From positions 121,520,001 through 121,584,000 of the forward strand of contig OX597815.1 of assembly GCA_951406725.2 (NCBI GenBank): DNA of 64,000 nucleotides. Direction: 5' to 3'. The notes beneath the pieces are model-generated. The model ran no database searches. It was not told where the DNA came from and saw nothing but the letters and a program-made list of their open reading frames with translations. Both the position numbers and the translations under genes were made by a program. Below are positions 1-64,000 of this stretch, one piece after another. Every line of letters begins with the position of its first letter. Position 1 is the first letter of the stretch. The DNA comes from Octopus vulgaris (lineage: Eukaryota).

Positions 1-234
1 ACAGATAACTTCAGCTTTGTATATATCATCATCATCATCATCATCATCATCGTTTAACGTCCGCTTTCCATGCTAGTATGGGTTGGACGGTTCAACTGGG
101 GTCTGGCAAGCCCGAAGGCTGCACCAGGCCAGTCAGATCTGGCAGTGTTTCTACAGCTGGATGCCCTTCCTAACGCCAACCACTCCGAGAGTGTAGTGGG
201 TGATTTTATGTGCCACCGACACAAGATATAGATA
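1..234 (-). mobile_element. 5' end of a non-autonomous Helitron (same family as 37741-38131), interrupted by an RTE 3' fragment
   Basis: ACAGATAACTTCAGCTTTGTATATAT (1-26) plus ATATAGAT (~226-233) matches ACAGACAACTTCAGCTTTATATATATATAGAT at 38101-38132. Confidence 0.55.
27..222 (-). mobile_element. RTE-clade LINE 3' end fragment with (CAT)n tail
   Basis: (CAT)n-CGTTTAACGTCCGCTTTCCATGCTAG...CTACAGCTGGATGCCCTTCCTAACGCCAACCACTCC is near-identical to the 3' ends at 4250, 23010 and 40130-40289. Confidence 0.9.
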
Positions 235-2782
235 TAATAATAATGTTGAATGGCTTACTTGTTTTCTTTCTTGTAAAACCTATTTGAGGACTTTGCATTG
301 TGAGCATCCTGCAAAATCTCTACAATCTGAATCTGTGGGCTTGTAGTATGTATTATGTCCACATCTTTTGTTAGCATAGCACTGGGTAGTGTCTAGATGT
401 CTTTCAGTGTGGTGGCTCATTGATAGTTATTAAAAATGCTAGCTTGTGCTGGAATGAAACTAATCCAAGATGAAAAGTAAATGTGTAAAGTTTCCTCAAA
501 CTATTTGATATTCAGCAATTGTAAATATAAACATAATTTTTATTTTAAGTATAATTTTTAGCAATGCAAGCAGTATTAATACCAAAAGATAATCATATCC
601 TTATTAACTCATACATACATACAAATACACGCATGCACTCATGCATGCACACAAACACACACACACACAGAGTTCTTTCTTTAAATGATTTGCACAAATA
701 AACTGCCTGAGTTGGAAGTTAAATCATTAGTCTTATAAAACTACAAAATTAGAAATGCTAGTTTATGTATGTGTGTGTGTGTGTGTGTGTATCAACAAAT
801 CATTGAAAATAATTGATTGGATACAAACAAATTAGTTCTTGGTAAAAGTGGAAATATATGTAGCCTGAAAGATTTATTATTTAGAATTTTCAAACTTCAA
901 ACTTTATTAGATATAAACCCAAACAACAAGTAACTGTTCACTTTATTAGTAGGTCTAAACATAAACAAATAACTGAAATAATTATCCAGACATGAAATTA
1001 GAAGTTAATTTATCTTCATTACTGGAGTGCTATATATCTTTATTAAGAAACTTGCCCGGTTTTATTGTTTGTTCCAGTCAGCTTTTTATCAAGCAGATAC
1101 TTGGCACAGGAGCAGCCAATCAAATACTTGGTAGTGAACCATGAACTAAAAACCACATATACAAATTTGGTTTTTATCCATTTAATCTAGTACATTATCG
1201 ATACTTAAGTGTGTAATTATGTCCGGGGCAGATAATTTAGCAATGGAACTGTATCTCTAATTTTGGGTTGTGTGTCCATTGTTATTGGTATGCACAATTA
1301 TACTGGAAATATTTTCAGATTCTGTATTAAATTTCACACTTTATACCTTTATCATCAACTACAGCAACCAAGGAATTTTTTTCCTCCTCAGTGCTAGCAA
1401 GAATTGAAATGATATTCAACTTTGCTATCCTAACTGTATCCTGCATCATCTCTCATGGCCTAATATCATAAATTCATCCCAAATATTACTTGGCTTGCTT
1501 CTGCTCTTGCTCACTGCTATACTTGATTACCTTCTAGCTATACTTTTTCACTGATGCATTATCCATTATGCATTAGATATCTTCACTGGCCAAGTTATCA
1601 ACCGATATTTCCAATCATAATCACTTTCTCTATTTACCAACACTCCATCTAATTCTGCCAAGTTCAATTTGCACATGGAATAAATAAAACTTTGTTCATT
1701 TTGCTGTACTCACTGCAAGTTTTCTGCCTTAAAATTTCCATGTTTCATTACTAGACAGTATCACATATCTGATACCCACATCTTACTGATTATTGCTTTC
1801 AATGAACGATGAATCCCTTCAAACTAGCAACAGTAATAGTTTTCTGTTTTTCCCTCTCACTTACTTTAACAGTATTTATTGATTATGATCTTTGATCTCT
1901 CGGTAATAAAACTTGGAATAAGTTTCAGTGCTTCTAAAAGCTATATCTGAGAAATTGTTTACAGAAAATTCCCAGAAACATTTTTGGGGGGTTTTAAAGA
2001 AATGTATGTAATGAATTCACAACAATTATATTCTTATGAAAAAACAGACTCTGATTAATTTCCTTGGTAGAGGAGCATAAACTGTAAAGTAAATGTTTGT
2101 TGCATTTCATCTATCCAGTATTAACATGCAAATACTTGTTGACCTTCAGATCATCTATAATGAAGCAAGCTTATGATATATAGGTACCTAAATTGCAAAT
2201 TTTAATATTCAATGGTTAATTATATAGAATGCAGTATTATAGTTATGAACTTGTATTCACTCCACTGTTTAGTTTACTTCTGCCACAGCATAGGCAGGTA
2301 TGATGAACTTGGTTGGAGTGTGACAGTGGCTGTTACTCTATATTCACGATTGTTGTATTCATCCCAATATAGTAATATTGCTGTGTGTTCATTTTATTTG
2401 CCTGGACTGAGTGGGGCAGATTGCATTTTAGAATTGTGTTGTATCAGTGTTCTGGGATGTGGTAGTTGTGTGGTTTTTGTTTGAGGGTGATCATGCATGT
2501 AGTAGAACATTGATTGTATTTGATATTGCCTAGTGTTTCTACTAAGAAAATAAATGGAAGATATGGTGGGTGTTATTTTAAATTTATTGTTTTGAAGCCT
2601 GGTATCCTGGAAATTGATGCATGGTTGGAGTAGTCTTGGGAAAGGAGCGAGATTGTGAATGACATGTCACCTGGATGAGATAAGCATCAATAATACTGTG
2701 AATTTGATCCAATTGATTATACATTTCTTTCCATAAAGTTGTGATCTTGTGCCAGTATGACCAATCACTATTTTAGAATTTT

Positions 2783-3155
2783 TTATCTTTTGCTTGATCC
2801 AGTCAAGCTGCAACCATGCTAGGGCATCACCTTGAAGTTTTAGTTGGATGAACCAACTCCAGTACTTACGTTTTTTAAAGCATTGTACTTATTCTATTGA
2901 TCTTTTTTGCTGAACCTCTAAGTTTTGGGGGTATAAACACACCAACACCAATTGTTAAGTAGTGGTGGGTGACAAACACAAATACAAAGACACACACACA
3001 TACATATATGATGAGCTTCTTTCAGTTTCCGCTCACAAAGTGCTTTGGCGGCTGGCCTAAGGCTACAGTAGAAGACACTTGCCCAATGTGCCATGCAGTG
3101 GGACTGAACTTGACCCCATGTGGTTGAGAAGCAAAGATCTTACCATACAGCCACT
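2783..3155 (-). mobile_element. tRNA-derived SINE, family A (internal microsatellite)
   Basis: Reverse complement of the 63486-63922 copy: AGAAGACACTTGCCCAA..GTGCCATGCAGTGGGACTGAAC head, with internal (CA)n. Confidence 0.85.
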
Positions 3156-4249
3156 AGTTATTTTTTAATCTTTTGCTTGTTAATGTATAGCTTCATATTA
3201 TTTTTCATAATCTCTTCCAGTTACACATATAATCAGAAAAAATTTGCATCATAGGCATCCTCAAGAACTCTGAGGCAAAGACCAGTTACAGATTATATAA
3301 CTTATTGAATATATTATTTTATCATAAACACCTGACTCCATTAGCTTTAGCTCATAACTTTACTCTTGATATTTTCATTACTGATTTAAGAAACTAAATA
3401 ATTTATCTGATTCTTATGCATGTCATATAAGTTGTCAGTTAGGAAGACAAAATATAGCTATTACTTATTCATAGTTAATTATTTTTAACATATTCTATGC
3501 AATGAATATGATATTCCAAATCATGGCATAGAACTACATAGTCAATCCAAGAAAGATATATTAATCTAGTTTCTCATGTATAAAATGTTCATGGTAACTT
3601 GGAGGTTCACTGCATACTTGATAAGTATTATAGATTAGATAATATACATAAAGAAAATATATCTTTATGGAATCAGCTTTGCCAGTGCTATTGACTTTAA
3701 GAATTGTGGCTTAGTGACAAAGCATTTCCCAGGAATATTCAAAAGGAGATGTGGCTTCAGTGAAATTGGTTATATTGATTTATAATTTATAATTTATATT
3801 GCCAGAGGGTTTGAAACAAGAAACACATCTCAAGTTCTATTATTTTTAGATAACTGATATTTAGATAAAGCTATCGGTTGCTATGATATATCTTTAACTA
3901 ATGAAGATAAGCAGGTCTGAATTTCAAATCTTTTAAAAGAAAATATCAAATAAGATTGGAATGAATATTTGCTTTTGAATCTCATTATAAAAATAAAAAC
4001 TAATAAAATAAAAGGTGTGTCGTTATTTTAGTTAAGTCCATTGTCTCATTTCTATTCATTTATCATAGATATTAACTGAATATAGATATGACTCACATCC
4101 ACACATATGGCTTATTTGTTTTCTATGGACATATAGAACTGAGATATAAGAGTTTTTGGCTAATTAGTTTGATTATATCATTCCAGTGGAAATCTTTATG
4201 TTCTGAATATTTGAAATGATTTTTAAAGACATTGATTTCTGTAATATAT

Positions 4250-5213
4250 ATCATCATCATCGTTTAACGTCCTTTCTCCATGCTAGCATGGGTTGGGCGG
4301 TTCGACCGGGGATCTGGGAAGCCAGAAGGCTGCACCAGGCTCCAGTCTGATCTGGCAGTGTTTCTACAGCTGGATGCCCTTCCTAACGCCAACCACTCCG
4401 TGAGTGTAGTGGGTGCCTTTTACGTGCCACCTGCACAGGTGCCAGGCGAGGCTGGCAATGGCCACGATCGGATTGGTGCATTTTACGTGCCACCGGCACG
4501 GAAGCCACTGCTGGCATCGGCCATGATTCGGATGGTGCTTTTTACGTGCCACCGGCACGGAAGCCAGTCAAGGCGGCGCTGGCATCGGCCACGATTCGGA
4601 TAGTGCTTTTACATGCCACCATCTCGGGGATCACAACTGCAGTTTCCATTGATTTTGATGTTGGTGTACTTGACTCAATGGATCTCCTTGAGCACAGTGT
4701 TGAAATGGTGTTTCTTCACTTGCCACCTGCACAGGAGTCAGTCCAGCGGTCCTGGCAACTGCCGGGTGCCGGTCATAGGATTGGTTCAATTTCGGTTCCG
4801 ATTTCACTTGCCCCAACAGGTCTTCGCAAGCAGAGTTTGGTGTCCAATGAAGGGAGGTTGGCATGGGTGCCTGTCGTCAGATGAGATTCAATTTCGACTT
4901 CACTTGCCTCAACAGGTCTTTGTGTGTCCAAGGGAGGAAAGACATGCATAAGTGGGCTGGAATCACTTGTCCTGCCGGGTCTTCTCACGCACAGCATATT
5001 TCCAAAGGTCTCAGTCACTAGTCATTGCCTCGGTGAGGCCTAAAGTTCGAAGGTCGTGCTTCACCACCTCGTCCCAGGTTTTCCTGGGTCTATCTCTTCC
5101 ACGGGTTCCCTCAACTGCTAGGGATTGGCACTTTTTCACACACCTACCTTCATCCATTCTCGCCACCTGACAATACCAGCGCAACCATCTCTCTTGCACA
5201 CCACAGCTGATGC
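4250..5213 (-). mobile_element. 5'-truncated RTE LINE: ORF C-terminus, 3' UTR with ~60-bp subrepeats, (CAT)n tail
   Basis: ORF 5011-5217(-) LRWYCQVARMDEGRCVKKC...RGRDRPRKTWDEVVKHDL matches the RTE C-terminal LRWxGHVxRM...RxRGRP motif. Confidence 0.92.
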
Positions 5214-5225
5214 ACACCTATATAT

Positions 5226-5420
5226 TTTATCTTTTACTTGTTTCAGTCAATACACTGTGGCCATGCTGGGGCACTGCTTTGAAGAATTTTAGTTGAATGA
5301 ATTGACCTTCACCCCACCAGTATCTTTTTAAAGCCTGGCACTTTTACTGAACCACTAAGCTACAGACATGTAAACACACCAACACTGGTGATAGTGGGGG
5401 GACAAACACAGACAAACAAG
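5226..5420 (-). mobile_element. SINE family A, 3' portion
   Basis: TTTTATCTTTTACTTGTTTCAGTC..GTGGCCATGCTGGGGCAC is the reverse complement of the family A 3' end. Confidence 0.8.
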
Positions 5421-5421
5421 A

Positions 5422-5452
<31 letters not shown>

Positions 5453-5460
<8 letters not shown>

Positions 5461-5790
5461 AAATCTGTTCTGCCTGTGTGTGTGTGTTCTAGGATCTCAT
5501 GCATCCTCCATCTGATTGCACTCAAATTTGATGACAGTATCAGGGCATGTATAAGTCTTGAAAAAATTACAAAAATCGATTCCAGGTGAGAATGCAATTG
5601 ATAAAGCCGTGGGAACGTGCATTTGTATGCGCAAGTACATCAGTCGAAATCTGTCTTTTGCTTGTGTCTCAAATTTAGGTTAAATCAGTGTTTCTCAAAG
5701 GGAAGGCCTATGAGACGGTCGGACAAGTTGTTTTGAGAAAATTTGGTTTAAATGTTTGACAACTCAGCACTGTCCATTTGAGGGGGGTGG
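5453..5790 (+). mobile_element. probable non-autonomous Helitron-like 5' fragment between (TA)n tracts
   Basis: ATATTATATAAAATCTGTTCTGCCTGTGTGTG...CTCAAATTTG resembles the 5' organisation of invertebrate non-autonomous Helitrons. No 3' CTAG end is seen. Confidence 0.35.
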
Positions 5791-6747
5791 GGCGTTTTGT
5801 GTGTATATATATATATATATATATAGTAGTGATTGCAAATAAATGTCCTTGTTAATTCCAATTTATTCAACTATTTATTCACACATTACAGAAGCCTAAA
5901 TGCAAATCTAGAAGGAAGTACATAATATTACTGCTGGATAGTATAGGGTGGAATCCTCGCAATTTCAGCTGATTAATCTTGAGATTGCTCCAATCTGGCC
6001 AGCCTCAAGGAAAAACTAAGCTAAGAGCATTAGATTCCTTGGAAAAAAGCATCGAATGTATATGAAGCAAGGACGGAAAAACGGACGATGTTACACGAAT
6101 ATAAATACAAAAATAATACAAAAAACAATAATAATAATAACAGGACATAACAACAGGTGACTTTCGACTGGGAACAAATTGAATTCAGCTGGCGTGTTGG
6201 GAATTAAGCCTTACGGCAGAGAGAAGAATATCGATGTGGCAGTGACCGTGGTCAAACGCAAAAAGGGCTAGCAGTCGGTCAACAGTCATGTGAGAATATA
6301 TATATTTATATATATATATGTATGTACATATATGTATACAGTATTCACTCACCATATTACAGTTCATCTATCACACCCTCAGTACATTGTGGATTATTCT
6401 GGCTAATATATGTAAATTTATATTGCTGACTCCTCAGTATATCTCGGGTTTCTGCAATTGATAGGTATTTATATTTTTTTTAGATTTTAATTATTTCTGT
6501 GGTAAAATAAGCATTTTCACGCCTATAAATTAATAAATAAAAATACAGTACAGTACTGCACTGTATAACACATTAATTAATATATATTAAAAGAAAATAC
6601 ATAATGTACCGTAGATGAGTAAACAAAGAATCACACATACTGTATGGAAAATGAAACTTGGGAGGTGAGTGTGGTGTTGTTTTGCATATATAATAAAATA
6701 AATATATACAAATTATAAAAATAATAAAGAAAAAGTATACAGTACAG

Positions 6748-7400
6748 TACTGTTTGGACAGTTTGACTGAGGACTGGTGAGCCAGAAGGCTGCACTATGC
6801 TCCAATCTGATCTGGCAAAGTTTCTACAGCTGGACGCCCTTTCTAACACCAACCAGTCTGAGAGTGTAGTGGGTGCTTTTCCTGTGCCATCTGCACAAGG
6901 GCCAGTCAAGTGGCACTAGCAACAACCACACTCGAATGGGGCTTTTTACGTGCCACCAGCAGAGGAGCCAGTCAGGCAGCGCTAGCAACGACCACGCTCG
7001 AATGGTGTTTTTCACATGCCACTGGCACGCGAGCTACTCAGGCAACAATGGCAATGATCACGCTCAAATGGTGCTTTTAACGTGCCACTAGCACGGGTGC
7101 CAATTAGGCAGTACTGTCATTAGCCACAACAACAATTTCACTTACCTCAACAGGCCTTTGCAAGTGCAGTTTATTGCCCAATGATTGAAAGGTACTCTTA
7201 ATTGGGCTGGTTAAGCTCCACTGGCATAGACCATGGTTATGGTCTCACTTGGCTTGCTGGGTCTTCTCAAGCACAGCATATCTCCAAAGGTCTCGGTCGC
7301 TTGTCATTGCCTCAGTGAGGCCCAATGTTCGAAGGTTGTGCTTCACCACCTCATCCCAGGTCTTTCTGAGTCTATCTCTTCCACAAATGTCTTCTACTCT
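6748..7400 (-). mobile_element. RTE LINE 3' fragment
   Basis: ORF 7245-7463(-) contains GRDRLRKTWDEVVKHNLRTLGLTEAMTSDRDLWRYAVLEKT; UTR subrepeats GGTGCTTTTTACGTGCCAC are present. Confidence 0.88.
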
Positions 7401-7460
7401 AGCCATGGGCCAGCCTATGTCTTGTGAGTGAATTTGGTAGATGGAGACTATGTGGAAGCC

Positions 7461-7511
<51 letters not shown>

Positions 7512-7745
7512 AGAGAGAGAGAGGGTGAGTGAGTGAGTGCTTATTTTTGATCCTCATCATTGCATGAAACCAGTGTTGGTTTGTTTATATCTATGCAATT
7601 TGGTAGTTGGGTGAAAGAGACTAATAGTATAAGTGCCAGATTTACAAAAATAAGTACTGGAGGTCATTTGTTCGACTAAACCCTTGAAGATGGTACCCCA
7701 CCTTGGTCAGTGTCCAATAACTGAAACAAGTAAAACTTCAAAGAT
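7395..7745 (+). mobile_element. SINE family A, 5'-truncated
   Basis: TGTGAGTGAATTTGGTAGATGGAGAC...(TA)n...ATAAGTACTGG...AACTGAAACAAGTAAAA. Confidence 0.8.
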
Positions 7746-9227
7746 AAGTGGCCTGAGGCCCACAGAGAACAGCTCAGTAACATATATGTAGGTCACAGCT
7801 CACTTGTTGCTGACCTTTGAAATTTCCTGTTCCTTCTCCCATAGCCTTTAGAACTTTGTTATTAAAATTGATATGTAATAAATAGGTTATATTTCTACAA
7901 TACACAAAATATTTTGACTTTTTTTATATATAATTCCTAGTAATACTTAAGTTTAAAATATTAGAAAATATTTTTTGTACACAGTAAATGGCTATGGGAG
8001 TCCAGTAAAGTAGGAATCAAAAGGCCCATGGGCAATAAATGATTAAGAACCACTGCTTGAGATCATATATTTATAAACTTCAGTGTAATTTTATAACTGC
8101 CATTATCTATCCATTTAACATGCTCCTAAATTGACAACTGAATCTTAAAATATATTCAAGTTTTCTTTTAAATCCAAACTCAATCTGTATTCTGGTTTTG
8201 CAATAATTATTTAATGTCTATACACTGTTGATAGGCAAGTTATTGCAGTATATATTCTGAGATAACATCTCTTATGGATATACTGTGTAAAAAAAAAACA
8301 TGCATTGAAGGGACTACAGCATTTGGCCTATCAATGATATATATACTTTAAATATGATATACAAATGGCTATTGAAATTTTAATACTGCCTCAGTTGTGT
8401 TTAGCAGATTTTTCTTCAGCTGACTGGCTGTTCACAACACCAGTGAATGTTTTATTTACTGTTTACTATATATGAAGTAACAAGTTCTCAACTAAGCATA
8501 TAGCTAGCTGTGAGTACATGTCATTGAAAAGGCCCAAAAAGGTCAAAATGCATCTCAGATTCTCTCTGATAGCTGCTGCAATGATTTTCATTTCCCTTCA
8601 ATATTTATTGCAATTTTAACATATCATGTCCATAAGAGATGTCATCTCAGGATAAATACCACAGTAACTAGCCTGTATATACATTGAATATGATACATAG
8701 ACAGCTTAATCTATTTTGATTAAATTTATATGAACACTTTTCTTTTGACCTTTACCATTTTCTTACATTTGTGAACTTTGATGACAGATATATAAATCTG
8801 GATGAATATGTTTCACCAATCTGTTGAATATTACTGTGGAAACAATGTTTGTCCTTTAGTCTATAACCTGTCAATATATACACATTTGTTTTAGGAGCAG
8901 TGAGAGATAAGGTTAAGGATTTGTGGCATATCTGTTTGAGGAAGTAAACCTTCATTTCATTAGCCTTAAGATCAATAATGATGAATCGAATCACTCAAAT
9001 ATATGTCTCTTAACTGAAACAAATATACTTAATTCATTTAACATGTATTCTTCCCCATTTTTCATAAACAGCAATATTATTTAGTGAGGTAATATTACTG
9101 TAGAGCAAGAACAGTATGATTATAACACCTATCTATCTATCTATCTATCTATCTATCTCTCTACATAAATACATTTTACATATGCGCGCACACACACATA
9201 CACACGTATATATACACACACACATGC

Positions 9228-9269
<42 letters not shown>

Positions 9270-10919
9270 TATTTGTGTGTGAGTATACCTTTCTTTGATC
9301 ATTTCATTTCTCTAGGTAAGATTGAGAAATCAGCCAACATTAATGAACCTTTTCACCTTCCTTTCTTTAATGCATTCAATGGAATTTGGAACGAATTTCC
9401 CCTTTGCTCTTCATGCCTACCGACCTTGTAGTCATATTTCTAAGCTATAAGTGTTTCCTTCCTGTCACTTACTTTGTTCTCTTTTTATCTGGTATTGCTT
9501 ACACTGCTTCAGCATCTCGCTACCTTATTGATCCATTGCAAGTAGAGCAATGCAATACTTGAAAACATAGTTTGGGCCAACATAGTTTCACTTCAAATAT
9601 GTTAAATGTCACCCATGTTTTAATATATTATGTAAATTTCTAAATATGCATCGAGAGTTTTCTTTATATATTATACTCACTAATCATATTTATTAATTAG
9701 TATCACCTTCTTGCCATTTCATATAAGATGATGAAGAAAATCTTGCTACTTCAATAATCTGCATATTCTTTAACTATAAGTTTTCCACTTTTGCACTAAT
9801 TATCTTATCTAAATACCACCTTCTGTGTCATTTCTCTACTTCTACACTGGTTGCCTTATATTTTTAAATACCACTTTCCGTATCATGATAATCTATAGCT
9901 TATACTTGTATATCTCTTGTTACCAACTGAATTCTGTTATAACTATTATTTGTGATGAATGAGTTTATGAGTCTAAAATGACAATGGTATAGAAACATGT
10001 ATCGTGATGTTAATATATCATTTGCTTTTTTTTAATTACGCATCTATGTAGTCATTGCCTTTTTATCTATTTTCATTAAAAGCTTAAGCCATTCTTAGTT
10101 TGAAATTAATGTATTAATTCTTATTGTCCATTTTCTAAGTTCAATTAATGCTCTCATCAGCTTCATTCTTTAACCTTTTCTAATTCAATTAAATAACTAT
10201 TACATTTGTATTGCTGTGGACTTAATTAACTGCATATCATAAATTATGGCATATATCTACAAAAGGAATCATTACAATTAATATTGTTGCTAATATTGAT
10301 CAATTATGATAAATTGTTCAGTAATTTTCATTTACTTTTATTAAAGATAACAAAGCACAATCTTACTAGTTGTCTCGTTATTGTAACTATGAGTTTAATA
10401 CTTCCACATTAAGCAAGTATCAACTTACAATAATCTGGCTTGCAGTTTTGATTTAGCCTTCAGGACTTGGTTTGTTTTTTTTTATTCTACATTTTGAAAC
10501 TTGTACTCGCAGGACTACTTTTTGCGAATAGCTATATTACGAGGTGGTGTTTAATTGATTTTGTTGTTTAGATAAGACAGTCAATAATGAGTTCATGAAA
10601 GGTTGATTGATTGATTCAAAAGTTGTTTATCTATTTAGCAATTATATAGTATTCATTCTTGCTTAAGAAGAAAAAAAAATATTCTCATTGGTAATAGATG
10701 TTGACTGCAGATTGCAAATTAACCAGTTGTTAATGGTATGGTCACCATTTCATTTTCAATCTTTACGTCTAAATAAGTTATTCCAGATGTTTCTAAGAAT
10801 TTCAAACATCTGAATAGAATGGCAGCTGTTTTAGGAGTTAACTGTTTCAAAGTTCATTTCAAGAAAACCACTTACTATCTTAATATTTGACCTCTAAAAA
10901 AATACATTTCAATTCATGT

Positions 10920-11275
10920 GTTGTTAAGAAGCTTGATTTCCAGCCATGTGATTTTGTGTTCTGTTCCAATATACAGCATCTTGAGCAAGGGTTTTCTACT
11001 ATGGCCATGGGCTAACTTAATCCTTCTGAATGGATTTGGTAGTCAGTATTTGAAAGAATCACACTGTGTGCATGCACTATTGTCTTGACATCACTTTGAG
11101 GGTTTTCAACAAACACCACTGTCATACAAGCAGTGTTGTTCATGGAAATACGTGCCTGGCCATGGGAAATATTACCTCACTTGGAAACAAGTGAGGCTGT
11201 AGAAAATCTGCCTCAATAAATTCCATCCTAACTATGTGAGCATGGCAAAGTGGACATTTAATGATGTTAACGATA
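10920..11275 (+). mobile_element. SINE with family-A head and RTE-like 3' tail
   Basis: Head GTTAAGAAGCTTG..TTGAGCAAG; 3' end GGAAACAAGTGAG..GTAGAAAATCTGCCTC..GCATGGCAAAGTGGACATTTAATGATG. Confidence 0.7.
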
Positions 11276-11554
11276 CATCTGCAACCTTCTTGTTTCATTC
11301 ATATTGCTAATGTCCTTAAGAAAAGGCTGAATGTCACAAATCTAAAGGAATACTCTTGTGTAAAATCTAAAATTTTTATGCAATGAGTAACTATTTAAGA
11401 GGGGTGGGGGAAAACAAAACTAAAGAAAATAAATGAACATGAGATGAATAGAATATTTTTTTATCATTTCTGTTTATACTCATGCTTATAGATTTTGATG
11501 AACTTATAGTTTATTTACATTTGACAGATATTTGTCCTCATCTTGTTTGTTGTT

Positions 11555-11600
11555 AACACAACGTTTTCGCTGATATACCCTCCAGCCTTCATCAGGCGTC
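11555..11600 (-). ncRNA. minimal type I hammerhead ribozyme motif (PLE-type), left arm
   Basis: Minus strand reads GACGC-CTGATGA-AG-GCTG(gagggtatat)CAGC-GAAA-ACGTT-GTGTT. Confidence 0.6.
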
Positions 11601-11822
11601 TTAGGGAAATTTCAAATCTGGGTTCTCATTCCTAAGGTATTTTTCTTTATTATTATTATTATTATTCAGGTCACTGCTTGGAATCAAACTCAGAATCTTG
11701 GGGTTAGTAGCGCACGTTCTTAACCACTATGCCATATGGCTGTGGGCCCACGAGCATATGGCATAGTGATTAAGAGCACATGCTACTAACCCCGAAATTC
11801 CAAGTTTGATTCCAGGCAATGA

Positions 11823-11860
<38 letters not shown>

Positions 11861-11907
11861 TCGAAAAATACCTTAGGAATGAGTACCCAGGTTTGAAATT
11901 TCCTTAA

Positions 11908-11955
11908 GACACCTGATGAAGGCTGGAGGGTATATCAGCCAAAACATGTTTGCAA
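11908..11955 (+). ncRNA. degenerate minimal hammerhead motif, right arm (GAAA changed to AAAA)
   Basis: GACAC-CTGATGA-A-GGCTG(gagggtatat)CAGCC-AAAA-CATG; the changes fit CpG decay of CCGAAACG. Confidence 0.5.
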
Positions 11956-12157
11956 CAAACAAGATGAGGACAAATATCTGTCAAATGTAAATAATGTACA
12001 TAATTCCTCATCTCTTGAATATAGAACTGAATTTATAGTTTGTTCTATTTATTTCTTTTTCTTTTTAATTTACCTATTTTGCATCTATATGGTTTTTTTT
12101 TCTTTTTGTACATTTCTTGGTTTTACTATTCCTTGTAAATTCTTTGTATAACATGAT

Positions 12158-12520
12158 AAAACTAGAGCACTCAGAGAGCACAAGCCTCCGCCAAGGCAAC
12201 ACCAACGTCCTCTCAACGATTAGCCAGAGATGATTTTTAAAATGAGAATATCAGAAATAAACTCTCACAAATGAGAATACTAAAAGTGAACCCGACCGCT
12301 CTCAAAAATTAAGTAAAATAACTGGTAAAATAATCCAGAATCCTTGTTCGGTACCGAATTGATCCCAAAATCTAATCTGTTCATGCCAGTCACAAGGCCA
12401 AACATCTCTGAAAGATTCATCCGAATCCCTCTAGTGGTTCTTGAGATATCTTGTTCACAGACAGACAGACAGACAAACAAACAAACATGACTGAAAACAA
12501 TACCTCTGCAGAGGTAATAA
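12158..12520. mobile_element. Helentron/DINE-1-like non-autonomous element
   Basis: Left end AAACTAGAGCACTCAGAGAGC..CCTCCGCCAAGGC; internal (CAGA)n/(CAAA)n at 12458-12486; terminal palindrome TACCTCTGCAGAGGTA followed by ATAA. Confidence 0.55.
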
Positions 12521-12576
12521 TGTATTTATCAAAGATAAAGCATTAGCTATTTTAGCTATTCACCTAATCTAGATTC

Positions 12577-12982
12577 GTTTTACTTGTTTCAGTCATTGGA
12601 CTGCGGCCATGCTAGGGTACTGCCTTGAAGGGTTTAGTCAAACAAATTGAACTCCCACACTTCTTTTTAAAGTACTTATTCTATCAGTCTCTTTTACCAA
12701 ACTGCTAAATTGTAAATATTCTAACAAACTGATATTGGTTGTCAAGTGGTGGGGTGACATACACACACATACACAAGCTTATACAACATATATATACATA
12801 TATATATATACACACACACACACAAAACAAGCTTCTACATAGTTTTCTTCTACCAAATCTACTCACAAGGCTTTGGTTGGTCTAGATCTATAACTGAAGA
12901 TTCTCGCCCAAGCTGTCATACAGTGGGAGAGAACACAAAATCACATGGTTGCAAAGTGAACTTCTTAATTATACAGCCATGT
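12577..12982 (-). mobile_element. SINE family A
   Basis: TTTTACTTGTTTCAGTCATTGGACTGCGGCCATGC...(CA/TA)n...CACATGGTTGCAAAGTGAACTTCTTAA..CAGCCAT. Confidence 0.85.
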
Positions 12983-13267
12983 CTATATTTTAAAAATATT
13001 CTCGTCATATTTGAAAACCCTAATTCTAGAAAGAAAATACATTAAGGAAATAAAAATATACATTAAGAAAATCAATTAAAGTAGGTGGGCAGATGTGAAC
13101 TGTTGGCTTTCAAAGATCACGAGTTTCCAAATCAAATCAGCCTCTATCAATAATCTTATATTTTCTTGCTAGAAGTATGTGTATGTTTTTTTGTTTTTTT
13201 TTTAATATTTCCCATTGATATGCTTTTGTATTGAATTGAACTCCTTGTATTATTATGGGCAGTGAAA

Positions 13268-13700
13268 AGGTGGCAAGCTGGCAGAATTGTTAGCCTGCTG
13301 GACAAAATACTTAGTGGTATTTCGCCCGTCGCTATGTTCTGAATTCAAATTTCGCCAAGGTCGACTTTGCCTTTCATCCTTTTGGAGTTGATAAATTAAG
13401 TACCAGTTGCATACTGGGTTCAGTCTAATCAACTAGCCCGCTCTCTTCAAATTCCAGGCCTTGTGCCTATAGTAGAAATGATTATTATGAGCAGTGAAGA
13501 GGCAGTGTGCTAGCAGAATCATTAGCAGTAGCATTTCTTCCAGTTTCATGTTCTGAGTTCAAATTCCATTGAGGTCAACTTTACCTTTTGTCCTTTTGGG
13601 ATCAATAAAATAAGGACCAGTCAAACACTTGGATTGATGTAATCAACTCCCCCTTCCCTCAAAATTGCTGGCCTTGTGCTAAATTTAGAAAGAATTATTA
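13268..13700 (+). mobile_element. two head-to-tail copies of tRNA-SINE family B (Meta-like core, ATT tail)
   Basis: GGCAAGCTGGCAGAATTGTTAG head, GAGTTCAAATTCC B-box, core GCCTTTCATCCT..GATAAATTAAGTACCAGT, and AGAAA.GATTATTA end, occurring twice. Confidence 0.85.
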
Positions 13701-14156
13701 TAGGTGATGAAGATTTCTCTCTTTTTTATATATTTACATTTCCTCAGAAAGCTAAAATGAATTATCACAAGATATTTAATTTAATATAACTTCCTTTTTT
13801 TTACTTCAATGTGTTCATTAAGTTTACATGCTAATTAGATAATGGAAATTTAGTGCAAAAAAAAAAAAATGAAATAAAAATAACACCTAATACAAGATCT
13901 AAAGTTAGTTAAGGAGTAAGGGTGAGTTAAGGGTTGAAGCCAGCTAAAAACTGACAAGTTTCCAAAATTAAATCTTTGCATAACATTTTTGTTGTCATTA
14001 TTTTCTTTTTTCCTACCTTCCTTTTCTTTGTTGTGTAAAGTATGTTAATCAAGATTGTCCTGCAATGACAGTAAACATGCTAATTTCTTCATTGTCGCTA
14101 TTTCATATTAATGTTATTTCAACATTACAAGTCATTTTCTTTTCTGTTGACTTTAG

Positions 14157-14183
14157 AAAGTAAACTTCCTTCCTTTCTCACAG
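14157..14183 (+). CDS. candidate 27-nt phase 1-1 micro-exon (xSKLPSFLT-G) of an unidentified gene
   Basis: Acceptor cattttcttttctgttgactttAG and donor CAG|gtaaaa; phase-compatible with 22013-22066. No homology evidence. Confidence 0.25.
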
Positions 14184-14399
14184 GTAAAATTGAATTCATT
14201 TGATGTTTTCCTTCCTTCCTTCTTTCTTTTTTTGTTACTTGCTTTAATCATTGGATTGCAGCCATGCCGGAGCACCATCTTGAAAGGTTTTGTTGAACAT
14301 ATTGACTCCAGTACATTGCTGAATTGCCTAGTTACAGGGATGCAAATAAACCAACACCAATTATCCGGTGATGGGTGGAGGGTGATATACACAAAGACC

Positions 14400-14637
14400 T
14401 ATCAAGCCAAGTGGGATTGTAGTCATGGCTGATGCCAGTGTTTCATATCTGGCACCCATGTCGGTTGCACATAAAAAGTATACATTACACTCTTGGAGTG
14501 GCTGGCTTTAGGAAGGGTATCCAGCTGTAGAAATCATGCTAAATCAGACTGGAAGCTGGTGCAGCCCCCCAGCTTACCAGTCTTTAGTCAAACCATTTAA
14601 CCCATGCCAGCATGGAAAACAGACATTAAATGATGAT
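14400..14637 (+). mobile_element. RTE 3' tail fragment splitting a minus-strand SINE A (~14235-14800)
   Basis: ACACTCTTGGAGTGG..AGGAAGGGTATCCAGCTGTAGAAA..CCCATGCCAGCATGGAAAACAGACATTAAATGATGATG. Confidence 0.8.
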
Positions 14638-15086
14638 GTGTATATATATATATATATATATATATGATGGACTGCTACACAGTCTCTGCGTAAGCAATGG
14701 TCAAACTGGGCCCACATAGAAGGAGACACTCTTGGCCAAAAGTGCTGAACCCAAGACCACCTGATTGCAAAGGAAGCTTCTTAACCACACAGCTATGCTG
14801 TGTCTGTAACTTCCTAACAATACAACCAGAAAATTTTGCTACTTTTTAATTATACTTTTCTTCTGGTTTCTTTATTAAAACAAAATCTTTTATTTATGAA
14901 ATTTTGTAAGCATTTTTTTTTTTAATTTTTAATTTGGCTATACAATACATTTGCAGTTTTAGTAAGCTTTTTTTTTTTATGAATTCATTCAATTTGGACA
15001 GATTATAATAATCTGGAGACTTGTCAACTAAACAAAATGTCTTTCTTTTTTTATATGACCGCTCAGAAATTTTTACTCTTAAGTAT

Positions 15087-15540
15087 CATATCATCATCAC
15101 CATCATCATCATTTTACTGTCCACTTTTCCATGCTTTTCTGGGTCTGCTGGAATTTGTTGAGGTAGATTTTCTACAATCAGATCCCTTTCCTATCACCAA
15201 TCCTTGCCCGTTTCCAAATAAGGTAAATATTTATTATGTCCAGACATGTTTTCCTATGGGAGACTGGAAACGAACAATGCTGATTGTATGCTGGTTATGC
15301 TCTCTAATTTACACCCATTATGTAATGTCTAGACAAGATTATACACTAACACATGTACATATGCATATACATACAACTGGCTTTTTTTCAGTTTCCATCT
15401 ACCAAATCCCATCTCTATTCATAAAGCTTTGGTCAGCTGAAGGCTATAGCAGAGAACACAAAATCCAAGGTGCCACACGGTGGTATTGAACCTAAGATCA
15501 CATGATTGTGAAGCAAGCTTTTCAAACAAACAGCAATGCC
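15087..15540 (-). mobile_element. SINE with family-A head and RTE-like tail
   Basis: (CAT)n-TTTTACTGTCCACTTTTCCATGC...CAGTTTCCATCTACCAAATCC...CCAAGGTGCCACACGGTGG. Confidence 0.75.
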
Positions 15541-16621
15541 TGAAAAACATGTATCAAATTAATATAAATTAAAATGAGATTTAAAATTGGTATGTTCATC
15601 TTTACTACATTTAAAAATTTTACTATAGCTATTTGGGATTCCTTTATAAGAATTGTGAATTAAGGTATTTGGGAATAAAATGGTTGTGGGTATTCTCTGT
15701 TTATTGAATAATTATTTGTTGAGAAAATTAAAAATATTTCCACTTGACTTTGTTTTCATAAAAGTTTATATATCCTAGAAATAAAGGAATTTTTCTAATG
15801 GCACTAAGCTACCAATTTCTTGAGAGTTATCAATTAAATTACTATCAATAGGTACCATACTATAGCTCAGTCAAACAAAGCCTTGTGAGTGAATATGGTA
15901 GACATAAACAGAAAGAAACCTGTCGTGTGTGTGTATTAGTGTTTCCTTGTCTTGACTTGTGTGAGAGTGTCTTTGTCATACAAGCAGTATCCTATATTCC
16001 CAGTCTTTTGGGAAAACATGTCTAGCCATGCTGAGATATTTTACTTAAAACCAGGCAAAGGTTGGCTACAGGAAGGCAGTAGAGTTTCTGCCTCAACAAA
16101 GTCCACCTGCCTCATGAAAAAGTGGATGTGAATATGATGATGGTGGTGATGGTGATCTTTCCAAATTCTATGCAATATTTCTTCCTTTATGGCACTGAGA
16201 TTTTGTGTCCCCTTTTTCTGATGTTCCCACATTAACCCTTAAACTCTAGACCTCCCTTGTAAGTTTGGAATTTTTTCTGCAGTTCTTTAATATTTAAATA
16301 ATAAGGGCTGAAGACAAGCCTGTTTAAAAAATTCTGCAGTGAATTCTCTTTACTTCTCACAGCATGTATGGTTTACACAAACTGTTTATCTAACCACCCC
16401 ACTACCATGATGATTCTGTTAAAATTCTTATGTTGATTGTTTATTCTCATTAAAAAAAACAATAGAATAAACTTCTTGCAGTTGCTATCATCAGTGGTTC
16501 TATGATCTGTAAACATAATTTTATCTCACCCAAGCTAATCCTCTCCGGAGTTCCTTTCAAGATTTATTTCTTTTAAATTAGATTATCATAATATCAAAAT
16601 AACAAGTGTAATTCTTGTAGC

Positions 16622-17038
16622 CTAACACTTTTGTTACAATATTTATGTTGAAATATGCTGCTTTTGCTTGAATAAACTCTGAAAATAATGAAGAATTTAG
16701 TAAATTACCTTACATTTTTCATTGTTAAACATGTAAGCCTAGCAGAATTGTTAGCATGTTAAACAAAATGCTCACCAGCATTTCTTCTGGCTTTATTTTC
16801 TGAGTTCAAATTCTGTTAAAGTCAATTTAGCCTTTCGCTCTTTCAGGTACTGGGGTCAATGTAATTGATTTACTCCACCCCCGCCAAAAATTACTGGCCT
16901 TGTGCCAAAATTTAAAACCATTATTAAGCTAATGTTTAGAACATGAATTTTCCTGAAATTTTGATGGAAGGTTTTAATCTAAAGCAAGGAGTTTATATCA
17001 GGGGTTGGTTACAGGCAGTTTATCATAAAGGGGGTTAA
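16622..17038. mobile_element. TTAA-ended (piggyBac-like) MITE with nested SINE B (~16735-16925)
   Basis: Ends AAAGGGGGTTAA; the internal GATGGAAGGTTTTAAT is inverted relative to ATTAAAACCTTCCATC at ~48237. Confidence 0.4.
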
Positions 17039-19759
17039 TTAGCATACTACTGTAGCTAGAGTACTGCTGTGTGTCACATGTTGATACTAGCAGGTATATT
17101 TGATCAATGATGTCTCAACAAAACTACTGTTATAAATCATTTGTAATTTAAGCAGTGAAAGCAAAATTCTAAGAATGACTGTGTTGATTAAAGATAAGAT
17201 AGTACTAGTAAATTCAAAATTATACCAACAATCGTAGTTTACGAAAATAAAAAGACAAGATGAAAGAGAAATAATTTTGTGGTTTTGTCTTTTGGTATTG
17301 TTGAAGTTGTTAGTATACAAGAGTAGAGCCATTTCATATTATTGCACGGTGGAATTAATTTGAGCATCATAACTGGTTGGCTTCAGTTCAAATTGCTTGA
17401 AGCTAAAGTTGACACAGACTTCACAATAAATTAGTGCTGTTAAAAAGTAGACACATTTTATATTTTGGAAATTAGATGTAAAACAGGAGTAAAATATAAA
17501 AATTAAATATTTGTTTTCTGGTTTAGTCAAGTGAAAGAGTTAATACAAATGACTTTTACAGGCCCTCTGAGACAGAGATTGATATATTTGAACATCTGTA
17601 GGTCAACATCTCAATAGAAAAACAAAAACAAAATATATAAGTAGAAAGTGGTTCCTAGAGAGTTGAAATTCTAGGAAGGAAGAATTGAAAATACTATTGA
17701 CACAGCTTGGAAGGTAAAAAGAGACAGGTAGTAGGCTGGGTGGACTTGGGTAAAGAGAATTAATTTGTCTCACTTTTGGTTCTTGTTTTAACCAACTCAT
17801 CTATGTTTCTGATACATTTTAGCAATGAATGAACTTCACAACTTCCATAAGTTTTCAATAAATTTGAAGCCAATTATAAACCTTGTTTTAATTTGGCTCT
17901 ATGTTAGTTCTTGATAATGGGGTTGGTTGTATCATTACTTAACTTATTGATTATGTATGAGCTTAGCTTTGTAGACTTGGGCCTTCAGAAGCTAATCAGG
18001 CTGGCTCTTTTGTGCCACACCACAATTAGCAGTTTAAAAAAAATTCTTTTCTAAACAAATCAATATGATTGTTTTTTTTTCCATTCTTCACCTTCCTGAT
18101 ATTTCTTGTTGCAAGATTGCTTTTTTTTAATTTTTAAAAAATAATTTTTCAGATAATTGTTTTTGAAAGACTTCTGTCTGATGACAGTTCGTCATCAACA
18201 TCAGCATCATCATCATCAACAACAATATTAGCTTCATCATCATCAAGAATATCACCTTCATCATCATCATCATCTTTGTCAGTCATTATTGTCATCAATA
18301 TTATCTTAATTATGATTTTTCATCTCCATTATCTTCTTCGGTATTTTCATTATAATTATCATTATCAGCATCTTCCTCATCCCCCTTGTCACTATTATCT
18401 TCTTTATTGCTGTTTTCCCTTTTCTCCTTTTTTTATTATAAATATTATTAGTTGGGCTAATAGTTTGTGCAGTAGTTTGAACTACTCAAAAAAGCTCTGT
18501 GCAGTAGTTTGAACTATTCGAAAAAGCTGCCAAATTGCTCTCAAGTCACATTTTACCATCAGAAATGAAGAAGGATATTGGATAACCTAGTTCTAGATAA
18601 ACTATCCCTATAAAAAAGACAGGATACTCATAACTGGAATACTTAATTGTAGGTCTTTTGGATCTGGCTTGAGCTCAACCTGACCATGACCTCCAAGTTT
18701 GTACAAAATTCTTATCTAAAAATTAAAATTTAAAAATGTTGTCTAAAGGTATAAATGTCATAAACTCTTTCCCCACCACACACATCCTAAACTATATTAG
18801 AAAAGATAGTTTCTTGTTGCAATTGATTCAAATGAACTGTATCAATAGATTTTCATTTACAACTGATTAAATAACCACCTGTATTATTTAAAACCATATT
18901 TTCTTAAGTGTTATCAACTTCACTGCTCAATATTATATTAGGTCTGCTGAATTAATTCTCTACTTTCAGTTCTGAGCACATTTCACCCCACCGCATCTTT
19001 TTAAAAACAAATATTGATTAGTTTAATCAATTATTATTATTTTTTAATTTTATTTATAAATTACTAAAGATTTTGTTTTTGTATTTTATGGTTACCTAGC
19101 AGCACATTCTATGAAATTATTAATTTTCTTTCTGGAAAGCCAATGATATTTTTTGTTTATCTTTACTGGCCCATATTTTATTGGCTCACCTGATAGCAAA
19201 TTTTAAAAACTCTTCCAATATATAATGAGGCTACTAAGAGTTAGAAAAAGAGTTAAATCTACATGGAAATAAGATAATTTTCATGTTTTTTCCCACTTTT
19301 CTATACACATGTGTCCAAAGCACATTTATTAAACTCCTTTTATAATTGTTCCTTTCTTTTTATTTCTGAAGTTTAAAATAGCAAATCTTAAAAACTTAAT
19401 TGTTTGGTTGACAAAGTTGTAACTCTTAATGGTACCAATAGTTAATTGATTTTGTCTTCTAACATAAGGGGAACTCTTTATAAAAATGAAAGAAAATTAT
19501 TTTAAAAGCATGACAAATTTGAAATAAACCATCAGTGGATGGACAAACTAATAAATTTTCAATTGAATTTTGAGTGTTAACAAAGTGATTGATTTTCTTT
19601 AGATTTTTACATGACACATCAGTTTATCCATTTTTTATTTTGATTATATAACATCTTAAAATTTTATTTTGATTATATAATGTCTTAAAATAAAATCATA
19701 ATCAAATACCAACTTCATTTGGTTCTTTGATAAAATCGCACTTTGTACTTTTCTCTAAG

Positions 19760-20230
19760 TGCTTGTCATCATTAACATCAATCATTGCTCTAATGTTCAT
19801 TTTAACATATTGGCATGGATTGGTTCTACAGCAAAGCATATTCCAAATTTTGTCAGTTCTGCCTCAAAATTTATGTTCTTTATTCAAATATCGGTTTTCC
19901 TGGCTGATTTTGGCTTGTCTCCCAAGGTCATGTTAACATCCTAGCTTCTGACATCATCACTTCTTCGTATATCATCTTTACTCATCATTGTCTATCACTG
20001 ATATCTTTCACTCTCAAGACACACTCATTTTCCATAAATCAGGTGTTTTCCAGTACAGATAAGTCTTCCTAATAGTTTTAATGCTCTATCACTTTATCAC
20101 TTCATATGATTTGTCATGGAAGTTAATATTGCACACACAGCAGATCACATACTCTATTTCTTCCCAGGCTGTATAGATCTTCTTTGTTCAATACTCATGG
20201 CTGACTGCCATACAGTATAATATTTTGCTT
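19760..20230 (-). mobile_element. old decayed RTE-like LINE fragment
   Basis: Minus-strand remnants of LYGSQ(S)W (reverse complement of CATGGCTGACTGCCATACAG) and GRQAK/RP-like C-terminal motifs. Confidence 0.35.
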
Positions 20231-22012
20231 TCAAGCTTGATTCCAATATCCTATGTACTCTTTCTAAGTTGGATTACAGGAGCAAATCTAAAGTATAGAA
20301 ATTACCTATTGAATATTCATTTGTGACATACAGAACCAGATGAATGGATATTTCTTTCTTCAATCTATTCAAAAACCTGTACTTTTCCAGCCCAATTTAT
20401 TCTCAGAATTAGGAAAGTAAGGTGGTTTACTTGGAAAACTAGCATATAATTTGAATCTTGTAAAATTATTAATATTACAAAGAGCTTTTAATATGTTTAA
20501 TTATTTGTGGAAAGATGACCATGTGGAGACAGAGATTGATTACTGCATTAAGTTATGCTAATTGCATATGTGAGGAAGATTTTAAATACATTGGTCCTCA
20601 TTTATCACGGATTTTGCTCAAAAAAATGATGATAAATGAATCATCTCTATACACTATATAAATAGAAAAAGATGGTAGACTGAGTGACACTAGACTCAAG
20701 ACCCGCAGCTTCCACATATTTCTTGATCATTTACATTTTCCCATTGAGAATACACTCATCTATGTTGTTTGTTAGGATCAAGTGCCTTTGTATTTTTTCT
20801 GTTCACTTGTCCCATATTGATGGGTACAATCATGTAAATCTGTATTTAAAAAATGCACAACCTGGCAACATGATCATGTAAATCAGGCAATAGTAAGTGC
20901 ATTGTGGGTCAGTGATGAATGAATCAATGATAAACAAGGTCACAAGTATGAGCATTTTGAATTTGTTTTGTATAGCATATAAATAATAGTGTGTCTTTGT
21001 AGAGATTCCTTTTTGAATAACTTGTAATTTGCTACAATCTGTGTAATGGAAGTTTCAGAGCCAAACTACTAATAATAAAATTAATAATCTCTGCTAAGGT
21101 TTTGTACTGTGAGGAGAGGTTAGTTTGAAGCTCTTTCTGGTATATTGACTTATTTTGTTTTACAAATTTATCATTTTTTTAACTGTTTTTCTTTTCTCTT
21201 TTCAATGAAGAGACTCAGTAATTTCCTTGAATTATTGTTTGTTTTTGATTTGTCATAGCTGATGTTGTTTTATATATGACTAACAGTCTACTTAGGTGCT
21301 TGTGTATTGACTAACTTTTTTTTTTTTTCATTTTGGTTATGTACTCTGTATAATTGTGTAACTGATATAGAAGCATTGTATGAGTCTGAAATTGCAATCT
21401 TTTGTCTATGGGAATTAGTTATGCTCTGGACTGGGACTTGACCTACAATATTCTCTTGTATTGCTTGTAAATAATGCAATGACATGTTTACTTAGTATTG
21501 ACTGTTAATTTGAACCTCTTTGAGCTGTCAGTGTAGTTGTTTTATGCATGGCAAGAGTTGCACTCTGCAAAGATGTGACTATGATAACATCAATATAAAA
21601 TCTGTTATGCAGGTTCATAGAATATTGTGTATTGATAAATTAGAGGAGGAGAGTGATGAAAGAGATGCAAGAAACCATAAACCTGGAAGCTTATAAAAAA
21701 AAATGGATATGCTGGCTCAGTGCACTTTTTTTCACAGCTTGTATTTTTTTTTGATTTGTTCTGATTATGTAAGCCTTGTATAACAAATTCTGTGAGCATT
21801 TTTTTTTGTTTCTTTTTAATAATTATTGAAAAACCATTTTGAAGATTTTACAGTCCTCTTTCATAATACTGCATAGAAATAATTTTTTTATTGCCTTGTT
21901 CAATTAATATTCATTTATAGATTAATTTTTAAAATACATATATGAAATATATATATATTCTTCCTTATTGGTAAATATTAATTGATGAAATTTATTTCTA
22001 CTTTTAATTCAG

Positions 22013-22066
22013 GTTTATTGCCTCAAAGTAATGGAATACTTATCATAATGACAGCTACACCTAAAT
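22013..22066 (+). CDS. candidate 54-nt phase 1-1 exon (LLPQSNGILIIMTATPK) of an unidentified gene
   Basis: Acceptor tttatttctacttttaattcAG and strong donor AAT|gtaagta; length divisible by 3; only one open frame; lies in non-repetitive DNA. Confidence 0.45.
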
Positions 22067-22084
22067 GTAAGTATATTTTGTGTT

Positions 22085-22930
22085 ACTGATGGATGTCTCT
22101 CCATCTTCCCATTCACTATACCGGACCCCACCACCACCTAGCCAATTATATATCATTTCACTTTCTCTCATCCTTTCATCTTTCTCCTATCTACTGTATC
22201 ATATATTACTATTCTGCTGATTTCCACCTCACCCTTTCTGTACTGTCAGTCATCACTTTTCCCCTACCTCTCTCCGCCGCATATGTATCATTGGTTATCC
22301 TCTACCCTTTATCCACCTTACATCCACCCTATCCCAGTTTGTCACTATTTCCTACTCTCTCAATACTTGTTCATTCCTCCCACCTTGTCTAACCATCTCC
22401 CACACACTCTAGTTATCACTGCCCTCTCACACACCTTCTTCTCCTGTCCTCATTCACTTCTCACCTCCTCTCTTGAGGATCCACCCCGACTCCCCATTGC
22501 TACTTATTTATATCTCTATCCAGCTTTAACCCTGCTACTTGCACCCTCTCTTCTATAAGGTGGGTAGTTGTGTATCTCCCCTACAGCAAGAAACCTGTTC
22601 TCTTCTAACCCCTTCTCTCTCCTTCTAATCCCTCATTGCATAGCATAAAACTGCCCTCCTCCCTACTATAGTCCCACTCAGCTGAAGGGGACCTTAGTCT
22701 TGCAAACTGCATGCAACCTCACTAGTGCTGGTGCTACAAAAAAAAAAAAAAAAAAAAAGAAGCAAAAGCACTCAGTACATAATGTAAAGTTGTTGGCATT
22801 AGAAAGGACATCCATCTATAGACATGCCAAAACAGACACTTGAGCATGATGCAGCCTTTGGACCTATTGGATCCTGTCAAACCATCCAACCCATGCCTGC
22901 ACGAAACATGGATATTAAATGATGATGGTG
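22085..22930 (+). mobile_element. older RTE-subfamily 3' UTR: long C/T-rich tract followed by the RTE tail
   Basis: Pyrimidine-rich 22085-22680, then CTAGTGCTGGTGC..GTAAAGTTGTTGGCATTAGAAAGGACATCC..CCAACCCATGCC..ATTAAATGATGATG. Confidence 0.6.
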
Positions 22931-23009
22931 GTGATATTTGTGGTGAACATGACTAACCCCCCAAAAATTTGATGATCTAATTTTTGTCTGGTTGTTTGGA
23001 ATTTGGAAA

Positions 23010-23480
23010 ATCATCATCATCGTTTAACGTCCACTTTCCATGCTGGTATGGGTTGGACGATTTGACTGAGGTCTGGCGAACCAGATGGCTACACGAGACT
23101 CCAATCTGATCTGGCAGAGTTTCTACAGCTGGATGCCCTTCCTAACGCCAACCACTCTGAGAGTGTAGTGGGTGCTTTTACGTGTCACTGGCACGAGGGC
23201 CAGTCAGGCAGTACTGGCAGTGGCCACGCTCAAATGGTGCTTTTTATGTGCCACCTGCACAGGAGCCAGTCCAGCAGCACTGGCAACAACCTTGCTTGAA
23301 TGTTTTTTCACGTACCACCAGTACAAGGTCCAGTAAGGTGACACAGGTAACGATCATGCTCGAATGGTGCTTTTTACGTGCCATCAGCATGGAGGCCAGC
23401 TTGTTGCTCCGGCAGCGATTTCACTCATATGGTACTCTTAGCACTCCACTAGCATGGATGCCAGTCATCGAATTTGAGTG
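23010..23480 (-). mobile_element. RTE LINE 3' UTR fragment
   Basis: (CAT)n-CGTTTAACGTCCACTTTCCATGCTGG and four GGTGCTTTTTACGTGCCAC-type subrepeats. Confidence 0.9.
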
Positions 23481-24479
23481 CTATAAATTTTTATCATTGT
23501 AATAAAACTGGCAATTCAAAATTATATCAGTTTAATAAACTAATGAGAATTTGGTAATTTTTGTGCAATGGCAGGAGAGCACATGTTAGTATTGCTGAGA
23601 AAATTATTGCTAGAATTGTGTACTTTGAGCACATTATAAATTTCACCTTTGTATTTTATATTCAAACAAGTTTCTAACAGTACATTCTTTGATATTGTTT
23701 AGTTTCTATGTTTATTTTCTATTTATTTATTAATTTTTTTAATTTTTTCTTTTGCATATAAACATGTCCTTCAGCTAGGATTGAAATTAGGTGATTTTAC
23801 AATCATGTATCAACAGAAATATGGAAAGATAAATTTAGATAAAAGATAAATAACAACAACAATAATAATAATAATAATAATTAATAATAACAACAACACA
23901 CATTTTCACTCTTTTCAAAACACATAACACAAGATTGGAAAAGTTTCAGATTTGGATTTCGTAGGGTTATGTTTGTATCTATATTTGTATTTATATTTGT
24001 AAAATAGTTTACGGCTATTTTATAATTTAAATAACTATTTCCATTTACTTTATCTAAAATTTGATCATTTTGTTTTCCCTTGAATTTTCTTTTCTTTTTA
24101 TTTTCATTTATAAGCAACACTCATTCATTCATTGTCAACAGGATATGATTTAGGAAATCAACTACAATTAATAGTAGCTGATTTGTTTCCATGGCTGAAA
24201 AATCTAATCTAATTCAATTAACCCCTATGGTATTAACATTAGTACCATATTTAAGACTGTCTGCAATTTTAAGGAAAAAATAAATTTTTTGTTTTTATTT
24301 TCATCTTTTTATAACAAAAGGCTATACTTAAAATACTGTATGTGTATGTGTGCATGCGTGTGTGTGTGTATTTGAATAATAATTCAAGTAGGTGTATGGG
24401 AGTTGATGTACTGAATGACACATGCAAAGAATTTTTAATAAATCAAAATTTAAATTGAATTAATTTTTATAGAAATTTA

Positions 24480-24502
24480 ACACACATACACACACACTTG
24501 CT

Positions 24503-24537
<35 letters not shown>

Positions 24538-24580
24538 ATATATATATATATAATACCAATCTACAACTCTCTTTTGTTCT

Positions 24581-24652
<72 letters not shown>

Positions 24653-24660
24653 TATACATA
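24480..24660. repeat. compound (TA)n/(TG)n/(CA)n microsatellite
   Basis: Directly visible; source of the YIYI ORFs. Confidence 0.95.
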
Positions 24661-25785
24661 CTTGGCTTATTATTTATTAACATCATATTAGTTGAACTCA
24701 GTGCGGGAACCAATTTTAAGCTATTGATCTGAAATATTGAATCATTTATTCAAGAAGTAGTAACAGAAATGGTTGGCGATATCATTAGACTCAATGTTTT
24801 CCTTTGTGTGTGTGTGTGTGTGTGTGTGTGAGTGTGTGTGTGTGTGTGTGTATACACACGGAGTCATGTCTATATAATATTTAACATCATCATGAAAAAC
24901 CAGAAAGGTTTTCTTATAAGTTAGCTTTTAATTTTGTCGTAAGAATAACAATTTTAAAGATGTTAGGAGCTATTACAATAATTTGAGTTTTACTTTCTGA
25001 TTGAATTCCAAAGTCTGACCATTTCTTAATATAATAGATGTTATTAAAATCTATGCCTTCAAGAGCAATTTTTGTTTCTATTTTGTTACTGTTATTGTTA
25101 AATTCATTACAATAGAATTTTTGTTATGTTCAATCTCACTTTATCTTTGTAAATGTCTATAATTTTAAGTTACTCCTTTAAATTTAATTGCAATTGTTTC
25201 ATATGTTCTCAGATATTTGTTTTGGGGAAAAGAAATAAACCAGTACATCTGGTATTATTACAGCATCTTAGTTTTATCAGTTTCCTTATTTCAAACAACT
25301 TGTTATTGATATTTGTTAAACTGTCACAGTTTGTATTAAGATACATGACTGACCACTAATACTCATTATTATTGGATATATATATATATACACATAGACT
25401 CCCTTTGAGAATAATAACTATTGATAATTCTCTGTGTGTGTGCTTGGACAAATGAGTGAACTGATGTGTAAGGGAGTGACTGTGTAAGATTAGGAATTTA
25501 TGTTCATGTATTGTTTTATTCATTCTCTCATATTTTCATATATTTGTTTATTAGAGTATCAATTCTCCAAGGTCGTGTAGGCTAGTCTTCTGAGATCATA
25601 TCATATTAGCATCAATGTTTTTAAGTTCTCTTGAGCTTATCTGTATGGTTTAGGATTGATGGATTGATTTTTGTGTTTTGAATAACTAGGAAAGTAAAAA
25701 GTAAGGAATGGTTGCTTTGAATTTTCTCACAAATATGTAATTAGCTCAACTAGAAAACATACCTAAGACCAGAGACATATACATA

Positions 25786-25840
25786 TGGTGGTGGTGGCAG
25801 TGGTAGCAGTGGCGGTGGCAGTGGTGGTGGTGGTGGCGGT
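25786..25840. repeat. (GGT/GGC)n trinucleotide repeat
   Basis: TGGTGGTGGTGGCAGTGGTAGCAGTGGCGGTGGCAGTGGTGG. Confidence 0.85.
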
Positions 25841-27486
25841 GAGTGTAGTAATTCATTGGTTTGTATAGGCAATACTGAAAACCATCTTTTATACTGTAAT
25901 TCTGGAGAAAATCAACCTGGCAGAATCCATTTCACTAGAAGTTTTACACACAGAATTCGAAAGCAGAACTTAAAAGCTAATGAAATAATTGTTCATTATA
26001 GCAGTTAGTTAGTGCAGTTATTCTTGCTGAGTCTCTTGGTCATTATTATTCTCCTAGACGAATTAGGGGACCATATTTTGCTCTTAAGTTTCAATTACAG
26101 TTTGATTTCTATGACTGGATGTCCTTCCTGACACCAACCCCTTTACATTGTGTGTTGGGTGCCTTTTATTGTGGCACCAGCATCTGAGCAAATAGCAGAT
26201 GAGAGAAAGAGGTGGGTAAACTGTGAAAGTGAATGATAGATGTTGATATCAAATATTTAGTCAGGAGTAGAGGTAGGGTGTATGGAATACATGAAGGTTT
26301 AATGAAGATCGCTTAAACTCTCTCACCATGGTGAGAGTTTCAGTGACAAGGAGGAGAGGGAAGGGTGAAGAGTGGGAGAGAATGCATGATAGGTCCCATG
26401 ATATTTGCAGTTTCTATGGAAGTAATGTATGGTGAACTAAATAGAACAACTGCTATTCGTATCCACATCAACATACAAATCAAATAGATGTCACCCACTT
26501 TGTGGAAATCTATAGTGGAGCTGACAGTGAAAGACACTTTCGGCAGAATTAAACTAAAGATGTGCATATATCTCTTAGTTATTGAAATTTCTTTTAGCTC
26601 TTATTCTATCAAAACATACTTTTCGTATGAATCTAATAAAAAAAATAAAATACTCTAGTATTGATATGAGTTATAATTTGCACATCAAAAACAATAAACT
26701 ATATTTTTCATTGCTTCATTCTGTCTATCACTAATATTTATTGCATTCACATCATCTTCTTATTCAGATAATCAGATATTTCACCATTGTGTATTTTTCA
26801 TGATCCACTGAATATATTTCATATCAACTCTGGCGGTAGTAAATTATGCCTCATTATCACATTGTTTTTCTGCTAGAATTTAGTGATTTACTGTGAAGAA
26901 TTTAGAAAGAGGTGAGACAGTTTCAATTCTAACATAAAATTTAGTATATGTTAAGCATAACTATTCTTTAAAATCTTAATACTGAATCAGTGACTGTATA
27001 GCAGATTCATTCCATAGGCATAGCTAACAGTGAAAATAAATATCACCACACTTCAGTACATTTTAACAACTGAGAGCTTATTCACTGTTTTATTAATAAC
27101 AATACTACACAGTGCTTCTTATCTCATGTATATAAATGATGTTTTTTTTCTTCTTCTCTACATTGAAATATTTCTTTGTTGTCATCTTTAATGCTTTTGT
27201 TTGTTTCGAAATACTTTTTACACATTCCTTTCTTTCCTGGGTCATTTCTTTTTTATGAATCTCAACTCACTGAAATTCAGGTTTGGACTTACTGAAAGTT
27301 GTTTGTTCTATTTCCTATATCTTATAGTGTTTCTTTACCATTTATAATCTGTTCTAATTTAAGTTGCAAGTGATATTCAATTTCCTCTATTCTGTAGATA
27401 TTATTCTCTCTTTCTCTCTCTCTCTTTCTTTCTCTCTCTCTCTCTCTCTCCTTCCTTCCTTCCTTTAAATTTTCAAATTACATAGA

Positions 27487-27825
27487 CATCATCATCATTT
27501 TAACATCTACTTTTCTATGCTTGCATGCATCAGACAGATAATCTGCCTCTATAAATTCTATCTGGATGTCCTTCCTGTTGCCAACCCTTATCTGTTCCCA
27601 ACCAAGTTAATAGTTTCCCATGGTCAGATATATTTTCCCCAGAAAATAGAAACAAATGACACTACTTGTGTGATGATACTTGCTTACAACTATTATACAA
27701 TGTCAACATGAGATGCAAGCAAAACACCTACATACATACAATGGGTTTCTTTTAGTTCTACCAATCCACTCAAAATCTTTGGTTAGCCCAAACCTATAGT
27801 AGAAGATGCTTACCCAGTGTGCCAA
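27487..27825 (-). mobile_element. SINE with family-A head and RTE-like tail
   Basis: CATCATCATTTTAACATCTACTTTTCTATGCTTGCATG..CTGGATGTCCTTCCTGTTGCCAACCC..TATAGTAGAAGATGCTTACCCA. Confidence 0.7.
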
Positions 27826-28429
27826 CTAATAGTTTCGAGTCTGTTATACAAATTCTTTAACTTTATTCTAGTGATACCTTGGTTATTGTCTTGAAAATTT
27901 TCGATTTTTAAAATTCAGATTTGTACTTCTTTGGTTCAAATTGAAAAGTGTTGAGACACTTTTTTTTTTAACTTGACATTTTTATATATAATCTCATTAA
28001 AGATTTCATTCAATACTTCAAATTCTGTACCCATCTACACCCAGGTGCATTTTTCTCTTCACAATATCCATGCATGTTTATTTATATTACTTCTCAGAAA
28101 TACATGAATGACAAAATATTCATTCAAACTTTTTTCAATGAAAATAAAAAAATTCTTCTGATGTGGTAGGTGGTTTTATGCATATTATCATAACAGAAAT
28201 TCTTAGAAAAGTTAAGCTTAGACTTGTCATGGACAACACAAAAGCCAGCATTCATTTCTGCTTATCACAACACTATCACAGCTGGTAAATGAATAGAAGG
28301 GTTGTTTTTGTTAGTCCTACCATTCATTAATAAATGATAAGATTAATAAAAGAACCTAATAAAAGAAACAATAGGACTTCTATAGTTCTTTCATTCATTA
28401 TTGAAGCAGTCCTGCAGACGACCTTGACA

Positions 28430-30369
28430 ATGAATATTAGCAACCTTGATATCACAGCTGTTGACATGCTCAACAACATTCTTCTCCAATGTATATGAAG
28501 GCTATGTGAATAGTATAAGGATTGAGGAGGGATGAAGGTTTCAAAGTCTGAGACGCAAATGACCTGATCATTTGTAACGCTAACTTTAGAAAACTGACTT
28601 TCTTATCAAGTTAGCATGCAAGCCAAATAAACTTTGTTCTATACTAATGAGATTAAAGGATAGACAGATAATTGTGAATACTTAGTCTTTCCCTGTTGAA
28701 GAGTTTGCCATTCGACATAAATTAGTGATTAGTATAAGTGAGAGATATACCCAGAGAGACCACACAACCTGAAGAAAGAATATGTGGAAGCTGAAAGCCC
28801 AGCTTCAGAGAGGTGCTACTAGTTGATACACTTGACAGGAGAGAGAAGATAAAGGTTTATAACATAGAAGACAACTCAGGGTTTCTGTAAGAATCTGTTG
28901 TAGGTTACAGGCTAAATTAGCAGTTGATGCAAAGTTCCAGTTACATAGTGGGGGTAATGTGGTGGAGGAATAGTCAAGTAGATAGAGCTATGAAAGCTAA
29001 GAGATAAGGCTGGAGAGACTGAAAAAAGATGGGGAACAAGGAACAATATCGAGTAGCTAAAAGAGAAGCTAGACATTACATATATTGAGCATGAGAAGCT
29101 AGAAAGCTAGCACATGTTCTGCAGTATGAGAATGAGAGGGATAACATGATTCATGTTTTCAGGTAGTATACCAGAGTGTGTCAAGGTGTCATTGGGAAAA
29201 GTGTGTACATGCTACACTAACACTGAAAAGAGGCATGGAAATCCCACTACAAGAGATTGTTGAATGAAGAGAATAGATCAGAGAAAGAGAGGAGAACCAA
29301 CTCAAGTAGACCCAAAAGTGGCTGTAGCTGTTGAAGTTGATTGATATGCTGTCAAAAGTACAATTAAGGATATAAAGATAGGGAAAGCAGTTGAATCATT
29401 AGTGATACTCACTGAGATATTGGAGATGTGTCATACAAGCTAGGTACAAGCCATCAGCAAAGTGTGTGTTAGCAATATGTTCAGCAAGGAACTTAATGTG
29501 CAAGTTGGTGTATATAGAGGCTCACTTTCAACCCTCTCCTGTTACTATAGACCTCTAGGTCATAAGAAAAGAATTTAAGATAGGCTGTCCACAGGAGTTC
29601 TTGCATGTTCATGACATAGTTTTCAATGGTGAATCAGTCAAACAACAGGAAATTCAAAACTTGGAAGTAGAAATTTAAAAATCCAGAGGATTCAAAGTAA
29701 ATTTAGTAATGACTAATTTGCAGGAGCCTGTTGCTGTTGAGGAACTGGCCATGCTCAGTATGTAAAAAAAGAGAGTAGGTAGGAATTCCATATGGAATAG
29801 TTAAAGTAAGCTTTGAGATGCACAAGAGATGTAGTGGGATTGCAGCCATGTTGATAGGGAAGACAGACTTTGTATGTAGCAGTAACAGTGCATGTGAAGT
29901 AAATACTCACAAAGGAAATGTCAAAGGACTACAACTGGTGGGAAAATGTTAAACTGGTGAAGGCCTACCCAATCAATACAAGTATGAAGAACAGATGAAA
30001 AACAATAAAGATAGTGGTGTTGGAATTAGGGATGTATATCTACATTTGAGTCTGTTTTCCCCCAGTACATTCATATTTTGTCTCCAACTGCTTGTTCTTA
30101 CTCTCTTTTCATTGCTCTCTCACTTATCCATCATCTTTCTCATATCACTGTACCTCTATTAGATGTGTCTCTCTCTCTCATCCTACTACCTATGTGACGT
30201 AGATAGCATCACATTGCACCTGTATGGTTTATTCAATCTGCTCTTTAATGTCATCCTTCTTTTGTTACTGGCCCCATCTCTGTCTCTTCCCTTACTCCCT
30301 CTCTTACCATTCATTATTGACAGCCGTCACTCAATCTTCTTATCATCATCATCCATCTTTACTGCTATT

Positions 30370-30402
<33 letters not shown>

Positions 30403-31150
30403 TTACTCTTAACCACTGATGACATCTATCACTCTTTCTCATTTCTATTAACCCTTTTCCAGCACCTTGTCTCCCACATCTCACTCCCCCCACTTCCATC
30501 ATGCCACAAATGCTGTTTCTATTCAATCATCTCACCAACATTAGTTATGAAGTTTTTCTCTCTCTCTCTCCTCTGTTAGTATCTCTTCTGTCACCATCTT
30601 ACCCTTATCACCCTGACTCTCCATTTTTACACTCTTCTTTCTTCCACTTATTCTGAACTGCTTTCAGTTTACTTTCTTTTACCACCCACTCATTTCATAT
30701 TGCTTCTATTCAATCTCCTTGCCAGTATCCATCTTCTAGCTTGTTCTGGCTCTTTCCACCCAGTCATGTCAGAAAGAGAGGAATGAACAAAGTCAACACA
30801 AAATAATGGATTCCTTTTAGTCCTGATAAGAATGAGGCAACTTCTTGGGTGCTAGTAAACAACTAAATGAAGAAAATGTTAGATAAAAAGGATTCTTTAG
30901 TCTTGTTGAAGACACAACAACCTCTCTAGTGCTGGTGCCACATATAAATTGAACCAAGTGCATTTTGTAATGTGGTTAGCAATAGAAAGGGCATTGAGCT
31001 ATAGAAACTTAGCTAAAAAATGGAATATGTAAGGGATATGGTTACTGCCCTAACTAGGAGGAGACTAATGTTAAGTAACAATTGACTTGGACTATGATAA
31101 AGTATCTAATCTATATCAACATGAAAAATTAGAAATAAACTGATGATGAT
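28430..31150 (+). mobile_element. heavily decayed RTE LINE: endonuclease/RT remnants, C/T-rich UTR and (GAT)n tail
   Basis: Remnants of VGVxxGSxxxPLLF (~29500-29545) and WPCSVCK..HKRCS..FVC (~29745-29880); tail TGATGATGATGAT at 31141. Confidence 0.6.
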
Positions 31151-32237
31151 GATAATATTAAGATAATCATTCTTTTTATGATATAATGGCATAATCGTAG
31201 AGCTCCAATATTCCATTTAATCTAAAAAATAATGTGTAAACTATTTTATATGATTCAAGAATGAAAATTTAATGTTTCTTTGGTGTAACAGTTATTTTAA
31301 ATAAGAAAATGAATAAAGAATATATTCAGAAATAGTTAGGAAATATATGGTGGAAAAAAAATCTATTTTCTAAGATATTTTTTAAAAGAATTTTCTTAAA
31401 ATTTACAAAATATAAAGAAAATTAGGTGATATGAGAACTGTTATATGTAAAGGTTACAATAAACTTGGTATCTATTAGCTTTTTCTTTTGTTGTTCTGTA
31501 TGTGTGTGTGTGTGTGTCTAAATTCTTATGTATCTTATGATATTTACAGTAAATCATTGATAAAGTCTGTATGAGAAAGAAACAGGCAATCAAAGTTCTA
31601 TATTTTCGTGAAATGAAGACTTTTTAAATGAGATGATCTCTTTTTAATGACATCAATGAACTAGGAAAAGAAATAAATCCTATGGCTACGGCAAATGGAA
31701 CAATGAAAGGGTCTTTTACATTTATAAAATAAAATTCCATTTTTTTTTACCTCAAGATTAGTTTTCTAAGAAGCATATAGTCAATAAAACCATTTAAATT
31801 GCTATCACCTATTGATTTTTCCACAGATGAAAAATATGCATATAAAACTTGCAATCTTTTTATTCTGCTACATGAGTTAAGTGATAAGAGAAATTGGGAA
31901 TAGTATAAGAATTTACTTAGCTTGAAATCTTTTAGAATTATGCAGTTGAATTTAGGCTATCTGTGACTCAGAAGCATTGGCTGTAATAATTTCAATTGTT
32001 TAATATCAATAAACTAATAGATTCAGATATGGGATCTCAATGAAAATCCCACCAGATTGATTGATATTTCTTCTTCTTCTTCTGCTATTTTGTTGCTACT
32101 TTCATTGAATGCATAAAGAATAATGTAATTTGGTCCGACATTTCAAAAGCATCATTAAGTATCATGTTTTAGAATAATATCATCTTGTCTCTTTAGATAA
32201 TATGTTTTTCTGTAATTTCTGAAAGCTTCCTTTGAAG

Positions 32238-32369
32238 TAATTACCTATCTGTCTCTCTGACGTAAGAAAGTTACAGACAATACCCTTTATATTCACACAC
32301 AACAATGCTGAGTGCAAAAATAAAGGGTATCCTATATAGCCTCCTATCTCAGAGACAGATAAGTAATTA
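32238..32369. mobile_element. small foldback/MITE-like hairpin (132 bp)
   Basis: Outer inverted repeat TAATTACCTATCTGTCTCT / AGAGACAGATAAGTAATTA; inner inverted repeat ATACCCTTTAT / ATAAAGGGTAT. Confidence 0.6.
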
Positions 32370-32877
32370 AGACTTAATATTAGAGCTTAGTTTAATGGCA
32401 TTGGAGAATAAGCGAAAGAAAATCATTGTGCATGATGACAGTCTTCAGCATAAGGCTGCATGTAATAGTTGCTGCAGCAGGTGTATCAGTTGGGTTTATG
32501 CAGATATGGAGTGCAAGTGACAAGTTCTGAAGTGGAGAGCCTATTTATTGTAGTAACAGTAGAAAATAGAGAGAGATACAGAGAGAATGTGGTAATAGAT
32601 TTTTTAGATAGAATTTTATTTATTTTATTTGTTTAGTTATTGAGGATTTATAAATCAGATAGAGGGCTTTAATGATCAGAAAGAAGTGTTGCATTTCTGA
32701 TGTTGATTCAATTCTCCATAATATATTTGGCCATAAAAAAATAGTAGTGCTTTCTCAGACTGAAATTCTTTAGTTGATAAAGGTTTAGCAATGTTTCCTA
32801 GGATCTTGAGAAAGAATCTTAATATAATGAATCTTAACAGATATTGCTCAGTATATATATGTATGCATGTGTATATA

Positions 32878-32913
<36 letters not shown>

Positions 32914-32948
32914 ATAATGTAGGTAGCCCATTAGCAATTAAAACCTAC

Positions 32949-33312
32949 AGGCAAATTTATAAACAAGGGTACAAACTAGTACCATTATTGCTAGAAACAA
33001 GAGCTAAAAAACGACTCTATTAGCCACAAAAAAGCACTTATCTTAATAAGCTGGTGAAAAAGAGGGAGTGAGAAAGCTACATACCATAGTGAGACAGGCT
33101 CACAAGTGAAGAAGCAGATATGTCCGTATCACGTGATTTCGAACTCTGATGCATTGCATCTCACTTCTTGTCTGGATCTTACTGCACTTAGGGTTAAGCA
33201 TAACTCGCCTCATCAACTCAACTTAAGATAAGTGCTTTTTGGTGACTAATTGAGTTGTTTTTTGACTCTTGTTTTTAGCAATGCTGGTACTATTTTGCAC
33301 CCTTGTTTTTAT
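32949..33312. repeat. diverged foldback element with ~95-bp inverted arms, near (TA)n tracts
   Basis: AAACAAGGGTACAAACTAGTACC...AAAAAGCACTTATCTTAA versus TTAAGATAAGTGCTTTTT...GGTACTATTTTGCACCCTTGTTT. Confidence 0.75.
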
Positions 33313-33385
33313 ATATATATATATATATATATATAAGGCGGTGCTCCAGCATGGCCACAGTCACATGACTGAAACAAGTAAAAGA

Positions 33386-33426
<41 letters not shown>

Positions 33427-33509
33427 GTAAAATGTAAAGCCAAAAAAGAAGCACACTCTAAGTTAAAGAGCAGTATATTATATAAATAAAGTTAGATAAG
33501 GCCAGTTTA

Positions 33510-33572
33510 TGGGATTACCCTGGGTTTCACGTCCATAAAGCGTTTAGCTTTATGGCATATCATCAGATCCCA
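33510..33572 (-). ncRNA. type I hammerhead ribozyme motif in the inverted pLTR
   Basis: Minus strand reads TGGGAT-CTGATGA-tatg-CCATAAAGC(taaac)GCTTTATGG-acgt-GAAA-CCCAGGG-TA-ATCCCA. Confidence 0.75.
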
Positions 33573-33845
33573 AACCTGTTGGCTTATGGCCTCTCTAGCA
33601 AGCGACCTCTCTAGAAAATGGAGGAGGAAAGGACCTTGCTACTCACTGTCAACAACAGGAGATTTTCTTATTTTGGCTATCGATCATAGGTGACCCTGCC
33701 AGCAGGAATTTCCTGAAATGCAAGCACAGTCCAAAGACTTCTGTTCTGGAGTTGAGGATGTTCCCTGGATCAAGAGAAACCTTTAGTATCCTTGCCTGTT
33801 CCATGATGCACATTTTACAACATATGGTCCCATTTATGTAAGGGT

Positions 33846-34712
33846 GTCTTTTAGCTGTACCTCCAATATTAAGAGCATTCTAGTTAGCACCCCTAGACCA
33901 CAAGCAGAGGTAGGATGCTCATGCAAGGACCACAACAAATGCTCAGTGAAAGGCCACTGTGAAGCCAAGGGAGCTGTCTATGAATTTAAGGTACTTGCTA
34001 ACCCTAACAGCAGCAGCAGCTTCCCCAACAGCTACTACAGTAGCAGGGTTGACAGCCACAGAGACATGAACAGAATCAGCGGCAACACCATTGCCAGTTA
34101 TAGCAACATCAACAGTTATAGCAACAATAACAACAGCAGTATCCCTAACGGAAATAGCAGCAGAGCCATCGCAGTGATATCTGTGACAATGCATCCATCA
34201 ACGATGATGACCATAACAACAGCAGCACCATTACCAACACCATTTGTAACGGCACCAACACCATTGCCACTACCAATGACACCAACATCAGTACCAACAA
34301 TGGCAGTAGCAGTAACGCCAACAGATGCAGCATCATCAATACCCGAGCATGGAGATATATCAGTTACTCCAGTAACATATTCAAGCAAAGCCTCTCCGAC
34401 CACAGATCCTCCTTCAGGATACCAGAAAGGAGATACATTACATCATTAGCCAGTCATGTATGGCAGCTGAAAGATGACAGGATTCCACACACAATATAAA
34501 AGGGAATCCTAGAAAATCCTGGCCCCTACATAAACGGGACCAAGCATTGTAAACTGTGCATAGTGGAACAGTTGAGGATACTAAAGGACTCCCTCAACCC
34601 GGGAAACATCCTTAACTCCAGAACGGAGATCTTTGGACTGTGCTTGAATTTCAGGAAATTCCTGCTGGCCTATTGGCACCCACAAGATAACAGGGTCACT
34701 TACAATCAATAG
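33846..34712 (+). pseudogene. PLE GIY-YIG endonuclease remnant (frameshift near 34165, internal stop near 34496)
   Basis: SFSCTSNIKSIL..CSCKDHNKCSVKGHCEAKGAVY [insert] WRYIS..FKQSLSDHRSSFR..TSLASHVWQLK..PYINGTKHCKLCIVE..ILNSRTEIFGLC..KFLL matches the PLE endonuclease pattern CxC..C..G.C..VY..YIG..H.SSF..PY..C.LC..E..LN.R.E. Confidence 0.88.
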
Positions 34713-34813
34713 CCAAAGGGAGATAATCCCTTGTTGACATTGGGTTGTGGTGTCCTTTCCTCCTCCATTTTCTAGAGAGGCCACTTGCTAGAGATGCCAT
34801 AAGCCAACAGGTT

Positions 34814-34876
34814 TGGGATCTGATGATATACCGTAAAGCTAAGCGCTTTATGGATGTGAAACCCAGGGTAATCCCA
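34814..34876 (+). ncRNA. type I hammerhead ribozyme motif in the 3' pLTR
   Basis: TGGGAT-CTGATGA-tata-CCGTAAAGC(taagc)GCTTTATGG-atgt-GAAA-CCCAGGG-TA-ATCCCA. Confidence 0.75.
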
Positions 34877-34897
34877 TAAATTGGCCTTATCTAACTT

Positions 34898-35135
34898 ATA
34901 TATATAGTATGTATGTATATAGTATGTATGTATGTGTGCGTATATTTATATGTATGTGTATATATATATGTGTGTGCGTGTATATATATATGTATGTATA
35001 TATATATGTGAGTGTATATATATATATATATATATGCATGTATATATATGTATGTATATTTATGTGTGTGTATATATATATGTATATATATATATACACT
35101 CACATATATATACATACATATATATACACATATAG
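34898..35135. repeat. compound (TA/TG/CA)n microsatellite
   Basis: Directly visible. Confidence 0.95.
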
Positions 35136-35159
35136 TAAGTATGCATGTATGACTTAATC

Positions 35160-35500
35160 CATTACTTTAACGTGAATGCATCCTACAAAATACTGCCTGG
35201 ATTTACCTGGAATTATACCTAAGGGCCTTTACCTTCACAGGAGTACAGACCAACCTCCACGCCCTCTGTGAAAAAGATGAACTGTAAACTTTATTCTCCT
35301 GTCTGTATTCTTCTATCTACTTTTACTATTTAATCTTCAATTTTATTCTTTATAATCTGTGAATTTCCCTGTCTAGAACTTTCATACATACCCACCTTCT
35401 CTTTGATGACAATACCCACTGCACGGATATGCTAATCAACCACTTAGGTTATCCCAGAAACAGCTGTAAAACTTCAAATTCAGCTTAGCCTAATTAAATT
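35160..35500 (+). mobile_element. probable 3' end of a second PLE family with a degenerate hammerhead (~35398-35470)
   Basis: GGAATTATACCTAAGGGCCTT (GIIPKGL, like the PLE C-terminal PxGLN), then TTGATGA...GGATATGCTAA..TTAGGTTATCC..GAAA-CAGCTG-TA. Confidence 0.45.
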
Positions 35501-36039
35501 ATTCTAAATGACCTGAGATGCTCATCCTGCCTTGGTTTTTGTTGTCCTTAACAACTTTAAATAGAAGCAAGAAGAAAACAGAAAGCATAGAAGAATCAAT
35601 AATTAAATTGGATTTTAGAATAGTTGCCTTTAAGTATAGGAAAATAAAAGTCTTGAAGCAAAAAGCAAAAGTTCCTTGAGTATGATGGGCAGGAAAGAAA
35701 GGAAATGCCTTTCATGTAAGGCACCTCTTCATTAGAAAATAAGAACCAGTGACAAATCTATAAATAAGAGAATAGTTGGTAGGGGAGGGTCATTAACATC
35801 TGGATCAGAGGAAAGCGAAAGAGGGAGCAAGAAAGATAGATAATGATGGGAGAGAGCAAAACAAAGAAGAGAAAATGCCTATGAATAATGGTGAATAGAA
35901 AAACCCTGGCTCTCAAGGTGGGTAAGTGGAAACTATTAGCAGGGCAAAGTGAAAATGAAAGAAGATAGAAAAAAAAGGGAGAATTAGCACTACAGCAAAG
36001 CAAGTACATTAAGCTTTTACTTTGTGGAAGGGTTTAATT

Positions 36040-36260
36040 GCTAAAAAGCATTCAAGCCAACAATATCCAGCCAAAACATTCTATCTGCTTTATGTTCAAA
36101 CTGGATAGATCTGGCTCCTTGCACCTATCCTGTAATGTCATTGTAAAAATAAACAATCACATCACCAAAATCTTGAAGCTATGAGATTATGTATGATTAA
36201 TTCAAAACAATGTAAATAAATATTACATTTGACAGAATAATTCAAATGCTAAAGGGTTAA
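36040..36260. mobile_element. TTAA-ended (piggyBac-like) MITE
   Basis: Ends AATGCTAAAGGGTTAA; inverted homolog of 58261-58380 plus 58650-58737. Confidence 0.6.
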
Positions 36261-36304
36261 CAAGTCTATTTTCCCATTGATTTCCATAATATTAATTTAT
36301 TCTT

Positions 36305-36640
36305 TTTTTTATTTGTTTGTCATTTGACTGCAGCCATATTGGAGCATCGCCTTTAGTTGAACAAATCAACCCCAGGGCTTATTCTTTGTAAGCCTAGTAC
36401 TTATTCTATCGGTCTGGCAAGTGATGGTGGTGGTTGCTGGACAAACATAGACACAGATGCATATATATATATATATATATGACTGGCTTCTTTGAGTTTC
36501 TGTCTACGAAATCCATTCATAAGGCTTTGGTTGGCCTGAGGCTATAGTAGAAGATATTTGCCCAAGGTGCCATGCAGTGAGACTGAATTTGGAATCATGT
36601 GGTTGGGAAGCAAGCTTCTTACCACACAGCCTCTCCTGCA
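36305..36640 (-). mobile_element. SINE family A
   Basis: GTCATTTGACTGCAGCCATATTGGAGCA...TTGCCCAAGGTGCCATGCAGTG..CTTCTTACCACACAGCC. Confidence 0.88.
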
Positions 36641-36699
36641 CCTAAATATGCTTCTGTGAAATTTTTCCCCAAAAAAGGTAAAAAATGGAAGTTGAGTTA

Positions 36700-37065
36700 C
36701 AGGTGCAAACTTGGTTCTGTGGTTAAGAATCTTGCCTTGCAACCATGTCACTTTCGGTTCAGTTCCACTGCATAGTACTGAGAATGAAGTGTCTTGTACT
36801 ATGGTCTCGGACCAGCAAACTCTTATGCATGAATTTAGTAGATGGAAACTGTGTGAAAGCCTGTTGAGTGTTTGTCCTCCACCACCACTCGGCAACCAGT
36901 ATTGGTTTGTTCATATCCCCATAACTTAGCAGTTTTAGCAAAAGGTTAATAGAATGAGTACCTAACTTAAAAGTAAGCACTGGAGGTGATTTGTTCAATT
37001 GAACCCTTCAAGATGGTGCTCCAGCATGTCTGCAATCCAATGCCTGAAACAAGTAAAAGATAAAA
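36700..37065 (+). mobile_element. SINE family A
   Basis: GTGGTTAAGAATCTTGCC..GGTTCAGTTCCACTG...GATGGTGCTCCAGCATG..TGAAACAAGTAAAAGATAAAAG. Confidence 0.85.
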
Positions 37066-37214
37066 GAAGTAAAATATTCATTTTTCAATACATAGAGAAT
37101 ATATAAAATCATGAGAAAAAATATGCTCTTAGGGAAAAATATGAATACATTTTTAGCCTTCACTTTAATCACTAATATGCTTATCTGCACATTACGTCCT
37201 TTCTCATCTTTGAT

Positions 37215-37521
37215 CTACACACTCAGTTCTTTATTATGCGGCTCATCAGACCTATGAAGAAACACACAAAACAATGTTAGAATAGTTAATAGAGCAGCTG
37301 CTTGAGCACTTGACCTAATTTTATCTTTATTGCCATATCTTGTTTCCACTGTTGACAATACAAGCTTTAATGAGATTTTTGTTTTGTTTTGTAATATGAC
37401 TGAGTTCTCTTGTATCAAACTTTTGTAAAACATCAAGCTGAAGATCCAACATGATCCATTTACAAGTTCTTTTTATATTACTGCCTTTATTTTCACTTGA
37501 TGGCCTCTTTCCAGTCATCAT
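37215..37521 (-). pseudogene. Tigger/pogo-type transposase N-terminal CENP-B HTH remnant (frameshifted)
   Basis: MTGKRPSS..KRTCKWIMLDLQLDVLQKFD..E joined to ISLKLVLSTVETRYGNKDKIRSSA fits KRK.ITLE.KL.VI..FE.GE...L..STV.TI.KNK.KI. Confidence 0.6.
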
Positions 37522-37740
37522 AAGGGTAATGTACTATTCTATACTATACTGTGTATTTGGTAGTAGAAAATAAAAGATACACACAATGGTAGTGGTAGAT
37601 AAGAAATCAATGCAGTGGTAGTGAGGGGTGTATATTATTCCTTCAAAAGAATACTTTTCTAATACAAATTTAGTGATACAGGTTTCAAAATTTTTTTAAT
37701 TTACCAAAGTAAGAGCAAAATTATGAGCTTTTTCTTAAAA

Positions 37741-38131
37741 CTAGCAGTATCGCCCGACGTCGCTCAGGTTTGTTTCGACCCTTTAGAATTGGAATTTTTG
37801 AAAAGTAAAAGTTTGGCATTATGTAGCTTGTTATTCTCTGTAAGTGAACATTTTTCTGGTTGAAATACACCGAAAAATGGCAACACAGCAGTAAAAAAAA
37901 TGGTAAAAAATAGGGATTTTCATAGAAAAAAAGCACCTTTTTGATGTAAATAATTTTTGGTGTTAACATAGTCCAATTTGAATTTTTTCTTCGACGGAAG
38001 GAAGAGCAAACCTTCTTATATCATACTCTCAATTTTGGTCAACTTGCGTCGCAGGGTCTCGAAGGAGATAGTTAGTTGAAGGCTACCAAACCTGCCACAC
38101 ACAGACAACTTCAGCTTTATATATATATAGA
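37741..38131 (-). mobile_element. complete non-autonomous Helitron (391 bp)
   Basis: Minus strand begins A|TCTATATATA and ends with an imperfect subterminal hairpin (CCTGAGCGACGTCGGGCG) and CTAG|T. These are the canonical TC/CTAG ends in an AT target with no TSD. Confidence 0.8.
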
Positions 38132-38309
38132 TTAGTGATCATACTTTATAACTTATATAAATGTGGAAATCCAAAATCAGAGTTTCTTAAATGTGAGGGA
38201 AAGAAGAGAAAATGAAAAAGTATACAAATAAAATAAACAAACATTTCCAAAAGAAAAGTAAGGTTTTGCTATGGATGAGGTTAGCTAAAAGAAAAAAAAA
38301 ATGTCCATG

Positions 38310-38585
38310 AGACTGCACCTAGGAAGTTACCCTCTAAGGCACAAGTCCAGGCAAGTTTATTTGTGGAAGACCATGCCTCATCTCTCCATGCCACTAATGT
38401 TATCCAGGGGAAAGGCTGATACAGCTTGGCACCACTGACGTCGCAGCTCATTTCTAGAGCTGAGTGAACTGGAACAACGTAAAATAGTGTCTTGCTCAAG
38501 AGCACATCACACAGCCTGGTCTGGGAATTGAACTCACTATCTTATGATTGTGAGCACAACACTCTAACCACTGAACCATATACCT
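38310..38585 (-). mobile_element. tRNA-derived SINE, family C
   Basis: Minus strand: ATGGTTCAGTGGTTAGAGTG (A box), GAGTTCAATTCCC (B box), GTGCTCTTGAGCAAGACAC..CCAGTTCACTCAGCT core. Confidence 0.75.
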
Positions 38586-38939
38586 TCATGTATTATATAG
38601 AGAATAAATAACTCATATTATCCGTTTAAAAACTTAAAACTAAAGAAATTTATTATTTGGTGTCAAAATTTATGTTGCACCAGTTGTGACTTTGTAACTG
38701 ACATGGTTCCCCTGAGTTGCAGCTGAACCAAGTAAGTTTAAGTGAATTTAATAGGTTTTTGTGTGGTTTTGAATGACTAATGTGTCCTCTATGCTGTAAT
38801 TGTTTTTAGTTTCAGTTCATGGTCTCTCATCAAATCACTTGCCAGACAAGTACATCTCTCAAAAATAACTCATAGATGTAAGACTATTGAAAAATAACAT
38901 ATTTCATGTAAAAGAATTAAATACATGAACTAGATGTAA

Positions 38940-39150
38940 TTATTGCTTTCGAATTTTGGCACTAGGCCAGCAATTTTCAGGGAGGGGATAAGTCGATTAC
39001 ATTGACCTCAGTGCTCAACTGGTATTTATTCTATCGACCCCAAAAGGATGAAAGCCAGAGTTGAGGTCAGTGGAATTTGAATTCAGAACGTAAAGGTAGG
39101 CAAAATGCTCCTAGGCATTTTGCTTTGTGCTAACAACTCTACCAGCTTGC
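38940..39150 (-). mobile_element. SINE family B
   Basis: CAACTGGTATTTATTCTATCGACCCCAAAAGGATGAAAG..GGAATTTGAATTCAGAAC. Confidence 0.8.
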
Positions 39151-39212
39151 TTCTTTCAAACTGGAAATAATTATTAAATGAAGAAAACTAATGCCATGTT
39201 AACACTAATTTA

Positions 39213-40289
39213 ACTAAGAATAGCCTGGGCAAAGTTCAGAGAGCTCCTACCTCTGCTGGTGGCAAAGGGCCTCTCACTCAGAGTAAAAGGTAGACTGTAT
39301 GACGCATGTGTACGAACAGCCATGCTACATGGCAGTAAAACATGGGCCGTGACAGCTGAGGACATGCGTAAGCTAGCAAGGAATGAAGCCAGTATGCTCC
39401 ACTGGACGTGTAATATCAGTGTGCATACTCGACAGAGTGTAAGTACCTTGAGAGAACAGTTAGACCTGAGAAGCATCAGATGTGGCATGCAAGAGAGATG
39501 ACTGCGCTGGTATGGTCATGTGGCGAGAATGGATGAGGATAGATGTGTAAAAAAGTGCCACACCCTAGCAGTTGAGGGAACCTGTGGAAGAGGTAGACCC
39601 AGGAAGACCTGGGATGAGGTGGTGAAGCACGACCTTCAAACATTAGTCTTTACTGAGGCAACGACTAGTGACCAAGACCTTTGGAAATATGCTGTGCGTG
39701 AGAAAACCCGGCAAGCCAAGTGAGGCCATAACCTGTGGCCTATGCCAGGGGTGTAACCAGCCCACTTATGCATACCTTTCCTTCATTGAACACTAAACTC
39801 TGCTTGCGAAGACCTGTTGAGGCAAGTGAAATCAAAATCAAATTCGATGACTAGCATCTGTGCTAGTGGAGTGCTAAGAGCATCATCCGAGCATGATCGT
39901 TTCCAGAGCAGCTGACTGGCTTTCATATCGGTGACATGTAAAAAGCACCATTCAAGTGTGATTGTTACCAGTGTTGCCTTACTGGCATGTGAAAAAACAT
40001 TTGAACAAGGTCATTGCCAGTGCCGCCGGACTGGTTCCTTTGCAGGTGGCATGTAAAAAACACCATTTGAGCATGACCGTTGCCAGTACCGCCTGATTGG
40101 CCCTCATGCCAGTGGCACGTAAAAGCACTCACTACACTCTCGGAGTGGTTGGCGTTAGGAAGAGCATCCAGCCGTAGAAACTCTGCTAGATTAGATTGGA
40201 GCCTGGTACAGCCATCTGGTTTGCCAGTCCTCAGTCAGATCGTCCAAACCATGCCAGCATGGAAAGTGGACGTTAAATGATGATGATGC
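39213..40289 (+). mobile_element. 5'-truncated RTE LINE (ORF C-terminus, 3' UTR and GAT tail)
   Basis: ORFs 39259-39501 and 39520-39723: KGRLYDACVRTAMLHGSKTW...LRWYGHVARM...RGRPRKTW; ends GGACGTTAAATGATGATGATG. Confidence 0.93.
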
Positions 40290-42349
40290 TAGTGCATTAA
40301 TATGTTACAAATAAAAATCATCTAGTATGGAAGCAGTTCCATGTTTATAATACCAAGAGAGATGATTCATGGCTGATTTGATTCTGGTTTCCTCAGATTT
40401 TAGCAAGAATTATGTAATAAGTAAACAAAATGGAAATTAAACTTGTGAATTCTATGCATCTTCTTCCTTATTCCTTAATTTCAAATTCAAGTTTCTAATC
40501 CCTCCTCATATTATGAAGAAACAGACATCTCCCTTGTAATAGTTTCCTTCATTAGGGGAAAACCAATGCATAATTATTGGTTATTACAAATATTAAAAAA
40601 AACTAGTTAATTTAGATTTGATTTAAGGGGAATTATAATTTACACGTCACAGTAATTTGAATTTTAACTGTAAACTAAATCTAATGATTAATAAAGTAAT
40701 TTATTCATTATTTAGTGAAAATATTTTAAGGGATATTTTAATCTTTAAGAGCTCCAGATTGTGTTATTGAGAGATTTCGCTTCTCAATTTTATGTTGTTT
40801 TATTCCTCTTATTTTTTAGAGATTGGAAGAAAATAATTTTAATATCCAAACCAATGTTCTAAGTAGAACTAGCTTTAGCTGATTTTTAATTATTGATTAA
40901 CTGAGTTTGTATTCTATCATCTCCTAAAGATTATATCTATGTCAATGATTAAAAAAATATCATAGCTGATAAATGTCTAAATCATGTTTTAAAACACTAA
41001 AACAACTGTAAATGCATATTGATATTATTATTATCATAAGAGCTTCCATAATTGAGTGTTAGCTATATGTACCCAAAGAGTTAAATATAGAATGGACTGT
41101 TACATACAAGCCATCTCATACATCCAAATTCACAAGACAAGTCCAGATCCCATGGTAAGGTTTACCGATTTGACTTAATAATGAAACAGTTTCTCATTTT
41201 TCCCTCACCACACACAAAGAACTTGATTTGAGAAATTAAAGTAATGAAACACTAGTTAATTATCCATTGTTCCTATTCTTTATAGTGATGTGCTGTACTA
41301 AATCTTGCTGCCACCTAATTACAGATAAATGAAAGCCAAAATGGCATGCGTGGACATCAGTCTGAGATTGTTAGCTTCCAATAACAAAGGATTCAAACTG
41401 TGACAACTGATCTAACTCATGCCAACATGGAAAGTAGACACAAAATGCTGGTGATAATAACAATGAAGATTTGAACCAACAATAGTTGTGTTAGCCATAT
41501 ATATAATGCAGTGCTGCTGTTAGGCTCTGGAGTCTAACACTCTATCAAAGGAACTAGTTGTTACAGTGCACATCAGTGTTTATATCATTGATATTTGTTG
41601 AATTTGAAATTCATAATATTGGTAACAATGGTTTACAGTGTTTATTCAACTAACTTGTGACTCACAAATCAATGAATAAAGTGCATTTATTTATTTATAG
41701 TCAGTATTTTTGAATACACAAGAAACTGAGATTTTTGTAAGCTATGAAAGAATATCAGTATAATGATGTTCTTTGTAAGCTAAATGTAAATCTGTACTTC
41801 ACTTGTAATGGAAAGGTCAGCACTGCAACCTACTGCATTAAAAATTTGTTGCTGACATAAGGAACCTCAAGTTTCTTAGGAGGTGATAAATTGTGGCATT
41901 TACATCTTTCACAAATGCTCTAGCAACATTAATGAAACAATTGCCTTACTATAGCACCTGCCACTTGCAATAATAATAAATCCTATGATAGATAATTACT
42001 CACTTAATTAGTATTGAAGCTAAATTCCATGATAACTGCCGGTTACAATGATAGGGATGCAGATTTTACTTATAAGAAGGCATTAAGAATATATCATTGA
42101 AATCATTATCTCCATGATAGCATTAATCAGATCTTCAATTAGACTGTACAGTCCACAACCTTTGATTGCATATCCTCATCTCTACTGTGCAATTTAGTTC
42201 CTATATTGGTTCTCATTATCCAATATCAATTTGATTCCAATATTTCCATATGTGCAATCTAACATACTCCTTTCTCCATTACATAGTTATTCATATCATG
42301 AATTCCTCTATTTGCAAAAACACTTCCTTTGTCTCTTATAAGAGATTGT

Positions 42350-42660
42350 GCTCATGCTGGAGCATTGCTTTCTGGGATTAGTTGAACATATCAAATTCAG
42401 TACTTATTTTATATGTCTGGTACTTATTCTTATCATTCTCTTTTGCTAAATTATGGGGCTGTGAACAAAACCAGCAATGGTTATGAAGCAGCATACACAT
42501 ATGCACTCACACACACACACACACACACACACAAGCTTCCACACAGTTTCTATCTCCAAGTTCACTTGCAAAGCTTAGTCAGCATGGGGCTAGTAGAAGA
42601 CACTTGCCCAAAATGCTGCACAGTGAAATTGAAACCATATAGTTGCAAAGTTAATTTCAA
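42350..42660 (-). mobile_element. decayed SINE family A
   Basis: CATGCTGGAGCATTGC...(CA)n...GTAGAAGACACTTGCCCAA. Confidence 0.7.
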
Positions 42661-44004
42661 CCAAATTTCTACCCATTTTCAATTTTATACTCCATGATAT
42701 GACTTACTCTCTTTTCAGTAAGCATTAAAAAAAAGTTTGAATAAAAGAATATTTGTTATTTTCAACAAATTAGCTCCTTTAGTTTCTTGTACCTATTTTA
42801 CTCAACTGGACCCCCTTAGCTATTTGATGTTTAAAAAATTCTATTATATTTATATAATTAAGAAATTATTAGGAATTGTATAAAAAATTGTCAAAATATT
42901 TTGTCTATTGTAGAAGTATAACCAATTTATTGCAGATAAATTTTAGCAATAAAATCTTATATGAGCCCCTAAATGTCATATGAGCCCTGGTTGAAAATCA
43001 CTGATTTAAACAGTTCTCAGTTTGAGTCTTCTACATTACAACTCTTCTGTAATGACATGGCAAATCAGGGCAAATATGCATGGTCTATGATTAGATTTGA
43101 TGGACATTTGTAATGAATCTTGAGTATGTTTCTACCTGCTTTCTCAAGTACAGAATTAATAAAGTACAGAATGCACAATATCCCTCAAAGTTAGGCCTAA
43201 TGCCTATGAAATTTGAGTTGTTTATCATAAAGTACATCTCATGCATTTGTCATTTTAGAAGCATGTTATTTGGTGTTGCATGATTTTGTAAGAAGCCCAA
43301 CTTGTATTATTTTCATCTTTAATCTGCACAAGCTTTTCTTAAATGTGTATCTTCACACTTAACATGTTAGCTTCGGCCTTCTGTAACTTCATTCCTTTTT
43401 CATTTGCAACAGTTACCAATACTCAGTTTTGAGAAACATTTTCTGCTTAATCAGTATAATTAGATGATAAAGCAGCCATTTGTTTAGTTGCTTTCTCTAT
43501 TTCATACTATCCATAAATGTTCTGTCATCTTTCCTAATTTCATTTTTTAATTTCTTTACTCACTCACAATCAAGCTAACTTTTGTGTTATCCACATTCTA
43601 CTGAAGCAATCTCATAGTAAAGCTTCAGTGTTTAATTCTCATTCATTGTGTTATCTTTCCATCACTACTTCACAAATCTTTTCATTTTCCCCTCTCACCA
43701 CTAATTTCCAAAGATTAACTTCTCTTTAAACTCTCTGATTTCCCCATTTCACAGTTGACTGAAGAATTGATTGACTGGCTTCCATAAGTCTTTTACTAAA
43801 TGGTAAATCATTTACAGCTCTCCAACTAACTCTAGGAGACCTGCATGGTTTTCATCTTTTATTTTTTATTATTTATTTTTTGTTCCGTGTCCATAGGGTC
43901 CATATATTTCAGTGTAGTCATGCTACTTTTGAACACCATAGCCATTGTGGTCCCCTTCCAATGTTTATGCTATATATCTTTGAATTGTTTCTTATAAAAA
44001 GTGT

Positions 44005-44476
44005 TCAGGCGTGGGTATGTGTTATGCAGTTTGTTTCTCAACCTCATGGTTCCGGGTCCAGTCTCACTGTACAGCACTTTGAACAAGTGTCTTTTATTAT
44101 AGCCTCGAGTTGACCAAAGCCTTATGGGTGGATTTGGTATATGGAAACTGAAAGAAGCTCATCAAATGTATGTGTATGTGTGTGTATTTTTAATGCGTGT
44201 GTGTATGTTTCCCTACCTGTTGACAATGACAGCTACTACTGGTTTGATCATGTCCCTCTAACTTAGTGGTTTGGTAAAAGAGAACTTTTGCCAAACCACT
44301 AAGTTACAGGAACATAATCAAACCAGTAGTAGCTGTCATTGTCAACAGGTAGGGAAACACACACACACACACACACACACACGTACTTGGGTTGATTAAT
44401 TCAACTAAAACCTTTTAAGGTGTTGCCCCAGCATGACTGCAGTCCAATGACTGAAACAAGTAAATGATAAAAGATA
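44005..44476 (+). mobile_element. SINE family A with an internal inverted duplication
   Basis: Head CATGGTTCCGGGTCCAGTC; end CAGTCCAATGACTGAAACAAGTAAA; hairpin at 44197-44370. Confidence 0.85.
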
Positions 44477-45024
44477 ACGTGAAACTTTACTAATTTCACT
44501 TTTGAATACTAAATAATTTATGCAATATTATTCCTTCATACACGAAGTATATCTGTTATATTTTATCTCTTTGTTATCATTTTGCCTTCAACTCATTTTC
44601 TGTAGATAACTGTGCTTGATAACAGTTACAAACAATGTGACAAATAAACTTTAAAATATTTTAAAGGTAAAAATTCAAATCTAGTAAAGCGCCATATCTG
44701 AAATTTGAAGTGATATAGTCACTGTCATAAATTTTGGGTAAACCTGTACATCTTCCTTTTGCTAACTATTCAATTTTTAAATGTTTCTGACAAAGATTCA
44801 GTATAGTGTGTAAATTCAGAAATCATGGAAGGGATATAAGAAGATATCTTGCAGAGAATCAATTAATCAATGTTTCAAACAAATTTTAAGTTTATAGATT
44901 TAAATGGAGTCACTCAAATCTTTTGAATAGAGATTTTGCATACAAGTTGGCAAAAATATCACTTAGATGTAAACACGAATGACTCAGTTACAAGCAGATC
45001 TTTGCAGGGCTTCTGAGGAATCCC

Positions 45025-45069
<45 letters not shown>

Positions 45070-45072
<3 letters not shown>

Positions 45073-46177
45073 GTTAAGGCAGCTGCACCACTGGTAATAT
45101 ATATATATATATATATATATATTCCTGGCAAGGTAGCTGCAGGAGCAGTATTTAGCCAAAAATAAACCTCTGTACTTGGCTTTTGTTGACATGAAGAAAA
45201 ACTTTGACAGGGTTCCCTCCACTCTTATCTGGAGGTCAATGCAGAAACTAGGGATAGATGGTTGGTGAGAGCTGTACAAGCCATGTGTAGGGATGCTGTC
45301 AGTAAGGTGAGAGGGTTGGCTATGAGTAAAGTGTACAAGTAGTTCACCAAGGATTGGTCCTCAGCCCTCTCTTGTTCATTATAGTCCTCCAGGCAGTAAG
45401 ACAGGAATTTAAGTTGGGCTGCTCCTGTATGTTCCTTTATACTGATGATCTTGTTTTTATAGCTGAATTGTTCCCAGAATCGAAGAAAAAATTTCAGGCA
45501 TGGAACCAAGATCTAAAATTAAAGGGCCTCAGAGTTGATTTAGCGAAAAGCAGTCTTAGTAAGTAGGAAAGCAGACAAATCACAAATCCTTTCGGGTAGA
45601 TGGCCCTACTTGATATGTAGAAAAGGTATTGGTAAAAATTCTGTTAGGTGTATCTGATGCAAGCTATGGACACATAAGAAGTGTAGCAATAACAGAGGAA
45701 GGTTAACAGGGAAAATAGTCTTTGTGTGTGGCAGATGTACAGGTACAATAAACACTAGAAATATGAAGAAAATAGACTCCATCAAATGTCATCAGAGACA
45801 CCTAGAAGTAGTTGATAGGTTTTGTGATCTAGATGACCAAGTCAGCATGGAAAACAGATGCTAGATGATGATGATGATGATGTGTAGATATGTACCAGTG
45901 ACACATAACAGGCACCCATGTTGGTGACATGTAAAAGCACCTGTACCTGTGACATGTAGAAGCAGCCATGCTGGTGACACGTAAAAGCACCTGTACTGAT
46001 GGCACATAAAAGTCACTCATTACACTCTTTGAGTGGTTGGCGTTAGGAAGGGCATCCAGTCATAGAAACCATGCCAGATGAGACTGGAATGTGGTACAGC
46101 TCTCCAGCTTACCAGTTCCAGTCAAATCGTCTAACCCATGCCAGCATGGACAACGGACATTAAATAATGATGATGAT
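45070..46177 (+). mobile_element. RTE LINE RT-domain fragment (~45070-45848) joined to a 3' tail fragment
   Basis: LYLAFVDMKKNFDRVP, HQGLVLSPLLFIIVL, LYTDDLV (YADD-like) and KGLRVD; tail GGACATTAAATAATGATGATG. Confidence 0.88.
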
Positions 46178-46316
46178 GTGTTGATAAATAGGTCACCAGA
46201 ACTAGTGATGGTTGTTTCATAACTTGCAATGCTAAGGTCCTAAAGTGACCCTCAGTTATAGGGGCCATTTTAGGAAGTTAGCCTTGCAAGTTACTGAGCA
46301 ATATTCACTAGTACAG

Positions 46317-46535
46317 AGGCAGCAAACTGGTAGAAACGTTAGCATACCAGGCGAAATGCTTAGTGGTATTTTGTCTGTCTTTACATTCTGAGTTCAAATT
46401 CCACTGAGGTCGACTTTGCCTTTCATCCTTTTAGGGGTTGATAAATTAAGTACCAGTTGCATACTGAGGTCGATCTAATTGATTGGCCCCCTCCCCCAAA
46501 ATTTTGAGCTTCGTGCCTAGCCTAGAGTAGAAAAG
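46317..46535 (+). mobile_element. full-length SINE family B with a 17-bp TSD
   Basis: AATATTCACTAGTACAG at 46300-46316 and 46536-46552; B box GAGTTCAAATTCC. Confidence 0.92.
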
Positions 46536-47514
46536 AATATTCACTAGTACAGGTGACAGAAAAGAAGCAACCAGTTCACTGTGTAAATTGGTTGGCATTA
46601 TGAGGGAAATTCAGTTGTAGAAACCCAGCCAAAATAGACATTGGTGCATAACACAGTCCTGTCAGTCAAACCATCCAGCTCATACCAGCATAGAAGCCAG
46701 ACATTACATGATGATGATATGTGTGTGTTTGTGTATGTGTTGTATGATAGTGCATTATATAGTTTTAATATGTGCACTTCATTTTTTGTGAGTATTCTTC
46801 CTATATGCTTCTATATTCCAGTTCTTGCATGCAGCACACTCATCCAGCCAATTGCTAATGTTTCTTTAAGAATTCCTAAATAAATATTGTCTGTGAAAAA
46901 ATGTTGAGATTTTCTCATGATAACACAGCACTCATTGACACTATCTCTTGTGTGCACAACCAGCATGTGCTTGTTTAATGTTGTTATTGCTATTGTCTAA
47001 CGAATTTAGGTGACCTGTGAAGCTTGGTGTTACATCTTGTTCCACACTCCCAAATAAGTTTAAATCAAAGCAACAACAAGAAGAAAGGCCCCCAAAATTT
47101 TAAGATTAACATATTTTTTAATGATGTCACACATAAGGATGCTCTAAATCATGTGACCGAAGACACTTGTTTCAAAACTATTGACTATATGAATTTAGCA
47201 ATGAAAGTACTGGATTAAGTAATTAAGATAAATTATGAAGTGATAGAGTATTAATAGCTAAAACTCGTGTGCACACGCAAACACGCACGCACGCACGCAC
47301 ACACACTAAACTGAAAGAAACCCATCATCACTAAATGATGATGATGATGACAAGCTCACATGGTTACAAGGCAATCTTCTTTACCACACAACCAAGCCTG
47401 CAAACTCCCGAAGCTAGTAATTATATTTTAGTTATTACCCCAAAACCCTATAAAGATAACGAAACACCCACATTTTTGTGAGTGATACCAAACACAATAT
47501 TGCAATGTCAACAT

Positions 47515-47920
47515 ATCTTTTATCTTTTACTTGTTTCGGTCATTAGGCTATGGCCATTCTGGGGCAATCTTGAAGAATTTTGGTTGAATGAATCAACCCT
47601 ACTACTTTTATTTTTTTATGTTTGGTACTTATTTTATCTGTGTCTTTTGCTAAACTGCTAAGTTATTGGGATGTAAACACACCAGCACTGGTTGTCAAGC
47701 AGTGGTAGAGGACAAACAAACAAAAAGACACACACACACACACATATATGTGTATATATTATAGGCTTCTTTCAGTTCCCATCTACCATATACACTCACT
47801 AGGCTTTGGTCAGCCCAAAGCTATAGTTGAAGACACTTGCCCCAAGTGCCACGCAGTGGGACTGAACCCAGAAACATGTGGTTGGAAAGCAATCTTCTTA
47901 CCACCTAGCCACTCCTGCAA
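47515..47920 (-). mobile_element. SINE family A
   Basis: CTTTTATCTTTTACTTGTTTCGGTC...GAAGACACTTGCCCAAGTGCCACGCAGTGGGACTGAACCC. Confidence 0.88.
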
Positions 47921-48789
47921 CTATATCACATTTTGTAATGTTTTTCTTGTAGTTTTTTTTCTTTCCAAATGCTCTAACCATTATCAAGAATTATCTGAAT
48001 TTTAGGATATTATCCTCTGTCTTCCTCTCACCTTTGCTTCTCATTGTTTTCTTTTCTGTCTCCCAAGATCATAATTACAATTACTTGCATAAAATTCTAA
48101 AATCAGAATTTGAAAAAAAAAAAAATGATTATTAACCTTTAATATCTTGTTTTTTCCCTTTTGGTACCAATCTTTCTGACGCCACCTTTAGTTCTACGAT
48201 ACAAAAAGTTCTCACTTTAGAGTGTTTTCTTTGAAATTAAAACCTTCCATCATAATTAATGTAATAACCTCTTGTTATGGTTTATGCAGCAGCTCAATAA
48301 TGAAAAATTTTGTTACTTCACTAAATCCCACTTCAAATCTTCATTATTTTAAAATTAATTGTGTGTATGAGGACAAAAGGTTTTTGATCATTTTAGTTAT
48401 TAGGGCTCAATTCATAAGATTTTATGTACTGCATTTCAAAGAGCCTCTTAGAATTCCTGTGCCCTCGAATCACACACTAACTTTTTTTATTTTTTTTTAT
48501 ATATATTGTAAAGAAAGAGACATTGCTTTCGTATTTCGTTTGCATGACTTGAACCAAATCTGAAGTAGAGAGGATGTGCTTTTGATGAGGTCATGGATCG
48601 TGATGAAGGGATTTTTGACAAATTTAGCTGATTGAACGACTGACCAGATGATTAATCAAACAATTGAGTAATTAAATGCTTAAATGATTAATCAGTTGAC
48701 TAATAATAATAATAATAAAAGAAGTGGAGTTGAAACTATGCATGTGTTTAATATTTGTTGACTCTCTCAAGATGCAACAAAAAACATAC

Positions 48790-49025
48790 ATTTATTTCTT
48801 TATTGCCCACAGGGGGCTAAACATAAAGGGGACAAACAAGGATTGACAAAGGAATTAAGTCGATTACATTGACCCTAGTGCATAGGTGGTACTTATTTAA
48901 TCGACCCCGAAAGGATGAAAGGCAAATTCGACCTCGGCAGAATTTGAACTCAGAATATAACAGCAGACGAAATACCACTAAGCATTTCACCCGGAGTGCA
49001 AACAATTCCGCCAGCTTGCCGCCCT
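48790..49025 (-). mobile_element. SINE family B variant with a different 3' module
   Basis: Same head and core (ATCGACCCCGAAAGGATGAAAGGC) but a 3' end TTGTTTGTCCCC..TTTAGCCCCCTGTGGGCAATAAAGAAATAA. Confidence 0.8.
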
Positions 49026-49839
49026 AACAAAAAAACGAAAAACATATATTAGCAATGTAGTAAGGAACTCTAAAAATACTCTGTTACCCCAATCCTAGCA
49101 ACTAATACTTATGTTGCCATGTAAAAAATCAAAATCCTATTTGCTACCTGAGAATAAAAGTTTGCTTGTGTATAAAACTTATACTTTTACATTTGGAGAT
49201 GGTCATTTTTTTTTTCTATTATCAATTAATGGCTCTCAGTATATATTTGTTCTTCACTTCAGCTTTGTTATTTTTATTTTAGTGTCCTTTATCTGGAAAT
49301 CTTTCATTACACATCTTGTGACCTCTTGAGTGATTCTCCATCCCATGTGTCTCCTTTTATTCTGTTTAGTTGCTTCTGTCTTTCTGTGATAACAGCTGCC
49401 CATGAAAAATATTACTTTGCTTAGAAACAGATGAGAGTTAGCAGCAGGAAGGGCATCATCTTTATTTAATGTTGAGTTTTCCATACTTGCATGGTTCAAA
49501 TGGAATTTGTTGTGGCAAATTTTCTTTAACTGGATGCCCTTCCTGTCACCAACCCTCACTTGAATCCAAACTCAATATTTCCCATGGCCAAATATGTTTC
49601 TTACGGAACACTACATAAGACTATATCCATACTATTAGTATAATAGTGCAATTCTCAATTGGAGTTCATATAAAAAGGTGGGTTGGTCATGGATGGAATA
49701 CATTTGATTACTCTGCTTGATCAAGGTTGGGCTGGGGGTTGAATCATAAGAACAGCTGTTTACTATCTGTTAATCATTATCTCTCTTTACCCCTTCAAAA
49801 TCTCCTTATGACATCCTGTGGATGGTTATACAAGGATAA

Positions 49840-51010
49840 TAATAATAATAATGATAATAATAATAATGGTTTCGAATTTTGGCACAGAGCCAGCAGTTTT
49901 TGAGGGGAGGGGGAAGTTAATTACATCAACCCGAGTGCATAGCTTGTACTTATTTTATCAATTCCAAAAGGATGAAAGGCAAAATCGACTTTGGCAGCAT
50001 TTGAACTCAGAACATAGAGATGGATGAAATGCTGCTAAGCATAATAATAATAATAATAGTTTCAAATTTTGGCTGAAGTTTAGTAATTTTTAGGGAAAGG
50101 AATAAGTCAGTTACATCAATCTTAGTATTTAACTGATATTTTTTTTATTGACCCCAAGGGATCTCAGTGGAATTTAGGCTCGAAATGTTAAGAGCCAGAA
50201 GAGGTGTCACTAAGCGTTTTCATTAACTCACTATTGATTCTGTCAGCCTGCCGCCTTAATAAAAGTATAATAATAATAATTATAATAATCCTTTCTACTA
50301 TGGGCACAAGGCCTGAAATTTGTGGGAGGGGGATAGTCGAAAGGATGAATGGTAAAGTCGACCTCGGTGGAATTTGAACTCAGAACGTAAAGACAGATGA
50401 AATGCCACTAAGCATTTTGCCCAGCACGCTAGCAATTCTGCCAGCTTGCCACCTGAAACAGTAATAATAATGAGAGTAACTGTTATCTCAGTAGTTGTAA
50501 GAGCACTTGGAGCACTAATAACCAGGTTCAAGAAGCATGTTAGAGAAATTTGATTGAATTGACATGAGAGCAGAGCAGGCCCCAAAACTGCTCTGTTGGG
50601 GACTGCTAGGATTTTGAGATTGGTGCTTAGGTGCTGAGTATCTTCCATGATAGTTAACATACAAGTGCCAAAGCTTATAATTTGCAGAAAGAGACCCTGT
50701 GAGAAGTCTGACAACAGGTTGCTGTCCACTCTCACAGAATTAACGAGAGCAGCTAAGACCAAGCACTCTGAGAAGTGAAATAATGATAATAATCCTTTCT
50801 ATTATAAGCACAAAGCCTGAGACTTTAAGGGAGGGGTTACGTCAGTTACATCGACCCCTGTGCTCAGCTGGTACCTATTTTATCATTCCTGAAAGGATTA
50901 AAAGCAAAGTCAACTATGGTGGAATTTGAATGTAAAGATAGACAAACTGTCACTAAGCATTTTACCCTCTGTGCTAACGATTCAACCAGATCACTGCCTT
51001 AATCTTTATA
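49840..51010 (-). mobile_element. cluster of four co-oriented SINE B copies separated by (AAT)n
   Basis: Copies at ~49862-50040, 50055-50258, 50285-50453 and 50790-51000. Confidence 0.85.
50465..50790 (+). mobile_element. R4/Dong-clade (RLE) non-LTR 3' fragment in a (TAA)n tract
   Basis: VTVISVVVRALGAL..FKKHV..[frameshift]..KTALLGTARILRLVL* matches the R4/Dong C-terminal V.P.V.GALG...QK.ALLGTA.ILR..L motif; flanked by AATAAT. Confidence 0.7.
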
Positions 51011-51367
51011 ATAATAATCGCAGCTCATTGCTACAAGACATAACTAATCAATGTCATAGAAGTTTTGCACGAACCAATCCACTGTTATTTCCAAGCAATA
51101 CAAGACAGTATTATATACCTTAAAATATACTAAACAAACTCAGTTCAATTAAATTTATGGCCATTTTATACAAATGCACAGAAAATAAATTATAGACAAT
51201 GTTGCAGGAACAGCAGAAATCAATAACAATAATTAATACAAACTAAACAACAATGATAATATAAATTACACCACAGCACAGTAATAAATCTGTTAATTAT
51301 GATAGTCATGAAATATACTTAATTATATTGCTAAATTATAAGTGCAAACTGATGCTGGTATATATGT

Positions 51368-51650
51368 AGGTGTAGGCATAGTTGTGTGATTAAGAAACTT
51401 ACTTTCCAACGATGTGGCCTCAGGTTCAGTCCCACTGTGCCGTAACACACATATATGCATGATTATATGTGTGTAGTCCTGTCTTGACATCATGCAATGG
51501 TTGTAGACAATCATCCTCATCATACAACTGATGTTGTTTGTTTCCAATCTTTCTGACAGAAAGGGCAACCAGACAAACAATTGACTTCAATTAATTCTGT
51601 CCGACCCATGCAAGCATGGGAAAGTGTACATTAAAACAATGATGATGAGT
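51368..51650 (+). mobile_element. internally deleted SINE A with RTE-like tail
   Basis: GGTTCAGTCCCACTG...GTCTTGACATCA...CCCATGCAAGCATGGGAAAGTG..ATGATGATG. Confidence 0.7.
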
Positions 51651-52499
51651 CCCATCAGTAGTAGAAATTAATGTTTTTCTGTGTCTCAGTTCAGATGAAA
51701 GGAAGAAAAAAATTTTTTAGTGCCTTTTTAGATGAAAAGGTTTTTGAAGCTAATACATTATTGGATGCTGTGGTACGGGAAAGTGCACTACCATGAAGTT
51801 TTTTTCACTTGAGTGATAATAATCTTGTTTTGAATTAAATAATCTTGCAGCTCTTTTGTCAAGCAGCTTCTGTATCAAACATGCACACACACAACTAATA
51901 CCTTAGGTTTCACACACAACACTTTATTATAATAAAAATGATTAAAGCATATAGAAGATTAAAAATACTCTGAATACACACAGGAAAAAATTATCCAAAA
52001 TAAAGAAACTAATATTGGTTTAAAAACTATTATATTAAAAAAAGCTATCCATCATGAATGTGACTAGAACTGCTTGTTCTCTGAATTTCATCACTGCTAT
52101 CTTTAAAAACATAAAAATCCATACAAATCAACACACTCCATGTACCAATTGTTGTACATGCGTGCTTCCCTTAGGGAGTATAAAAATGCTATATGTTCCC
52201 CAAAATATAAAAATTCTCTTTGCTACTTGGCAAATAAAATGTGTTTATAAATACTATTTCTTTGAAGCAGTCGTATCACATTTTCCCCCATTTTAGAACA
52301 ATCTGGAAAAGTGATATAACTGTGTTATAAATATAATAGAGCAATTCTCAGTTTAATTTCACACATAACACCACTGCAAAATGCTACCAATGTTGGTAAA
52401 TGTTTGTATTCTATTTTTGCATAAATCCCTATAAATAGAAATGCTAACATATTTAAAATTCCAATATTTAATGCTTTGACAAATATTTTTTTCTGTGAA

Positions 52500-53775
52500 T
52501 GGTATATAAGACACTTGCTTCCCCAGCACGTGGTCTTGTGTGACACCATGGATAAGTATGTTTTACTATAGCTCAGGTCGATCAAGACCTTGTGAGAGAA
52601 TTTTGAAGATAGAAACTGAAAGAGGCCCATCATGTGTGTGTGTGTATACAGGGTGTGGTGAATATATTGTTGTGTAAATTACACAACAATGAAAATAACA
52701 CTGACATCTCATTTTAACATATATATTTACCAAAATTACATAAAAATGTCTTGAAAAACTGAAGAGTAAATTTATTCAATAAAATCGCCATTGACTTCAA
52801 CCACAACCTCCAGACGACTTTGGAATCTACTGCAAGTCTTCTGGACAATCTCCTTGTTTAAGTTGGTGAATGCTGTCATAATCCTTGCCTTCAGTTCATC
52901 TTTGGTGTTACAAGGAGTTTTGTTAGTCTCTCGCTCAACTGCGCCCCAGACATAATAATCAAGGGTGTTGCAGTCTTGGGAGTTAGGTTGCCAGCTGTTA
53001 GGAGTGATGTGGTTGCAGAAAATGTCTGACAGCCATGACTGGGTTCTCTGCTTGTATGGCATGGTGCAGAGTCCTGTTGCCAGACATAGGGTCTTCTGGC
53101 AGCACTGCTTCCTCCAAGCACTTGATATAGGCCTCTATGTTGAGTCTGAGGTTGTGTAGAAAGATGAATGGAGGCATGATGCCACCATCACTAGTGATCT
53201 CTCCAAACACCATGATGTTGACTGGATGTTTGATTTTTATCACTTTAAGTATGTTTTGGAGATATGGCAAGCCAACGGTTGTTCTGTGTGTTCACTATCT
53301 GTTTGTATTGGTGCTTCCAGCACAAATGCCAAGTAATACAGCATGTCATTTTCAAATTTCTGGCAGAGTGAATTGTGTCACAGTGCTGTTTTTCTCCCTG
53401 ACAGTGCCTAACTGACCCTACTATACTGTGTATTTGACAAATCAAATGCAAATAATGTGCATGTATGAAATTAAAAATATAAAATGGCTACAATTTACTC
53501 ATCACGACCTGTATATGTGTGTATGTATGTGTTTGTCCAGACATCATATATGGTGATTGCAATTGAACATCATTGTCATACAAATGAGGTTTTCCGTTTC
53601 CAGTTTCCCATGAAAAATATACTTAGCTGGGAGAAAATATTACCTTTGTTGGAAACAGGTGAGTGCTGGTGACAGGAAAGGTGTCCAGCTTAAGAAAATC
53701 TGCCTCGACAAATTCCATGTTAACCTATCCAAGCATTAAAAAGTGAACTTAAACTATGATGATGATGACGATGAT
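52500..53775 (+). mobile_element. SINE A with RTE-like tail, hosting the maT transposon
   Basis: Head and core at 52500-52646; remainder at 53514-53775 ending GATGATGACGATG. Confidence 0.7.
52649..53511 (-). mobile_element. Tc1/mariner DD37D (maT) transposon, internally deleted and frameshifted
   Basis: TA|CAGGGTGTGGTGAATATATTG ... CAATTTACTCATCACGACCTG|TA imperfect TIRs. Transposase KHPVNIMVFG..WQQDSAPCHTS/RTQSW..WQPNSQDCNTLDYYVWG has 37 residues between the second and third catalytic Asp after repairing a 1-nt deletion. Confidence 0.88.
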
Positions 53776-55529
53776 AGTTATAAACATGGGAGTGTACTGA
53801 TGGTGAAGCTGCTAGGTTAAAGAATAACCATCTGAAAGGTTGGAAGTTCCTCTCTTGTCACCAGAACTGTACAGGATCTATGGCTAAATCACACTGTAAT
53901 CTCATTAGGCTAATTCAACTTATCCGGAAATATGTATCATGGGGTAGTAATAACCTCTTGTTTATAAGCAGCGCAATAAAATGAATTGTTGTGTTTATTT
54001 GCAGTGTTGGAGAATGATAAACTTTAATCAAACTGACTTGTTTTTACATATGCAACATAAAGATAAAATCTGCAATGATGCTAAAATGCCTTGAGGCATT
54101 GAGTGAAATTGGTGAATGAGTAAATACACATACACGGAGTTGCACACACACTCACACACACTCTCTCTCTCTCTTTTTGTAGTGCAGAGAGTCAAGACAA
54201 GTAGCTTATGGAGTTTATGATTCTCTTAAATTCTACCAAGATCAACTTTACTTTTGTTTTCAGGTTGATGAAATAAAGTGTCATTCTGTGTCAGTGGAAT
54301 TAGAATGGTTTAGATGATTAGCTATTTTGTGGTGGTTGTTCTCTTTACATTCTGAGCTCTTTGGTGGTTAAAATCAACCTATTACTCTGTTCAACACTAT
54401 CAACTGGTCCTTGGGTGCCTTCAGTAGACTTCACTTTATTGTAAGCATTTGAGACTTGGGTTTTTTTTTTCTTTTTAAACAGTGAAGGGTTATGAGTGCT
54501 GCTCTTCCCTCTTTTACTTAAACAGTAAAAAAATAAAAATAAAAATAGAAATTTAAAAATACTGTTATGCAGTGATTGGCCATGAGAGATGGAATAGATG
54601 TTAGTCAGAGCATGCTACAAAATATTAGGCCAGAGTTCATGTGTCATTTACATGCTTTATTTCAGATTTTCATGCAACATATGTGAGGAAAACCTTAATT
54701 TGTCTTAAATTGGTTGGGTACACACTCCTGATCAATAATTTCAATGTTTCCCCAAACAATGGATGCTTGTAAATTTTTGACGTGCTGCTGATGAAATATA
54801 TATTTTATCTAATGATTCATCGACTCTGTGTTAATATAATGGTAATTTTTCAGGTCAGTTGAATAATTTATGTTAATTAAGGTAGAAGGCTGTTAATATT
54901 ACAAACTTCTGACAATTGGGTTGAAAAAGGCATTTCTTTGCAAAAAGGATGTAAGGTTATTGATGTCAACTTCTTTTTCTTTCTATAAATCTTGCTTCAT
55001 TTGTTTCCAGGAGCAACAACACCTCTAAGGGGTCATTACCATCAACATCAAATAGCCTGAACATACCATACTAATGATGGCTTTCACATCCATCCTTCTC
55101 ATCATGCTCAATCTACTTTAACACAGATCGTTTCTTAGTCTTACTTTATCACCATTCCTTACTTTTGTTCTATTCTTATTTGCATTTATTTGAATGGCAA
55201 AATATATGTTCTTCTGGAAACATCTGATGTCCTTGACATCAGAATACAAGCTACATTTTCTTTGTGGAATCCTACATTTTGAACTCTAGTTGATTCATGC
55301 CTGTCCCTTCATATGTACAAAGTAATAAAAACAAGTAACACCACAAAGGAGATATTACAAAAAAGGCCTTGTGGAAATCTGTGTTTCTATCAAGAGGAAA
55401 GGAGGCCTAGTTAAAGCATTCCAATATCAAGAATACAAACTAATTAGATTTAATACAATGAAAAAGCACTTGATATCATATACATATAGAAAGTATTGAA
55501 GAAGAAAAAATTACGTAAAATTACATTAT

Positions 55530-55935
55530 AGGCACAGACTGGCTGTGTTATGAAATTTGCTTTCCAATCACATTGTTCTAGGCTCAGTCCCACTGCGTGG
55601 CACCTTGGACAAGTGTCTTTTGCTGTAGCCTTGGGTCAACCAAAGCCTTATGAGTGGATTTAGTACATGGAAACTGAAAGAAGCCCATTGTATCTATATG
55701 TGTGTGTGTCTGTCTGTCTGTATTTGTTTGTCCCACCACCACCACTTAACAACTGGTATTGGTATGTTTACATCCCCATAACTTAGCAGTTTGGCAAAAG
55801 ATACCAATAGAAGTACCAGGCTTAAAAAAAAAAAATTATAAGTACTGGGGTTGATTTGCTTGACTAAAAGTTCTTCAAGATGGTGCTCCAACATGGTCAC
55901 AGTTTAAAGACTGAAACAAGTTAAAGAATAAAAGA
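55530..55935 (+). mobile_element. SINE family A
   Basis: CTCAGTCCCACTGCGTGGCACCTTGGACAAGTGTC...GACTGAAACAAGTTAAAGAATAAAAG. Confidence 0.88.
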
Positions 55936-56944
55936 TATAAGATATAACTCTGCACTGGTTCTTCTTCACAAGAAAAACTTCCAAATCATCAAAACACTGA
56001 AATTAGTTTCCAGTTTTCTTTTGTTTCTGATTTGCTAGAGATGTTGATGTTCATATCTCTAATTTACTCTACAATCGTGTCATTTGTATTTTATGGCAGT
56101 GACGTAGGGGGACACTTCACAGTTCATGCTCAAACGTAATTGAATGAAAGTCATTATGCAACACTGACTCACTGCCAAACCACTCCAGCATTGATCACAA
56201 TGGCACACATTATCAAGGTTACAGTTTACTATATTTGTAAACAAAAACATGTTTATGATATGTAAGCACACGCTCATGAAAATAGAATATTTTTTTCAAG
56301 CTTATAAATTATATTTTGGTACCCAACTGGACTTGAATATTTTTTTCTTTTCTGCCTATTCTGCTAATGTCACTGAAGTGCCAGTAACAATTACAATGAT
56401 AACTGACTTTAGCACTTGTTGGTTATGCAGCAAGGCATGATTCGTTTGTTTTGTTTTACATGCTTTTCCATGCTTGCATGGATTAGACGGATATATTACT
56501 GAGACATAGTTTTACAGCCATTCCTGTAGCTAACCTTCCTTTTATTTCACATGTCTATGAACGCATATACTGAACAAACAAGTTATTGACAGAAATGACG
56601 GCAGCATTGCATTCGGTGACTTGTCCTTGAGTACAGATGTAAACAAACACATGTATACATTTGCTTTTCAACCACTTGGTTCTGAGTCTCAGTTTCACAA
56701 TATAGCACCTTGAGTAAGGGGTTAGTGTCTTCTAATATAGCCCTAGGCCAACCAAAACCTTCTGAGTGGATTTGGTAGACTGAAACTGAAAGAAACCTAT
56801 CAAGCTTTGGCTTTCTCTGGGGGCTTAGTAGAACCAGATTTAGCATAATCTGAGTCGAGAACCATATTGTGCCCCCTGAAGTTGATTTACCATATAGAGT
56901 GCAGTGTAATAGTATGACAAAGCTGTTTTTTTTATATATATTCT

Positions 56945-57300
56945 GTTATTCTTTTACTTGTTTCAGTCATTTTACTGTGGCCATGGAGGGTTTTAGTTGA
57001 ACAAATGAACCCCAGGACTTATTTTTTAAGCTTAGTACTTATTATGCCAAACTGCTAAGTTACTGAGATGTAAACACTCCAACACTGGTTGTCTAGCTAT
57101 CTTGCGGGAGTGGGGGGGGGGTAGATAATACACACACATATATACGACAGGCTTCTTTCAGTTTCCATCTACCAAATCCACTCACAAGGCTTTGGTTGGC
57201 CCGCAGCTATAGTCGAAGACACTTGCCCAAGGTGCCATGCAGTGGGACTCAACCTGGAGCTATGAGACTGGGAAGTAAACTTCTTACCACACAGCCACAC
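56945..57300 (-). mobile_element. SINE family A
   Basis: CTTTTACTTGTTTCAGTC...GAAGACACTTGCCCAAGGTGCCATGCAGTGGGAC..CTTACCACACAGCCAC. Confidence 0.88.
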
Positions 57301-57346
<46 letters not shown>

Positions 57347-57677
57347 CTGCGAGTGTTTGCATTTGTCAACATCCCTGTAACAGAGTGGTTTGGCAAAAAG
57401 AGATCAATAGAATAAGTACATTGGTCAATTTGTTCAACTAAATCCTTCAAGGAGTATGACAAAGTTGTTTCACCCCACCCCCACTGTCATTTGTCGTCCC
57501 TTATGCCCCTAGTTTGTGGTGGTAGTCACAATAGAGATAGGCATAGTGGGCTGTAAGTGTCAATGTTTCTCTACACATATTTCTGGAGCCAATGAGGTAT
57601 TTTAAGTTGCTTCTGTTTCTGTGTGTGAATACTTTTATGATGATTCGAATGATATAGTTCTGAATTGTTTTGTAAAC

Positions 57678-58006
57678 GTCACTGAGGAAATGACTAGAGA
57701 CCGAGACCTCTGGAAGTGTGCTGTGCGCGAGAAGACCCGGCAGGACAAGTGAGTCCATAACCCGTGGCCTTCTACATGGGATGGAGCCAGGCTACGTATG
57801 CATACCTTCCCTTCTTGGGACACAAAACTCTACTTGTGAAGACCTGTTGAGGCAAGTGAGGATCAGAATCGAAATCGATCAATAGAAATTGCAGATGTGT
57901 TACCAGTGCCGGTGGCATGTCGAAACTCTACTTGTGAAGACCTGTTGAGGCAAGTGAGGATCAGAATCGAAATCGATCAATGGAAATTGCAGATGTGTTA
58001 CCAGTG
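57678..58006 (+). mobile_element. RTE ORF end and UTR fragment with a tandem duplication (period ~98 bp)
   Basis: TEEMTRDRDLWKCAVREKTRQDK*; AAACTCTACTTGTGAAGACC...GTGTTACCAGTG at 57825-57908 and 57923-58006. Confidence 0.85.
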
Positions 58007-58260
58007 ATTGAAAATGTATTGCCAAGGACAGTGTGAAAGCCTATTTCACAGTTCTTGCCAATACACATCAACAACAAACAAGTTCTTAGGTCTATAAGTG
58101 TTGCTTTTGTGCAGCTTGTGGAGACGTGAACAGCACTCCTTCATGTTTTTTATAGTAATCTTTTGTATGTAAAGGCATCAGTGACCCAGTTAAGACTAGT
58201 GTAATCCGTGATAAATCCAGTATGGTGTTTGTACACTATTATTTTGCACTTGGCAAGATA

Positions 58261-58737
58261 TTAGCCTTTTAGCATTCAGATTCCTCTGTCAAATGTAATG
58301 CTTTTTTATTCACATTGTTTTGAATTAGTCATGCATTACTTTGTAGCTTTGAGATTTCAGTGACCTGTTTATTTTTAGAATAATGTTTAGAATAATGCTG
58401 AAGTGAAATCATAGTCATTGCAGATACTAGGGGCATAAGGGACGACAACTGATAGTGGGGGTGTCATGCAACTAGTATGTAAATGCACTCATTACACTCT
58501 CAGAGTAGTTGGCATTAAGAAGGACATTCAGCCATAAAAACCATGCCAAATTAGACTGGAGTCTGGTGCGGCCCCTCAGCTTACCAACCCTAATCAAACC
58601 ATCCATGCCATGCTAGCATAAACAGCAGACATTAAATGATGACGATGATGTAGGATAAGTGTGAGAAACTGGCCATTTTGAAAATAAAATAGAATATTTT
58701 GGCCAGATAAGGGGTTAGATTAAATGCTAAGGGTTAA
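58261..58737. mobile_element. TTAA-type MITE interrupted by an RTE tail fragment (~58400-58650)
   Basis: Termini TTAGCCTTTTAGCATT / AATGCTAAGGGTTAA; homologous to 36040-36260. Confidence 0.65.
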
Positions 58738-59117
58738 GCTGTATCCTGTGCTAAGGCATCAGCTGCGGTGTTCAAGAGAATTTGAGAGTATGGAAATACT
58801 GTTTAGACACACTATTCCTTGGTTCACTGTTACCCAGAGCAGAAGTACCAGTCAAGGGCCCCAGATATGGATCAAATAGCAGAATATGGTTCTACGACTA
58901 AGACAAATAGGATTCATAAAAGTGCAAGCTCCTTGACATGTCTCAAATAGATTCACCAGTGTGTGGATATGCCCTTATGTCACATAAACCAGAACCCCCT
59001 GCCTAAGGGTGAAAAAGGTCCTGTGCCTCAAGAGTAAGCTTGAGAAAGCAAGAGGTTTGCAGAGTAAGCTGTAAATCTTGCATGCACCTGCACCCTATTG
59101 TACAATGCTATCTGTTC

Positions 59118-59225
59118 ATTATTTACATTATTTAAAATTGACGGATATTTGAACTCGTCTTGTTTGTTGTTAACACAATGTTTCAGCCGAAACGTTGTAT
59201 TAACAACAAACAAGATGTGGACAAA
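59118..59225. mobile_element. collapsed copy of the 11511-11994 palindromic element
   Basis: TTGACGGATATTTG..TCTTGTTTGTTGTTAACACAATGTTTCAGCCGAAACGTTGTATTAACAACAAACAAGATGTGGACAAA. Confidence 0.8.
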
Positions 59226-59261
59226 CCTTTTGTAACAGCTCTACTGGGCACTGTTATTAAA

Positions 59262-59705
59262 GGAGCAAGTTGGCAAAATGGTTAGCACGCTGGGCGAAAT
59301 GCTTCATCCATCATTATGTTCTGAGTTCAAATTCTGCCAAGGTTGAGTTTGCCTTTCATTCTTTCAGGGTCAATAAACTAGATACCAGTGAAACACTGGG
59401 ATTGATGTAATCAACTTGTCCCCTTCCCCAAAATTTTATGCATTGTGTCTTTAGTAGAAAGGATTATTATTACGATTATTAAGGTGGTGAGCTGGCAGAA
59501 TTGTTAGTGTGCCAGGCAAAATGCTTAGCAGCATTTTGTCTGTCTTTATGTTCTAAGTTCAAATTCCACTGCGGTCAACTTTGCCTTTTATCCTTTCAGG
59601 ATACATAAAATAAGTACCAGTTGAGTGCTGGGAGTCAATGTAATTGACTTATCCCTCTCCCAAAATTGATAGTCACATGCCAAAATTTGAAGCCATTATT
59701 ATTAT
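59262..59705 (+). mobile_element. two head-to-tail SINE B copies separated by ATT repeats
   Basis: Cores GCCTTTCATTCTTTCAGGGTCAATAAA and GCCTTTTATCCTTTCAGG; junction AGAAAGGATTATTATTACGATTATTAAGGTGG. Confidence 0.85.
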
Positions 59706-60247
59706 TATTTGTTTGGCTTTTGCTTTGTATTTGTACAAGTTAATTCCAGGTCTCACCCAGAGACCTCAAGAGACAACAAGTTAGAAGTTCAAGTCGGCAT
59801 TATGACTAGGGTACCATATTTTTCACTTTGCACAGGGTATTGTTCTAGAGGGTGTCTAGAACAATTTTTATTATTATTATCATCATCATTATTCAACTAG
59901 TAAACCATTTAACAAATTAACTGATTGATTCTTTGATTAATTGTTAAGTCAATGAGATCCTCACAAGATACAACATAATCTGTTTCAACCTATGATTTCA
60001 CATCAAGAATCTTGCAAACAAAATACAAAACCAAAATTTGTAATTATTTTCATTACATTTCATTCTCTATCATTGTTACATGTCTTATCTCTGAATATAA
60101 GCATTGACCCAGACTGGTTTCTGTCTAGGAAACTTTATTTCCTAAATTCCTATTATTTCTCTGTATATGTATATGGTGTGTTTATGTTATGTGAGATGGT
60201 TGGGTGAATCTCATGTTCCTTATTGTTGTTAATAAGAAAAGTGATGA

Positions 60248-60464
60248 AGGCAGTGAGCTGGTAGAATTGTTAGCATGCCAGGTAAAATGTTTAGCAGCAT
60301 TTCGGCTGTCTTTGACATTCTGAGTTCAAATTCTGCCAAGGTCAACTTTGCCATTCATTGTTTTGGAGTCGATAAAATAAGTACCAGTTGAGCACTGGGG
60401 CTGACGTAATTGATTTGGCCCTCCCCTGAAAGTGTTGATCTTGTGCCAGAATTTGAAACCATTT
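60248..60464 (+). mobile_element. SINE family B with a 14-bp imperfect TSD
   Basis: Flanks AAGAAAAGTGATGA / AAGAAGAGTGATGA. Confidence 0.88.
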
Positions 60465-60601
60465 AAGAAGAGTGATGATTATTGTTGTCATTTAGCCCTT
60501 GGTCAATTTAAAATTTCATGACCATGTATTCCAGCTTTGATCATGTTGCCTTTTTGTATAATAGGACCTTACATTAGTCAGTGTGTTCTTCTTTATTTCA
60601 G

Positions 60602-60726
60602 ATGTTAGGATTTTACCTGAGGGAGATTTGGCTGGCATTACTAGCAAATCATGTGTCCATATCAAGGTACCCTTATTAACTGAAGTGGATTTCACAGGCA
60701 TTGCTCGTTTGGAACCTTGTTTTTAG
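60602..60726 (+). CDS. candidate coding exon (phase 1: xVRILPEGDLAGITSKSCVHIKVPLLTEVDFTGIARLEPCF*), gene unidentified
   Basis: Acceptor gtgttcttctttatttcAG; open to TAG at 60724-60726 with a more coding-like composition than the flanks. An alternative donor AAG|gtaccc at 60666 and a phase-0 reading (MLGFYLREIWLALLANHVSIS) are also possible. Confidence 0.35.
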
Positions 60727-60799
60727 GCAGTTGTCATAGAGTTGGCATCATTGGGTAGCTGTTAGGCTAATACCTAGGTTTGCATAACTATGATGTCAT

Positions 60800-61860
60800 T
60801 TGCATATGAGTTTGTATAGAGCTATATTTAAAAGTATATATATACTGGTATACTGCTTGGGAAACTACGTAGTCTGGATATGTTATTATTGTAGTCTATA
60901 TTAGGCTTGGCAAGTTGTGAAGAGGCTTACTCATGTGTATTTTGTTTGTTAGAAAGGTGCTTTGTATTTTATTTATACGTAGGTAAAGAACAACAAAGTT
61001 AAAAACTCTACTATTGTTACTAATAGTTCAAGAGGTGTGTTATGGTATGTTGTTGTTGAAGTCATTGTATAAGTTTTTCTGTATGGTTTGTGAGTAGTGG
61101 GGTAACTTAGTGTAATGATGTGAATTTGTGAGTTGGAGAGAGGAGCCAGTGGGTCAATAACATCAAAAACTATTCTGAGATGTTTTTGCAATTCTAATAC
61201 TTAGCAGAAAACCCAACTTCAGTATCAGTTTTTTTTTTCTACTTTTGTTAAGAATTATTAGAATTCTTCACATTTTCAAGATTGTCAAGATCAGGTATCA
61301 ATGTTATAAATAGTTGATGAGTGCAATAATTTTTTGCAGTCCCTATATTTTTGAGGGCAGTGTATATTTGTGATTTGCAGTACCCTGGGGCTTTTGAGTT
61401 TTTACATTTCCATAATGCTTTTCTGGTCTCTGCTGGAATGTAAGGAAATGGTCAAAGGAACATGTATGGTTTCTGTTTTCTATTTCTGTTTTCTTTGTGT
61501 GGCTTCAGAAAAGTGTTTAATCAAGATGTTTTCATGCCGTTGAGGTATGGGGATGTTATTTTAATGCTAAGCTGTTATAGGGATGTAGTGTTCTATTATG
61601 TTTCATTATCAGAGTTATTGATGAGGCTAATTATTTTGTATAACATTTTACTCTTTTGGAATTTATTCCAAATACAAGCATTTATCAGTTTTGAGTAATT
61701 TTTTTGCCTTTTTTGTATATTTTGTTAAGTCATTTGATGCAGTTTTATTTCACTTGTGTGTGGGGGAGGGTGCTGGCAGTTCTTGTTTGAAGTTGTCCTT
61801 GGTTTTTATCTGGTATTAAATTCTGTATTTTGTTGATGCTTTCTTTTTATAAAGTATTTA
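60800..61860 (-). mobile_element. possible highly decayed Penelope-like body
   Basis: Strong G/T strand skew and minus-strand PTTHKP (compare the PLE linker P.VTT.NP). No intact RT motifs. Confidence 0.25.
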
Positions 61861-63485
61861 TATATTTATTTGTGATTCATATTTTTTTTATTTATTTGTG
61901 ATTCATATTTTTTATGAAAAGATCTTGTAATATGAAAAGCAATGAAATGAAATATTGACAATATAAAATTGTCATTTAACTGAGAAATGATAGACACCAC
62001 CAAAGAGAAGCTGTTTTGAAGACTTATCTAACTGAAGCTTGCTCACAAAAATGAACACCTGTTTGATGTCAGCTTTAGTTAGAATCAAAAGAAGGTTAGA
62101 TTAAATGGTTACAAAAATGTAGTTATAAATGCATGTACAATGTATAGACATGTGCAAAATAAAAAGTTGGCACTAGCTTTCAGCTGGCATCCTTTGAGAT
62201 ATGGTTCTAATACCATCAAATTGTCTTTTAAAGAACTCGTATTCGGATCTAATATCTCTAAAAAGTGTTTCTTTCAACAGTTTCTTGAAATCTTAGTGTT
62301 GCCATTTTTTTTTTCTGAACTAAAACTTTATCTATTGAAAAGTTATATCTTGAACAGTATCTAAAATTGATGAGTTGAGTCTAAGTTTATGGTATTGAGA
62401 TTTTACTTTAACAGTGATGTGTGAGATATTAAAACACCATAAGACAGGTTGCAATCCATCATGGTTTCTATTTAGTAGGACTGTTGGGTACACAGTGAAT
62501 GCTACAGCTCTTAGAGATGTAGCTGTTCTCTCAATCATGAAAAATGTGCTTTATTAAATCACTTTATAAGTATCTCTTAAGTATTAAATCACTTTAGTAT
62601 TAAATCACTTATAAGTCATAAGAGTTACAAGTTTCAGTTACTTTTTTATTTTATACACTCAAAAAGACCACACAAGGTGTATTTTTAGATAGTAAACTCC
62701 AGGAATAAAACGAGATTTTTTTTTACCTATTTTTGGAACTGTTAAAGTAAGTACTAAAGGAGCTGCTAGAAAAAAAAATAGGCGGCATGAACTAACACTA
62801 TACCCACAAATGAAGATAAAAAATGATACTATGTAATACTATGCAAGCATAGAAATGTTATTTTCTGTGTATACATTTTGTTAACATCCTTTCTCATAAC
62901 TGTAAGTTTATGATAGTTCACTGTTGACTACGTTGTTTTTATGAGATCAGACATAAATATAACCATTGTTACATCCTTATGAAATATTTGTGGACTGTTT
63001 ACATCGACGTGTTCAACTGACATAGGTATAAACTTCTAATTCACAGGTGAATGGTTGGCAACTGGGTTACATTCAGCTACAAAGGAATTATTCCATCAAA
63101 GTCATTCAATCCATTCTAACACTGAAAAAATTCTGGAATTTTAAACAGCATTTGCAATATTTATATAACCTATATTATATACTAGCTATCTTTATTTGTT
63201 GTAATGGTATTAGTCTTTTATTGGATTCCTACTATTCCTTTATTTCAGAGACACTTTTTTTCCAGTTTGTAACCATTTATTTATTGCAGTCTTTCCCTTT
63301 ATAACAAAATCTATTTACCTAAGAAGTAGCTTTAGCAGCTCTACTTCTGTTTCATTCATGGAGTATGAAACAGTTGTAGTGATTACTCACTGGTGTATAT
63401 GCTTATAGTTATGTAGATCTGAACAAGACAGGATATTTGGCACAAACCCAATGATAATGGTATTTTGGAGTTAGTAGGATTCCTA

Positions 63486-63644
63486 GCAGGAGTGGCTGTG
63501 TGGTAAGTAGCTTGCTTACCAACCACATGGTTCCGGGTTCAGTCCCACTGCATGGCACCTTGGGCAAGTGTCTTCTACTATAGCCTTGGGCCTACTAAGG
63601 CCTTGTGAGTGGATTTGGTATACAGAAACTGAAAGAAGCCCATC

Positions 63645-63702
<58 letters not shown>

Positions 63703-63922
63703 ACGTCTGTTTGTGTGTCTTTGTTTGTCCCCCCCCCAACATCGCTTGACAATCGATGCTGGTGTGTTTGTGTCCCTGTAATTTAGCGGTTTGGCAAAAG
63801 AGACCGATAGAATAAGTATTAGGCTCACAAAGAATAAGTCCAGGGGTCGATTTGCTCGACTAAAGGTGGTGCTCCAGCATGGTCGCAGTCAAATGGCTGA
63901 AGCAAGTAAAAAAGTAAAAGAG
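63486..63922 (+). mobile_element. well-preserved full-length SINE family A
   Basis: A box TGGCTGTGTGGTAAG, B box GGTTCAGTCCC, ACCTTGGGCAAGTG core start, internal (TA)n(TG)n, 3' end CTCCAGCATGG..GAAGCAAGTAAAA. Confidence 0.92.
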
Positions 63923-64000
63923 TATTAGATTGAGAGAAAGGAAACTTTGCCTTTTGTTTTTTCAGAATTGATAAAACAAGTACCAGTAATTGATAATTCC

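What the first reader, a model, noticed from the sequence alone, without database searches (positions are those of the whole stretch)
11511..12041. Spacer-less palindromic retroelement joining tRNA (Pol III) heads to Penelope-type hammerhead ribozymes
Seen: a ~490-bp palindrome centred on GTGGGCCCAC. Reading outward, each arm has a tRNA-like head (A box TGGCATAGTGG, loop CTACTAA, B-box-like GAGTTTGATTCC), then (AAT)n, then a hammerhead core. The consensus from three arms is GACAC-CTGATGA-A-GGCTG..CAGCC-GAAA-CG-TT-GTGTT, with palindromic AACGTT in place of stem III. The outward strands contain no TTTT terminator before the ribozyme. The right arm has an extra ~33-nt tail, and a 14-bp TSD (one mismatch) flanks the unit. 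Established: PLE pLTRs carry minimal hammerheads with palindromic stem III, occur in inverted orientation and often have a short 3' tail; classical SINEs borrow LINE tails. Inference: a SINE-like parasite of Penelope machinery, in which Pol III starts the RNA and a (dimeric) ribozyme may define its end. A read-through transcript would be a ~240-bp dsRNA. I do not know of this architecture being described, but could not search.
Basis: partly seen in the sequence, partly recalled or inferred. Interest (0 to 1): 0.85.

Follow-up and report, generated by a model that had tools for sequence, protein, structure and literature searches.

The report
Penelope retrotransposon with tRNA-like promoter
The palindrome is a short, likely back-folded insertion of a Penelope-type jumping gene whose terminal repeat carries tRNA-like promoter boxes, so this protein-coding element is likely started by RNA polymerase III, an enzyme not expected to make retrotransposon messenger RNA.

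Summary
The palindrome is real and multi-copy, but it is not a SINE parasite and not a fixed palindromic unit. Each arm is the terminal repeat (pLTR) of an ORF-bearing Penelope/Poseidon-type element. In 29 of 30 loci picked by the endonuclease end, this repeat follows the stop codon directly, and in locus L212 the tRNA-headed repeat runs in frame into the ORF. Inverted tail-less arm, ~30-nt tail, 10-16-bp TSD and minimal hammerhead are published PLE integration features. The centre varies between copies, and the two arms share private mutations, so the inversion likely arises per insertion. The new part is a tRNA-like head (A and B boxes) inside the pLTR of a coding element. Copy number falls about 5-fold just upstream of the A box, and the 2.8-kb sense strand has no TTTT (synonymous-shuffle P=0.028; weaker under other nulls; other PLEs have 3-5 per kb). 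Best reading: Pol III starts the element's RNA, and internal reverse-transcription starts yield solo repeats. Pol III use, ribozyme cleavage and translation are untested, and RNA-seq was uninformative. Ten paper searches found no such PLE; Repbase and Dfam were not checked.

The parts
11499..11512 (.). left target-site duplication (14 bp, 1 mismatch to right copy)
11511..11746 (-). inverted, tail-less copy of the pLTR
11555..11600 (-). minimal type I hammerhead, left arm; stem II closing pair lost
11627..11629 (-). start codon position of the PLE ORF, left arm
11649..11666 (-). (AAT)n tract, left arm
11680..11734 (-). tRNA-like head, left arm (A box 11734-11724, B box 11691-11680)
11735..11758 (.). 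inversion junction with two decayed copies of the family hairpin; predicted RNA 5' end 13-14 nt upstream of the A box
   Evidence: start site inferred
11759..11826 (+). tRNA-like head, right arm (A box 11759-11769, B box 11802-11813)
11827..11859 (+). (AAT)n tract, right arm
11879..12029 (+). first ~50 codons of the PLE ORF (stop at codon 6 in this copy), overlapping ribozyme and tail
11908..11951 (+). minimal hammerhead, right arm; GAAA mutated, 3-nt deletion
11995..12029 (+). ~33-nt PLE 'tail', on this arm only
12028..12041 (.). right target-site duplication
59118..59225 (.). second, shorter inverted fragment of the same family; junction inside the ribozyme

Best explanation
The window element is a decayed solo insertion of the terminal repeat (pLTR) of an ORF-bearing Penelope/Poseidon-type retrotransposon, preceded by an inverted tail-less copy likely made during integration, and the repeat's tRNA-like A/B boxes likely act as an internal Pol III promoter that starts the element's RNA. 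Steps: (1, shown) The ~2.7-kb unit is head, (AAT)n, ATG, hammerhead, tail, RT, GIY-YIG, stop, 36 nt, next head. (2, inferred) Pol III starts at the hairpin 13-14 nt before the A box and, meeting no TTTT, reads through the ORF into the next pLTR. (3, inferred from the Anolis PLE work) The protein nicks AT-rich DNA and starts reverse transcription internally at one of two sites that bound the tail. A start at the downstream pLTR gives 5'-truncated ORF copies. A start at the first pLTR gives a ~290-nt cDNA ending at the RNA 5' end, i.e. the abundant solo unit. (4, inferred) The cDNA end folds back, often on the hairpin, and self-primes the inverted arm. (5, shown) The result carries a 10-16-bp TSD. 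How an uncapped RNA would be translated, and what the ribozyme does, is open.
For: The pLTR follows the ORF stop in 29 of 30 loci (A box 36 nt after the stop). The pLTR continues in frame into the ORF in 7 loci, one of them (L212) with the whole head. The column majority of 61 segments gives one 835-codon frame, with RT (PF00078, E 5.5e-10) and a C-terminal domain 36-42% identical to Pfam-positive GIY-YIG domains. The head aligns with the genome's own tRNAs (best tRNA-Arg(TCG), z=9.1; other isotypes z 2-7), with tRNA-like A-B spacing. Exact 18-mer counts at -177, -39, +24 and +193 nt from the A box are 951, 1101, 6097 and 12415. Only 6 of 29 head-selected loci continue into the ORF. Sense-strand TTTT: 0 in 2828 nt majority and 28 in 80.6 kb of copies (0.35/kb), nearly all at private positions. 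Comparison: 8-14 per ORF in four other PLE families of this genome and 31 in 6.1 kb of seven related contigs. The two arms of one copy share 23 private changes in 25 copies against 7.6 expected (0 of 5000 permutations reached it). TSD of 10 bp or more in 15 of 17 copies against 3 of 272 mismatched flank pairs.
Against: No direct evidence of Pol III use. TTTT absence is modest statistically: P=0.007 (base shuffle), 0.028 (synonymous shuffle), 0.077 and 0.24 (Markov order 1, 2). GGGG is also absent, and Phe content is not lower than in close homologues. A and B boxes are not better kept than the rest of the head among dead copies (94.5 and 94.9 vs 93.4%). RNA-seq of a coded related organism shows equal depth in both mate directions, no pile of starts at the head, depth just upstream of the head as high as in it, and very low depth over the 5' ORF. 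Palindromes at pLTR 5' ends also occur in rotifer PLEs, where Pol II-type promoter motifs were proposed (PMC3846280), so the boundary does not need Pol III. Exact-match rates differ between the four 18-mers (9/45, 15/22, 33/70, 38/86 in a non-random sample). Shared arm mutations could also come from gene conversion.
Confidence: 0.55

Rival explanations
1. Passive relic: a tRNA-derived SINE head once landed in this PLE's pLTR and is carried along. Pol II transcribes the element, as in Drosophila Penelope, and the sharp boundary is a reverse-transcriptase stop or fold-back at the hairpin, or a Pol II start that happens to lie there.
For: D. virilis Penelope has a LINE-like internal promoter with a DPE (PMC2377424 passages). 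Junction palindromes are general in PLEs. Annotated octopus proteins begin with this pLTR's frame and continue into host exons, which suggests spliced, Pol II-type transcripts from some copies. TTTT statistics are borderline. Another repeat's head in L133 is about 68% similar.
Against: Ten other hairpins with stems of 5 bp or more lie along the element, and ORF truncation points are spread evenly, while most heads stop at this one hairpin. The boundary sits where a type 2 Pol III start is expected (recalled). Both boxes match consensus while the cloverleaf is lost. TTTT is about 10-fold rarer than in control PLEs.
Confidence: 0.3
2. Mixed case: Pol III makes only short pLTR RNAs from solo copies, ending at a flanking T-run. 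These are re-mobilised in trans like a SINE, while the coding RNA comes from Pol II.
For: About four of five heads lack the upstream ORF. In the window copy a T-run lies 26 nt beyond the tail (12056). pLTRs suffice for mobilisation in trans.
Against: No separate short-unit lineage. It does not explain a TTTT-free ORF. Internal initiation on the long RNA gives the same product.
Confidence: 0.12
3. One reading: an independent palindromic SINE parasite that borrowed only the outer ~130 bp from a PLE and moves as a fixed unit.
For: Many full palindromes exist; head plus borrowed 3' end is the SINE pattern.
Against: The head is in the ORF-bearing element itself; junctions vary; arms share private changes.
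Confidence: 0.02
4. MITE-type DNA transposon or assembly artefact.
For: Long inverted repeats.
Against: Asymmetric ends, variable 10-16-bp TSD, link to an RT ORF, and fold-back junctions seen in RNA reads of another organism code (loose ends at the hairpin in 371, 288 and 303 reads).
Confidence: 0.01

Closest known systems
Penelope/Poseidon PLEs (Anolis PAc, PMC11167929; Adineta Pen2a/Pen3a, PMC3846280; Craig 2021, PMC8557442)
   Same: Single RT plus C-terminal GIY-YIG ORF starting inside the pLTR near the hammerhead; 30-40-bp tail on one side; head-to-head inverted pLTR with a palindrome at the junction; variable TSD; 5' truncation.
   Different: A tRNA-like A/B-box head and an (AAT)n leader inside the pLTR, and a sense strand without TTTT. 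The promoter mapped in D. virilis Penelope is LINE-like (PMC2377424).
Dual minimal hammerheads on opposite strands in Schistosoma (Cervera and de la Pena 2014, PMC4209133)
   Same: Minimal hammerheads 100-700 bp apart on opposite strands, read as truncated PLEs.
   Different: No tRNA head mentioned ('tRNA' and 'polymerase III' 0 occurrences).
TRIMp3: Cassandra, Helenus, Ajax (Kojima 2024, PMC10886601)
   Same: Small-RNA-derived Pol III promoter inside a terminal repeat.
   Different: Those are short non-autonomous LTR elements, and the paper argues that their autonomous partners must use Pol II. Here the repeat belongs to a 2.7-kb coding PLE.
Schistosoma SINE-like hammerhead repeats (review PMC6765202 citing Ferbeyre 1998; primary paper not read)
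   Same: Pol III promoter plus hammerhead in one repeat.
   Different: Non-coding, often tandem, with cleavage releasing the unit. Here a minimal hammerhead lies within an ORF and does not set insertion ends.
R2 retrotransposons (review PMC6765202 passages; Pol I co-transcription recalled)
   Same: Autonomous element whose RNA bears a 5' ribozyme and is thought to be translated without a cap.
   Different: Different RT class, site-specific, no promoter of its own.

Membership tests
Penelope/Poseidon PLE | Single ORF with RT | tested here: met
   PF00078 in natural copies; one 835-codon majority frame
Penelope/Poseidon PLE | C-terminal GIY-YIG endonuclease with CCHH-type residues | tested here: met
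   Met by homology: E 7e-30 and 7e-32 to PF01541-positive regions. A direct Pfam scan of our fragments found nothing.
Penelope/Poseidon PLE | No CX2-5CxxC linker between RT and EN (unlike Neptune/Nematis) | tested here: met
   Read from the last 183 residues of L196 only; criterion from PMC8557442
Penelope/Poseidon PLE | pLTR direct repeats flanking the ORF | tested here: met
   L228, L232, L196
Penelope/Poseidon PLE | Minimal hammerhead in the pLTR | tested here: met
   Core and stems I/II in the majority of 50 arms; Rfam gives no hit
Penelope/Poseidon PLE | Ribozyme cleavage | not testable with these tools
   Needs an in vitro assay
Penelope/Poseidon PLE | 30-40-bp tail, inverted 5' copy, variable TSD | tested here: met
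   18 of 19 inverted arms end 15-34 nt before the tail end; TSD in 15 of 17
Penelope/Poseidon PLE | RT tree placement among named reference elements | not tested
   No named references at hand; 39-47% identity to an Anolis protein, about 29% to other PLEs of this genome
tRNA-derived SINE | tRNA-related head with A and B boxes | tested here: met
   parent tRNA not settled
tRNA-derived SINE | Non-autonomous lineage sharing only its 3' end with a partner | tested here: not met
tRNA-derived SINE | Pol III transcription | not testable with these tools
   Indirect only; RNA-seq uninformative
MITE | Symmetric terminal inverted repeats and short fixed TSD | tested here: not met
TRIMp3 (Cassandra/Helenus) | Short non-coding LTR element | tested here: not met
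   Repeat flanks an RT ORF; PBS/PPT not searched

The most novel reading that the evidence does not exclude
An autonomous Penelope-type retrotransposon captured a tRNA-derived promoter and has its entire ~2.9-kb reverse-transcriptase/endonuclease mRNA made by RNA polymerase III. It purged T-run terminators from its coding strand and is translated without a cap behind an (AAU)n leader. Its solo terminal repeats are a ready-made SINE precursor.
Probability: 0.38. Interest if true: 0.87.

Novelty: new variant of a known kind. Interest (0 to 1): 0.62.

Why it matters
Pol III promoters in mobile elements are thought to be limited to short non-coding passengers (SINEs, TRIMp3); a 2024 paper argues that autonomous partners must use Pol II. 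A coding retrotransposon with a tRNA-type promoter and a terminator-free ORF would break that rule and would show a natural route to Pol III-made mRNA. Even without that, the family gives more than 12,000 natural integration products with a defined 5' boundary, two 3' ends and a fold-back hairpin, which makes the unresolved PLE inversion mechanism testable. It also warns that such units will be annotated as SINEs, MITEs or microRNA hairpins.

Tried and rejected
ARAGORN and Rfam on the window: no tRNA or hammerhead, only hairpin-type microRNA matches below threshold. Rfam on 20 copies: none at head or ribozyme. A GIY-YIG (PF01541) search of the genome found other PLE families, none linked to this pLTR; the parent was found through sequence shared upstream of four copies. 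The pLTR peptide search found no full-length PLE protein, only two chimeric annotations. PDB sequence search: three weak RT hits. No DNA context was obtained for the 42 homologues at 55% identity or more: viral and genome contig scans were empty, so it is unknown whether they carry the head. Sequencing runs: no RNA holder listed; three raw RNA runs were laid and were uninformative on strand and start. Phe depletion and box over-conservation tests were negative. Dimer folding by RNAcofold did not give a clear active dimer. Earlier scan findings: nothing. One search gave no hits through a bad BLAST setting (redone), timed out (redone), and the last step failed. Rejected: fixed palindromic unit, ribozyme-defined end, separate SINE lineage, MITE, assembly artefact.

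Full report
Observation. The inverted arms, box-like motifs, (AAT)n tracts, hammerhead-like cores, one-sided tail and 14-bp TSD are at the stated place. Both ribozymes of this copy are damaged, and the third arm at 59118-59225 has no CTGATGA. The genome is 2.8 Gb. Two annotated proteins from Octopus sinensis and O. bimaculoides begin with this repeat's reading frame, so the host is likely an octopus and the family is shared by several species.

It is a family. The search with the whole unit scored 40 of 6355 candidates and returned 90 matches. An exact 18-mer from the arm's 3' part occurs 12,415 times, its reversed control 0 times. In 20 aligned copies the tailed arm ends at a common point, and 18 of 19 called inverted arms end 15-34 nt earlier. 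TSDs of 10-16 bp are found in 15 of 17 copies, against 3 of 272 mismatched flank pairs (three of the 20 were left out because the tail was not located). Arms differ from the majority by 6.6% on average, so the copies are old.

The palindrome is not a fixed unit. The centre differs between copies. Among 29 loci picked by the head alone, 8 have an inverted head directly upstream, 6 continue into an ORF, and 15 do neither; some of the latter have a few folded-back bases or an inverted arm starting further down. Among the first 100 listed matches I counted by eye 18 head-to-head pairs spaced 165-857 bp. Within a copy the two arms share 23 private changes over 25 copies, against 7.6 for shuffled pairs (0 of 5000 permutations; 51 variable columns and the AAT tract excluded). 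This fits copying of one template per insertion; gene conversion is not excluded. Reads from a coded related organism also break off at the hairpin and continue as inverted head, which rules out an assembly artefact.

The parent element. Four of 29 copies picked by the 3' part shared upstream sequence, which translates as a PLE endonuclease end. Of 30 loci picked by that sequence, 29 carry the repeat directly behind it; one has lost the head. Walking upstream gave loci in which the repeat runs on in frame into the ORF (7 aligned) and near-full-length copies with a repeat at both ends. The column majority of 61 segments is 2828 nt with one frame of 835 codons from an ATG in the repeat, and the A box lies 36 nt after the stop. 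RT is found by Pfam. The C-terminus is not found by Pfam directly but aligns with PF01541-positive homologues. Substitutions shared by four or more copies are half synonymous (66 vs 59; private ones 327 vs 1131), so the source elements needed their protein. ORF-linked repeats (40) and short units (42) show no diagnostic difference.

What is known. Head-to-head inverted pLTRs, a 31-bp tail, 8-10-bp TSDs, ORF start inside the pLTR and palindromes at the junction attributed to self-priming are in PMC3846280 (passages) and PMC8557442 (passages). Internal RT initiation at two sites bounding the tail, and a protein-assisted hammerhead not needed for insertion, are in PMC11167929 (parts 1-2 of 4). 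Minimal hammerheads, including pairs on opposite strands, are in PMC4209133 (part 1 of 4 and passages).

What is new. The head resembles the genome's own tRNAs (best z=9.1 for tRNA-Arg(TCG) among 25 distinct sequences; the parent is not settled). It keeps both boxes (consensus recalled) but not the cloverleaf. Exact 18-mer counts are 951 at -177, 1101 at -39, 6097 at +24 and 12415 at +193 from the A box. That is a 5.5-fold step over 63 nt, no step over the previous 138 nt, and evenly spread truncations in the ORF. Exact-match rates differ between words, so the factor is rough. The sense strand has no TTTT in the majority and 0.35 per kb in copies, against 8-14 per ORF in four other PLE families here (three short ORF fragments had 1-2) and 5 per kb in seven related contigs. 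Significance depends on the null: 0.007, 0.028, 0.077, 0.24. GGGG is absent too, Phe is not depleted, and the boxes are not over-conserved in dead copies. RNA-seq shows passive-looking coverage falling from pLTR to 5' ORF, equal in both directions, with no start at the head. The Pol III reading is therefore suggestive, not shown.

Mechanism. I favour a Pol III start at the hairpin with read-through of the terminator-free ORF. Reverse transcription started at the first tail would end at the RNA 5' end and give the solo unit, and fold-back there would give the palindrome (inferred). The predicted cleavage site lies inside the ORF, about 70 nt after the ATG and about 84 nt before the tail end, so it does not set insertion ends. 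A read-through of the window copy folds as a 214-bp duplex, as for any such inversion. The main rival is a passive SINE relic with Pol II transcription (D. virilis promoter, PMC2377424 passages).

Novelty. Pol III promoters in terminal repeats are known for non-autonomous TRIMs, and PMC10886601 (passages) argues that their autonomous partners must use Pol II. Pol III plus hammerhead is known for Schistosoma SINE-like repeats (review PMC6765202 and PMC7761336, passages). Ten full-text searches (listings seen, plus passages of bioRxiv 596502) found no PLE with a tRNA-derived pLTR. An octopus repeat annotation (PMC13282606, part 1 of 3 and one supplement search) does not describe it in what I read, but its library, Repbase, Dfam and subscription papers were not seen. 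Verdict: new variant of a known kind; interest 0.62, up to 0.87 if the coding RNA is Pol III-made.

Noticed in passing
proteins P0001, P0002: Annotated isoforms in Octopus sinensis (LOC115224785 X2) and O. bimaculoides (dystrobrevin beta X1) begin with this pLTR's reading frame and then join host exons; the repeat may act as an alternative first exon.
   Followed up: partly
L266:1233-4256, L268: A young, distantly related PLE-like family with a 1008-codon open frame followed directly by a long poly(T) run and CA-rich repeats; many near-identical copies.
   Followed up: no
L121:430-5672, L122: A young RT + GIY-YIG family (781 codons) with a separate upstream 359-codon frame and 456-bp direct repeats; my hammerhead pattern found no convincing ribozyme.
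   Followed up: partly
L038, L042, L049, L065, L074, L168: The (AAT)n tract of the pLTR is often interrupted by other repeats, an apparent insertion hotspot.
   Followed up: no
L133:4789-4854 (-): The head of another tRNA-like repeat is about 68% similar to this head, with the same box spacing; a possible relative of the donor.
   Followed up: partly
window 4412-4567, 6872-7115, 39983-40124, 45923-46012, 57825-58006: GC-richer tandem units of 25-98 bp, likely other dispersed repeat families.
   Followed up: no
window 33787-34446 (+): A 220-codon open frame with several cysteines; not identified.
   Followed up: no
L249:507 and L249:1034: Hundreds of RNA reads per run leave the element at these two points with near-uniform sequence, suggesting single well-expressed host transcripts that carry a copy.
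   Followed up: no
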